The notes beneath the pieces were generated by a model. It was not told the origin of the DNA, searched no databases, and worked only from the letters and a program-made list of their open reading frames with translations. Below are positions 1 through 64,000 of a DNA stretch of 64,000 nucleotides, piece after piece. Made by a program: the position numbers and the translations under genes. Every line of letters begins with the position of its first letter. The first letter of the stretch is position 1. Origin of the DNA: Octopus sinensis (Eukaryota); contig NC_042998.1 of NCBI RefSeq assembly GCF_006345805.1, forward strand, positions 117,738,001 through 117,802,000. The letters are read 5' to 3'.

Positions 1-704
1 ACTGAGATGTATTTGACGGTATTGCGGGGAAGAGATGTGTTGGCTGTGAACTACGTCCAAGGAACATTCATGTGGGACCTATATAGTATTTATGATAGGC
101 CAAGCATCTTAGGACATAAATGAGGCTTTCAGAGGTGCAAGTGAAATTAGATTTAATTTTGAATTTTTGCCCTTGTTTAAAATAGAATTCTGATCCTTCT
201 GGAAATCCACAAAAGCCAGATTATGAATGAAGCCATTAAATGTTAACAAACAAGCGTTAACACAAAAGAAACATCTAAAACCTATGCATATTTCGGAAAC
301 TGCAATTACAGATTTACAGATTTACCATTGTGGTTGGGGTTAGGATCATCTCTATGCTGAAGTGATTCATGTGGTCCATAGCTTTCGAGAAGACCAGAGG
401 TGATATCGTTATTAATATTAATATTACGATTATTACATAACACCGCACTTCCCAAAACAGCTGCAGAGTTAAAAGGTTTTGTATTTCCTTCCTATTATTC
501 TGTAAGTTTATGTATGTATTTGTGTGGCGTCTGATTTTGTTTATCTGCATTAATATATCCAGCTCGTCGTGGATTTCTCTTCTAGCCACACTTAACGCTG
601 CACAGCTGAGCCTGGACAATGAATTCTAGTATAAGTTCAAATTCATTTGAGCATTACTACGTGATTTGTATCTTGCTGGAGCATATATAACCCTTACCCA
701 CTAT

Positions 705-853
705 GTATATACACACATACACACACACATATATATATATATATATATGTAAATATATATGTGTGTGCGTGTGTTTTTGCTTGTATATATATGTACGTAT
801 GTATGTACGTACGTATGTATTTTGTAGGTATGTACGCATATATGTATGTGAGT

Positions 854-938
<85 letters not shown>

Positions 939-980
939 ATATGTACGTATGTATTTATGTATGTATCTATGTGTATATAT
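705..980. repeat. Compound (TA)n/(CA)n/(TATG)n microsatellite
   Basis: Directly visible; it explains the YI/CV-rich spurious ORFs here. Confidence 0.95.
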
Positions 981-3905
981 TAAACGTATTATATTGCCCT
1001 CGAAGAATATTTCGATATATAGGTACATAATAACATTTTTACAATCAACACAGAATTAGCTTGCCTAATTAGGAAAATTTAATAGAAATCTAATGAAACG
1101 ACTGCTGTCACAATACAGCAACGTCTATAACTATCTCTACACTAATTGTATTAGCAAACGACTCTCTATTGCTCCTACAAATAAACGTTCATTTTAGTAA
1201 AAAGATTTTCTAAGATTCCTTGAGCTCGAATGTTTGTTATTTCATATATTTATTTGAGTAGTATAGTTTTCATGAAGTATTGCCTCGTATATATGCTGTA
1301 AATTATATTTTCATGCTAAAACAATACAATTTGTGACAGATAAAACAGGCTGCTATATCTAGATAGTATTTCAATATTTCCATGTTAGGACTCCTTCGTC
1401 AGGAAATATTAGGAGACATTTGTTATTCGCTGACTTCTCTGTCTTGCAGTATGTGAGTTCGGCATGTTTTATTAGAGTAACCAATCTACCTTCAGCAACT
1501 CTGATCTACTAATATGTGGTATATTTTTATTAAAAAATATACGTTCATTCTTAAGTTTCCAAATTTCCTTTGTTTCTGTAGATTCAACGGCAAGCTAGAT
1601 TTCGTGGGTATAGAATTTCTGAAGTTATATCGATTGAGGTACTATGTGCATTGAAGTGTTCTTACTTTTCAGCTCAAACATGATCATATATGTTGGTGGT
1701 GCTGCGTTATGCATAAAATCACTCGTAACATATGTAGTACATTCTACATCGAAAGTAGCATCAGGCAATTTATGCATACAGATTAAATATCAACTATATG
1801 CTAATATTTCTTCACTAAAAGAATACAACAAAATCTACAGAAATACAACATACAAGTTCCGATTGAAGCTATAGAAAATATACACGAAAAACGTGAAAAT
1901 AAAGAGGCACTAATTACGATCTACACACCATGTTAATAACAGATTAGAGAAGCACGAAGCCGATATCAAATTCGTTTCCAGAGATGTCCTGAAGTAGGTG
2001 TGCACACTGTGACATATTGAAATGCGAGTAACACTGTCAAACTGCTCTAATTTTATAGATTGCATTACCATTTTTTCAAATAGTATAATTATAATCGCCA
2101 ATTTTTATATTGTTATTCTGCCTTACTCTGGTTTATTCTCTTATCCTGCAAATCTTAAACCTACTTTTCAACTAGAAGAGATGTTCTTATAGGACGAATC
2201 TTAATACTTTAAGTTAACGAAATTTTAAAATCTCAATATTCCTTATTCTGTGAGTGAAACAGAATATAAATATTTGCTTCGCTGTTTCTCAATGTGATCA
2301 TTAACTTTATGATTTTTTACCATCTGCTTCTGAATGCAAACTCCGTTTTCATAAACGTTTTCAAATGTTACAATATGATTATTTCCTGGAATACGTTAGC
2401 TTTTGTTTTGATGAAGAACTGAATCAAGCTAATGTTAAAGACATAAATGTCACGATGTAGTCATTTCCTCATGCAATGTAACGTTTGTTTTGGCGATAAA
2501 TTGAATAATAACATATCTTAGACGAGAAATAAAAATGGTTTTAACCACATATTTCATTTGAATTCATATTAGTTTGAAATGAAATAGATAAAAATAAGAT
2601 TGCCACAAGACGCACTACTGTTAACCATAAGAAAGAAAATAAGAAATTCGTTTAATTCATGATAGTAATGGACGTAAACTTTTATCGATTCAGTTTTATT
2701 CTTGCAATTACTGAAACTTCGCAGATAATATCAGCTCAGTTAGATGTGTCTTGAGAAATCTGTAGCGCTCGCAAACGATTGAAAACTTATGTTGGATTAG
2801 ATGTCATTATAAGGAGAATATAATCTACTGAATCTTATGGAAAATCAGTTGATATCGTTTTGAAATGATAATCATCATTAATAAAGTTCGTTAAGGGCTT
2901 CAATCGGATAATACGGATTTAAGTTATATTGTCATTATCAAATCGGCTCTGAGAAATATCCTAATGTATAATAATTAATGCCATTACTACGTCCCGTAGA
3001 AGGCAGACTCTCATTTGAAGAAATGTGTGTGTGTCCTTTTCCTCTTTGTATCACTACATGCCAACCGTTTATGATTATTTCTGTATGTCTTTCATAGGTT
3101 ATAGGTGCAGCACGAAGTAACGTGTACGATAAAAACCGGACTTTAACAAGGTCGACACCAGGATCTATTTCATCAACTACGATACTTCACCAAACCTGGG
3201 TGCATTTCAATAACTGAAATATGTTTAAGAATTAAACATTACCATGTGTGCTGGGTCCATATGTGAATTTATTATCCTTCGTAAGAATTCCAGTAAGATA
3301 CTTATTAAATTTTGAGTCAGTCATGGAGTACCAATATGGTCACACGTTGCGATAGAAATATCAACGAAGAATCAAATATATCTAAAGACACCATGACAAG
3401 TTTCTATGTAGAATGGCTCAATGCGTAATATCATCCGGTGTATAATATACTAGCAACTTAAAAGATGCAATGGGCATCGCTTTAAGCATTTGATCATATT
3501 GCTCAGCGTCGTCTCGCCTTTCCATGGTTAGGTGGCTGATACCGTAAAACAAAATCATTGTGCTTACGACAATCGTATTTCAGTATAAAATTCTTACTAT
3601 TGCAAATCAACAACTGCACCCAATTTAAGTTTTAACATGCATATTAGATTGTGAAATCTATTAATTCTACATATTTATTACTCTTTTACATGTTTCAGTC
3701 AGTTGAACGTGACCATGCTGGAGCACCGCTTTAGTCGAGCAAATCAACCCCAGGACTTATTATTTGCAAGCCTAGTACTTATTCTACCAGTCTCTTTTGC
3801 CGAACCGCTACGTTACGGCGACGTAAACACACCAGCATTGGTTGTCAGGCGATGTTGGGGGGACAAACACGGACGCACAAACATATACACACATACATAT
3901 ATACA

Positions 3906-3964
<59 letters not shown>

Positions 3965-3966
<2 letters not shown>

Positions 3967-4335
3967 GTACTGCAAATTTAGGGTGAATACTTGGTAAGTG
4001 TAAGCACCTGTATACGCCGGATAGTGGAAGAGGTGAGAGAGAATATATCAAATAAAATCAAAAACAGAACACAAAGGATATCGCGGTACACGTGTTTCAA
4101 GCTTTATAAACGACCTGTTCTTACATCAGTGTATAATAGATATAACGGATGGTTTAAAGCTCTCTTATTTGTAGTCTGATGTAACTCTTTGGAATAACAA
4201 TATACGCGGCTGAAGAGAGCTTTAAACCATATTTTATATCTTTAAAAACTGATGTAAGAACAGATCGTTTATAAAGCTTGAAACAAGTGTAACGCGATAT
4301 CCTTTGTCTTCTGTTTTTGATTTTATTTGATATAT
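3965..4335. mobile_element. Short foldback element with ~120-bp inverted arms (4043-4166 / 4213-4335), Penelope-pLTR/retrozyme-like
   Basis: The arms are imperfect reverse complements (the ORF track gives ISNKIKNRxQRISRYTCFKLYKR on both strands). The left arm has an unpaired outward extension (3965-4042). It is inserted in (TA)n. Confidence 0.85.
4205..4296 (+). ncRNA. Type I hammerhead ribozyme motif
   Basis: CGCGG-CUGAAGA-GAGCUUUA..UAAAGCUU-GAA-AC AAGU GU-A^-ACGCG: intact core, 8-bp stem II, short stem III, and a stem I with one mismatch. The opposite arm keeps CCGCG and the palindromic ACACGUGU. Confidence 0.8.
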
Positions 4336-4336
4336 A

Positions 4337-4416
<80 letters not shown>

Positions 4417-5027
4417 GACGGTCTTCTTTCAGTTTCCGTTTACCAAATCTACTCACAAGTCTTTGTTCGGCCCGAGGCTAAAGTGAAAGACACTTGTCCA
4501 CGATGCCATGCAGTGGGACTGAAACCGGAACTATGTGGTCCGTTAGTAAGCTACTTACCACATAGCCGCTCCTGACTAAAATCAAAAACCAACAGTGTAT
4601 TCCATCTTCCCCAAATATAGTCAACCTCAATTAATTTCTTCGAATGTGAAATGCTCAGAAAGTCTAAATATTTGATATAAACACCGTGTGTTTATTATTT
4701 ATTATTATAGGGAAATAAACTTCATAACTCTATCTCGACTCGGCAGCCGCAACACCAGTTGTAAATTATAGAATAGGCTGCTGTAATGTCAATAAAACAA
4801 GTTCCATTAAAACCGGAACAATAAAATCAAAATATGAGCAACGAAAATAAAGGAGAGTAATTGCAAAGGAAAGAAATAAGAGGAAGAAATAGCATAGAAT
4901 AAATTGTGAGGAATTTAATAACACCATCAAAATTAAATGCAATAGGAATGTCTCCAGGTTAATAAAGTCACTAATTTTAAGCTAAACTATTTACACATGT
5001 ATGTGTGTCTGCACGTGTGTATGAATA

Positions 5028-5330
<303 letters not shown>

Positions 5331-7249
5331 TGTGTCTGTATGAGTGTCTGTGCTTGTGGATCGGTATAGTTCTGCTCGTATGTTTGTATTCATATACTAT
5401 ATATTGAATTATTACAGAGATCAAAATCGACAGCCGACTAATTAATAGAGAAAGAAAATTATATGAATTCTAAATGTAATAAAACTGTTGAGAGCTCCAA
5501 AGCTGTAGGATAATATTTGGACATGTATAATCTCCAAGAATTACTTACTCATCTAAAAGATAAAGGTGTCTTAGCAAATGAAGTAAAATATTGTTTTTGA
5601 AAGTATATATGTGGGTGTAAGTAACAAATATTGATAAATGGGAAAGTTACAAAATATAGCAGAACAAAAGACACTGCTAAGCAAAGCCATGGACCGATTG
5701 TTAAATGACATTCAACATCATAATGTCAAAGTTTAGGGTTACTGTATAGATTACAGATAGTAAGAGAGTATATCATGAAAGTCCAAGATTAAGTCAGTGA
5801 ATCTATCAACTTTATTTGCATAAATCTAAAACATAAAAAGACAAATCGAGGTAAAAGATAAATAAAATATAAACTGAGTTTCTCTCAGTAAGTTCCAATT
5901 TCTACCAGCTAGAATCAATTCTCTGTCAATATTTTCTATGTAGCTCTGACAAAAGTAAGGAGTTTCTGCTATCAAGACATCAGTTGTATTGAATTCTATA
6001 CGTAAATTGTAAAGCATCTCTTTGTATGATTCGATGGTGTATATGCTGAATACAGAGTAAATAACCAAAAAATTAATTAAAAAAGAAAATATATCAAGAT
6101 TAATCAGCTACATTAAACAATTTGGTAAAAATTGAAAATTAATTACAACGGAAACTATCATATTAAATCCATATACTGAAATATGGGAATACAAACAGAG
6201 ATATCAATACACATATTTATTTGAAAATGGAAGAAAGCAAGGAAGGAAACCTTATAATCGACTATAGCAAAAGAGTAAATATCACAAAGAAGTCGGAATA
6301 TAATTTCGGATTTCAAAATAATGAATATTAAAAACACTAAATGTATATGTATCCCAGCCACGACTGCAGTTTCAATATGAGAAACTTAAACTAACTAAAA
6401 TGAAATTAACATCAGAATACTACTCATTGAATTTCAAACGCAATATCCGCAACAAATATATAAAAAATATAAATATCAACATTAAACGATGCAATGCGGG
6501 AAGATATATTTCTACCCTATCACAGATTAAATAATTCATTAATGTCATACTTATTACGGTATTGAGAATCACATTTATAGTGTAGACTGTACAAAATACT
6601 TGACAACATATTTCCGTTGGTTTTCAAGCATAGGAAAAAGATTATCATGTTAGCAAAAGGATTCGAAAGAAGTGTAAAAGATTATAAACATAAAATAAAT
6701 AAATCGAAATATATTCAACCATTTACATAAGAGCAAAAACCATATTCTGCCATGGAAATTAATGGCTGTGGACGTTGCTATTTGGGGAAATTAGACTACG
6801 TTTGAATATAAAAGATTGGGTCCAGATGAATTATGTCATAGCATCTTTGGAACATTCTTTTATAGGGATCGAATCGAACTCCTAACCAAATGGAATGCAT
6901 ACTTTAGCGAGATGATCGATATCAGAAACTGATCGAATAAGTTTATACGAGAATGAAAGCTAGATAAATAAATCACCACTATTATGTAAAGGAGGGATTG
7001 AGGGTGACAACCAAACATTACTTCATGTAATACAGATATTTTCTTTGCATATATTATAAAACAGATTAAATATTCCCTTGTAAGATTATATGATATACCT
7101 TACCACTGGATGATATATGTGTGTGTATGAGCGTATATGGATGTAGTACTATAAGTGGGAGTTAATTTGAAAAAAAAGGAGACCTAGTTCATTATGGAGG
7201 GACTGAGAGCAATTATCGGTACCATTTAAGGGAAATAAGCGTAGGTGAA

Positions 7250-7395
7250 TTTCGCCTGAGTTCGAATAGGGTCGACGTCGCCTTTTATTCTTTCATAGTC
7301 GATAAAATAAGTACAATTCAAGCACTGTGGTCGATGTAATTGACTTGCCTCTTTCCCCGAAATTGCAGGCTGTGTGCCACAATTTCAATCCAATA
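7250..7395 (+). mobile_element. SINE fragment (family of 28715-28930)
   Basis: GTCGACGTCGCCTTTTATTCTTTCATAGTCGATAAAATAAGTAC matches the central domain of the 28.7-kb SINE. Confidence 0.65.
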
Positions 7396-7629
7396 TTGCA
7401 AACAGCAATGTAACGGAAGTGGTTTGATATCTAGAGGTAGTGAATAACTGAATCAAAGCTGATGTAGAAATGCTACAGCGAATCAAGCAAAACAAACAAC
7501 AACAAATATATTATGAATAACATCCTGTTCTTTAGACACTAATTCATCAATAATTGTTTGTAACTATAGAACGAAGGGCCTAACGACTGTAGACAAGTTT
7601 TGAACGGAATATTACATGTTATTTGCAAT

Positions 7630-7722
7630 GTGAGAATTTGAACTCAGAATGGAGTGCCGAAATGAATGCAGCCAAGAAATTTTGTCCTTCGTGCTGATGA
7701 CTGTGCCGGCTGGCCACCTAGC
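7630..7722 (-). mobile_element. SINE head fragment (family of 28715-28930)
   Basis: Reverse complement contains ...TTCTGAGTTCAAATTC and a GGTGGCCAGCCGGCAC start, like the 28.7-kb head. Confidence 0.5.
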
Positions 7723-7929
7723 TGACTACATAATAATAGCAATAATTAAAATGCCCCTCCCCTCCTTTCTCTTCTCCATCACCTCTTCCAATGGGTTTTC
7801 AGTATAGTATAGGTATAATAATAATTGTGAAACTATAGTAGTAAACAAGTGTAAAAGAGATTATAGTAGTAATACTGAAATTATGATAGTGAACAAGTGA
7901 ATAATTACCTACGATGATTAACAAGTGGC

Positions 7930-10830
7930 GTTGAAAAACCGTCGATTCATCGACGACTAAACCGGAAACTCCACTGAGCTTGCTTCTTGAGGAGGGTGGA
8001 TATTCAACACCCATCAGAATTAAGAGCAAATCCCGACAAAGAGCAGAGGAACTCAGAAGAGTCAATGGCAATTCCGAAAACAGGTAGACCGAACTCGTGA
8101 GCCTTTGTTGGCAGTCTGCCTAGGAGAAGGAACACTCTGATTTAAAACTGAAGTAGATAGGACTCCTTAGTTAAAGTAGTGACAACCTGTCAGTGTCCAA
8201 TGTTTCCATGCCTGGGATGGCGAATAAACTTTAACACCGGAACATTATTCGAATGACGCTGGCATGTCTCCTAGTGAGAATTACGGTCATAATCCCCGAC
8301 ACACAGAAATACGAAGGGAACAGGCCCAACTTATGAGTAGTAAGAGCTCTGCTGTCTTGGTTGACAATCTTACTACAGATGGTATCTCGATAAAAATATC
8401 GGTCGGTGGCTAAACTTAGAAAGATACCACGATGTTGAGTGAAAATATCTAATATAAACGTATCAAATAACGGTGTTAATGAGGCTGGAGTCAAAGGTGA
8501 ATATCTTTCGGCCGGCAGGTGCCCTGTGGTTGGGCAGCACAAGCCCGGTCGTCATCTAGAGACTGCTTGTACCCAAGGCCAGTGGCAGAGTAGAAGGTGA
8601 GACAAGGAGGCAAAACAAACGGTAATTGAATGCTGGGTCAGGAGTGAAATAGGTAGAAGTGGATTCCGACAACGAATGAAAGCAAAATGGAATGAGATAA
8701 CACTTTTTAAAACAAGTGAGCAATGTTTAACCGACCAGGCAAGAGCAATAAGAGCAAATATATGGTTAACATATATTGAAATAGAAGAGATAAAAAGGCA
8801 AGTAGAAGATAGAAATAATATTTCACCAAAAGATAATAGGCTCAGTGGGAAAAGAAAAATTAAAGGCGGCAATGAAGACGTAGAGAAAAGTGTAAATATA
8901 AATGCATTCTCAGAAAATGAAGCAGAAGTAATAAGAAGAGCTATATCAAAAGAATACGATGTGGACCAACAAGACATAGTGCGGACGCTGTGCCGAAATA
9001 TTAGAAAAGACTAGGATCAAGCACCCCACCCCCCAACCTGAGGTACTTTGATCGATGAAAGCACGAGTTGAAACCCAAAAGACTTATTCGGTTCTTGGGC
9101 TATTTCAGAGGGGAAATATGACGGAAATTAACAAGATTATTTAGGCTGAAGCTATGGTTGCTGCAGATAGAGTTAGATACATACGAAATAAACAAACACA
9201 ACGTAAAGAAGCATACTGGCGTAGACGAATGTATGACGAAGTTAAAAATATAATTAGGACAAATTGATAGATTGAGAAGAAGAGAATTGCCAAACAAAAG
9301 CATAAGAATAATGATGGAAAGAACATACAGAATAAGAGGTAAAGTTATGATGTTACATTGGAAGAACTGAAACAAAGAGTAGTAGCAATCAATGCAAAAC
9401 TGGAAATATATGACAATAGAAAAAGACAGTTAAGGAAAAATGCATTGTTTGAAGTAAATCAGAAGAAACTGTTTCAGGACATAGATGGGCAAATACACAT
9501 AACAATGATAGAAGATGCAGAGTAAAGCAAGTCATTCTGAAGAGGGATCTGGGACAAAGCTGTGGAGCATAATGATGAAGCGAAGTTGGTTACATGGAAT
9601 CCAAAATAGGTTAAGAAATATAGAAGTACAAGATGACATAAAAATAACTACAGAAATGATTAATAAGAAAATCAATTGAGAAAATTCCAAAATTGGAAGA
9701 ACCCAGGATCGGGCGGGGTCGAAGATTACGGGATGAAGAAGCTGAGAGAGTTACATGAAAATATACCATAACTGCTAGATGAATGCTTGCAGTAAGGCGG
9801 AGTAAAAAGCTGGATAACAAAGGAAAGAGATTGTTATGTGCAAAGGATCCTGAAAATGGAAATGATGCATCCAAATTTGGACCACTAAGATGACTTCCGC
9901 TAATGTGGAAACTAATGTTAAGGGCTTTGGCCGGTGAATTGTACAGATACTTGTAAAAATGTGGGCTGCTATTCGTTAAACAGAAAGGGTGCCGAAAAAG
10001 GAGCTGGGAACGAAGTGTCAGCTCTTAATTGATAATCTAATTATCAGGAACTGCAAGAGAAGACATACAAACCTGCGCATGGCATGGGTTGTCTATAGCA
10101 AAGCATACGATATCACACTACACTTCTTGATAAGAACAATGGAAATGTATGGTGTAGCAGATAATATGAGAAACCATATAAGGAATAGCATGAAATGCTG
10201 GAGAAAGGAATTGAAAGCAGGGAATCAAGAGTTAGGAGTGGTGAAAACAAGAGTGGAATCTTTCAGGGGTACAATGTGTCCCTACTGATATTCGCGCTGG
10301 GAATGATTGATCCCCTTGAGTGAAATACTGCAGAAAACAAAGTTAAGGTATGATCCGCGAAGAGGTAAGGGAAGACTAAACCACTTGCTATTCATGAACG
10401 ACATGAAGCTATTCATAAAACCCGAGGCAGAACTGGACAGCCTAGTTCAGTGTGCGCGGAGTTTGTCCATTGATATTAAGATGGAGACTCAAAAGATTGA
10501 TATTAAGATGGACACTCAAAATGTGCTACGATTGTGATGAGACGAGGAAAGCATGCCAGGACAGAAGGCATATTGTTTGTTAAGTGGTAAAATGATGATG
10601 GCAATTCAAACTCATTCCAGCTATAAATAACTGGAAATACTTGAGGCAGATGGGATCAAACACCACGACATGAGGGAAAAGACAAATAGAGAGTACCTGC
10701 GGCGAGTTAGAAAAATATTGACTTCAAAACTGAATGCAAGAATTATAATTTCGGCAATGAGCTCGCGTGCCGTCGCAGTAGTCCAGTATGGCGCTAGAAT
10801 TCGGAAGTGGGCTAAAGAGGAGCTAAAGGA
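7930..10830 (+). mobile_element. Old, heavily disrupted R4/Dong-clade non-LTR retrotransposon (N-terminal region + RT)
   Basis: Peptide fragments SEQCLTDQARAIRANIWLTYIEIEEIK, QLLIDNLII..CKRRHTNLRMAWVVYSKAYD, NHLLFMNDMKLF and EYLRRVRKILTSKLN, with many stops and frameshifts. The 5' boundary is uncertain. Confidence 0.85.
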
Positions 10831-11046
10831 GAATAATAATTACAACTACGTAAAATACTGTCTACGTAATCTCAAATTTAAAAGAAAAAATTATAATTTT
10901 CTTATCTTAAACATTTTATAGGACCATAATATGTGCAAAACCAAAAATATGACATCCTAGGCATAACACTAACTTGAACGTCTAACTTGTCTCTTCAGGT
11001 CTCGGGGTGAGATAAGTCAAATACAAATACAAAGCAAAAGTGAAAG

Positions 11047-13956
<2,910 letters not shown>

Positions 13957-13959
<3 letters not shown>

Positions 13960-14190
13960 TAGTTTTATTTTTATAGCGTGCTTTCACTTCACTACCGAGC
14001 GCAGCTCTGTGTGCCTTGGGTATGTGATGTGATTTGTTGTGATGCTCTGATGGTTATTGTATGGAAAGTGTTCTGCGTAGGATGTGTGCAGTGCCTAGTA
14101 GTGCAATTTTCTGTATGTTATATGTGTTTGTAAGTCCTGGTGTTTTTGTTATGTATTTGTCTGAATATTTTTTTATCATGCCTAATGCAC
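13957..14190 (-). mobile_element. Dong LINE 3' tail copy 1
   Basis: Reverse complement of ~13640-13874, flanked by (ATT)n. Confidence 0.95.
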
Positions 14191-14242
<52 letters not shown>

Positions 14243-14245
<3 letters not shown>

Positions 14246-14476
14246 TAGTTTTATTTTTATAGCGTGCTTTCACTTCACTACCGAGCGCAGCTCTGTGTGC
14301 CTTGGGTATGTGATGTGATTTGTTGTGATGCTCTGATGGTTATTGTATGGAAAGTGTTCTGCGTAGGATGTGTGCAGTGCCTAGTAGTGCAATTTTCTGT
14401 ATGTTATATGTGTTTGTAAGTCCTGGTGTTTTTGTTATGTATTTGTCTGAATATTTTTTTATCATGCCTAATGCAC
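14243..14476 (-). mobile_element. Dong LINE 3' tail copy 2
   Basis: Apparently identical to copy 1, with the same truncation point. Confidence 0.95.
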
Positions 14477-14534
<58 letters not shown>

Positions 14535-14540
14535 ATTATT

Positions 14541-14977
14541 CAGTAGTTTTATTTTTATAGCGTGCTTTCACTTCACTACCGAGCGCAGCTCTGTGTGCCT
14601 TGGGTATGTGCTGTGATTTGTTGTGATGCTCTGATGGTTATTGTATGGAAAGTGTTCTGCGTAGGATGTGTGCAGTGCCTAGTAGTGCAATTTTCTGTAT
14701 GTTATATGTGTTTTTGTAAGTCCTGGTGTTTTTGTTATGTATTTGTCTGAATATTTTTTTTATCATGCCTAATGCACCTACTATGATAGGAATTGTTTCT
14801 CTTTTCAGGTTCCACATTCTAGTTACCTCTATTTCCAGGTCTTTGTATTTTGAGAGTTTCTCCATTTCTTTTAGAGACACGTTGTCATCTGCCGGTATTG
14901 ATACATCAATTAGAAAGCATTTTTTTCTTCATGATCTCTGACAACTATATCTGGTCTGTTGGCCTTAATTTCTCTAT
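14541..14977 (-). mobile_element. Dong LINE 3' tail copy 3 (longer)
   Basis: Encodes SLKEMEKLSKYKDLEIEVTRMWNL...KIALLGTAHILRRTL. Confidence 0.95.
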
Positions 14978-15014
14978 TATTATTATCATTAAAATTATTA
15001 TTATTATAATTATA

Positions 15015-15298
15015 ATAGAGGTAACTCGAATTTGGAATCTAAAAACAGAAACAATTCCTATCATAGTAGGTGCATTAGGCATGGTAAAAAATATTAAGAC
15101 AAATATATAACAAAAACACCAGGATTTACAAACACATATAACATACAGAAAATTGCACTACTGGGCACTGCCCACATCCTACGCAAAACACTTTCAATAC
15201 AGTAACCATCAGAGCATCACAACAAAACACAGCACATACCGAAGGCACATAGAGCTGCGCTCGGTAGTGAAGTGAAAGCACGCTATAAAAAAAAATTA

Positions 15299-15301
<3 letters not shown>
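15015..15301 (+). mobile_element. Dong LINE 3' tail copy 4
   Basis: Matches ~13586-13874 with substitutions, followed by (AAT)n and then (GAA)n. Confidence 0.9.
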
Positions 15302-15394
<93 letters not shown>

Positions 15395-15511
15395 AAGAAG
15401 AAGAAGAAGAAGAAGGGGAGGAGGAGCAGGTGGAGAAGAAGAAGAAGAAGAAGAAGAAGAAGAAGAAGAAGAAGAAGAAGAGAAGAAGAAGAAGAAGAAG
15501 AAGAAGAAGAA

Positions 15512-15690
15512 GGAATAAAATGCTGGGTAGATCTACACAAAGTTTGCCTCTTAGGGACTGCTAGGATTATCATGAGTGTTCTAAGCTCTTGAAAGATTTG
15601 AAAAACTTGCGTATAACTAAGGTTACAGGTAGCAACCTGCTACCCATATAAATTCTACCAGGAATGTGACCGAACCGGATCCGAACCAAA
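15512..15690 (+). mobile_element. 3' tail of a different R4/Dong family
   Basis: KVCLLGTARII-stop C-terminus plus a short UTR ending in (AAT)n. Confidence 0.7.
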
Positions 15691-18311
15691 ATAATAATGA
15701 TAATAATAATAACAATAATAACGATAGGGGGTGTTATTCATGACCTTCTACATGCGAGAAACTTACATTTATGCACTGGAATGCGCGTATAGAGGGAAGG
15801 TAAATGTACTTGCACAATATGCAGATTTATTCATCTAATTTTCTACTAAGAATAGATGCTAATGAATCATTCTCAAGAGAATTCATTAAGACTTACATGT
15901 TGTACTATTTACTGCATAGAAAAAAATACGTATATGAAATCTCAGAAGCAACTGATATGTAGCGTATATGAGCACAATTTCTGAATATTTTATTTCTCAA
16001 ACATTCTCTACGTTGGAACATATTATCCAACACATTACATTACTCTTGATACGCACATATTTTTCAAAACCTTCCTTCTTGTATCTTTTTAGGCTTTTCA
16101 TTCTCACACTTCCATATTCTTGCTGTTTATAACGTTTTAGTTTCTCTTTTTCACCATTTATCAGACACTTCTCCACTCTATGCAGTTGTAATGTTGCATC
16201 TTTTTAGTATTATTTACAGGTGTCACTCACCCATGCTATCTTAATTGCCCCTTTAAATAAAGTAACGAAGTGCATGTTACAAGTATTTAATGTAATATAC
16301 ACAGTTATTTTTATTCGCTGTTCGTTTTTCTGATACATTTAAACTGACATAATCTAATATATTAAACAGTTAAAATGGAGAAGTATCTTATATTTTTAGC
16401 AAAGTTTGCTAGGTCTGTTCCTCTGTGCAACATAAGACCAAACTACGAATGCATTGTTAGCTTTTATTTGGAATATCTATAACAACACGAGTGATTTATT
16501 CAGGAAGATTTCACCTATATGTTTTCTATACATACATATCTATATAAATTCTCTTTCGTCTTTAATTCAAAGCCAGCAATCATTCTCCAAATGTTCGTAG
16601 CTGCGAACACGTGCATTATTCTTTTTAAAGCTGACATTCTTATTTGCGTTCTTACTGATGAAAAGTATTAATTCATAAACTATAACAGGCATTAAAAATT
16701 GCCTTTCGTGCATTGTTGAATTATCATCACAATATATATGGATGTTACATGTAGATCCCTGCTCATTTCTTTCGTTTTTCCCCTTTACTCTTATCATCCC
16801 TGTTTTACTGTAAAATATGCTTCAACTAGCAATAAATCATTCACGTGAAAATTTTCCGGCCTAAATTAATAACGAGGAGTAACGTTGAATTGTTCTTGCT
16901 GACACAATATATTAATATTAAATTGCAATATATTCACAAAGCAGTCATTGCCATTTCTCATTGATTAAAATCTCAGGTGACTTCTCTTAACACATCATTT
17001 ACATAGCTGTATTTTAATATGATGCACAAAACACTAAAATGTATTGCAATAGAACACAAAAATGTATATAACTTATCTCCGTATTTGAATGTATTGACAT
17101 TCTCAACGTCAAACGAATATATGACAATATTTGGACCTATTGTTTTCATTACGCATCATAATATAATTAGGGTTATCACTACAAAAAAATTACTGCTTCC
17201 TAATGAGTACAAATGTTATGCACAAGCCTATGTATTTCTTTTGACTTAGAAATTAAATTCAGTTTCATAGTTCATTCTAATTTTATTTCACCGGTCACTT
17301 TTCAAAACTGAACAAAAGAGAAATCACCAAATTGGTCCAGATAATTCTTTGATTTAATTTGTCATAAATAAAATAGATAAGATAAGGTATAATTACCATC
17401 ATCAATTATATCAGTTGTATTGGTGTTAGTTCTATATGTAATTTGGAAATTAAGTAAAATGCAGCTCCCAAAAATCTTAACTTTTGGGTTCGAAATTTCG
17501 ACGTTAGTTTTTGAAAAATTAAACCAGAATATTATGCTAGACTTTAAACGATAGTTTTCTGCGAAAGTTTAATGCAGAAATGCAAAACTTCAACGTGACT
17601 CTCCTGCATTCCTCCGTCAACCACAAAAGAAGTAAGACCTCATGAACGAAGATGACAAACTAATACTCTGGCCAGAGCATTGGTGATAATAATTTAAATA
17701 TTTCTTGTAACTGTAATATCAGTGTCAACATATTATACACAAATTCTACTAAAATCTATATCAGTAAAAACACGAATGTCTAGTCAGAACACTGCTGAAG
17801 CTGCCTGAACAAGGCGAACAGCACCACAACAACAAATATCATTACCGACCCTTAGTATCGTAATTAGCATTGGCGGAATTGACTACTGTAATGTGAGCAG
17901 TACGAACAGAAGGTGATTAATGAAATGCGCCATCAATCTCGATTGCAGCAACATAAACAAGATTTCAATCACGAGCGCATAAAGAAATTTGATGCAATAT
18001 CACCACATGCTAGAAATGGCAGTCATATCTTTGTAAACGCAGGGTGCTGTTCAAGAGTAAAATGATGTTATTATAATACATAGTAGATATTTTTATTGTC
18101 TCATTATGTAATAGTTTAAAAGCCTGCTGATAGGAAACGTGTTTCCAATATATCAGCACATAGTAATTTAATAGTAATGAAAATAGGTGATATGTACTAA
18201 GAGTCCATATATGCGTTGAAATGAGATAATGATAATGCACGCTATCCAACTTTTAAGAGATTCTACCTTTTAAAAATAAATCTCTTTCAACGGGTACTCC
18301 CTGAATGCAAC

Positions 18312-18445
18312 TGGCACTTATTTTATCGACCTATAAAGGATAAAACGCAAAGTCGAACTTGGCAGCATTCGAACTCAACACGTAAAGGCGGATGAAATGC
18401 CGCTAAGCATTTTTCCCAAAATGCTAACGATTCTTTTAGCTCGCA
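18312..18445 (-). mobile_element. SINE fragment (family of 28715-28930)
   Basis: ACTTATTTTATCGACC...AAAGTCGAACTTGGCAGCATTCGAACTCA is the reverse complement of the SINE head and centre. Confidence 0.7.
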
Positions 18446-20140
18446 ACCATAACGGTTGACAAATATTGATAATCGAATTATTATATGGCTTTACAATTAT
18501 ATTTGAAGTAGGTATGGAATAAAAGGGATACAATAATGTCTAATTGTATATCCGGTTTTAACCCAGATTTTCAAAAACAAAAACTAGAATTAAACAATAA
18601 GCATCTTCAAGGATGATACATTATACATATGGTTATGAAAGTAAGCTATTGAAATGTAACGGAATTCAACAAAACCAGAAGGAGAAAGAGAAATGTATAG
18701 TTAAACAAATAAAGATGGAATTTTGTAGGAAATTAAAACGTAAAAGAAAATTGTATCGTTCAAGATATTATAAATATATTTCAATATTCATTACGTAATA
18801 TATTAGATTAGCTATTTCTTTATCAGTGTGTTAGTTAATGCAATTTAGTTTTATGCCAAACATCCAGCATATTTCCAAAATTAATTTGAATATTTGTGAT
18901 AAAAAACAGTTTTAAGCAGAAGGGAAAATAGCAAACGAATATTATTGCGTTTGCTTTATATGGCTCGTTACGTATTATAGGAGATTTGAATAATAAACTG
19001 AAGTTTATTAAATCTGCCATGTTTGTGCGGTAGCATAACACATGCCATAAACAAAAATCAATAAGTCCTAATGATTTAGCTGACACAAATTTTAGATTAT
19101 ACACGGTAACTTTGTGAGTAAAATGCCAAGAACGAAACTCTTCATAAATACTTCAGCAATTTCCATAAAATGTAAGCCGTGTTATTAATATTTATTTCCT
19201 GTATTATTCTCGTTTCAGAAGATATATTCTGCCGGTTGACAGGGGAAATTTAGTCTTATTCTAAGACAAGGAGAAATCTAAAGTATGTTACGCCCAATGA
19301 TTGAGGAAATTTATGCAAGCCAAATAATATACATCGACTTCATGCAACAAACAGCAGTCATAGTTAGCTCGGTATAACGAAATAATCCAAGATAAGAATT
19401 TACTTGTAAGCTTTGAATACATTTGGCGATATAAATAAATAGTAGTACATTGATATTTCAAAACTATATTTTCAAATGTTTGTTGGTTTGAATTAAATTA
19501 ATGTTTGTTTGCTTTGATTTCGTGTTTTGCATCCAAACTATTTCGTATTATAAACGAATGCTTACTATATTTCAAATAACACGTTAGTCTGTAATGTGTT
19601 ACATAGCCATTAAAATGCGCCCATAATACATAGCACAGTGATGCATATGCGTACGTTTCCTGAGTTTAGGTGAATGCCAAGTAAATACAAATCTATAAAC
19701 TATAATGTATTGAATATGGATAAGCAATAACCTGATTTACAAGATTTATATTCAATGCATCTTTAACAGACAATAATATATACCAAGTAATAAATAAATA
19801 CGTAAAAGAAGCTCATGAATACTAAATTTGGAGAGGAATATATTCAGGTAAGTATGGCAGTCGTGCCTCTTGCAGTACTCTGACAATTGCATAGGGATAT
19901 TTTATTGCCAGTAAAATATCAGTTGCAAACATGAAATTATTGCACATGGGGAAAGAAAATTCTGGCCATTTTATACTGTAAAATGCGCTTATTGGAAACA
20001 GAGAATTAATATTCATGAACTGGAGGTATATGAAGTATAGCTACATATTTGATTGTTTTTGTCCAGAGAAAAGCAAAGTCGAACAGACATTTTATATACA
20101 TGCATGTTTACACACGCATACAAACACACATATATATATA

Positions 20141-20191
<51 letters not shown>

Positions 20192-20210
20192 AAAAAATAC
20201 ATATATATGA

Positions 20211-20264
<54 letters not shown>

Positions 20265-20664
20265 GGCGCAGGAGTGGCTGTGTGGTTAGTAGCTTGCTAA
20301 CCAACCACATGGTTCCGGGTTCAGTCCCACTGCGTGGCATCTTGGGCAAGTGTATTCTGCTATAGCCCCGGGCCGACCAATGTCTTGTGAGTGGATTTGG
20401 TAGACGGAAACTGAAAGAAGCCCGTCGTGTATATGTATATATATATGTATGTGTGTGTTTGTGTGTCTGTGTTTGTCCCCCTAGCATTGCTTGACAACCG
20501 ATGTTGGTGTGTTTACGTCCCTGTCACCTATCGGTTCGGCAAAAGAGACCGATAGAGTAAGTAATGGGCTTACAAAGAATAAGTCCCGGTGTCGATTTGC
20601 TCGACTAAAGGTGGTGCTCCAGCATGGCCGCAGTCAAATGACTGAAACAAGTAAAAGAGTAAAA

Positions 20665-20668
<4 letters not shown>
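20265..20668 (+). mobile_element. Full-length tRNA-derived SINE with an internal (TA/TG)n tract and a LINE-like tail
   Basis: A-box-like TGGCTGTGTGG, B-box-like GGTTCAGTCCC, and tail GTGCTCCAGCATGGCCGCAG...TAAAAGA repeats. Flanked by (TA)n; three other copies lie in the window. Confidence 0.9.
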
Positions 20669-20706
<38 letters not shown>

Positions 20707-20841
20707 ATTATTAGCAAGAAGTATTAATATCAAAAGGTAAACTTCGTATCCAATATAAGTCGGTTGTCTTGTATTCAGTTTTCTAAGAAAGCATCCATAA
20801 GTTGCAAATGTATAATTACACACACGCCCACTCTCACACAC

Positions 20842-20898
<57 letters not shown>

Positions 20899-21565
20899 AT
20901 ATATATATATATATTATATATATAATGTACATATGTTATTTGTGAATGAGGAACACTGCAGAAGAAGAACAGTTTAAAGGAACATAATATTTAGGTCGAT
21001 CCATTTGAGATTGCATTACCTATAATCACTGACACCAAAAGGGTAGTGTTCAATACCTTCGTAAAAATTGAGAAAACGTATGTGTCTAACGCTAACAGAT
21101 TAGCTTGTGTTAGTGATAGTGTCTTCTACAGTGCAATCGACGTAGTCTAAAGCTTATCCATATTTTGAGCAAAATATATTCTGTTTCTCCCCATGTAGCG
21201 ACAAATTCCTCTAGATTGTATTTAGCAAGTTACAGTAAAAACAAGGCGTTTCAAAAGCTATACTGTCCGGCATGACAGACAAATTTGAGGCTACTGATTT
21301 ATTGCATGCAGAAATGTCAGAGTGACATTTTGGTTATCCTCGTTGTACTTAATACGTCGCATGTTAGAGGCTATATCTTAGAAAATATTTTCATCTATTC
21401 CTAATCATGTATCACAAAAATGATCAAGACACTGACATGAATGTTCGAGATGAGCGTATATTACTTACTTACTTTGTGCGTATATTTAACCTGAACACGT
21501 CCATCCATATATTTTTGGAGAAGGTTATAACTATTTAAGACTTTCCTCAATAACATTTATTGCAT

Positions 21566-23777
21566 TTACGGAGATGTACTTGCATAGCAAGTGACCTGAT
21601 CTGAGATCGTATGCTGGAACGAAAACAATTGCGGCGTGGAAGGTGTTTATAATCCATTTAAGAAACACACAAACGCCGTTAGATTCACTTGAACATTTAA
21701 ATTTAATTTGTCAAAATGTTTTCGTCGCTTTGAGACAGTGATCTATTCAATGACAAAATTCCGTGCAGCACGGAATTTTGTCAGTGAACTGGTCATAGTC
21801 TCAAAGCGACGAATTATTTTGGCAAATTTTTGGCGAATTAGTGTAATTTTTATGAGAAGAGAGTATTTTTTGTGCGAAGAAGGTAAGAACTGTTGTTGTT
21901 TTTTCCTGTTGATACTATTGTTAAAGTGTCTCGCGCGTGTTGTTACTTGCTGCTGTTGTTTTTGTTCATTTTTCTCCCCATTAGGTGTGAGGAGTGGCGT
22001 AGCGTTATGGCAAGCTACGCGAAAACGGCTGCTGCAAAGGCAGCTACACCGTTAGAAGCCAGAAAGGTGCATGCTGAGAAAATAGAAATAACGAATGGGT
22101 TGAGCTTGGTGAAGAAGGAGGATAGCTGGTCCCTCCACAAGAGTTTACTGAAGAGAAGATTGAGAAAACGTTGGTGTACCACACGCAAGCGGTCACCGCA
22201 AATAAAATTGAAAAATTGTCAGAGGAAGACGTGGAGGGATGCCTAGGAAGTATAATGCAAAAGGAAACATTCGTAAGCAGAGGAAGGAGATATGGCACGG
22301 TGGAGGTGAGGTTTGCAACAAAAGAAGAAGCGGCCTCACACTTCGCAGCAGTCCTGAGATCGGAAAAGGTGGTGCTGTTACCTACGTATAAGGGAAGGTG
22401 CCACGTCCGGGTCAGGATAGCAAGGGTGCCACCTGATATGATGACGGAATGGTTGATAGTAGCCATCATAAAGACCACCGAAGATAGGCCAGATCTCATA
22501 GAGGTTGGGAGAACATACATGCTCAATTGGTGGGAAAGCGGAGTTGAGATGTGACTCTGCGTCATATTTGAAGATATAGAGAGTATTCCCTACCAAACAT
22601 ATATTGAAGGGGAAAATTCCCTGAATGTAATAGTAGAAGGTCGCGGACCCAATTGCCACATCTGCGATGAAAGGGGACATATAAAATTGAAGTGCCCGCA
22701 ATATATAAATAAACAGAACGAGAGGATACAGAACGTAAAAGAAGTGAAAGAGAGATAACTGGAGACGCAAGGAAGGATGGAGAGAGAAACAGAAAAGATA
22801 ATAAATAAAAACTGTGAGCTAGAAAAGGAAGATATAGAGAAAGAAACAAAAGCGACAAACGAGGGGAGCGATGGAGTCGTCAGCCCCAAGAGAAGGAAGA
22901 AGGCAAAATCAAAGGAAGTGTTACAGAAAGCGACAGCAGAAGCAGAGAAGACGGACATAAATAATATAGAGCTGCCTGAAACACATGAAGAGAAAAGACC
23001 AGAAGGTGACGAGACCAGTGAGTTTAAAAGTGAGCATAAAGGAGTCCTAATTCTTTACAAGAAACCAATATAGGTAGAGAAGAAAATATCAAAGTGGAAA
23101 AATTTGGTGAGAGTGAAACTGCCTAAATGGAGGTTCCCAGAGGAGGAAAGGTGTGTGATAGTGAGTGAGTCAGCGAGCAACGAACTGTGAAGACATTACA
23201 GAGAGTTTATGGCAGGAATGGATGGGCCTGTGTACTATAATGGAAGGCCGCTGGTTGTGGACTATACAATGCTGGAAAATTTCAAGAGTGAGCTAATAAA
23301 TTTGGAATAAATATTTTGGTGGGAAAAAATGTGAACTTTTTCTGTTCAGAAGAAAATTGTGGAATTTTTTTCGAGAATATGTTGTGAAAAAACGAATGGG
23401 GGGGGGGGAGAGAAAAGATCGTTCGAGAATGTGTTGTGAAAAAGAAGAGAAAAAACTGTCTAAATGTAACAACTCGACTTCGGGGTCGAGAGGGCATTCC
23501 GGCTCATTGTATCATCTTTTTCAAAATTCATTCTTTTCTTTTGGTTTTACTTCTTTTTTCAAATGCCTATTTTTATTATTTTTGTTCCCCGATTTTATGT
23601 TGTGTCTCGTTGTGTATTTTCAGTACGTGTTATATTTGTCTTCAAGATTTCGATGTACGCCTGTTAATAGGTAATAAAAAACCGAAAATATTTTGACAAG
23701 TTTAATTTAAATATTGAAGTGAATCTATTGTGGTATGTTTCTTAAATGGCTTATAAACACCTTCTCCGGTGAAATTG
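21566..23777. mobile_element. Head-to-head foldback element (axis 21767) whose right arm (21768-21829 + 23683-23777) is split by a retroelement
   Basis: GACAAAATTCCGTGC-A-GCACGGAATTTTGTC at the axis; both arms match the solo unit at 58459-58660. Confidence 0.9.
21830..23682 (+). mobile_element. ORF1-only (HAL1-like) non-LTR element with a degenerate gag-like ORF (~22007-23300)
   Basis: MASYAKTAA start, GRRYGTVEVRF, and VEGRGPNCHICDEKGHIKLKC zinc knuckle, followed by an E/K-rich tail. T-rich 3' UTR, AATAAAAAA end, and a 15-20 bp imperfect TSD (TATTTTGRCAARTTT). No RT. Confidence 0.8.
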
Positions 23778-24061
23778 ATTTATTGTAAATCCTGAAAGTG
23801 TATACAAAATCATAAAGACACTGTCACCTTGTGATTCTGTTTGTTTCAGGAACAATAGCACCCTTTCGCTACAGAATAGTGTCCCAGAATGTAGTCAGGC
23901 ATTTCTGGCCTCGATACGGGTATCAAGAACTGCGGAAACTCCAAGGTCCTTCACGCGGGTTACGGTTTCAAATGCATTCCTCTAATTCATCTAATTAATT
24001 TTGACCAGTTTTTCCTTCCTCACCACATCTCATTTTCAAGTTGCGTTTTCAGCAATGGTGA

Positions 24062-24112
<51 letters not shown>

Positions 24113-24149
24113 CAATATTATTATTATCATATTATTATTATTATTATTA

Positions 24150-24183
<34 letters not shown>

Positions 24184-25390
24184 TAGTCTTATTTTCATCG
24201 CGTGCTTTCAATGTATTACCGAGCGCAGTTCTGTGTGCCTTGGATATGTGCTGTGGTTTGTTGTGATACACTTATTGTTATCTATTGAAAGTGTTTTACG
24301 TAGGATGTGGGCGGTGCCTAGTAGTATTGTTTTCTGTGTGTTATACATGCTTGTTGGTGCCGGTGCTTTTGTTATCATTTTGTCTGAATAGTTTTTATCA
24401 TACCTATTATGATAGGAACTGTTTCTGTTTTTAGACTCCACATTCGAGTTATCTTCATTTCCAGGTCTTTGTATTTTCATAGTTTCTTCACTTCTTTTAG
24501 AAAGACGTTGTCATCAGTTGTTATTGATACATCGATTAGAAAGCATTTTTTCTTGATGATCACTGACAGCTACATCAGGCCTATTGACATTAATTACTCT
24601 ATCTGTGTGTATTGACATATCCCATAGTATGGTTGCTTTCTCATTTTCGTTGACCTATTCTGTTGTTATTCCGTAGTTTTGGCATAGCTTCTAGTGTATA
24701 TAGATCCCAACTTTGGCGTGTCTGTGAATATATTCCTTCTTAGCCAGGACTGGACTGCCAGAGACAATATGGTTTATTGTTTTTGTCCACCTCCACATAT
24801 TCTGCAGTTACCTATGTTTCTTTTCATTATATGTTTTTGGTAATATCTGGTGAGGAGGCTTTGGTCTTGTGCTGCAATTAAAAATCCTCCAATCTCTCCT
24901 TTTAATCCTGAGGTTCTCAGTCATTGTTGGGATTTTGCTTTGATTATTTCTTTTGCGTTTCATTTAACCCAGTATTTGCCATGAAGGGACTTTTCTTGCC
25001 ATCGTTTTAGCATGAGCCTTTGCTGTTCCAGTTTTAGTTTGGATTTTATTTGTTTTACAGCTGTTGTTGTTTCTTCTTTTCTTCATAGCTGTTAGATACG
25101 ATGACTTCTTTTTTATATTTTTCAGCTTCCTTAAAGACAGAAACCGTTTTTTGTTTTGTTCATGATTGCGGCTATTTATATTAGTTTCCCTTTCTTCTGA
25201 AGTATGTATTATTGTAGTCCTATGGTGGTTATATTGTAACAGTTTTCTAGCTATACAAGGACTCTACCACCTTCCATTCGTTGTATATATAACCTTTCGA
25301 TACAGTTCTATATTTGAGAGATGAGGAATTATGTACATCATTTACGTTATTTAGATTTCACGGATATTTGTCGTCATCTTGCTTGTTGTT

Positions 25391-25436
25391 AACACAACGT
25401 TTCGGCTGAAATACCTTCCGGCCTTCATCAGGTGTC
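25391..25436 (-). ncRNA. Minimal type I hammerhead ribozyme motif
   Basis: Reverse complement reads GACAC-CUGAUGA-A-GGC..GCC-GAA-ACGU-U^-GUGUU, with stem I GACAC/GUGUU and palindromic AACGUU in place of stem III. Confidence 0.8.
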
Positions 25437-25557
25437 TTGAAGAAATAAGCTCATGACCATATGACGTAGTAGTTAAGAGTTCAGAGTTCGGGCTACTAAC
25501 CCCAAGATTCCGATTTCGATTCCAGGCAGTGACCTGAATAATAATATAATAATAATG

Positions 25558-25642
<85 letters not shown>

Positions 25643-25706
25643 TAACAACAATTATAACATCGAAAGATACCTTAGGAATGAGAACCCAGGTTCGAAATTT
25701 CCCCAA

Positions 25707-25752
25707 GACACCTGATAAAGGCTGAAGGGTATATCAATCGAAACGTTGTGTT
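25707..25752 (+). ncRNA. Decayed hammerhead copy
   Basis: GACAC-CUGAUAA-AGGCUG..CAAUC-GAAACGUU-GUGUU; core G8 and stem II are mutated. Confidence 0.65.
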
Positions 25753-27689
25753 AACAACAAGCAAGATGTGGACAAATATCCGTCAAATGTAAATAATGTA
25801 GATATTAATCTTTCTATGTCAGATTTGAATGGTACACCTTAAATCATTAGTTTTCTGTCATTAATTTTCTTGTTTTCCTGTCTATTTTGATTAGTTCATT
25901 TAGTGTCCAGTGGAGGCTATTGTAGCTGTAACTTATAAGTGGACAGCTAGACTGTTGATACGTATTATCTTAATATTCGCATAGAGTTCTGTTTTCGTGA
26001 TTAATCTAACTCGTGTATAGTATTCTTTTTTGTATTTTTGTTATTTCATTTGTGTGTGTTATATCGTATATGGTTCCTTGATACCTAATTATTTGTATCT
26101 CTGGCTGTGGTTTTATTCTCTTATTTCATTTGTTTTCATCTAGTGTGATGTTGCTGCTCTTAACTAGGTTTCCTCTTTTCAAGGTTGCTTTGGCACATTT
26201 TTCTGAGCCAAGTTTCATGTTTATTCGTTTTAGTAAATCCATGTTCTCTCTGTAGCAATGTTTCGAGCTCATTCTGTCATTCGTTGCATACAGTTTTAGA
26301 TCATCCATTTATAAGAGGTGGCTGATGGTTTTGCTGTAGCAGTTGTATCCACATCCAGTTCTGTTTAGCGTATCAGATAGAGGTGACAGTGCCAAGCAGA
26401 AACGTAGTGGAGAACGAATGTCCCCCTGGTATATTACTCTTCTAATGTGGATAGCTTTGATTTTTATGAATCCCTCTTTTGTCTGGGGCTGTAGCACTGT
26501 CTGCCATTTTTTCGTAGAATGTGTTATATATTTTATGATTACTGATGCTACCTTGTTCATGGCTAGTGTTTTTATGATTCATGTGTTGGTAATACTATCA
26601 AGAGCCTTTCGGTAATCGATCCTGACCATACTTAGGACGTTCTTTCTGCGGCTGTCTTCAGTTATGTCTTTACTAATCATTAACTGAACTTTAGAGCCAT
26701 ATGAGCCCTTGCAGTATCCCTTCTGCTCTTTTGGAAACAGGTTGGTTTCTTCCAGATGTTTGCTCATTTTCTGCGATATTATTGCAGTAAAGACTTTGTA
26801 AATTGTGGGGAGACCAGTTATCGCTCTGTGCTGTTGTGACTTTCTGTTTCAGTGTATTTGGGGATGTGGATAGTTTTCTCTTCCGTGAGCCATTCAGGAA
26901 TTGTCACTGCAAGTATTTCATTAAATTTCTCAGCCAGCTTTTTATGTGATACTGTCACGTATTTTAACCAAAAGTTGAGGACCTTATAGTGATCGGGTGT
27001 ATTCCAGTTACTTAGTTTTTGCAGAGCCTGGGTGACCTCTTCAGTTGTTATAGGGGCCCAGAGTTGTGCAGGTGCTGAATTCATTGTCACGATACAACTT
27101 TTTTTAGGTTGTTCCTTTGCCAACCATATTTCCTTTCTAAAATTTTGCACTTCTGCTGTTGGTGCTGCATTGATCTCTATTTTGTTTTTGTTAAGTTCTT
27201 GGCCGAGGCTTTTGGCGTTGAAGTTGAACTGTTTGTTTTGATCAAAGAAACGTTGGCGTTTGTCATACCGGTGGATTCTTTGTGCTTTGGCGAGAATGTC
27301 TTCCTTTAGCTCTTCTTTTACCTCGGGTATACCTTGTTCCGTAATTTTGTATTTACAGAGTATTTTTCTTCTCCTCTTCTTGTTTAGTACTGCTGATCGT
27401 CTAAAAGTTTCATTAAGAAATGACAGATCTTTCTCTTGTTTTCTATTTTGTCTGAATATTATTTCTCCACAGGGAGGGTTTGGGTGATAGTACTCCTGTT
27501 TGGATGGTTTTGATGGAGTATCTAGCTTCTTCCATGGCCACAGCGGCTGCTGTATATATTATATCATTTAGCTTGGTGGTATTGGCATTTGTTTCTGTGA
27601 CGACCAGGTCCATGCTATTTATTATTGATGTCATTATTCTTATTCTTATTCTTATTCTTCTTATTAATATTATTAGTACCATGAAAGAA

Positions 27690-28660
27690 TCTCGGATAGC
27701 TCTTAATTTTACTTGAAAGCAGTCAACAAAAAATCACCAAAGGTTTCAAGTAGTACCTTTTCCTGTGGCTCAAAGATACAATACTCTCCTTAGAATGCAA
27801 GATGTACCCAACAATGCTGTCTTCGGGATCACCTCGAGCCTGACAGCGTTTCCAATATTCTTAATATGTTTTTCAAAGCCCTTGGAAACTTGTTCCTAAT
27901 GCTCCAATTACCAATGGTATCACCATTACTTCCCTTAAGGCCCATAAATTTCTTATTTCGTCCCGCGGTCGCACTGGTGTTTCTCAATCTTTTCTGTGTC
28001 CTTACATTTCACCTCCTATCGGCTGGTATTGCAACATCCATTATCTTCACTTCTTTTTCAGGGATGAACACGATATCTGGTCGTCTCGCATCTAGGACTT
28101 GGTTGTACTGCATGGTAAAATCTCTGAATATTTTCATTCGTTTTCCATTATTCCCTCTCATTTTTGCTCATACCATTGTTCAGCTCTCTCGAGGTTTGCT
28201 TTACCGCACGACAGCCAGTGGACATATCTGGCCACACTGTCGTGTCTTCTTTTATATTAAATTTGTGCGAGCTTACAGCACTCACTAACAATACAGCATA
28301 TACTTTCTCCCTTCTCAGAGCAGATCCTGCACTGTGGAGAGTTAGTGCTTTTATCAATGTAATACTTGGAGTAGTTTGTTCTGAGAGCTTGTTTTTGAGC
28401 GCTGGACACTAATGCTTCAGTGGACCCTTTTATGTTTCCCTTCTGCAACCATTACCAGGTTATATTCCAATCAATCTTATCTTTATTCATCAAGAACTGA
28501 GGGTGTGTTTTATTGTCCTGCTAAATTTTATTCATCCCTTCATTCTGGTCTTTCTTAAATTGTGTTAAGGTTCCCTGCATTTTCACTGTTTCAATGATTC
28601 GTTCTTTACTCCACTTGACATACCAAGCAAGTCTATTCTCTTCCCTTACACAAACTTCAA
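27690..28660 (-). mobile_element. 3' part of another R4/Dong family (CCHC + REL)
   Basis: KGSTEALVSSAQKQALRTNY, CRICSEKGESICCIVSEC and RRPDIVF on the minus strand. Confidence 0.85.
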
Positions 28661-28678
28661 AACACAATACTCAATCTA

Positions 28679-28714
<36 letters not shown>

Positions 28715-28930
28715 GGCGGCGTGCTGGCAGTATCCTTAGCACGCTGGACAGGATGCCCAGCGCTATTTCGTGCCTGTCGATATGTTTCTGAGTTCAAATT
28801 CTGCCGGGGTCGTCTTTGCCTTTCATCTTTTCAGGGTCGACACATTAAGTACCAGTGAAACACTGGGGTCCAAGTAATTGACTAATCCCTTCCCCAAAGC
28901 TGCCCTTATGGGAAAAAATTTCAAATCACT
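28715..28930 (+). mobile_element. tRNA-derived SINE with a Deu/Nin-like central domain, followed by (TAG)n
   Basis: B-box-like GAGTTCAAATTC and GCCTTTCATCTTTTCAGGGTCGACACATTAAGTACCAG core; several other copies lie in the window. Confidence 0.8.
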
Positions 28931-28934
28931 AGTA

Positions 28935-29034
<100 letters not shown>

Positions 29035-30029
29035 TCACAGTAATCTTTGGGGAAATGGTTTAGATACGGAGTATACATCTATGTGTGTTACTCTGGCACG
29101 CCATTACTGAGCACGTTTTAGAGTAGTACTTTTTGTATCACCATCAAATACCAGTTTACTATATTTATGTAACCATAACAAGTCAATATGACACTGTCTG
29201 TAAAAATGTATGCTTTGTACCAGTGTGGCACAATATCATCCATTTCATAGGTCTTTTCTTTTCATAAGGTTTCTGGACGACGGTTTCTTTGGTCTCACTG
29301 TTTATGTTTATAACTGGCGTTTGATACAGAGAAAATATCTTGTATTCCTGAATTCAAATAGCCACCCTGTTCTCTCATTTTATTCTCATTATAGTCTTTT
29401 TCTTCTTTTATGTCTCTTCATCCTTCCGTGAATGATGTGCTGCGATATTAATCGATTACCACATGTCTTTGAAGACTTCTGATCGGTTAACATTTAACCC
29501 TAACCGTTTCTTGTTCGTATCACCAAAGATACTTTCTATCTTACTTTGCCCTCTATGGGAGCAGGCTGGGTATATATTTATTTGTTTCCATTCCATGTAC
29601 CAAATGATGTAACAGAGCAATGGATTTTCCCCATATTCTTGACCAGGATAGCATGATTTCGTTTTTCGCCTTTCATTAAAATCTTCTGCATCTAAAAAGC
29701 GATGTTTTGCCATCATTCAAAGGGCCTATAAACTAAAGATAGTTTGCCAATATTCTTCCTTCATCCGTGATGCACAGTTAAATTTAGCCCATTTGGTATA
29801 ATTTTTATATTTATTCGTCTTAGATGACATCGTTCCTCAAGTGGTAATCTTTAAAAAGAAATATTCTTTTGAAAGATCTAATTGATCAGACGATTATACA
29901 CGTCGTTCTGCCAAGTAGTAGAATATATGGTATTGTCACTATTCCCTATATGTTAGCTGACAGCCACTTGGCAGAAAAACTGGATATGTGAGCATGTGCT
30001 AATATAAATGGACGGTTTGACTACTAAAG

Positions 30030-30337
30030 AGTAGTAGTAGTAGTAGTGGTGGTGGTGGTGCTGCTGCTGATGATGATGATGATGAAGGTGGTGCTGGTGC
30101 TGATGTTGCTGGTGCTAGTGCTTCTGCTGCTAGTAGTGGTAGTGGCGGTGGTGCTGGCGTTGTTAGTGGTGGTGGTGGTGATGGTGCTGGCGTTGGTGGT
30201 AGTTGTAGAGCTGGTGCTGATGGTGGTGCTGGTGCTAGTGTTGGTGGTGGTTGTGCTGGTGCTGGGCCTGGGACTGGTAGTGTCGGTGGTGTTGGTCGTA
30301 GTGGTGGGGACAGCAACAAAGGTAGATGCAGCAGCAA
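30030..30337. repeat. Compound trinucleotide repeat (TAG/TGG/TGC/TGA)
   Basis: Directly visible. Confidence 0.9.
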
Positions 30338-30601
30338 AGGTAATATTATGTCTCAAGAAGAAAATCAGAGAGTAGAATACTCCGGTCTCCCTCTCTATAG
30401 CTGGATATTGTGTAACATCAGCAATTCTGATTCCTGTTGACGTAGAGAACAGGACGTTAGGCAGCATGATCAAATGTTGTGGAACTGTCACTCTCAAAGT
30501 TATTATTCACTCTTTTAAGGGTGTATAAATAAATGACACATGCAGTGAAGTATATCACCTGAAAGCAATGAGACGTTTTTGCATCACCAATATTTCCAAT
30601 A

Positions 30602-30941
30602 TTAGCTAAGTTGAAAGGGATATTTATCTTGGTGTGTTTTGGGTGGCATAAACTGAAGAGCAGGTATTGTTGTGAGTCTGTATTTTTGTGGTAGACGTCT
30701 GTTGGGATTTGGTTGTTAGGTGTTTTTTTTATAATAAGGAGATCAAGGAAAGGGAGATGATGTTTGCTGAATTCCATAGTTAATTGAATGTTTGGATGTA
30801 TGTTGTTCAATTTGGTTTTGAATTCCAGAAGTTTTTCATAAGATTCTTTCAATATGATGATACAAACATCTAGGTATCTTTTCCAGTTTTCCATTGGGTA
30901 GATGTGGAAAAGGTGTCCAAATTTCTGACGTGATATCACAG
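30602..30941 (-). mobile_element. Penelope-like element RT C-terminal fragment (inverted)
   Basis: WKRYLDV, LNNIHPNIQLTMEFS..HLPFLDLLI and TDVYHKNTDSQQYLLFSLCHPKHTK are typical PLE RT and thumb motifs. Confidence 0.9.
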
Positions 30942-31843
30942 AGATAAATATCCCTTTCAACTTAGCTAAAACGGTATGCACCATTGTCTCGGATCCAAAA
31001 ACTCCAAAAATACGCTTTCAATACCTCAAAAAAGACTATTACAACGCCAATATCCCTCCACACTTATAGACTATGGAATTAAACGTGCCAAAGAACTAGA
31101 CAATAATACACTGAAAACTACCCAACACAGTAATACACCCAACCTCAAAATACTTCCATACATTTCCACCCACGATGCCAAAAGCGTCGAAGCATACACC
31201 ACAATCATACAAAACATCGAAGCATACACCACAATCATACAAAACATCGAAGCATACACCACAACCATACAAAACATCGAAGCATACACCACAATCGTAC
31301 AAAACATCCACAGACCAAAAAATGAATAAAATTATCAATACACATAAAATCCTTCAATGCAAAAGGCAACATAAATATTTGAAAACCTCTTAACAAATGC
31401 CAAACTTCACTCACCACATCCACCCTGATCAGTTAAAAAATGTGCACACCCTAACTGTGGTTACCTTCCCCTTCCTATTTGAAGGCTTTGAATTTACTTT
31501 CAAACAAGGAACAAAGTTTAAAATCGAGACCAACTTCTGCTCTTCCGAAAACCTCATCTACGTTCTCACATGCGCCGGTTGCCAACACAATTATGTTGGA
31601 CAATCGAGCCTTCCTTTACGCAAAAGAGTAGCAGTCCATAAAGAACAGATAAATCTCCCACAATACCGTGAAATTCCACCCAGTAGCCACATAGTCTCTT
31701 GCTGTAGAGATAAAAATCCCAAATTTCACATATTCCTTTTCTGTCAATGTAAAGACAGATTCTCTACACAAGAAAGAATCAACAAGAAAAGTCTTTTTAT
31801 TGAAAAATTCCAAAGGCGTCTTAATATGCAAACCCCACGATGA
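30942..31843 (+). mobile_element. Penelope-like element linker + GIY-YIG endonuclease (disrupted)
   Basis: LLQRQYPSTLID, LPYISTH and CSSENLIYVLTCAGCQHNYVGQSSLPLRKRVAVH. Confidence 0.9.
31179..31308 (+). repeat. 30-bp tandem repeat, ~4.3 copies, in frame (IEAYTTIIQN)
   Basis: Unit CAAAACATCGAAGCATACACCACAATCATA. Confidence 0.95.
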
Positions 31844-32499
31844 CCATAATCATTTTCCAGCGTTGTATCTGACAAAAAATTGTTATAAGCATCCTGTATG
31901 ACAAAAAATCCACCATTCCAATTAAAGAGCATAAAATTAACAGAATTGTCTCCCCTTACTCATAAGGACTGGGTAACTCCTACTCAATTTCCTGTATTGA
32001 CAAACAATCACCCTTCTTTTTCAAAATATAGACTACATTTAAAACACATGCATCCTAATACTCTAAAGAAGTTTTTTCCAAGGACTAATATTGAACTCTA
32101 AAAGCATAAAGACTCTACAATGTATTGCTAAACTTATTTATTAATTTCTGTATATATGTATTATTATTTTTTTGAAAAAAGCATTATACATTTCTTTTTC
32201 TCCTTCCTCAATTTAAAAAAAAACATTTTTCCCCTTCCAAATCTTAAACATTTGCCTTGCAATGAAAACCTGTTTAATTTATTATTTTTTTTTATTTTTC
32301 ATACACCTATCTTTATTAAAATTTAATTTCAATTTAGCATTCTGCCGTATAATTTTTCCTCTCTTATACATATATATATATATATATGTACAATTGAATA
32401 ATGCCACTCATGCATTAATTCATACATGTATATATATATATACGTGTATATTGAAATAGATACTATTTATATATATATGTGTGTGTGTGTGTTTGTGTA

Positions 32500-32610
32500 G
32501 GAACGGCCTTCTCACAAGTCCCTGGTGGGCCCGAGCTATGGTGGAAGACACTTGCTCAAGGTGCCATGCAGTTGAACTAAACCTGGAAAACCTGGAACCA
32601 TGTAGGTAAA
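32500..32610 (-). mobile_element. SINE head fragment (family of 20265-20668)
   Basis: GGCCCGAGCTATGGTGGAAGACACTTGCTCAAGGTGCCATGCAG matches 4470-4515. Confidence 0.7.
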
Positions 32611-32661
32611 AAGCAATCTCCTACGCTTTAAATATATATATATATATTTATAGATATATAT

Positions 32662-32928
32662 CACGTGATCATGTGACCGACCAGTCCATCAGATGTAGTT
32701 ACAGATCGCTGGTCACAATGCGTTCGCATTGTTTTAGCCTTTGAATGACCCCCACCCCGCTGGCTAAGCGAGCAGACCAACAGAAGAAAGAATGGGAGAA
32801 GAGTGGTGAAAGAATCCACCCCCTGCCGGAGCCTCGTAGAGCTGTTCCGTGTTTTCGCTCAATAAACAATCAGAACGCCCGGCCTGAGAATCGAAACCGT
32901 GATCCTGCGACCACTGGGCCATTGCGCC

Positions 32929-32930
<2 letters not shown>
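32662..32930 (-). mobile_element. tRNA-derived SINE (third family) between (TA)n tracts
   Basis: Reverse complement begins GGCGCAATGGCCCAGTGG (A box) ... GGTTTCGATTCTC (B box). Confidence 0.7.
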
Positions 32931-32976
<46 letters not shown>

Positions 32977-34257
32977 CATGTATACTAAATCATATATAAA
33001 TATGTGTGGGTGCATGTGCGTATGTGCATCTGTGCGTGTGTGTATGTGTGTGTGTGCGAATTACGGTTACATTCGTTTCATATTAAGAAAAGTAGGAAAA
33101 TGTCCTAGGAAACATTCTTCAAGTCAATCATATGGAGAATGGTAGCATTTATTCACAAATAACTGAAATTACATCCACCAATGCGTTGTTGAGCACTCAT
33201 TTTCGTCGTTTGAAACTTACGTATATATATATATATATATATACATACACTATATTGAGCTACCACTTATTTCTTGGTGGCACTCAATTATTCTTGAGGC
33301 ATGGCTATGTCTAAAGTTACTAAGCATACGAATTACATTCAATGCAGATTAGATGTTCTTATATCGCATTCCTCGTGAGTTTATCGGAAATAAACCACGT
33401 TAAATTCCGGTAAAACCAACAACAGTCCGGAAGTTAGTTTGCTGGCACTACAGTTTAAATGTTCAAGGTCAACACCTTTGGCTTTCTAAAGCTGTCAACC
33501 TATCACTTGTTACGTTCTACATGAGTAACATATCCCACTTTCCCGGTAACCATTTCGCCTCTACTTCCGTGTAAATTACTTAATACCGGAAATTTTGGCC
33601 TTTTCTTATTTACTTAATCTGATAAAACGGTTACATTACACCGTATTAAGAAGCGAAATAGCTGCGGTAATTTTCATGACGAAAATTCTCATTTGCCAGG
33701 CATGTTTTGCAAGATTTCTATGGCAACATTCTACACTATCATCTTTAAATGTGTTTCTGTGGAATGAATTAAGTACAAGCAAAGTGTGACATTAAGATAT
33801 TCGTAGGCGGGCGTTCATATTTATGAATATGTCTAATTGTTTAAATGTGTGCGTAATTATGTGTGAAACGTAATTTTAAAATATCAACTGTCAATTTCAA
33901 ATAGGCGTAATTCAGTTGTTTTCACATGTTAGTAGCTAGTATTCTTCATAGACATACAACTGCGTAATATGGAAGTGGAATCATTGTAATTTAGTGCGTT
34001 GAACTTCTATGCCATTATTTACTGGCGCAGTGTATCTGGGGAAGTTTGATATAGAATAAAGCTGCGGACTTTCACTGATAACGTTTGCGTCTTCCAGTAA
34101 ATATCACCTTTTCTAATAATACACATTTCAAACTGAAATTTCCATCATGAGGCATGCTTTCAAAATGTATTTATGTTTACATTTGCCCACACGAAAACGA
34201 AAATATTCACCTAAAGATATATGCATGAATCTACGTAATAAACATACATGTTTACAC

Positions 34258-34655
<398 letters not shown>

Positions 34656-34739
34656 ATTATCTCAGATTGGTTTCTGTATATTATCAACAAACCAGTACCA
34701 TTAAGATTTTTCTAACATTCGAAGAGAATGTATTGTGAA

Positions 34740-35725
34740 GCAACATGACGGTGGACTTAACCAGCGTAAAACATCACAAAACTCCTGGATTGCTCTTGCG
34801 ACATTCAGCTGACTGGAGCACCAAACGAAAACGTAATCGACAATATTATGCTCAGGTCGACGTCAGTTCTTTGGTAAGTGTTTCGATCAGTCAAGGGTCT
34901 TGCTGAAAATAATCTCAGTCGTAAGGCCGCTAATATCTCAGACCAAATCTAAATTACTCAGAGTACTTCTGAGAATGTATGCCGACCAACGTGGCCAAAA
35001 TAATTTAGCAAGTGGAAGCCAAACTGTTCTCCGACTAGCAAATATTCATAAAAGAAAGGAGTTAATAATTGAGATGGTACTGGAACACATAAGGTTCGGA
35101 TGAATCGAGAGCTGCATTACCTCCAGACTGCGAACATATTAGGGTCTGAGGACTACCCAATTGAGAGTTTGATTTAAATATGTTGCAACCAACTGTGAAA
35201 CAAGGCAGTTTTTTTCAGTTTGGGAGAGGGAGGAAATCTGTAGTATAGGTCGTTCGCAATTGGTCCGTTATCTTGACAGCATAAACTTGGGGGAAATATA
35301 TCGTTATTCTTCGAAGAGGATATCACCAAAATTACGAATGTTTGTCATCAAGCCAAAATAAAAAAAAATAAGCGACTGGCAGAAAGAAAAATAATACTAT
35401 AAACAGAAGTTCCTTGTCTCAATGTGCCTCTTGTTATGAACGCCATTGAAATCCTTTCGGACACACTGCACGGAGTAGTGCGACAAAAGCCATGAAAACC
35501 AGCTTCGGTGTAAGATTTTTTCAACATGTTATTTCAGCCTGAGCAGAAATTCCACAGACCACAATTTCTTAAATCATTAGTATGATTCCTGATCGGGTTA
35601 CACAATTTAAAACTGCACAAGTCTACAAAATACTACATTATGTATTCAAATGCATAGAATTGAATTAATGTGTTTTTATATCTAAAAAGGTGATGGTTCC
35701 TATTTACTTTTGAGAGGGTTGTGTG
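34740..35725 (+). mobile_element. Possible highly decayed Tc1/mariner transposase remnant
   Basis: MNAIEILSDTL at ~35436 resembles the SPDLNPIEHLWD motif, and the end resembles a Tc1 TIR (ACTTTTG..TGTG). No long ORF remains. Confidence 0.4.
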
Positions 35726-37887
35726 GACATTTATTTATATAGGTTAAAGATGTATATTTGTTTGTACAAATATCCATATATATGCATATAGTATTTCAGG
35801 TTTTCCAGTGTGGATTTATAAATTTCTTCCCATGAATATTAATCTTATATTCAGTGTTGTTGTTCCTCATATGGTAAATCTCTGACATTCTTTCTCGACG
35901 TTTGTGATAACTGGACGAAGGGACCAAATTGATTATTTTGGTTTGTTTGTTTCTTTCTTTATGGAATCAATTAGTCTATTTAGAGTCTAAATGGTAGATA
36001 GTGAGATTAGAATAATTTTAGATGTATATCGAAATGTACTGCTTGTAAGTCACATACATAATAGCCGCAATAACTGTCTGAATTAGCAATGTAATATGAA
36101 CATAAACATTGCAGTATATGTATGCATATATATATATGTGTGTGTGTGTTTGTGTGTGTGTGTGTTTGCGTGTGTGTGTGCGTGTGATTGTGTGTGTGTG
36201 TTTGTGTGTGTGTTTGTATGTGTGTGTGTGTGTGTTTTATATATACCATATTTTGCTATAGTATTCTCCCTTAAGATGGTCGCGTAGAGGTAAATAGTCA
36301 CCGGCTTGAAAACATGTAGAAGCGTTACATCTCTCTAAGATGAGCAATCATATTGAGAAAAGAGAACAGAGACGAATATGAAGCACTGTTGTATGGAAAT
36401 GCAACTTCGGCAAACCGAATAAATTGAAGTACTTTTGCTAACAGTCTCACAGTACAGTTATGTATATCGAATAAGCCTTAGTTGATGAATTTTTAAGTAA
36501 TCTTAAAGTTACACTGCATGGGAAATGAATGTCTGAAAACATGATTTTTCTCGGTGACGTTAGCAAAAAATAATTTTACTATATTTTGACCGCTACTACC
36601 TCATACTATGGTATTCATAATAATTCTATAAGATATTCTCTGTTGGCAGGTTTTCTTGTGCATTAAACGTAATTAAAATTTAAACTAACTTAAATGTGAT
36701 ATGATATATTTATTGCAATTATGGATGTAGAAACCACACACACACACATATATATATATATATGATTTTTGTTTATCCTTCCAATGGCCAATATTTTGTA
36801 TGCATGATTTCTGTTTTTAGACTCTATGTTAAATAATGTTTTCATCGAACAGGTATCGGAAACAATTTTATCCGATGTTATAGTGTCAATTCACACCTTG
36901 CGATTCATATTAACTATGACGTTAAATTGAATGCAACTATCTGTAAATATTCATGCCAAATGTTTATTCCTCCTGAATGAACAAAACAAGTATTAAAAAA
37001 TAAATGATATTCCGAACATTTGCATTTGCGTCCGACTTTGCATTTTTGGCAAAAGATTAGTCACGATTTGTGGAGATGAAGTATAAATAGCTAATTATAA
37101 GAAGCTATATTTCGAAACTGTTTTCTCTTCTATTTTTTAATAGCAGCTCCATCTTTTGGAGACAAAATAGTATTTGAATTCAGAATGCTCAGTGCGGGTA
37201 AACATACGGCAACTACCTCGTCTGACACACTAATACATTCTGCAATATACTGCTCCAAGGAGTGTAAGAGGAATTTCATCTTGATTGGATATATATATAT
37301 ATAGAATTGACTACCTCGACCCCGCAAGAAGACAAATTATTGATCTTCTTCTACAGAGGTGGAGAGGTAGAAAGGGTGGTGGAAAAACACTATAAAGGAA
37401 TACCTTTAACTTACACACGGGAATACGAATGACCTCCGCAGATAGCTATGGAGGCCATAACGTTGCCCGTGATACGTAGGCTGGAGGTACTTACAGAAGA
37501 ATATCGCTTGTGGCCGGGTGACGCCGATTCGAAGCGCGCTTTGGTTTTAAACGAGACGTGGGTAATGGCGGAGTATACGGGCACAAGTGATGTGAGAGGT
37601 TGAAAAACCTCAGTGTTATAATGTTTAAGTGTGTAAGAAGCTCAGCACCTCAATTTGTAAATGGACTATTAAGTTCAATAATTGTAAAACGGAAGTAAAA
37701 GGTTCAATACTTCAGTTTGTTTTTTCTGTAAAAAATATTGTTTTAGAGAAGCAAAAAGTCGGCGGGCCTTTTTTGTCTTCTCCCATTTATATCATTTTAT
37801 TTCATCATTACTCTCATCAAAGTTTCTGTCCAGCCCGCAAGCTACTCTGTATCATGCCTTTACGGTAATTTTTTTAAAAAATAAAGT

Positions 37888-38030
37888 AGCTTGCTTACCA
37901 ATCACATGTTTCCGGGTTCAGTCCCATTGCGTGGGAACTTGGGTAAATGTCTTCTACTATAGCGTCGGGCCGACCAAAACCTTGTGATTGGATTTGGTAG
38001 ACGGAAACTGAAAGAAGCCCGTCGTGTATA

Positions 38031-38087
<57 letters not shown>

Positions 38088-38309
38088 GTGTATATGCTTG
38101 TGTGCTTGTGTTTGTCACCCCACCATCGCTTGACAACCGATGTTGGTGAGTTCAGTCCCCGTAAATTAGCAGTTCGGCAAAAGGAACCGATAGAATAAGT
38201 ACAAGGCTTACAAACAATAAGTCCTGGGGTCGATTTGTTCGACTAAAGGCCGTGCTCTAGAATGGCCGCAGTCAAATGACTGAATCAAATAAAAGAATAA
38301 AAGAATAAG
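37888..38309 (+). mobile_element. SINE (family of 20265-20668), slightly 5'-truncated
   Basis: Colinear match that includes the internal (TA)n tract and the TAAAAGAA tail. Confidence 0.9.
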
Positions 38310-41300
38310 TAGGAATTGCTGTTCCTGACATTGCCACTGCTTTTATTGTGGTGGTGGTTGCCGTTGTTGTTCAATTTTGTGATATTGGATTGCATCAATT
38401 GATAGTTTCCACATATATTTAAGATGAACATCTTTCAAGCCTTGATTTAGTTTGTGTTCAGTATCATGTGCTAATTGATTTTGAACTTGTGAGATGGTTT
38501 TTGAACAATGCCTCTCAGTATATTTCAACTGAGTGAATTTAAATGAGAACAGTTTCTATGAACCCTTCGAAATAATATTAGTTTGAATCTATGTCTTGTT
38601 ATGCCTATCAAAACATGCATTTTCTTTATCGAAATGCTTACTTTTAATGAAATACTGGAGAAGTAATATTTTCCTTTATATATTTTAACATCTTCAATTC
38701 TGCGAGACAGAATTTTTATCAGACTAGTAGACGCCATTTATATGTGATTCAGTATGGAAAATTGCTTTGTTGAAGATTTGCATTGTTCGAGTATAAACAG
38801 GAACACTTTTGTATTTTATGTTCCTGTTATACTTCCTCGATTATACTTGCTTGATTATTGCTCTAAAAGTATATTAAATTATTTACATGCTGCGATATGC
38901 TTTTGAAGCTTGAATAATTTCTTTGAGTGTATGCATATGTGAGTGTCACGAATGTGTGTGTGTGTGTATTTTTTTTTTGAAATAAAGAAAAATATGTTTC
39001 GGTTTAAGAATTGAATAATTAGTAGTTAAATGATTATGTAATTAATGATAATTTTAGATTTCTAAAGCGTTATCTTGCACTGTATTACATATGTGAGTTT
39101 CTACCTCATTAGCAAAGAAGATTTTGATATCAGTAAATTACAAATTATGATTTCTATATGTATTATATAAATAAATATTCACACATGCATAAGCTTTAGA
39201 GGTACCCCTGAATTAGTTAATTTGTGTACATCATACACTATAGATATTGAGAAATGATGTAAGCATGTCTTTCAGAAACACTAATACAGCCGAGAGAATG
39301 AAGAGTTAATTTAAACACTGAAGGTATTATCTTCAACATTGCTGTCATATGGAGGATACTTCATATTCGTTTAAAGTCATGTCTTTTGAATGTCCCGATA
39401 TGATATGAATTTCATAATTTCCTTAAATTCTAAACATTTCATGTTGCGTTTCAGATCCATTAATCAACGCCGTTTAATGGTTGCCATAGCCTCAAGAATT
39501 ACATACGCCTGTGAGTAACAGTTATCAAATATTCTTCAAATTACATTCTTAAATTAGGAAGTGGTTTAGTAAATGTAATCGGTTCATATACCCTTAATAA
39601 CGGTGCAATCGTCACAATTGGAATGGTATTTACCAGTGTTGAATAGTAGCCAAACTACACAAGCAAAACAATGGCCTTGTCTGCTAAAAAATATTTGATG
39701 ATACTTGCGAATGCCGTTGCAACAGGTTGTACGTAGTTGGTATAGATGTTCCCGATGACCCTTTCGGTGGGGTAACAGGATCAAGGGACATATTTTTACA
39801 CTAAACAGTGGTTCACAACTTTTCCATCTCAGATAGCTTTTCCAAGAAACACAAAGAATATTTTAAAATTACCCTCTTCGCGTTGAAACGTAGAAACAGA
39901 ATAGAGACTGCTCCGCCATGTAGATATTTTTACGGCATTTTCAGAAAACATGTGACGATTCGTATAAGTAAGCTTTATTTGACCTCGTCACATCTTAAGT
40001 ATATTTGGCACTCATAATAGTAGATATTATTCATATGTTCAACATAAAGGTGATTAAAATATGTTGAAGGTATGTTTCAGCTGTCAGCATTGTATATGCA
40101 AGAAACTTACCACATCTCTAAATGACGTGTCTCTAGTATCCCCTTAAAAATACACACGTATATGTTGCATACAAAATGATTCTGAGGTGGTCTTATGTCT
40201 TACAATACACATTATAATGCAGAATGAAACTATACATACGTAATTAATTTATGTTGTATTAATCTCTATGTGCTTTACTACAAATAATACCGAAATGTCC
40301 CTAAAGACATTATATAATTTAGTCGATGCTACAGTACGCTTTAAGCAAAATCAGGAGGTTCAAAGCTAGAAAACCTTTCATCATAGGTTTGCTGTATCAA
40401 ATCTGGCATGAAGCCAAACAACAAAAGTAGAGTTGTCAATATATAATGCATTTGTTGATGTCTGCATTTATGCAAACGATCGAAGGAACTTGCTACCTCT
40501 ATTTTAAATTGGTTAAAATAAATTTTCCTTGTAAATGTTTAACAGTGTTATGTTCCACATAAGCATTCAACATCTGATTCCAACTACGAGACGCCTACAT
40601 AGAGAAGTTGAATTTTCCTGGAAAAATCGGGTATAACTTTATTGAATTTGCCATTGCCGCTTGTATGCTATCGTATGCGTCTATTACAAGAGAAAACATC
40701 AAGAAATTTCAACGAAATGCTGAACGGTTCCAAATGAAGAACTGTAGTTTAGCTACTTAACAGGTTTTGGTGGATATCTTTATATGTACGTGAAGATTCT
40801 CTGTCGTTAATATTGGTATTAACGATAATTAAAAAAGACAATTTTTATACACAGTTTGTTATTAATACTACTGCAGTCGCTATTAATTAATTAACTTTTA
40901 AAATTCATACAGAAGTAAAATTTGAAACATTTAAAAACCAGTAATATAATATGAAAAAAAATTGAAATTACAACAGCTGACGAACGGATGCGTTAACTGA
41001 TAAAATAATATTCCATACTGAATGGAATTGTAGATGTATACTGTAGATGTAAATCACTGGATTGTAGATGAAAATGTTTCATGCTTACATTATATATTAA
41101 ATATAGTCTGCCATTCCAACGATATTGCGATGTACTTTTCTTGTTACACATGTGGATTTTCGGCACATACTGTTACAACTCTATTCTTTTGAAGTTGTGG
41201 CATTAAACAAATATTATTTCTTTTTTTTCTTTTTGTCGAGTATTTCGACTACAGTGATACACATACCACATATGTCAGTAATACTGTTATTTATATAACG

Positions 41301-41954
41301 TGTGAAAGATTATGTCTTTCAAAGTGAACAATACCTAAGGTCGCATCTACTCACATTAACAATGTGTTTCTGTTTACAAACACTCTTACACTTAGAACGT
41401 AAGGAATATTGATATAATACGTTTTGGAATCTCAAACTTTGCTTCTGGTTTAAAACACATTTGCATTCAATTAATCGTTTTAATACAATGCAGTATTTCT
41501 CTAATACATTATTTTATAGCAACCGAAGGAGTGTATATGGTCTACCTCGAATCTAGAAATCTAAAAGAACACAATGAAATGTTCATATATGCTCAGGATA
41601 TGTTACTGAAGTATCTGCTAATGCAGCGATCAATTAATATTACTGGAAGTGATTATATAGCTATTTAATATGCTGTCATTCATCAAGAGAAATTTATCTC
41701 TAGAATTATATAACATGTGGCCTGTATTCCTGAGCGTCCTATTATTTTAGATCATTGTGTGAATGAGGAAGTAGATAAACATGAAAGGTATTGGTAATAA
41801 TGGTACCGATACTCGATTAAAACATTATACAAATTTTGTTATAAGCATAAATATAAAGATTTACAGAAAAAGGTGCGATGTAAAACTCACCATAGACACT
41901 AGATTACCTAGAAGATTGTTTTGATATATTTTGTATTCGCATCATAGAGTGAAG

Positions 41955-43582
41955 TGCATAGTATGATATGCCACAAACTGTGTGATCTCGGCATAACTGG
42001 AAAACTTAGAGAGTGGTTACATGACTTTCTGAAAGATAGAAGTCAGGCAGTAGTGGTCAATGGAGCCGCCTCATTGAGCGGTGTTCCACAGAGAACTGTC
42101 TTGGGACCACTGCATTTCATAGTGGCCCTCTCAGATATGCCCTCAACTGCCCGGATAGCCACCCTTGCTAGCTACGCAGACAGTACAAAAGTCTCACAAA
42201 AAATACAAAACCCCAACGACGTTGCACATCTGCAGCAGGGGTTGGACTCAATTTACAGATGTGCTGAAGATAATATTCAATTCAATACTGAACAATTTTA
42301 GGCCCTGCGCTACCAGTGTCCAAAACTGAATATGAAACTTACAGGGTACGCTGGTCCACAGGGAATTACAATCTCCGAGCCGAAATCAGTGAGGCACATC
42401 GTTATTGACAGGAGTGGTGATACCTCTTTCCAAGTGCACATTACCAGGATGGCAACAAAGTGCAGACGACTGGCTGGATGGATCCTAAGAACATTCAGAA
42501 CCAGAGATAAGGAAACCATGATGGTCCTCTGCAGGACATTCGCCCTGAGCCGCCTGGATTACTGCCCCCGGCTATGGTCACCCAACAGTGTAAAATTAAC
42601 AGCGGACCTTGAAGCAATCCAGCGAAGCTCACAGAGAAGATCATCTCTTTGCAACAGCTCAGCTACTGGGAAAGACTGAAACAGCTAAGGCTCTATTCCC
42701 TGGAGCGAAAGCGGGAGAGGTATGCAGTAATATACATCTGGAAGATCCTAGAAGATATTGTGCCAAAATATGGCATTGAAAGCTATACCAATGCCAGCAC
42801 GGGTCGGCACTATACAGTGGCAAATATTCCAGCAATGCCATTGCGCTTCAGGACCAGTTACTGCAACAGCCAGTGTTTCAGGGGCCCACAGCTTTTCAAT
42901 ATTATCCCAAAGAGCCTGAGGGGGATCTTTTCGGTTTGAACGGCAGTTTTTAACGTAATTTCTAGGTAACTAAAAAATTTCAAACTTCGTATACTGACAG
43001 AATGTGTTTATAAAACATCTTTTTTCTCTTGGCTTTATTGAGAAAATTCTATAGTTTGTAAGATATTTGTTGTTTTTTCTTCAATTTCTGCAATTTCAAC
43101 CAAACATATTACGTCTACTGAGCTGAAAATTTTCTGTGCCGTATGAATATGTCTCTCGTTTGAGAAACAGATTGGGCTTCTTTACATTTGTGAAGAAAAA
43201 AAGACACCCTTCCCCCCCAACCCTAACCCTAACTAACCCTAATCCTAAAACAGATTGAAATGCAATAGATCGTTACTAGGGTCATAATTATGGGTGACAA
43301 TTTCATATGACACCGCTAGAAAAAACTGCCGTTCAAATCGAAAAAGATCCCCTGAGGGACATGCACAAGTAGATGTAGGCGTTTTAAAATCAAGGCTAGA
43401 CCACATCCTGTTGAGAGTCCCAGACGAACCTACCTCACAGCAAGAGGTGCAAATGAGGGTAGCTACATCAAACTCCATTCTTCACCAAGTGCGACATATT
43501 AGAGAAGGATCTCAGTAATAACAGTGTAACAAAACGGCAGTGCTCCAGCATGGCCACAGCTTTGAGCTGAAACTACAAAAAA
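41955..43582 (+). mobile_element. 5'-truncated CR1/L2-group LINE (RT C-terminal half + 3' tail), interrupted by a MITE
   Basis: SGVPQRTVLGPLHF, YADSTK, SRLDYC..WSP and LSYWERLKQLRLYSLERKRERY. Confidence 0.9.
42923..43350. mobile_element. Merlin-like MITE with a telomere-like (CCCTAA)n patch
   Basis: TIRs GGATCTTTTCGGTTTGAACGGCAGTTTT / AAAACTGCCGTTCAAATCGAAAAAGATCC; perfect 8-bp TSD CCTGAGGG. Confidence 0.85.
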
Positions 43583-43655
43583 TAGTGTAAATACACACAC
43601 ACATATAAATAGAAAGGGAGAAAGAGAGAGCGCGACACAGAAAGATAAATATACG

Positions 43656-43687
<32 letters not shown>

Positions 43688-46183
43688 ACTATGAGGAGAT
43701 AATCTTTATCGCTAACTTAAATAGGATATAGGGTTAGATTACAAAATACTGCGCTATTTACATTGAGAGGAACTCTGAAATGGAATAACGGTGCATAAAA
43801 GTAAACACTTCTTATATCCTTAATAGACGAGAAATGTTTGGTACATATATATATGTATATGAACATGTGAGTGTGCGCGCGTCTGTGTGTTGTAAGTATG
43901 TATGTATAGAGAGCGCAGTTAATTCTGTTTTTAAGTGGGCTTTCCATTCGTGCTGGCCGTAAAATCTACCAGGAAGCAAGCTATGAAAAACATGTAACAT
44001 CCTCTCTTATAAACACACGAAAAACCATATCTCGATATGGTGTTCTAGAGAGATTCACACAAAAAATTCTTATTTCTATTTTTAGTAATGATACTTCCAT
44101 ACCCACCAGACGAAGTGTTTGTAGCCACCATTTGTCACAGAAATGTGGCTCTATATTATCAAATATCTCCATAACAAGTTTACCTATTTATCAAATCTTC
44201 GTAGGAAAAACCAATCAAACCTAATTAATATAATTAAAGATTAAAATTTTATTGACCAGCAACTTTAATATATAATACTTTCAATTTCACGCTAAAATTA
44301 TTGCTTTCATAATCTAAATTATTCATAATCTAAATTATTTGATGTTGTAATATGATGAGAGTAAACACACTTTCTCCAGAAGATTAAAATGATGGGCCAG
44401 CGTCTATTTATTTCATAAGTACCAATGTGTAGTATAAACCTCGTTATTAATTTAATACCAATATTGGCGAAATTTAAGTATAGTCACGTAGATAGAAATG
44501 CTTTTTCGATAAAATAACTTTCTTCTTAATGTTTTCAATAGTGAATACTTTTGCACTTTATCGCACTGTGATAAGAATATACTCCCCATTTGGTTTTAAT
44601 AATTGCTCCAAATATCAGGTTAATGACGAATAATATAACTTATGGTACTGTTATAAAATTTCCTTTAAAAATGTGTCAGTCACTGTGAATTAAATCGTTT
44701 CTACCTAGATGAAAAATTATATTGCCATTGGCATGGCTTTTCAAGAGCTGCATCTTTTCAAAATTTGAAGGTGTTTCATATTACATCAGTGTTATATATC
44801 TTTTATAATAGAAATATCAGTATTTACAAACAGTAATACAAAGTATTGAAAATATGTCCCATTCTTCATTTCCTATTATTTTTTGGTCTATTTTCAAGTT
44901 AGCAATAATCAATTTTATTTTTCACACTCCTGAAACTTCAATACATAAATAAAACATTTCAGCACTTAGTTCAAGCTGAAAGCTACTTTCTTCGAAGCTA
45001 CTGCATATTTCAAAGGATCTTTTATTGATATTATGGTTCGCCTCAAGTCAAGACTTGAAAAGTGAAACTGTTATCAATACACAGGAAAATATTTGAAATA
45101 TAGTTATGACATGAATTATTAATGATCAGTTAGCTAAATTTATAGGCTTTTAAATAAATAAATAAATAAATAAAGCTACAATTAATGTGTTGATTGTAAA
45201 ACAAAATAGCCAAATAGAAAAATGATTAACTATATCATCCATCATTTCAAAATTTATTTCCCAATGTGGGAATGTTATGATGTACCCTGCTGATAATAAT
45301 AACATAACATTAGTATTTCCAGTCAACAATAACTCCATATCAGCAAATAATAAAATGGTATATGACATAATTATATAACAATGTATCTTGTTAATTTGGA
45401 ATGCCTGATTACCTTCAGGCGTTAATCAAATATAATTCAAGAAGTTAGGCATCGTTCTTATTCTACATTAATAGTATTGTGGGGATCGCTTGTTTACCCG
45501 GTTGCATTTTCGTAAATGCCAATTTTATATTCCACACATATTCCTGTATGTGCAGCTTATAAATTACCTAATATGATCAGAATCCATGATAGATGCATAT
45601 TATATTTAATAGAAGCAGCCAGCTCCAAAGATATTTACAAAAGCTTCCAGTCTACCAGTTGAATACCCACAAGTTACGGAAACGTCCGCATGAAAGTAAA
45701 TATTTCCCTCCTCACCGAAATCCAATTGATTACTCTTAGAAACATTATTTTATATGTATATATTTTGTATTGTTTTGTAATATAGCAAAACTTAATTTAG
45801 CAACATGTGTGATGTGTTACAAAAGAAAAGGCTTAATGTCGTTAAAGTTTGTGATATTTTCATTATATGAACCATATTAAAGTACCATAAACTGTAAGTA
45901 GTTTACTTTTTGTCGGAATTGCAAGTGGAGAGTGCTACCTGTGTCCAGGTATACAAATTCTAGAATGTTTTGATTCCCTTCTTCCAAAAGTGACGGATGA
46001 AATGATGACCAGGTTGAATGTGCGTGTTGAGATGAAAATATATTAGTGGGACATATTTTCTATTTCTGTCCGGTGTATACTTCATTTTGCCCATGCCTAT
46101 TTGAAGAATTAATGTTTATAAACGTACACGTTTATTTCACAATATTTGTAAAGTCTTAACAAAGCTAGCTTAAAAGTATTCTC

Positions 46184-46399
46184 GGATCTTTACCTTTTGA
46201 CCTACAAATTTAAAAAATATTTTTTTGTAACTAAACACTTTCAAACTTCGGACACTGGTAGAATGTGACATGTAAAACGCCTTTTACTCTTAGCATTTTT
46301 GAGAAACACTTATATTTACGAAGTTATTTCACGTTAAAGTTTTCGTATTTCGGTAATCTGAACCAATCAATGAATCTGTAAGTCAAAATGTAGAGATCC
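46184..46399. mobile_element. Related Merlin-like MITE
   Basis: TIRs GGATCTTTACCTTTTGACCTACA / TGTAAGTCAAAATGTAGAGATCC; perfect 8-bp TSD GTATTCTC; internal similarity to 42965-43100. Confidence 0.85.
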
Positions 46400-47239
46400 G
46401 TATTCTCTCCAATAATGCAAAACAGGAACCACATTTTTTAAAGAAATGAAATATTTGCTCGCTACTCACTAATTATTAAAGAAGATTCATTGAGATATGG
46501 CACTGGTTAACAATGCGTCCCCCGCCCAGCAATCGAAACGAGGAAATTGCCAACGCTTGCCCTCACAATATAACATGCAATTTCGTGTAAAAATGTTTAA
46601 CATGAATCATCGTAATTCTACATTTATTGTTGCGAACATAAGTGTGGAAAATATATAACGAAGGGGTACTCATATTCTCAGTATAAACTATTGCTCACGT
46701 TTGAAATATCTAGTGTAAAAATAAATAATTGAAAATTCCAATGCATGTATTTTTAATATATATAACAGTATATGAAATATTTATCTAAATAAAATGAGTA
46801 TGTTTGTGTGTGGGTGTGTGTGTGAGTGAGAGAGAGAGAGAGAGAGAGAGAGAAAGTGTATGAGCGTATACATATATACAAGATATGGTTGAATTGTGCA
46901 ATAATATTCATTCACACATAACATTTTAAATTGTTTTATCAATTTAGACTTTTTTAGGTTTTACTGTTTAAATAAAACTTTAAATTCGAATTGTTTCGCT
47001 TATTCCATTCTCAAATACATCTAACACAAAACACATACTGTAACACCTAACTCTAATCGCTAAACGATGGTCTAACATTAAACTGATTCTAATACTCATG
47101 CACGACCCTAACAATGGCTTCCACAATGCTGATATACTAGTTTTAGTACAGGTAATTTAAAAAAGAATTTCTGGAAATGTTAGAGATTGGAATGTTAAAC
47201 GCCACTTAAGTTCTCGATTAATGTGAATATAAGAATTGG

Positions 47240-47430
47240 CAAAATAATGATTGTCTACTATAGGTACAAGGTCTAAACTTTTGTGGGAAGGAGATAGTCG
47301 ATTTCATAGACGCCAGAGTGCAACTGATTCTTATTTTATCGACCCAGAATGTTTGAAAGACATAGAGGACCTCGCCGATTTTAACCACAGGACGAAATAC
47401 TGCTAATCATATTGACTGCCGTGATAAGAA
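47240..47430 (-). mobile_element. Old SINE copy (family of 28715-28930)
   Basis: TCTTATTTTATCGACCCAGAATG..GAAAG reverse-complement core. Confidence 0.55.
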
Positions 47431-47832
47431 TTATGATCTTAAAAGTGATAAATAATGCTTTCCTCGAAAAAACTGAAGAATAAAATATAAAGTAATCATT
47501 AGGGGTTCGAATTGCACAACACAGCTAATATAGAAATACACCTAAATATATATTTCCATCAATATTAATTGCAGCCGGGTTGCTGGGTATATCGCCTCGC
47601 AACATGTTGCGTTGGATTATTCCACTCAAAACTCATTTTAAAATCATTTAGTTAATACATTCAACTGGCATATGTGAAAATAGAACATTTCCGAGAATAT
47701 TTCAGTACTCTATAGAAATGTAGTTTGTCAAATGTTGGTTTCCAGTCTAAAAGTTGTAAAAACGTTTTTTTTTCTACTTCTCTAAACTGAAAATAGTAAT
47801 AAACAAGAGCCCTCGGAGAGCACAGACCTCTG

Positions 47833-49644
47833 TTTCTTTATTTTGGCATTACGGCCACAACACAGATGGGACACTACAAACACAGACACAACACCACAGT
47901 GGGGACAAAAACATGAACGAATGAAAATGAGATGTTATATAAAAATGCAAAATGAAAAGGCTGCAGTATCATTTGAACGTTTATATAAACTATTTACAAT
48001 CGTTCTATTATCTTATTGTTTTTCTTAATCTTGTTTTATCCTCTTTTTTTTTAAATGAAACAATTTTACTTTTTTCTTCTTTCTTCAATAAAACAATTTT
48101 ACCTATTTTTTTTTCCTTTTTAATATCTCATGAAAGGTTCTAAATCCTTTAGCGCCACTACAGGTGGCAATTCATCGAATTCCATCATCACTCCTGGCTA
48201 GTCAATCCCTTTTCCACACATGTCTTTTAGTCTGTTGTAGGTGTCCTTGTCAACCACGATGGACTTCACATTCTCGGATTACACATCCGTGGAGAACTTT
48301 ACTCTTATAATATGTTTAAACTTTAATACTTTCTTTTCAGTTTCTTTGCTTTTTGCGTACGTCACAAAATTCCATCGAAATTTTCATTTTCTTATTAGAT
48401 TACTGTTTTCCTGCGCCTCTCCTGGTAGCTTCTTCTTTTCTTCCACTGCTCTGAACAGTCTCTCCACTTGTGTTTCTAGATATTCTTTCTCCACTGGAAC
48501 AGCTGCTGTCTTCACCAATGTTTCTTCATTATGCAACTCCCCCTTGAACACTTCAAGTTCCTTTTCGCTTATTTTATCCATCACCATTTCGTCTTCCTTC
48601 CTCCTGGTATCCTCCTTTTTTTATCGCTTCCTTCTTTTTCTGCTACTCCAGCGGTGAGCACACTCTCTTACTTCTCTTTTATCTTTTAACCACCGTGAAC
48701 CCCTCCTCTGTTGCTTTCTCATTGATCTCAACTCCTACCATCTGATCCATGTTCTCCTCCCTATCCGTCTGATCTATCTGTTGTTCCCTCTGGGAGCACC
48801 ACGCCTTCATGTGGCCCTTTTCCTCACATGTGTAACATATAGGCGGCCTGTCCTCCACCACCACTCTCAATCTTACGTCATCGGGCAGCACTATCTCTAC
48901 GAGAATTCTGTTTATATCTTCCACTGTCGCTTGAACGGTTAACTCTATTCCATATCCCTTGTAGTTAACTCTTTGGGTTCTTGTGGCCTTCAGTATCTTA
49001 GCCTCCTCATTCATGTCATACATTATGGCTGTCATCATCCATGCTTTTTTCAGCTCTGGGGGCACTTTGCCAACTTGCACCCTGGTCACATGTTTGCCAG
49101 AGTACGATGTCAAAAGTACCCATTCTTCCGATCTTATTGCCTCTGTGGAGGGCTTAATTTCTTCCTCTTCTGATGCAAAACGCCCCTCCACAGTACCGTA
49201 CTTTCTCCCTCGTGTTATAAATGTAGTTAGTCTTTTTATATTCTTCAAACATTCTTCAAAAGCCTCTATTGTTGCTATTTCTATTTTCTTTGTTGCTATC
49301 TTCATTGTCTTATATATCACCGTTCTTTTCATTACATCGGTTGTTAGTTTCACAGGCGGCGTTAATTTCAGTATATTCCCGTCTTTCCAGCAACTTTGCG
49401 CATTCTTCCATTTTTCGCGGTTCAGCTTTTATTTCTGGTTACTCCAGCGTTTCCACATCTATCCATTTACGAGTTGCAGCCGCTTAACTGTGGCCACCTG
49501 CTGGCGTTTTCTCTATTTTTCCCACAATGGGGAAAAAACAACAATTCAAAATAACACTAGCAACAATTCGAACAGTAACAATCACTGAAACAAATATTTA
49601 ACACGAAGACTTACATGACAAAAAACAACTCAAACCGCCTGTGA
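47833..49644 (-). mobile_element. ORF1-only (HAL1-like) element, copy A
   Basis: ORF 48679-49353 has GRKYGTVEGRF and VVVEDRPPICYTCEEKGHMKAWC. AATAAAGAAA 3' end; TSD CACARACCTCYG. Confidence 0.85.
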
Positions 49645-49677
49645 CACAAACCTCCGTCAAAGCAACATCAACGTCCT

Positions 49678-51409
49678 GATTTCTTTTATTAGGCACAACG
49701 CCTATATAAAGATGGGACAACACAAAAACAGACACAACAATACAATGGCGTACATAAAAAAAACATATCGCATGAAATTATTGATACAATGAAAAATGAG
49801 GATGGAATGACTTACCTGCTCCCCATATGGAGACAGTTTCATTTTACTGCTTTTAAATACAATCTTACTAACACTTCAATATCTTGCCTTGTATTTGTTT
49901 TCCTTTTTTTCCTTTTTCTTTTTTCAAATTAATACAAAGTCACTATGTACACCACATAATCCAATAAATCTTCGAACGCCACAACCGGCCACCGGCTGCG
50001 ACTCATCGAAACGAAACTATATCATTGTTACATCTATGTTTTCCCCAAATAATTCCTCCAACCTTTCTCATCTTTCTCTTTCCAGCGGAACAGCTTTCAT
50101 ACCTTCATTGTACTCTATGGGTGGCAATTTAATTCTAATTACCTTCTTCATCTTCGCAATATTTTTTCTATCTCTACACTTTTTGTGTATTGTATCATAG
50201 TTCTTATATTTTTCCTTTTGGTATCAATCTCTGTTTTCCTTCACCAATCTCTTCTACTGTTGCTGGTATTCCTATCTCTGGATGTCTCTCATTCTTTGCT
50301 CCTATCATCTCTCTTTCATTTACCCTTTTCTTCTGTACTTTATCCTTCTTGCTAGTTGATGGTAACGGTCTCTGCTTTTGCTCCTCGATTTTGTCACATT
50401 TGTTGACCTTTCATTTTTTCTCTGCTCGTTCGGTTTTCCTTGCTTTCCACTCTGCGTCTCCTCTCCACATCTCTTTCTTTACTTCCTAGGACTTTTTGGT
50501 GTTGAGTCCTTGTTATTTTTCTTCCTCTTCACCACTGTATGTTCTTCTTCTATTTTTTGCTCCTCTCCGTTTCAGCCCTCTTCTTCTTGATGTTCTTTCT
50601 CTATCTCCTCCTGTTCGTCTTTCTGGGGACACGTAGCTTTCATGTGTCCCCTTAATCCGCATTGATAGCATACAGGTGGTCTTCCCTCCGCTACAACTCT
50701 CAACGTCATCTCATCATGCAACATCAATTCCTCTGCCATTTTGTGGAGGTCTGGTAAACTGATGTGACCCAATATTTCCAGTCCGTATCCCCAGCAGTTC
50801 ACCTTCGTAGTTCATGTAATTTTCGGTATTTTGGTGTCCTCCTCTGTGGCTGCCTCCAGCCATGCTTCGTCAATTTCTGCAGGCACTCTACCAATCCTCA
50901 CTCTGGATGCACGTTGGCAACAAAAAGAGTGGAAATAGCAGGAGTGGGGGCGGTCGAAGAATGCTTGAGAGAAGTTAAAGATCTAACGACGTACTACACC
51001 ACAGGCACAGTGGAAGTACGCTTCGTGAGTGAAGAGGAAACAATAAGACACTCCACTTTTTAATTTTTTTTCTATCATTTCCTTGGGAGGCGTCAATGTC
51101 AGGCCTCCTTTCTCAATAAATCTTCGTTTTTTATAAAGCTTTTCTCCTTTAATTCAACTTCTCTAACTTGCATTACCTCTGCTGACAGGCTTTTGCCAGT
51201 CACCGCATCATAACTGCCCGCTTGCAGTGGTGTACCTTCCATAAGAATATTATTCACAACTTCACCTATAAATGGGGAAGGAAATTTTTAAAAACCGATA
51301 ATAACAGCTTCAGAAATTTCAGGTAACAAAAATCCGACAATTCAGTAAATAACAGTTTAAAAGCGACAGTACTCACATGAAGCGTACACGCATCGAACTG
51401 ATTCAAATA
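49678..51409 (-). mobile_element. ORF1-only (HAL1-like) element, copy B, with an internal inversion
   Basis: VVAEGRPPVCYQCGLRGHMKATC; 3' tail shared with copy A; TSD CAACATCAACGTCCT / CAACACTAACGTCCT. Confidence 0.85.
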
Positions 51410-52648
51410 CAACACTAACGTCCTCTCAACGATTAGCCAGAGATGATTTTTAAAAGGAGATAATCTGAAATAAACTCGACTGCTCTTACAAATGAGAATA
51501 CTAAAAATGAACCCGACCGCTCTCAAAAACTAAATAAAAAAACTGGAAAAATAATTTAGAATCCATGTCCAGAACCGAATCGATCCCAAAATCTAATCAG
51601 TCCATACCGGTCACGAGGCCCGACATCCTCAAAAGTTTCATCTGAATCCATCCAGCTGTTCTTGAGATATCTTATCCAAGGAGAAACAAGCAAACAAACA
51701 CGGTTGAAAACAATACCTCCTCCCTGGCTAAGGCGGAGGTAAGTACGAAACTATCACAGTTTAATATTAAACGGAACAATCACAGTTGAATATAAAAATG
51801 GCATCAACCATCATTATGACATTAGATACTTTAAAATCTGCATCCAATGCATATAATTAAATTTTTCCTTAACACGATTAACGCGAATGCCTGTTAACTT
51901 CTCAGATCTATCAGACTTCAGTAGAAGTAGGTTAAAAGAAAGAACATAAAATACACGCGACACTAACACTAGCTTCAATATTATTGCTTTCATCATCAGT
52001 CTTCGGCAATGCCCTAAATACAGCGAGATTATAATGCTCAATGGAGTCTCTAAATCAGCACTACACACGTGTACACATGTGCCTAGAATCTGTATTTGAG
52101 CTTATATTTCCAAAGAAACCTACCACTTAGACGTGATTGAACTCAAATCCTATTGGGCATATAATGTGGTAAGCATGAAAATAATAACCCCATAAAACGT
52201 CTTTCAATTTTCACTCTGAAAAGCATTTCAACATACTTCGTAAAGGAAAAGCACTTTCACTTTTAGACTAAGAATACACCTCGCTCTAACTTGATAAATG
52301 CTTTTATTTGTACGGGGACTGGAAGTGAAGAATAACTGGCATTTCTTTTCAAAGATCGTCATTGCCACCAGTAAAAAATATCGCTACTTACTTGAAAGTT
52401 ATTAGTAGAGTAGAAATAGCGAAGTTTTATACTTTTCAGTAGTTTCGATGCAGTCTCCCTCCCTATCACCTTCTCGTCTCTTACCCTTTCTCTCTCTCTT
52501 TCTCTCTCCTTATATATACATGTATATATATATACATATATATATATATAGAGAGAGAGAGAGGAGGGAGAAAGAGAAAGAGAGAGAGAGTACAAGTAGA
52601 AACTCAAAATATGCAATACCACACACACCACACTGACCTACATTTATG

Positions 52649-52707
<59 letters not shown>

Positions 52708-52762
52708 GTAGATAGATATATACACACATACACAAACACACGCACACACACACATACACAAT

Positions 52763-52807
<45 letters not shown>

Positions 52808-53049
52808 ATGAAATACGGTATAATTAAGCTGTAAACTTTCAATTAAGATGTCTTCACACGTAAATGTATATATATACATATATATGTATGTGATTGCGTG
52901 TGTGTGTTTGCGTGTGTGTGTGTGTGTATGCGTGTGTGTGTGTATGTGTGCGTGTTTGTGTATGTGCGCCCGCGTGCCTCCAGTTCTGCCATCAGTTTGA
53001 CGCGCTAACTTGACTGCATTCGGCACGACTAAGGACGAAGTTCCTTCGA

Positions 53050-53480
53050 AGGAGCAGCACGTCATCCTTCTTCCTGATTCTCAATGCTCTCACAATCCCT
53101 AGCCAGTGCTACTATCGTGGTAATACACACAGAGAAGATAGCATTGTTACTTATGTAGAGTCCTAGCTCACGCACTGTGTCTCACTTTGGGATTACACTA
53201 ACTTCTGGTCCTATTTATTCCAAGTATGATTTATTTGTGAGCCAATACTGGAGTGCTTGAAACTTCGTAACATTAAACAGCATGTAATTTTCATCGGCCC
53301 ATCTGTATGTTGCATTCAGGCTGTTTTGTAGTTTAAATATGTCATGAGTCTCCTTGACCGGCTGTGAAATATTTGTATCATCAGTTTAACAGGTGAGGGT
53401 AGCTAACTATATGGCTAGGGGCATATCTGAGAGGGCCACTACATACACCATGGTTCGCAGTACACTTCCTTGAGGAACCT
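53050..53480 (-). mobile_element. Decayed CR1/L2-group RT fragment
   Basis: Reverse complement contains AGTGGCCCTCTCAGATATGCCC, identical to 42121-42142. Confidence 0.7.
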
Positions 53481-53849
53481 ATAGTCTCACATACACGCAC
53501 ACACACAGACAGACACACACACACACATATATCTATATATATATAATTATATGTGTGTGTGAGTGTGTGTGTCTATGTACCTTCTCGTTCTTTTTTTCTC
53601 TTGATTTCTCTGGCACCGACATCCTGATTTGCAAATTAGATGTACCATGTGATCACGCCATGGAGGTTACTTGGAGAGAAAGACAAGTCGTGTTTTATTA
53701 AAACCTGTCTAGACCCGCTTTGGCAAAGCAAGAAATTATTAGTTTCTCGTATCTTTATGCTTTATATATTAAATGAATTCACACACACAGGTAAGAACAC
53801 GCACATGAAAGCACAAGCACATACATATGTAAGTTTGTATGTATGTATA

Positions 53850-53893
53850 TAGATAGATACATAGACAGATAGGTAGATAGGTAGATAGATAGT

Positions 53894-53990
<97 letters not shown>

Positions 53991-54007
53991 CAGATAGATA
54001 GATAGAC
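53850..54007. repeat. (GATA)n microsatellite
   Basis: Directly visible. Confidence 0.95.
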
Positions 54008-54110
54008 AGTTGTTGCTAGCATAGAATAATAATAAGATCAATGCAGAGAAATGTTGTTTAATATATTAATATAGATGTTTAGTGCAAATGAACATTCGTG
54101 GAATTAAATA

Positions 54111-54490
54111 AAACAAGAGCACACAGAGAGCACAAACCTCCGCCAATTCAACACTAAAGTCCACTCAACGATTAGCCAAAGATGATTTTTAAAATGAGAA
54201 TAGCTGAAATAAACTCAACTGCTCTTACAAACGAGAATGCTAAAAAGGAACTCGACCCCTCTCAAAAATTTAGTAAAAAAAAAACGCACGAAAATAATAC
54301 AGAAACCTTGTCCGGTACTGGATCGATCTCACAATCTAATCAACTCGTACCAGTCACGAGGCCAAATATACATGAAAGTTTCATCCGAATTCATCCAGCG
54401 GTACTTTAGCTGTCTTGTCCACGGACAAAGAAGCAAACAAACAAACACGACTGAAAAACAATACCCCCGCCTTCGCAAAGGCGGAGGTAA
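54111..54490 (-). mobile_element. Intact HINE/DINE-1-like non-autonomous element
   Basis: Subterminal inverted repeats ACCTCCGCC/GGCGGAGGT, terminal hairpin CCGCCTTCGCAAAGGCGG, (AAAC)n tract and a short stem at the other end. Confidence 0.7.
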
Positions 54491-54849
54491 TGATATAAAA
54501 TATTTTATACCAACATACAGTACAATGTTTACGTTATTATATTTAAATACATTCCGTTTATCTCTTGGGTATGTTTGTGCTTCTATAAATCATTTAATTT
54601 ACAAGTTCTATATGTACTTTATACGTATTGTATAATATATATATTTGTTAGAAGGCAGGTGATTACTTAATCTTACTAGATATAGCTTACATCAATTGTA
54701 GCTATTCTGACACATTGCGACATATGATTCATGATTGTAAAACAACGTTTGTAGATTCTCATTGGCTGAGGGGAGAGAGGTGATTGATGGCATTATAGTG
54801 TAACTAATTATGCTGATTCCAGTAGTTTATCCGTCAGATATATACAAGA

Positions 54850-56100
54850 ATCGTGACATTTTCTTCATCACTTACAGTTTCTGAGTGGTGCTTGTACCAT
54901 TTGTCAGCAGTTTTGATTTCATAATGCCAACACATTATCCAATGTAGGTATTGGCCAAATCTGTCTTATCTTGATTTGTACTCTACATGTGTTATAACCC
55001 TTAACCCAGAGATTAGTGGTCCACTATTTCAATCATATCGTTGATGTATCGGCGCCCTGAGCACCATAGTCACAGATGGGTGTGCTTTTTTTCTACTTCA
55101 GCTTGTTTCCTAAGGGCCACATATTTGCCATGCAGAAGTTTTGTCCCAACCATCATGATTTTCGACGAGATTCAGGATCCAGTCTTTAGATGTTTCAAGA
55201 TATTTTGCCAGTCCAATTTTGATGGTTTTGTAAGAGATTACAAATTGGATCAAGCCTCGGCCTCCATGAGCTCTGGGTAGATAAAGACGTTCTGCGTCTT
55301 CCATTGTGTGGTGCATCTTATTTCAAGTCAGCTTATGGATTTTCTTGTCAATCTTCCTTACTTCGGATATATTCCAGTTCAACACATCGAGACTGTAAAT
55401 AACAAATGGAAATTCTAAGGAGTTTATAGCTAACCTTGTTACGCGAATTTAACTCAGATTTTAGGACTCTCCGAACTCTCCTCTAACATTCCTTTCTGAT
55501 CTTCTCTATCATGCTTGCATGCTGAATGCCAGAGCCCTTATCTATTCCGAGGTATTTGTACGTTTGCTCCTGCACGAGTTCTTTTACGACTGTGTCAACA
55601 TCTAACACCACTGAAAGTGAGGTTTCTGGAAGCGGCCTTGGTACATTTATCTAGAACAAATTCCATCCCGATGTCATCAATGAAAGCGTTTAGAATTTAA
55701 GTAGTCTTTGAAGCGCATCATCATCTTTGCCACAGAGTTTTAAATCATTCATATAAAAAAGATGACTTACTTTCTTGTCGCCGATTTTATACCATACCCT
55801 GTTCTGTTAAGTTCACTTCCATGGGTTAATAAGGCTATGCAAATGGTGAAAATAAATCACTTTGGAAAATGCCGCAGTTGATATAAATATTTTTTGTGGT
55901 TAGTACTCCATTATTGTGGTATAATTGAAGTATGATATTCCACATTGGCGTGTGCTTCAGGGAGTTAGAAATCACAGGAGAAATTTTGAAGATATCCAGC
56001 GATTTCAAGATCTATGATCAATCCAGTCGAAAGTAAGATTTTCTGCAGTTGTTATGACACTTCTTAAGCATCATGCGATTGATTAAGAGCTGGTCTTTGC
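54850..56100 (-). mobile_element. Old R4/Dong-type LINE fragment
   Basis: MHHTMEDAERLYLPRAHGGRGLIQ and decayed RT motifs on the minus strand. Confidence 0.75.
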
Positions 56101-56101
56101 A

Positions 56102-56945
56102 TGCATATGAGCATCGTTTCATTACTCCTCAATGCCATAAAGTATACAAACTACAGCTGGAAAATATGTGGAGACTTGACTGGATGTTGATGGGAATGCA
56201 AGCTGGGTTCACTAAATATTGTTGCATTTTATGCCTATGGGACGGTCATGCAACTAGCAAGCACTATGTGCAATCAGAGTGGAATTAGCGAAAATCAGAT
56301 GAGCCGGGAGTCTCTAGCGTCCAGAATAAGCCACTTTTAACCCCCAAAAATGTTCTTCCCCCTCTTCACATAAAGCTTGGCCTCATAAAAGAATTTGTGA
56401 AGACACTTGCCAGAAAAAGCTCAAAAGGTTTTGAATACTTGATGGTCAAATTTCCAAAAATCACCGAGGTAAAACTGAAGGAGGACGTATTCATAGGTCC
56501 GCAGATAAAAGAACTCCTGAAGGACAACCACTTCCTCACAGCACTTGATGAGACTGAGCTTAAAGCCTGGGAATCCTTCAAATGGCTCTATGAGATCTCT
56601 AGAGTTTAGCTGGAATGTTAGCGGATGTTATACAGGGATGAACCTGAGATAAAACGCCATAGAATGTCCAAACCTCAAAGATTTTAAGTTGTTATGCATT
56701 TGAGTGTATTCTAACTTTTTTGTACACAATAACTTTAATGAAATTATCGTATCTTTTGTTCAATATATTTTATATAGACATTCTTTACGTATCCTATAAG
56801 TTAAAACAGCAAGTATCATTAACATGAACATTTGACCTGATAGATGAATTCGGATTCCAGATTTGTAATCAGCATCAAACATTAACCCAGAAAAGTCAAT
56901 CAGCAACTCTGATGATTAAAAAGAGTTTCACTTTGTTGACCAGCG
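56102..56945 (+). mobile_element. Chapaev3-type DNA transposon fragment with 3' TIR
   Basis: GMQAGFTKYCCILCLWD, PPLHIKLGL and KFPKITEVKLKEDVFIGPQIKEL; the end TTTGTTGACCAGCG resembles Chapaev3 termini. Family assignment is from memory of motifs. Confidence 0.75.
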
Positions 56946-58458
56946 TTATTCTTTTAACCGATACCGGGTTTCAGTTCTGATTATAATACGCTAAATAAGT
57001 TAATTAACAATTTGTAGCTCATAAAACTTAAATTATTATACATTTTATATATATACTTGCTATTGAAATTAATAAGATATGGATATTTTATTATGGTTTT
57101 TAGTGATTAGGCTGTTTTTATTCCTTTTCTCTGATGCTCTACCCTAAATATCCTTTTATCCGATATCAGACATCAGTCTTTTATTGATATTAGCAAAATA
57201 TGTAAACATATAATTTTTAGTCTGATATATTTTGAATTATTATAATTTTTCTAAAAATCTTATCTATTGGTGTTATAAAGCTACATATACTTTACCATAG
57301 TATTAGTAATTAAGCCATTTTATTTCCTTTTTCTATGGTGTTCTGCCCTACTTGATTAGTTTATTCTATTTCTTTATTATTTCTAATTAGACTTTATTTA
57401 TTTATAAAATTAATCTAATTTTTGTATCTCTATAAATTCATACTTAGCTTATATAAAACTATACTGGTATATTCAATACTTATAAAAGGAACTACTGCTT
57501 AGATTATAATTATAATTAGCATGTTCCTTTACCTCAATACTCCTTTATTAATACCAATATGTGATGAGTTAATATTTAAGTGTACAATATGTATGCGTAT
57601 TAAACTATTTCTGGATAATTTCTTTTCCTCCCTCTATTGTGGTAAAAGTTGGGTATATACTCAAAAGTGTTCATAGATTTCTATCTTTTTGTTATAATAT
57701 TCTTTTTAATTATCCTTTGAATAACCCTAAAATGTATACAGTATAGCAACATTGTTTAAAATAATTAACTGTAGCACTACATGATAAGGCTTCCCGTGTT
57801 TCATTATCAATGGTCTGCTAGTGTGCGACCCCTTTAATTATCAGCTAATATCTTGTTTTAAGTTTTCCTTTACCAAACCTCATGATATTGCTTCTAATAA
57901 AACTTGACATTTATGACAATACCAACTATGATGTCTATATCATTCCTTAGCCCTATCCCTAACAGATACTGCCCTCTGTTCTCTCAGCCTTAGATATACA
58001 AGGGATTTGATAAACTATTCTATAAATTAAAACTGACCCCATAAAAAAATCAGTGACTGGCAGAGTATGTAACAATGTATAGCTGCTTGAAAAATTCAGT
58101 ATCTTCTAAACTGGAGTTGGGGTAGTATGCTCTTAGTCTATCCCCTTAACTTCTTGGAGAGTTTAGATATAATTATACAATTATGTCTATCTGTTCTAAT
58201 GTAATTAAACTCAATGTATTTGTGCAGCTGAAGATTGCTCAGCATTTTCAATTGATGTAAAGATTGCATTGTTCAAATAAATGGAGTTGCATAAAACGAT
58301 CGTACTGCATTACCTCTGGATATCCTTGTTGCTTATTTTGATTTTAATACCCTTACTTTGAAATTGTGTGGATAATACCGTACCAAATTCTGGTGCCTCA
58401 ACTTAAGTACCATATTCATCTGAATCTAAATTTTCGTTATATATATATATATATATAT

Positions 58459-58660
58459 GCAGCACGGACTTTGTCAGTGAACAGGTCGCGGTCTCAAAGC
58501 TACGAAAAGATTTTGACAAATTTAATTTAATGTTGAAGTGAATCTAACGGTTTTTGCGTGTTTCTTAAATGGCTTATAATCACTTTCCACGCTGCAATTG
58601 TTTTCGTTCCCGCACATAATCTCAGACCAGGTCACTTGCTATGCAAGTACATCTCCGTAA
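58459..58660 (+). mobile_element. Solo arm of the 21.6-kb foldback family, in (TA)n
   Basis: Reverse-complement match to 21566-21769. Confidence 0.9.
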
Positions 58661-58679
58661 TATATATGTATACATATAC

Positions 58680-58717
<38 letters not shown>

Positions 58718-58923
58718 ATATATGTACATACATACATACATAAGTAAATACATACATTCATACACACATATATCCATACATACATACATACATACATACA
58801 TACATACATACATACATACATAAGTAAATACATACATTCATGCACACATATATATCCATACACGTGCAGTATCGCCTGGCGTTGCTCTGGTTTGTTTCGA
58901 CCTGCTGGAATTGGAATTTTTGA

Positions 58924-59465
58924 AAATTTCCAAAAATCACCGAGGTAAAACTGAAGGAGGACGTATTCATAGGTCCGCAGATAAAAGAACTCCTGAAGGA
59001 CAACCACTTCCTTACAGCACTTGATGAGACTGAGCTTAAAGCCTGGGAATCCTTCAAATGGCTCTGTGAGATCTCTAGAGTTTAGCTGGAATGTTAGCGG
59101 ATGTTATACAGGGATGAACCTGAGATAAAACGCCATAGAATGTCCAAACCTCAAAGATTTTAAGTTGTTATGCATTTGAGTGTATTCTAACTTTTTTGTA
59201 CACAATAACTTTAATGAAATTATCGTATCTTTTGTTCAATATATTCTATATAGACATTCTTTACGTATCCTATAAGTTAAAACAGCAAGTATCATTAACA
59301 TGAACATTTGACCTGATAGATGAATTCGGATTCCAGATTTGTAATCAGCATCAAACATTAACCCAGAAAAGTCAATCAGCAACTCTGATGATTAAAAAGA
59401 GTTTCACTTTGTTGACCAGCGTTATTCTTTTAACCGATACCGGGTTTCAGTTCTGATTATAATAC
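58924..59465 (+). repeat. 542-bp direct duplication of 56448-56989
   Basis: Near-identical; I see 3 substitutions. Confidence 0.95.
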
Positions 59466-59546
59466 ATACATACATACATACATACATAGATACATACATA
59501 CATACATAAGTAAATACATACATTCATGCACACATATATCCATACA

Positions 59547-59938
59547 CTTGTAGTATCGCCTGGCGTTGCTCTGGTTTGTTTCGACCTGCTGGAATTGGAA
59601 TTTTTGAAAAGTAAAAATTTTGCATTATGTAGCTTGTTATTCTCTCCAAGTGAACATTTTTCTGGTTGAAATACACCGAAAAGTGGCGACACAGCAGTGA
59701 AAAAATCGTAAAAAATAGGGATTTTCATAGAAAAAAGCACCTTTTTGATATAAATAATTTTTGGTGTTCACATGGTCCGATTTGAATTTTATCTGCTACG
59801 GACGGAAGAGCAACTCTTCCTCTATCATACTCTCAATTTTAGTCAACTTGCGCCTCAGGGCCTCGGAGGAGATAGTGTTAGTTGAAGGTTACCAAACCTG
59901 GCACACACAGACAACTTCAGCTGTATATAGAGAGAGAT
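59547..59938 (-). mobile_element. Non-autonomous Helitron-like element
   Basis: The minus strand begins (A)TCTCTC..TATA and ends with a GC-rich imperfect hairpin (CCAGAGCAACGCCAGG) and a decayed CTAG. Confidence 0.6.
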
Positions 59939-60664
59939 AACACACACACATTAATACACATACATACACACACACACACACACACATGTATGTATGGATG
60001 TATGTATGTATATATGTACATTTGTCCACTTCTTGCCATATTTTTATCGTTCACTTCCTACACACACACACACTCACAGACACACACACAGACACACACA
60101 CACGCACGCACACACACACACACACACACACACCTTCTTATCTTACAATTTCTTTCTTTCAACAATTGACAACTGAAGTACGCTCGCAAATTAATACTAC
60201 GAAAACGTAGCGACAGAAAGTGAATTAAAAACCAATTTACCTTTTCTGTTGAGTTATTATGGCAATTCGACCGTCTGATTTCCTTAAATCCGTCTCTTTT
60301 CTTCATCTGAACTTACTTCTTATCGTTTCTTAAAGTCCTTTGTGAAATCTTGGAGTGTTTTTTTTTGTTCTTTCTCGAGAAAGTTTTGTTTCCTCCACAC
60401 TAAAAACTAACGGGAAGTAGACAACAGTCCAAGTACAATTGGTGTAATAGTGTAACTCATAATGTGAGCGGCTAGCATCTACTCACCATATGTCAGTGAA
60501 ATGTTGGTGTGTGTTTGCAAATGTGTTCGAATGAGAAAGTGAATTGTGTTTGGCGCCTTTTTTACTAATAACAAACACACAAGTGTGTGTGTGGGTTTGA
60601 GTGTTTGTACGTAGTTGTTCGAAACGTTTATGTTTGTCACTGTCATATATGTATATGTTCGCAA

Positions 60665-61084
60665 GGAGTAAAGCATTTGAAATAAGAGAGGAAAATCGTA
60701 AAATATTGAGTTTTCTTGAATTTTTGCTTTAATGGGGGTCAAATTGAAAGAAATTTATATGCCATGATCCATGGAATGTACTTCGAAAAATCATAGGTAA
60801 CTTCCAATTGAAGAAATTGAGTGAAGAGTAAATCGTTATGTATTTATTTGTTTCTGTTTCCTGTGTATTTTTTTGAGTAGTGGTTGAAGGTACACTTGCA
60901 AAGAGAAAGTAGGAGAAAGTGTGGTAATAGGAGTGAAGCAGTTGAAATTAGAGAAGCAAATCGTAAAATATTTAGTTTTCTCGAATTTTTGCTTAATTGG
61001 GGGTCAAATTGAAAAATATTTATATGCCATGACCCAATCGAATCTACTTCGAAAAATCATAGGTAAATTCCAATTGAAGAAATT
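60665..61084 (+). repeat. Diverged ~155-bp direct repeat (60665-60818 / 60930-61084)
   Basis: AAATCGTAAAATATT...TACTTCGAAAAATCATAGGTAA..TCCAATTGAAGAAATT occurs twice. Confidence 0.85.
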
Positions 61085-62910
61085 CTATATTGTACAATTG
61101 TATTAAAATGAAACATAGTCACAGGCAGAGAAAATCTGTCTTTTATCATAAGAGATACATACATACATACATGCATATGTGTGTGTGCGTGTGCGTGTGT
61201 GATTGTTTGGCTGTGTATGCTTATGTATGTATTTCCTATTGATGTTTCTTTTTTTATTTTGTGCGGCGTTCTGCATTCGAATGCGAAAGGACACTACCTA
61301 ATATGTATATCATTGTCAAGTTCTCGCTGAGTACATCTATAAAAAATGCATAATTATCGTAAATTATATCGCAATAAAGACTGCAGCACTCGTGCTGTCG
61401 AATCGAGGGTCAATATATATGCCATGAACAATTACATATATTTGTCATTTGAAGAATTCTTCAATAATTCATTTGCTTCATTCACTAAGTATCGGTAAAA
61501 CAGATTATGCGACCGTAGAATTTGTTTATTTTTTTCATTCGACTTACAAGGATGAGCAGTTAAACAATTTTCAAATCATGCCGTGTTGTATAGGAAAAGA
61601 AGGTTACTTATGCCATTAGTCTTTGATATATTGGCTGTAAGAGATATTGCTTGCTCTGTAGGAGAGCTTTGATGTAGTCATAGGTATACTCAAGAACGAG
61701 AACATATTGTCAATACTTCTTAGCAACTCTTTATAAAACAATATTTACTTACCGAATTCGTACTCACACTAAACTACTTCTACTTTTCCGGCAATATACC
61801 CACAAACGAGCTTTATATGTAAATATAATAACCTTCGCGACTATATCGGGGCCACGTCCATTTTCATTCAGTTTGCCATAGATTTCACAATCTCCCAAGT
61901 ACAACACTTCTTTTCATTTTGTGGATGTCTGAGTGCATAGCACACTCCAGCATTTTAGCTCCTGTTACAAATTTACTGACTTTAAGTTCTATATTTATTT
62001 CATCTCAGCTTAACCACTCAAATCAAATTAATTTTTCATAATCCCTTCTATAACCATGTCTGGATACGCAATGACATCAAATATTCTGCCTCTTCACACA
62101 ACATAATTAACCACACTTCGCAATATGTTGATGCAGACCGACATTTCCACTGTGCATTTCAACGTTTTTTCTCCAGTTATAACTCCTACATATACTACCA
62201 CCAACCATTTCCTTTTACCCAACATCTACTATCTTGTAACTTTCCCGTTCCAACATACAGATATCCAGTACTTACATGTGAATTTTGATATACTCCTTGA
62301 ACTTTCTCAGTATCTCTTACAGATGCGATTGCAATCTACGAAAACTTTTCTTCTCCCACTATGCACCCAACCTAGATTTTTCATGTTTGTTATCATAAAC
62401 TCTGTTAAACTTGTTTGTTCATCAGAAACATCAACATCATATGCACAGTTGTCACCTCCTCCTATACGCCTTTGTTTGATGTTTGAAAGGAAAAATAAAA
62501 TTTATAAAATGCCAACCTTTTTGTCTTAAGGTAGAACATTTTGGAAACCACTGATTAGATGTGCCGTCACGCTGACACGTTTTCATTTTCTTGTATGAAT
62601 CAGTGTTTCGTGTCCTTTCGAAAGAGCAAGTAACTAAGTAATTGGAATCAGTGTTAGATGTGTCTCTGACACTATTGTCAACTCCGTCATTAGTACAGTT
62701 ACAGATACTCTAACTTTGCCATTACAGCATTGTTGATCGTTAGTTGCCAACAATAGTGCTTTGATCTACATCGTTGTGTCTAACCTTTGTAGACATGTCG
62801 ACAGTATACCCATAATAAATAATGTCGGCCATCTTAGCTCCTACTACTATATACTATTATTAAATGTTGGTTAATTATTAGTATTAATAATAATAATAAT
62901 GATAATACCG

Positions 62911-62954
<44 letters not shown>

Positions 62955-62956
<2 letters not shown>

Positions 62957-63112
62957 TAGAGGGTAAGACTTGATGCCTGTTCTGTATCAAATGTGTAGAG
63001 GCTACTTCGTTAGCACATATTTTTGTTGATGGGTTGCGTCGACTTTTCATTTTTAACATCGTATTATATATCTATCCTTCTACCTGAGTTTGTCCAATAA
63101 CTACCCCCACAC

Positions 63113-63149
<37 letters not shown>

Positions 63150-63746
63150 CAACTTTCTCAACATACCCATGACGGTCTATCTGTCTATATAAACCCATTA
63201 TACAATATACAATACCATATATACATTACCATCAAACTATATTATAGTTTGATGGTATTGTATGCTCATCAAGCTATCTAAGCTCTCTTACCCAATTGTC
63301 TATCTAGCCTAATATATATCATGTTGGATTGGGTGGGATAACGCTTAAATATACTTTCTTATGTAGGTGTAGTAACGCATCTTGATATGTGTTTCAAATA
63401 TATTTATTAGTTATTATTGACCCCGTTAAGGTATTGGCGCATATAGAAATGTGCATATTCACAGGGAGATCGTGGTTTTTGAGGAACGACATTAAAATGA
63501 AACAAAAGTGAGGAAAGAGAACGGCCACCGGAATCAGTGGTTATTATGTTCAAAATAATAAAATAATAATAATAATAATAATAATAATGATAGAGGGTAA
63601 GACTTGATGCCTGTTCTGTATCAAATGTGTAGAGGCTACTTCGTTAGCACATATTTTTGTTGATGGGTTGCGTCGACTTTTCATTTTTAACATCGTATTA
63701 TATATCTATCCTTCTACCTGAGTTTGTCCAATAACTACCCCCACAC

Positions 63747-63789
<43 letters not shown>

Positions 63790-64000
63790 CAACTTTCTCA
63801 ACATACCCATGACGGTCTATCTGTCTATATAAACCCATTATACAATATACAATACCATATATACATTACCATCAAACTATATTATAGTTTGATGGTATTG
63901 TATGCTCATCAAGCTATCTAAGCTCTCTTACCCAATTGTCTATCTAGCCTAATATATATCATGTTGGATTGGGTGGGATAACGCTTAAATATACTTTCTT
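62955..64000 (+). repeat. Tandem duplication with period ~634 bp, bounded by (AAT)n and running off the window
   Basis: 62955-63360 is identical to 63589-64000 except for (TA)n length. Confidence 0.95.

What the first reader, a model, noticed from the sequence alone, without database searches (positions are those of the whole stretch)
3965..4335. Foldback element carrying a near-canonical hammerhead ribozyme
Seen: the right arm has a full type I core, CUGAAGA/GAA/GUA, with an 8-bp stem II and a stem I. The left inverted arm is cut just inside the core (it lacks CUG) but keeps the palindromic ACACGUGU stem III, and it extends ~75 bp beyond the homology. Known: Penelope-like element pseudo-LTRs carry minimal hammerheads with palindromic stem III and often integrate with an inverted, truncated copy. 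Inference: this is a coding-free PLE-derived/retrozyme-like element targeting (TA)n, here nested in a SINE.
Basis: partly seen in the sequence, partly recalled or inferred. Interest (0 to 1): 0.75.

Follow-up and report, generated by a model that had tools for sequence, protein, structure and literature searches.

The report
Non-coding Penelope-type foldback with hammerhead motif
This is an old, mirror-image copy of an abundant non-coding repeat in an octopus-like genome; the copy has the insertion architecture of a Penelope-like retroelement, and it carries a hammerhead motif that is predicted, but not shown, to cut its own RNA, so the kind is known although the family seems undescribed.

Summary
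Window 3965-4335 is a foldback lying between two (TA)n runs. The right arm has CUGAAGA (4210-4216), an 8-bp helix II, GAAA (4280-4283) and a cut site after A4291. The left arm is cut at A6 of the core and carries a one-sided 78-bp tail.

It belongs to a family with at least 1,579 first-look candidates in the 2.72-Gb genome. Every arm ends at one of two fixed 3' points, with or without the tail, and next to TA repeats. Inner ends vary from copy to copy. In 20 of 20 foldbacks, one tailed arm abuts one untailed arm head-to-head. This is the published insertion signature of Penelope-like elements, not that of a MITE.

The longest form is about 3.7 kb and has no ORF with a protein-family match. No autonomous partner was found.

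In the family consensus the hammerhead is complete. A homodimer fold gives the classic double hammerhead. The same descriptor hit only 2 of 1,000 shuffled windows.

Against this, no Rfam hammerhead model matches, the stems show no covariation, 10.1-11.1 is G.U, and no raw RNA reads were available. The window copy itself carries two damaging substitutions.

Verdict: a new, non-autonomous member of a known kind, with cleavage untested. Earlier notes of this scan describe similar Penelope-type foldbacks on other DNA (shark- and ray-type genomes).

The parts
3909..3964 (.). Left (TA)n run that abuts the tailed end of the element
   Evidence: Sequence; repeat family D1
3965..4042 (-). One-sided 'tail': a 3' extension carried by the minus-strand arm only (family unit positions about 1466-1557)
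   Evidence: Conserved in the other copies at query 5-205, 92-96% identity. Arms end either at unit position 1465 or at 1532-1557
4043..4166 (-). Left arm: an inverted, 5'-truncated copy whose inner end is A6 of the hammerhead core. It keeps helix II, GAAA, the ACACGUGU palindrome and the GUA/C site
   Evidence: Inverted repeat I1; alignment of arms; unit positions 1342-1557
4165..4335 (+). Right arm: a 5'-truncated copy without tail (unit positions 1294-1465). It abuts the left arm with a 2-nt overlap
4200..4300 (+). Type I minimal hammerhead motif. Helix I pairs 4200-4209 with 4292-4300; core 4210-4216; helix II 4217-4279; GAAA 4280-4283; helix III 4283-4290; predicted cut after A4291. This copy has C-to-A in the helix III palindrome (4286) and C-to-A at position 1.1 (4292) relative to the family majority
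   Evidence: Sequence; descriptor scan; unconstrained fold shows helix I and a three-part helix II; majority of the family
4336..4415 (.). Right (TA)n run that abuts the untailed end
3664..3883 (+). Flanking very high-copy SINE-like repeat ending in the left microsatellite (context only)
   Evidence: Summed contig depth in the millions in two DNA-type runs
4416..4587 (-). Flanking very high-copy SINE-like repeat whose 3' end meets the right TA run (context only)
   Evidence: depth table; sequence. The octopus-SINE identification is from recall

Best explanation
The stretch is one old head-to-head (foldback) insertion of a non-coding repeat family; the family was likely copied in trans by a Penelope-like reverse transcriptase/GIY-YIG endonuclease, and about 40 nt from its 3' end it carries a minimal type I hammerhead motif predicted to self-cleave as a dimer. 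Shown here: the family is abundant, and copies share fixed 3' ends but have variable 5' ends. In each foldback, two 5'-truncated copies of the same 3' region meet at their inner ends, and only one of them bears the tail. The 3' ends lie in TA repeats. The longest form (about 3.7 kb) has no recognisable coding capacity. Inferred: an RNA of the element is reverse-transcribed from a nicked TA-rich target. The target 3' end would pair with one of two U/A-rich sites in the RNA, either the GAUAUAU at unit position 1465 or the end of the tail, which would explain the two classes of 3' end. Because (TA)n is self-complementary, both target strands could prime, which would give two converging cDNAs that are joined head-to-head. 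Inferred from the literature, untested here: the hammerhead, whose helix III is an 8-nt palindrome, would be active only when two copies pair, and would process element transcripts. Its exact role in Penelope-like elements is unknown. The window copy is probably catalytically impaired.
For: Family size and the 5' truncation gradient, as first-look candidate counts: 9 for the 5'-most 300 nt, 28 for unit positions 1-132, 400 for the middle, and 1,579 for the 3' region. Architecture: all arms end at unit position 1465 or at 1532-1557. In 20 of 20 foldbacks, one tailed arm abuts one untailed arm, with gaps of -9 to +25 nt and inner ends between unit positions 976 and 1407. In 18 of 19 foldbacks the two arms are more alike than their mean identity to other copies. 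Of 28 long copies, 4 or 5 have an inverted truncated arm next to their 5' end, as does L179. TA repeats: 58 of 93 3' ends have a strict (TA)n flank, and most of the rest are degenerate TA or CA repeats. These features match published text on Penelope-like elements: an inverted 5'-truncated copy, a tail at one end, a (TA)n bias, and a hammerhead in the terminal repeat (PMC8557442, passages). Hydra-1-type Penelope-like copies in this same genome show the same two kinds of 3' end next to (TA)n, and a hammerhead starting CUGAAGAG with a 7-bp helix II (142 pattern matches against 0 for the reversed control; sequences; published motif row). Hammerhead: the family majority has an intact core, an 8-bp helix II, helix I of 4 bp plus a U.G pair, and the ACACGUGU palindrome. 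Of 79 arms, 48 meet all criteria. The strict descriptor gives 2 hits per 1,000 shuffled windows. An unconstrained homodimer fold is a double hammerhead with an 8-bp intermolecular helix III, at -57.7 against 2 x -23.7 kcal/mol. The core and helix II differ from the majority at 2.5% of cells, against 6.0% in the 3' flank and 8-9% in the helix II insert. Non-coding status.
Against: No Rfam hammerhead family matches the window copy or a consensus-like copy, even at E<=10. There is no covariation: 91.9% of cells are paired against 92.0% in shuffles, and 404 of 500 shuffles score as high. The 10.1-11.1 pair is G.U in 71 of 73 arms, whereas G-C is described as highly conserved in Penelope-type hammerheads. 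Helix II carries a 47-nt insert. No autonomous element with nucleotide or protein similarity was found in 30 GIY-YIG loci, 8 full-length Penelope-like copies and 12 Hydra-type loci. I saw no partial tandem (pseudo-LTR) copy. The tail is 78-92 nt rather than the published 30-40 bp. Several single-arm copies have 5' flanks that are not TA repeats, so the TA run could be an element-borne tail rather than the target. The lower divergence of the core rests on non-independent copies.
Confidence: 0.75

Rival explanations
1. These are dead-on-arrival truncated copies of an autonomous Penelope-like element whose coding version I failed to find. The 'non-coding unit' would then be only its long 3' untranslated region.
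For: I underestimated the unit's length twice while walking upstream: 0.74 kb, then 1.55 kb, then about 3.7 kb. Earlier notes of this scan on shark-type genomes reached this conclusion for similar foldbacks. Penelope-like ORFs are very common in this genome, with 5,029 GIY-YIG first-look candidates.
Against: Five of the 9 copies that hold the 5'-most 300 nt start at the same base. Two of them start at the same motif right after unrelated flanks: a TA/TG microsatellite in L176, and an inverted arm in L179. None of 35 ORFs of 45 aa or more reaches a Pfam cut-off. No Penelope-like protein similarity was found in 28 of 28 loci. The one Penelope-like ORF found upstream (L179 1807-4876) lies outside the element, beyond its inverted arm, and belongs to another family.
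Confidence: 0.1
2. It is a SINE-like element mobilised by a LINE, with its own (TA)n tail. The hammerhead-like motif would be a passenger or a chance match.
For: There is 5' truncation. TA repeats always sit at the 3' end but often not at the 5' end of single-arm copies. The SINE-like repeats around the window copy also end in TA or ACAT repeats. LINE ORFs are frequent nearby.
Against: Both arms of a foldback copy the same 3' region and point their 3' ends outward. In L1 twin priming (recalled from Ostertag and Kazazian 2001) the inverted part comes from a different, more 5' region. The two alternative 3' ends with a 78-92-nt tail are also found in Hydra-type Penelope-like copies of this genome. 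The motif sits where Penelope-like elements carry theirs.
Confidence: 0.08
3. It is a TA-targeting MITE or foldback DNA transposon, and the hammerhead-like motif is chance.
For: It has long inverted arms, TA dinucleotides on both sides, and a high copy number. About 85 strict-descriptor hits would be expected by chance in 2.72 Gb, extrapolated.
Against: Many copies are single arms. Inner junctions differ in every foldback. The outer ends are not inverted repeats of each other, because one end has the tail. Longer copies reach 3.7 kb with a steep 5' truncation gradient.
Confidence: 0.03

Closest known systems
Minimal hammerheads in the terminal repeats of metazoan Penelope-like elements (Cervera and de la Pena 2014, PMC4209133; passages read)
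   Same: Type I topology; a long helix II (7-8 bp); a short helix I (4-5 bp); a very short helix III with palindromic sequence, so that two copies can form an active dimer; massive copy number; position in the element's terminal region.
   Different: Helix II carries a 47-nt insert that folds into two further helices. The 10.1-11.1 pair is G.U instead of the conserved G-C, or else G is the extra nucleotide after A9 and faces a U. No reverse transcriptase gene is attached. No covariation is seen within this one family.
Hydra-1_Obim, a (TA)n-targeting Hydra-clade Penelope-like element of Octopus bimaculoides (Craig et al. 2021, PMC8557442; text passages and supplementary rows read)
   Same: It is present in this genome. 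Its hammerhead starts CUGAAGAG with a 7-bp helix II and lies 30-40 nt from the 3' end. Copies end either directly in (TA)n or after a tail of roughly 70 nt. Inverted pairs of copies occur.
   Different: It encodes RT and endonuclease (2.5 kb). It has no detectable nucleotide similarity to this family outside microsatellite-like stretches. In the Hydra-type copies the tail repeats the element's own 5' start; in this family it does not.
Metazoan non-LTR retrozymes (Cervera and de la Pena 2020, PMC7229834, passages; Li et al. 2026 preprint 10.64898/2026.07.22.740005, abstract and section 14)
   Same: They are non-coding, hammerhead-bearing repeats that are proposed to be non-autonomous derivatives of Penelope-like elements.
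   Different: Retrozymes are head-to-tail tandem arrays of 150-450-bp units with canonical hammerheads, and they are expressed as circular RNAs. This family is dispersed, is not tandem in about 70 loci, reaches 3.7 kb, and has a non-canonical motif.
Putatively non-autonomous Chlamys elements such as MRC1 of Chlamydomonas (Craig et al. 2021, passage)
   Same: They are non-coding elements with Penelope-type insertion features.
   Different: [quoted passage not shown]

Membership tests
Hammerhead ribozyme, type I | Conserved core C3-U4-G5-A6-N7-G8-A9 ... G12-A13-A14 ... A15.1/U16.1, H17 | tested here: met
   Present in the window's right arm. The nine fixed core letters are intact in 65 of 79 arms.
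Hammerhead ribozyme, type I | Three helices around the core, with helix I open | tested here: met
   Helices I and II appear in unconstrained folds. The hammerhead-constrained monomer is 2.4 kcal/mol above the MFE, and the dimer MFE is a double hammerhead.
Hammerhead ribozyme, type I | Match to a curated covariance model (Rfam Hammerhead_1 and relatives) | tested here: not met
   No hammerhead family at gathering score in 64 kb, and none at E<=10 on 521 nt of the window or on 181 nt of the consensus-like copy L018. The same model does find another family in this genome, at up to 48.2 bits.
Hammerhead ribozyme, type I | Compensatory changes in the helices | tested here: inconclusive
   In 73 arms, 2 of 30 pairs show a double change, and paired cells are 91.9% against 92.0% in shuffles. 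The copies look like neutral decay of one young consensus, so the test has little power.
Hammerhead ribozyme, type I | Self-cleavage at H17 | not testable with these tools
   Only assembled contigs of public runs were on offer, with no raw reads.
Penelope-type minimal hammerhead (PMC4209133) | Palindromic 15.2-16.2 and loop 3; helix II 7-8 bp; helix I 4-5 bp | tested here: met
   The 8-nt palindrome is intact in 55 of 79 arms, helix II has at least 7 bp in 76 of 79, and helix I has at least 3 of 4 pairs in 72 of 79. The palindrome in the window's right arm is broken by one C-to-A change.
Penelope-type minimal hammerhead (PMC4209133) | G10.1-C11.1 pair and an extra nucleotide between A9 and 10.1 | tested here: not met
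   G.U in 71 of 73 arms. Alternatively, G can be read as the extra nucleotide facing an unpaired U, as in the published parse of Hydra-1_oBim. Either way it departs from the rule.
Penelope-like element (insertion unit) | ORF with reverse transcriptase and GIY-YIG endonuclease | tested here: not met
   At most it is a non-autonomous dependant.
Penelope-like element (insertion unit) | 5' truncation with an inverted 5'-truncated copy directly adjacent | tested here: met
   20 foldbacks with variable inner ends. The loci of the first search were chosen by likeness to the window's foldback, so the foldback share is biased.
Penelope-like element (insertion unit) | Short extension ('tail') at one end only | tested here: met
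   In 20 of 20 foldbacks one arm ends at unit position 1465 and the other at 1532-1557. The tail is 78-92 nt here, against 30-40 bp in the paper.
Penelope-like element (insertion unit) | Pseudo-LTR from partial tandem copies | tested here: not met
   I saw no head-to-tail pair in about 70 loci.
Penelope-like element (insertion unit) | Insertion bias for microsatellites, here (TA)n | tested here: inconclusive
   58 of 93 3' ends have strict TA flanks. 5' flanks of single-arm copies are TA-like only in a minority. No empty site was recovered.
Metazoan non-LTR retrozyme | Head-to-tail tandem array of 150-450-bp units, each with a hammerhead | tested here: not met
   A different family in this genome does form a 431-bp x 2 tandem.
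MITE / foldback DNA transposon | Uniform copies bounded by terminal inverted repeats | tested here: not met
   Single arms, a one-sided tail and variable centres.

The most novel reading that the evidence does not exclude
This is a free-standing, non-coding parasite of Penelope-like elements. It shares no sequence with any autonomous element and keeps only three things in common with them: a hammerhead close to the 3' end, a tail, and a U/A-rich priming site. That would make the hammerhead a cis-acting requirement for Penelope-type retrotransposition rather than a passenger. The foldbacks would come from symmetrical double priming on the self-complementary (TA)n target.
Probability: 0.3. Interest if true: 0.6.

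Novelty: new member of a known kind. Interest (0 to 1): 0.38.

Why it matters
What the hammerhead does in endonuclease-bearing Penelope-like elements is still unclear. Craig et al. 2021 (passage) even consider that the ribozymes may simply parasitise the elements. This family may help with that question. It is abundant and non-coding, has the Penelope-type insertion signature, has no detectable similarity to the coding elements of the same genome, and yet keeps a complete hammerhead whose core is the least diverged part of the region. That makes it a natural minimal substrate: it narrows the candidate cis-requirements to a short 3' module that could be tested. It also warns annotators that such foldbacks will be called MITEs, hairpins or miRNA-like loci. 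The best Rfam match here was a plant miRNA model, far below its threshold.

Tried and rejected
- **Rfam.** No hammerhead match. The MIR868 and other miRNA matches, all far below their gathering scores, only reflect the long hairpin and the TA runs.
- **Covariation within the family.** No signal.
- **RNA evidence.** No RNA holder was listed. All runs were Logan contigs whose RNA label is a guess. Laying them showed family sequence in runs under at least three organism codes, but nothing about transcript ends or circles. Contig breaks near the cut site coincide with a variable base and were not used.
- **Empty site.** No contig bridged the insertion.
- **Autonomous partner.**
  - Thirty loci from a GIY-YIG (PF01541) search, 8 full Penelope-like copies of two families (46% amino-acid identity to each other) and 12 Hydra-type loci show only microsatellite-like nucleotide matches to the unit.
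  - tblastn with their proteins found nothing in the unit.
  - One Penelope-like ORF upstream of a long copy (L179) proved to be a separate insertion, lying beyond that copy's inverted arm.
- **Full length.** My first two estimates (0.74 kb from L018, 1.55 kb from L082) were wrong. Walking upstream gave about 3.7 kb.
- **Tail as the element's own 5' start.** This holds for Hydra-type copies but not for this family.
- **Chaining weak BLAST hits to define 5' ends.** This was spoiled by microsatellite-like parts of the unit, so only ends beyond unit position 900 were read.
- **Earlier findings.** Look-ups by sequence and by place in this genome returned nothing.
- **Literature.** In searches and the passages I read, I found no description of this family or of hammerheads in octopus repeats beyond the Hydra and Naiad rows of PMC8557442. 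Repbase and Dfam could not be consulted.

Full report
**What is at 3965-4335.**
- One search shows the element between two TA runs (about 3909-3964 and 4336-4415).
- The inverted repeat is real: 4043-4136 against 4242-4335, 94 nt, 94% complementary.
- On the plus strand the right arm reads as follows:
  - the 5' strand of helix I ends at 4209;
  - CUGAAGA is at 4210-4216;
  - helix II pairs 4217-4224 with 4272-4279 (8 bp, the closing pair G.U) around a 47-nt insert;
  - GAAA is at 4280-4283, followed by a short helix III (4283-4290);
  - A4291 is the cleavage-site nucleotide, and the 3' strand of helix I follows it.
- The left arm, read on the minus strand, begins at A6 of the core. It therefore lacks C-U-G, keeps the ACACGUGU palindrome, and continues for 78 bp (3965-4042) with no counterpart on the right.
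- Relative to the family majority, the right arm has two damaging changes: C-to-A inside the palindrome and C-to-A at position 1.1.

**The family.**
- A search of the window's own genome (2.72 Gb, 13,516 contigs) gave 1,579 first-look candidates. Scoring 40 of them gave 89 matches.
- I aligned about 70 loci to a long copy, called the 'unit' here (L082:7604-9160). Every arm ends at unit position 1465, directly in TA repeats, or at 1532-1557 after the tail and again next to TA repeats. By a strict rule, 58 of 93 3' ends have a (TA)n flank.
- Inner ends differ from copy to copy.
- In 20 of 20 foldbacks one tailed and one untailed arm meet head-to-head, with -9 to +25 nt between them. Inner ends lie anywhere between unit positions 976 and 1407.
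- In 18 of 19 foldbacks the two arms are more alike than they are on average to other copies. That fits one event making both arms.
- Many copies are single arms.
- The loci of the first search were chosen by likeness to the window's foldback, so the share of foldbacks is not a genome-wide figure.

**Length and coding capacity.**
- Walking upstream corrected me twice.
- The longest form is about 3.7 kb: roughly 2.2 kb upstream of unit position 1, plus 1.5 kb. This form is seen in L179 and, with an extra insertion, in L176.
- Two copies start at the same motif right after unrelated flanks.
- Five of the 9 copies that hold the 5'-most 300 nt start at its first base.
- First-look candidate counts rise from 9 (5' end) to 28, then 400, then 1,579 (3' end). 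This is a steep 5' truncation gradient, though these counts are rough lower bounds.
- Of 35 ORFs of 45 aa or more in the long form, none reaches a Pfam cut-off. Two chance-level hits lie below their cut-offs.
- Proteins of two coding Penelope-like families of this genome find nothing in the unit, nor in the 28 loci that hold its 5' part.
- A Penelope-like ORF upstream of L179's copy lies beyond that copy's inverted arm and belongs to another insertion.

**Is the hammerhead more than chance?**
- The window copy alone is weak evidence. It passes my descriptor only without the helix I rule, and that looser rule gives 0.15 hits per shuffled window.
- The family majority is complete. Of 79 distinct arms, 65 have the nine fixed core letters, 76 have at least 7 bp in helix II, 55 have the full palindrome, and 48 meet all criteria.
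- The strict descriptor hit 2 times in 1,000 dinucleotide shuffles of the 64-kb window, both strands. That extrapolates to about 5e-5 for one 1.5-kb unit, but to about 85 chance hits in the whole genome.
- Unconstrained folds show helix I and a three-part helix II.
- An unconstrained homodimer fold gives the double hammerhead with an 8-bp intermolecular helix III, 10 kcal/mol better than two monomers.
- The core and helix II differ from the majority at 2.5% of cells, against 6.0% in the 3' flank and 8-9% in the helix II insert. This hints at selection on source copies, but the copies are not independent.
- Against the motif:
  - no Rfam hammerhead model matches, even at E<=10;
  - the stems show no covariation;
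  - 10.1-11.1 is G.U.
- The genome does hold canonical Hammerhead_1 matches of another family: 8 over the cut-off among 74 scored. That family shares CUGAAGAG and a GAAACAYGUGU stretch with this one. I read this only as a hint of common descent.

**Comparison with what is known.**
- Passages of Craig et al. 2021 (PMC8557442) describe Penelope-like insertions as follows: 5'-truncated, often with an inverted 5'-truncated copy directly at the 5' end, with a short tail at one end only, biased to microsatellites ((TA)n for the Hydra and Naiad clades), and with hammerheads in the terminal repeats.
- Their supplement lists Hydra-1_Obim (2,507 bp, (TA)n) and its hammerhead.
- A 23-nt piece of that motif occurs 142 times in this genome, against 0 for the reversed control.
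- Those copies end either directly in (TA)n or after a tail of roughly 70 nt, and they occur as inverted pairs.
- So the architecture of the family studied here is mirrored by a coding Penelope-like element in the same genome, although I found no sequence similarity between them.
- Cervera and de la Pena 2014 (PMC4209133) define Penelope-type minimal hammerheads by a long helix II, a short helix I, a palindromic helix III region, dimeric action and low activity in vitro. This motif fits those points but not their G10.1-C11.1 rule.
- It is not a retrozyme in the sense of PMC7229834, because I saw no tandem arrays.

**Mechanism.**
- Shown: the copy architecture, the fixed 3' ends, the TA association, and the absence of coding capacity.
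- Inferred: mobilisation in trans by a Penelope-like enzyme.
- Inferred: priming of reverse transcription from a TA-rich DNA end, at either of two U/A-rich sites of the RNA. This would explain the tailed and untailed ends.
- Inferred: double priming from both strands of the self-complementary target, which would explain the foldbacks.
- Predicted and untested: dimer-dependent self-cleavage after the GUA.
- The role of that cleavage is unknown. It cannot define the 5' end of the DNA copies, because full-length copies start elsewhere.
- The window copy is an old, decayed member. Its arms are 93-94% alike, and its hammerhead is likely impaired.

**Verdict.**
- It is a new, non-autonomous member of a known kind rather than a new kind.
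- Ribozyme activity and the partner element remain open.
- Earlier notes of this scan describe comparable Penelope-type foldbacks in shark- and ray-type genomes. There they were read as truncated copies of coding elements; here the longest form itself is non-coding.

Noticed in passing
L092, L093, L102, L086 (3' of the ORF) and L118:5850-5890: The most abundant coding Penelope-like family of this genome has ORFs up to 883 aa, a C-terminal GIY-YIG domain, 1.15-kb direct repeats 99% alike in L118, and 3' ends in (TA)n. In 5 of 5 copies read, its 3' region has a hammerhead-like motif with UUGAUAA in place of CUGAUGA. That puts U3 and A8 where C3 and G8 pair. The motif continues with a 5-bp helix II, GAAA and a palindromic ACAUGU.
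   Followed up: partly
L124-L135; L129:1337-2219: Another repeat family carries canonical Rfam Hammerhead_1 matches, up to 48.2 bits, with 8 over the cut-off among 74 scored. In L129 it forms a 431-bp x 2.0 tandem (98% matches) whose unit begins with a TA run, so it looks retrozyme-like. No Penelope-like protein lies within 1.5 kb.
   Followed up: partly
L164, L170, L174 (about 90-160 nt after the pattern match at 1501): In Hydra-1-type copies, the 'tail' that follows the 3' end repeats the first 50 nt or so of the published Hydra-1_Obim consensus, after a short linker. So in that family the tail looks like the start of a second, tandem copy.
   Followed up: partly
L089:2621-2678 (+) and L094 (minus strand, about 886-943): Two further hammerhead-descriptor hits lie next to decayed GIY-YIG ORFs. 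Each has CUGAUGA, a 39-nt helix II region and an 8-nt palindromic helix III (ACUCGAGU, ACGAUCGU), and each is oriented opposite to the ORF.
   Followed up: no
window 4105-4272 (minus strand): Rfam's plant MIR868 model matches the foldback at 36.3 bits (E 1.6e-05), far below its gathering score of 200. This is an artefact of the long hairpin, but such loci could be mistaken for miRNA precursors.
   Followed up: no
L084:3242-6170 and L085 (same LINE-like ORFs, opposite orientation): Two long copies of the family carry independent insertions of the same LINE-like element (endonuclease plus RT ORFs) at similar internal positions but in opposite orientations. This suggests a preferred target inside the unit's microsatellite-like part.
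   Followed up: no
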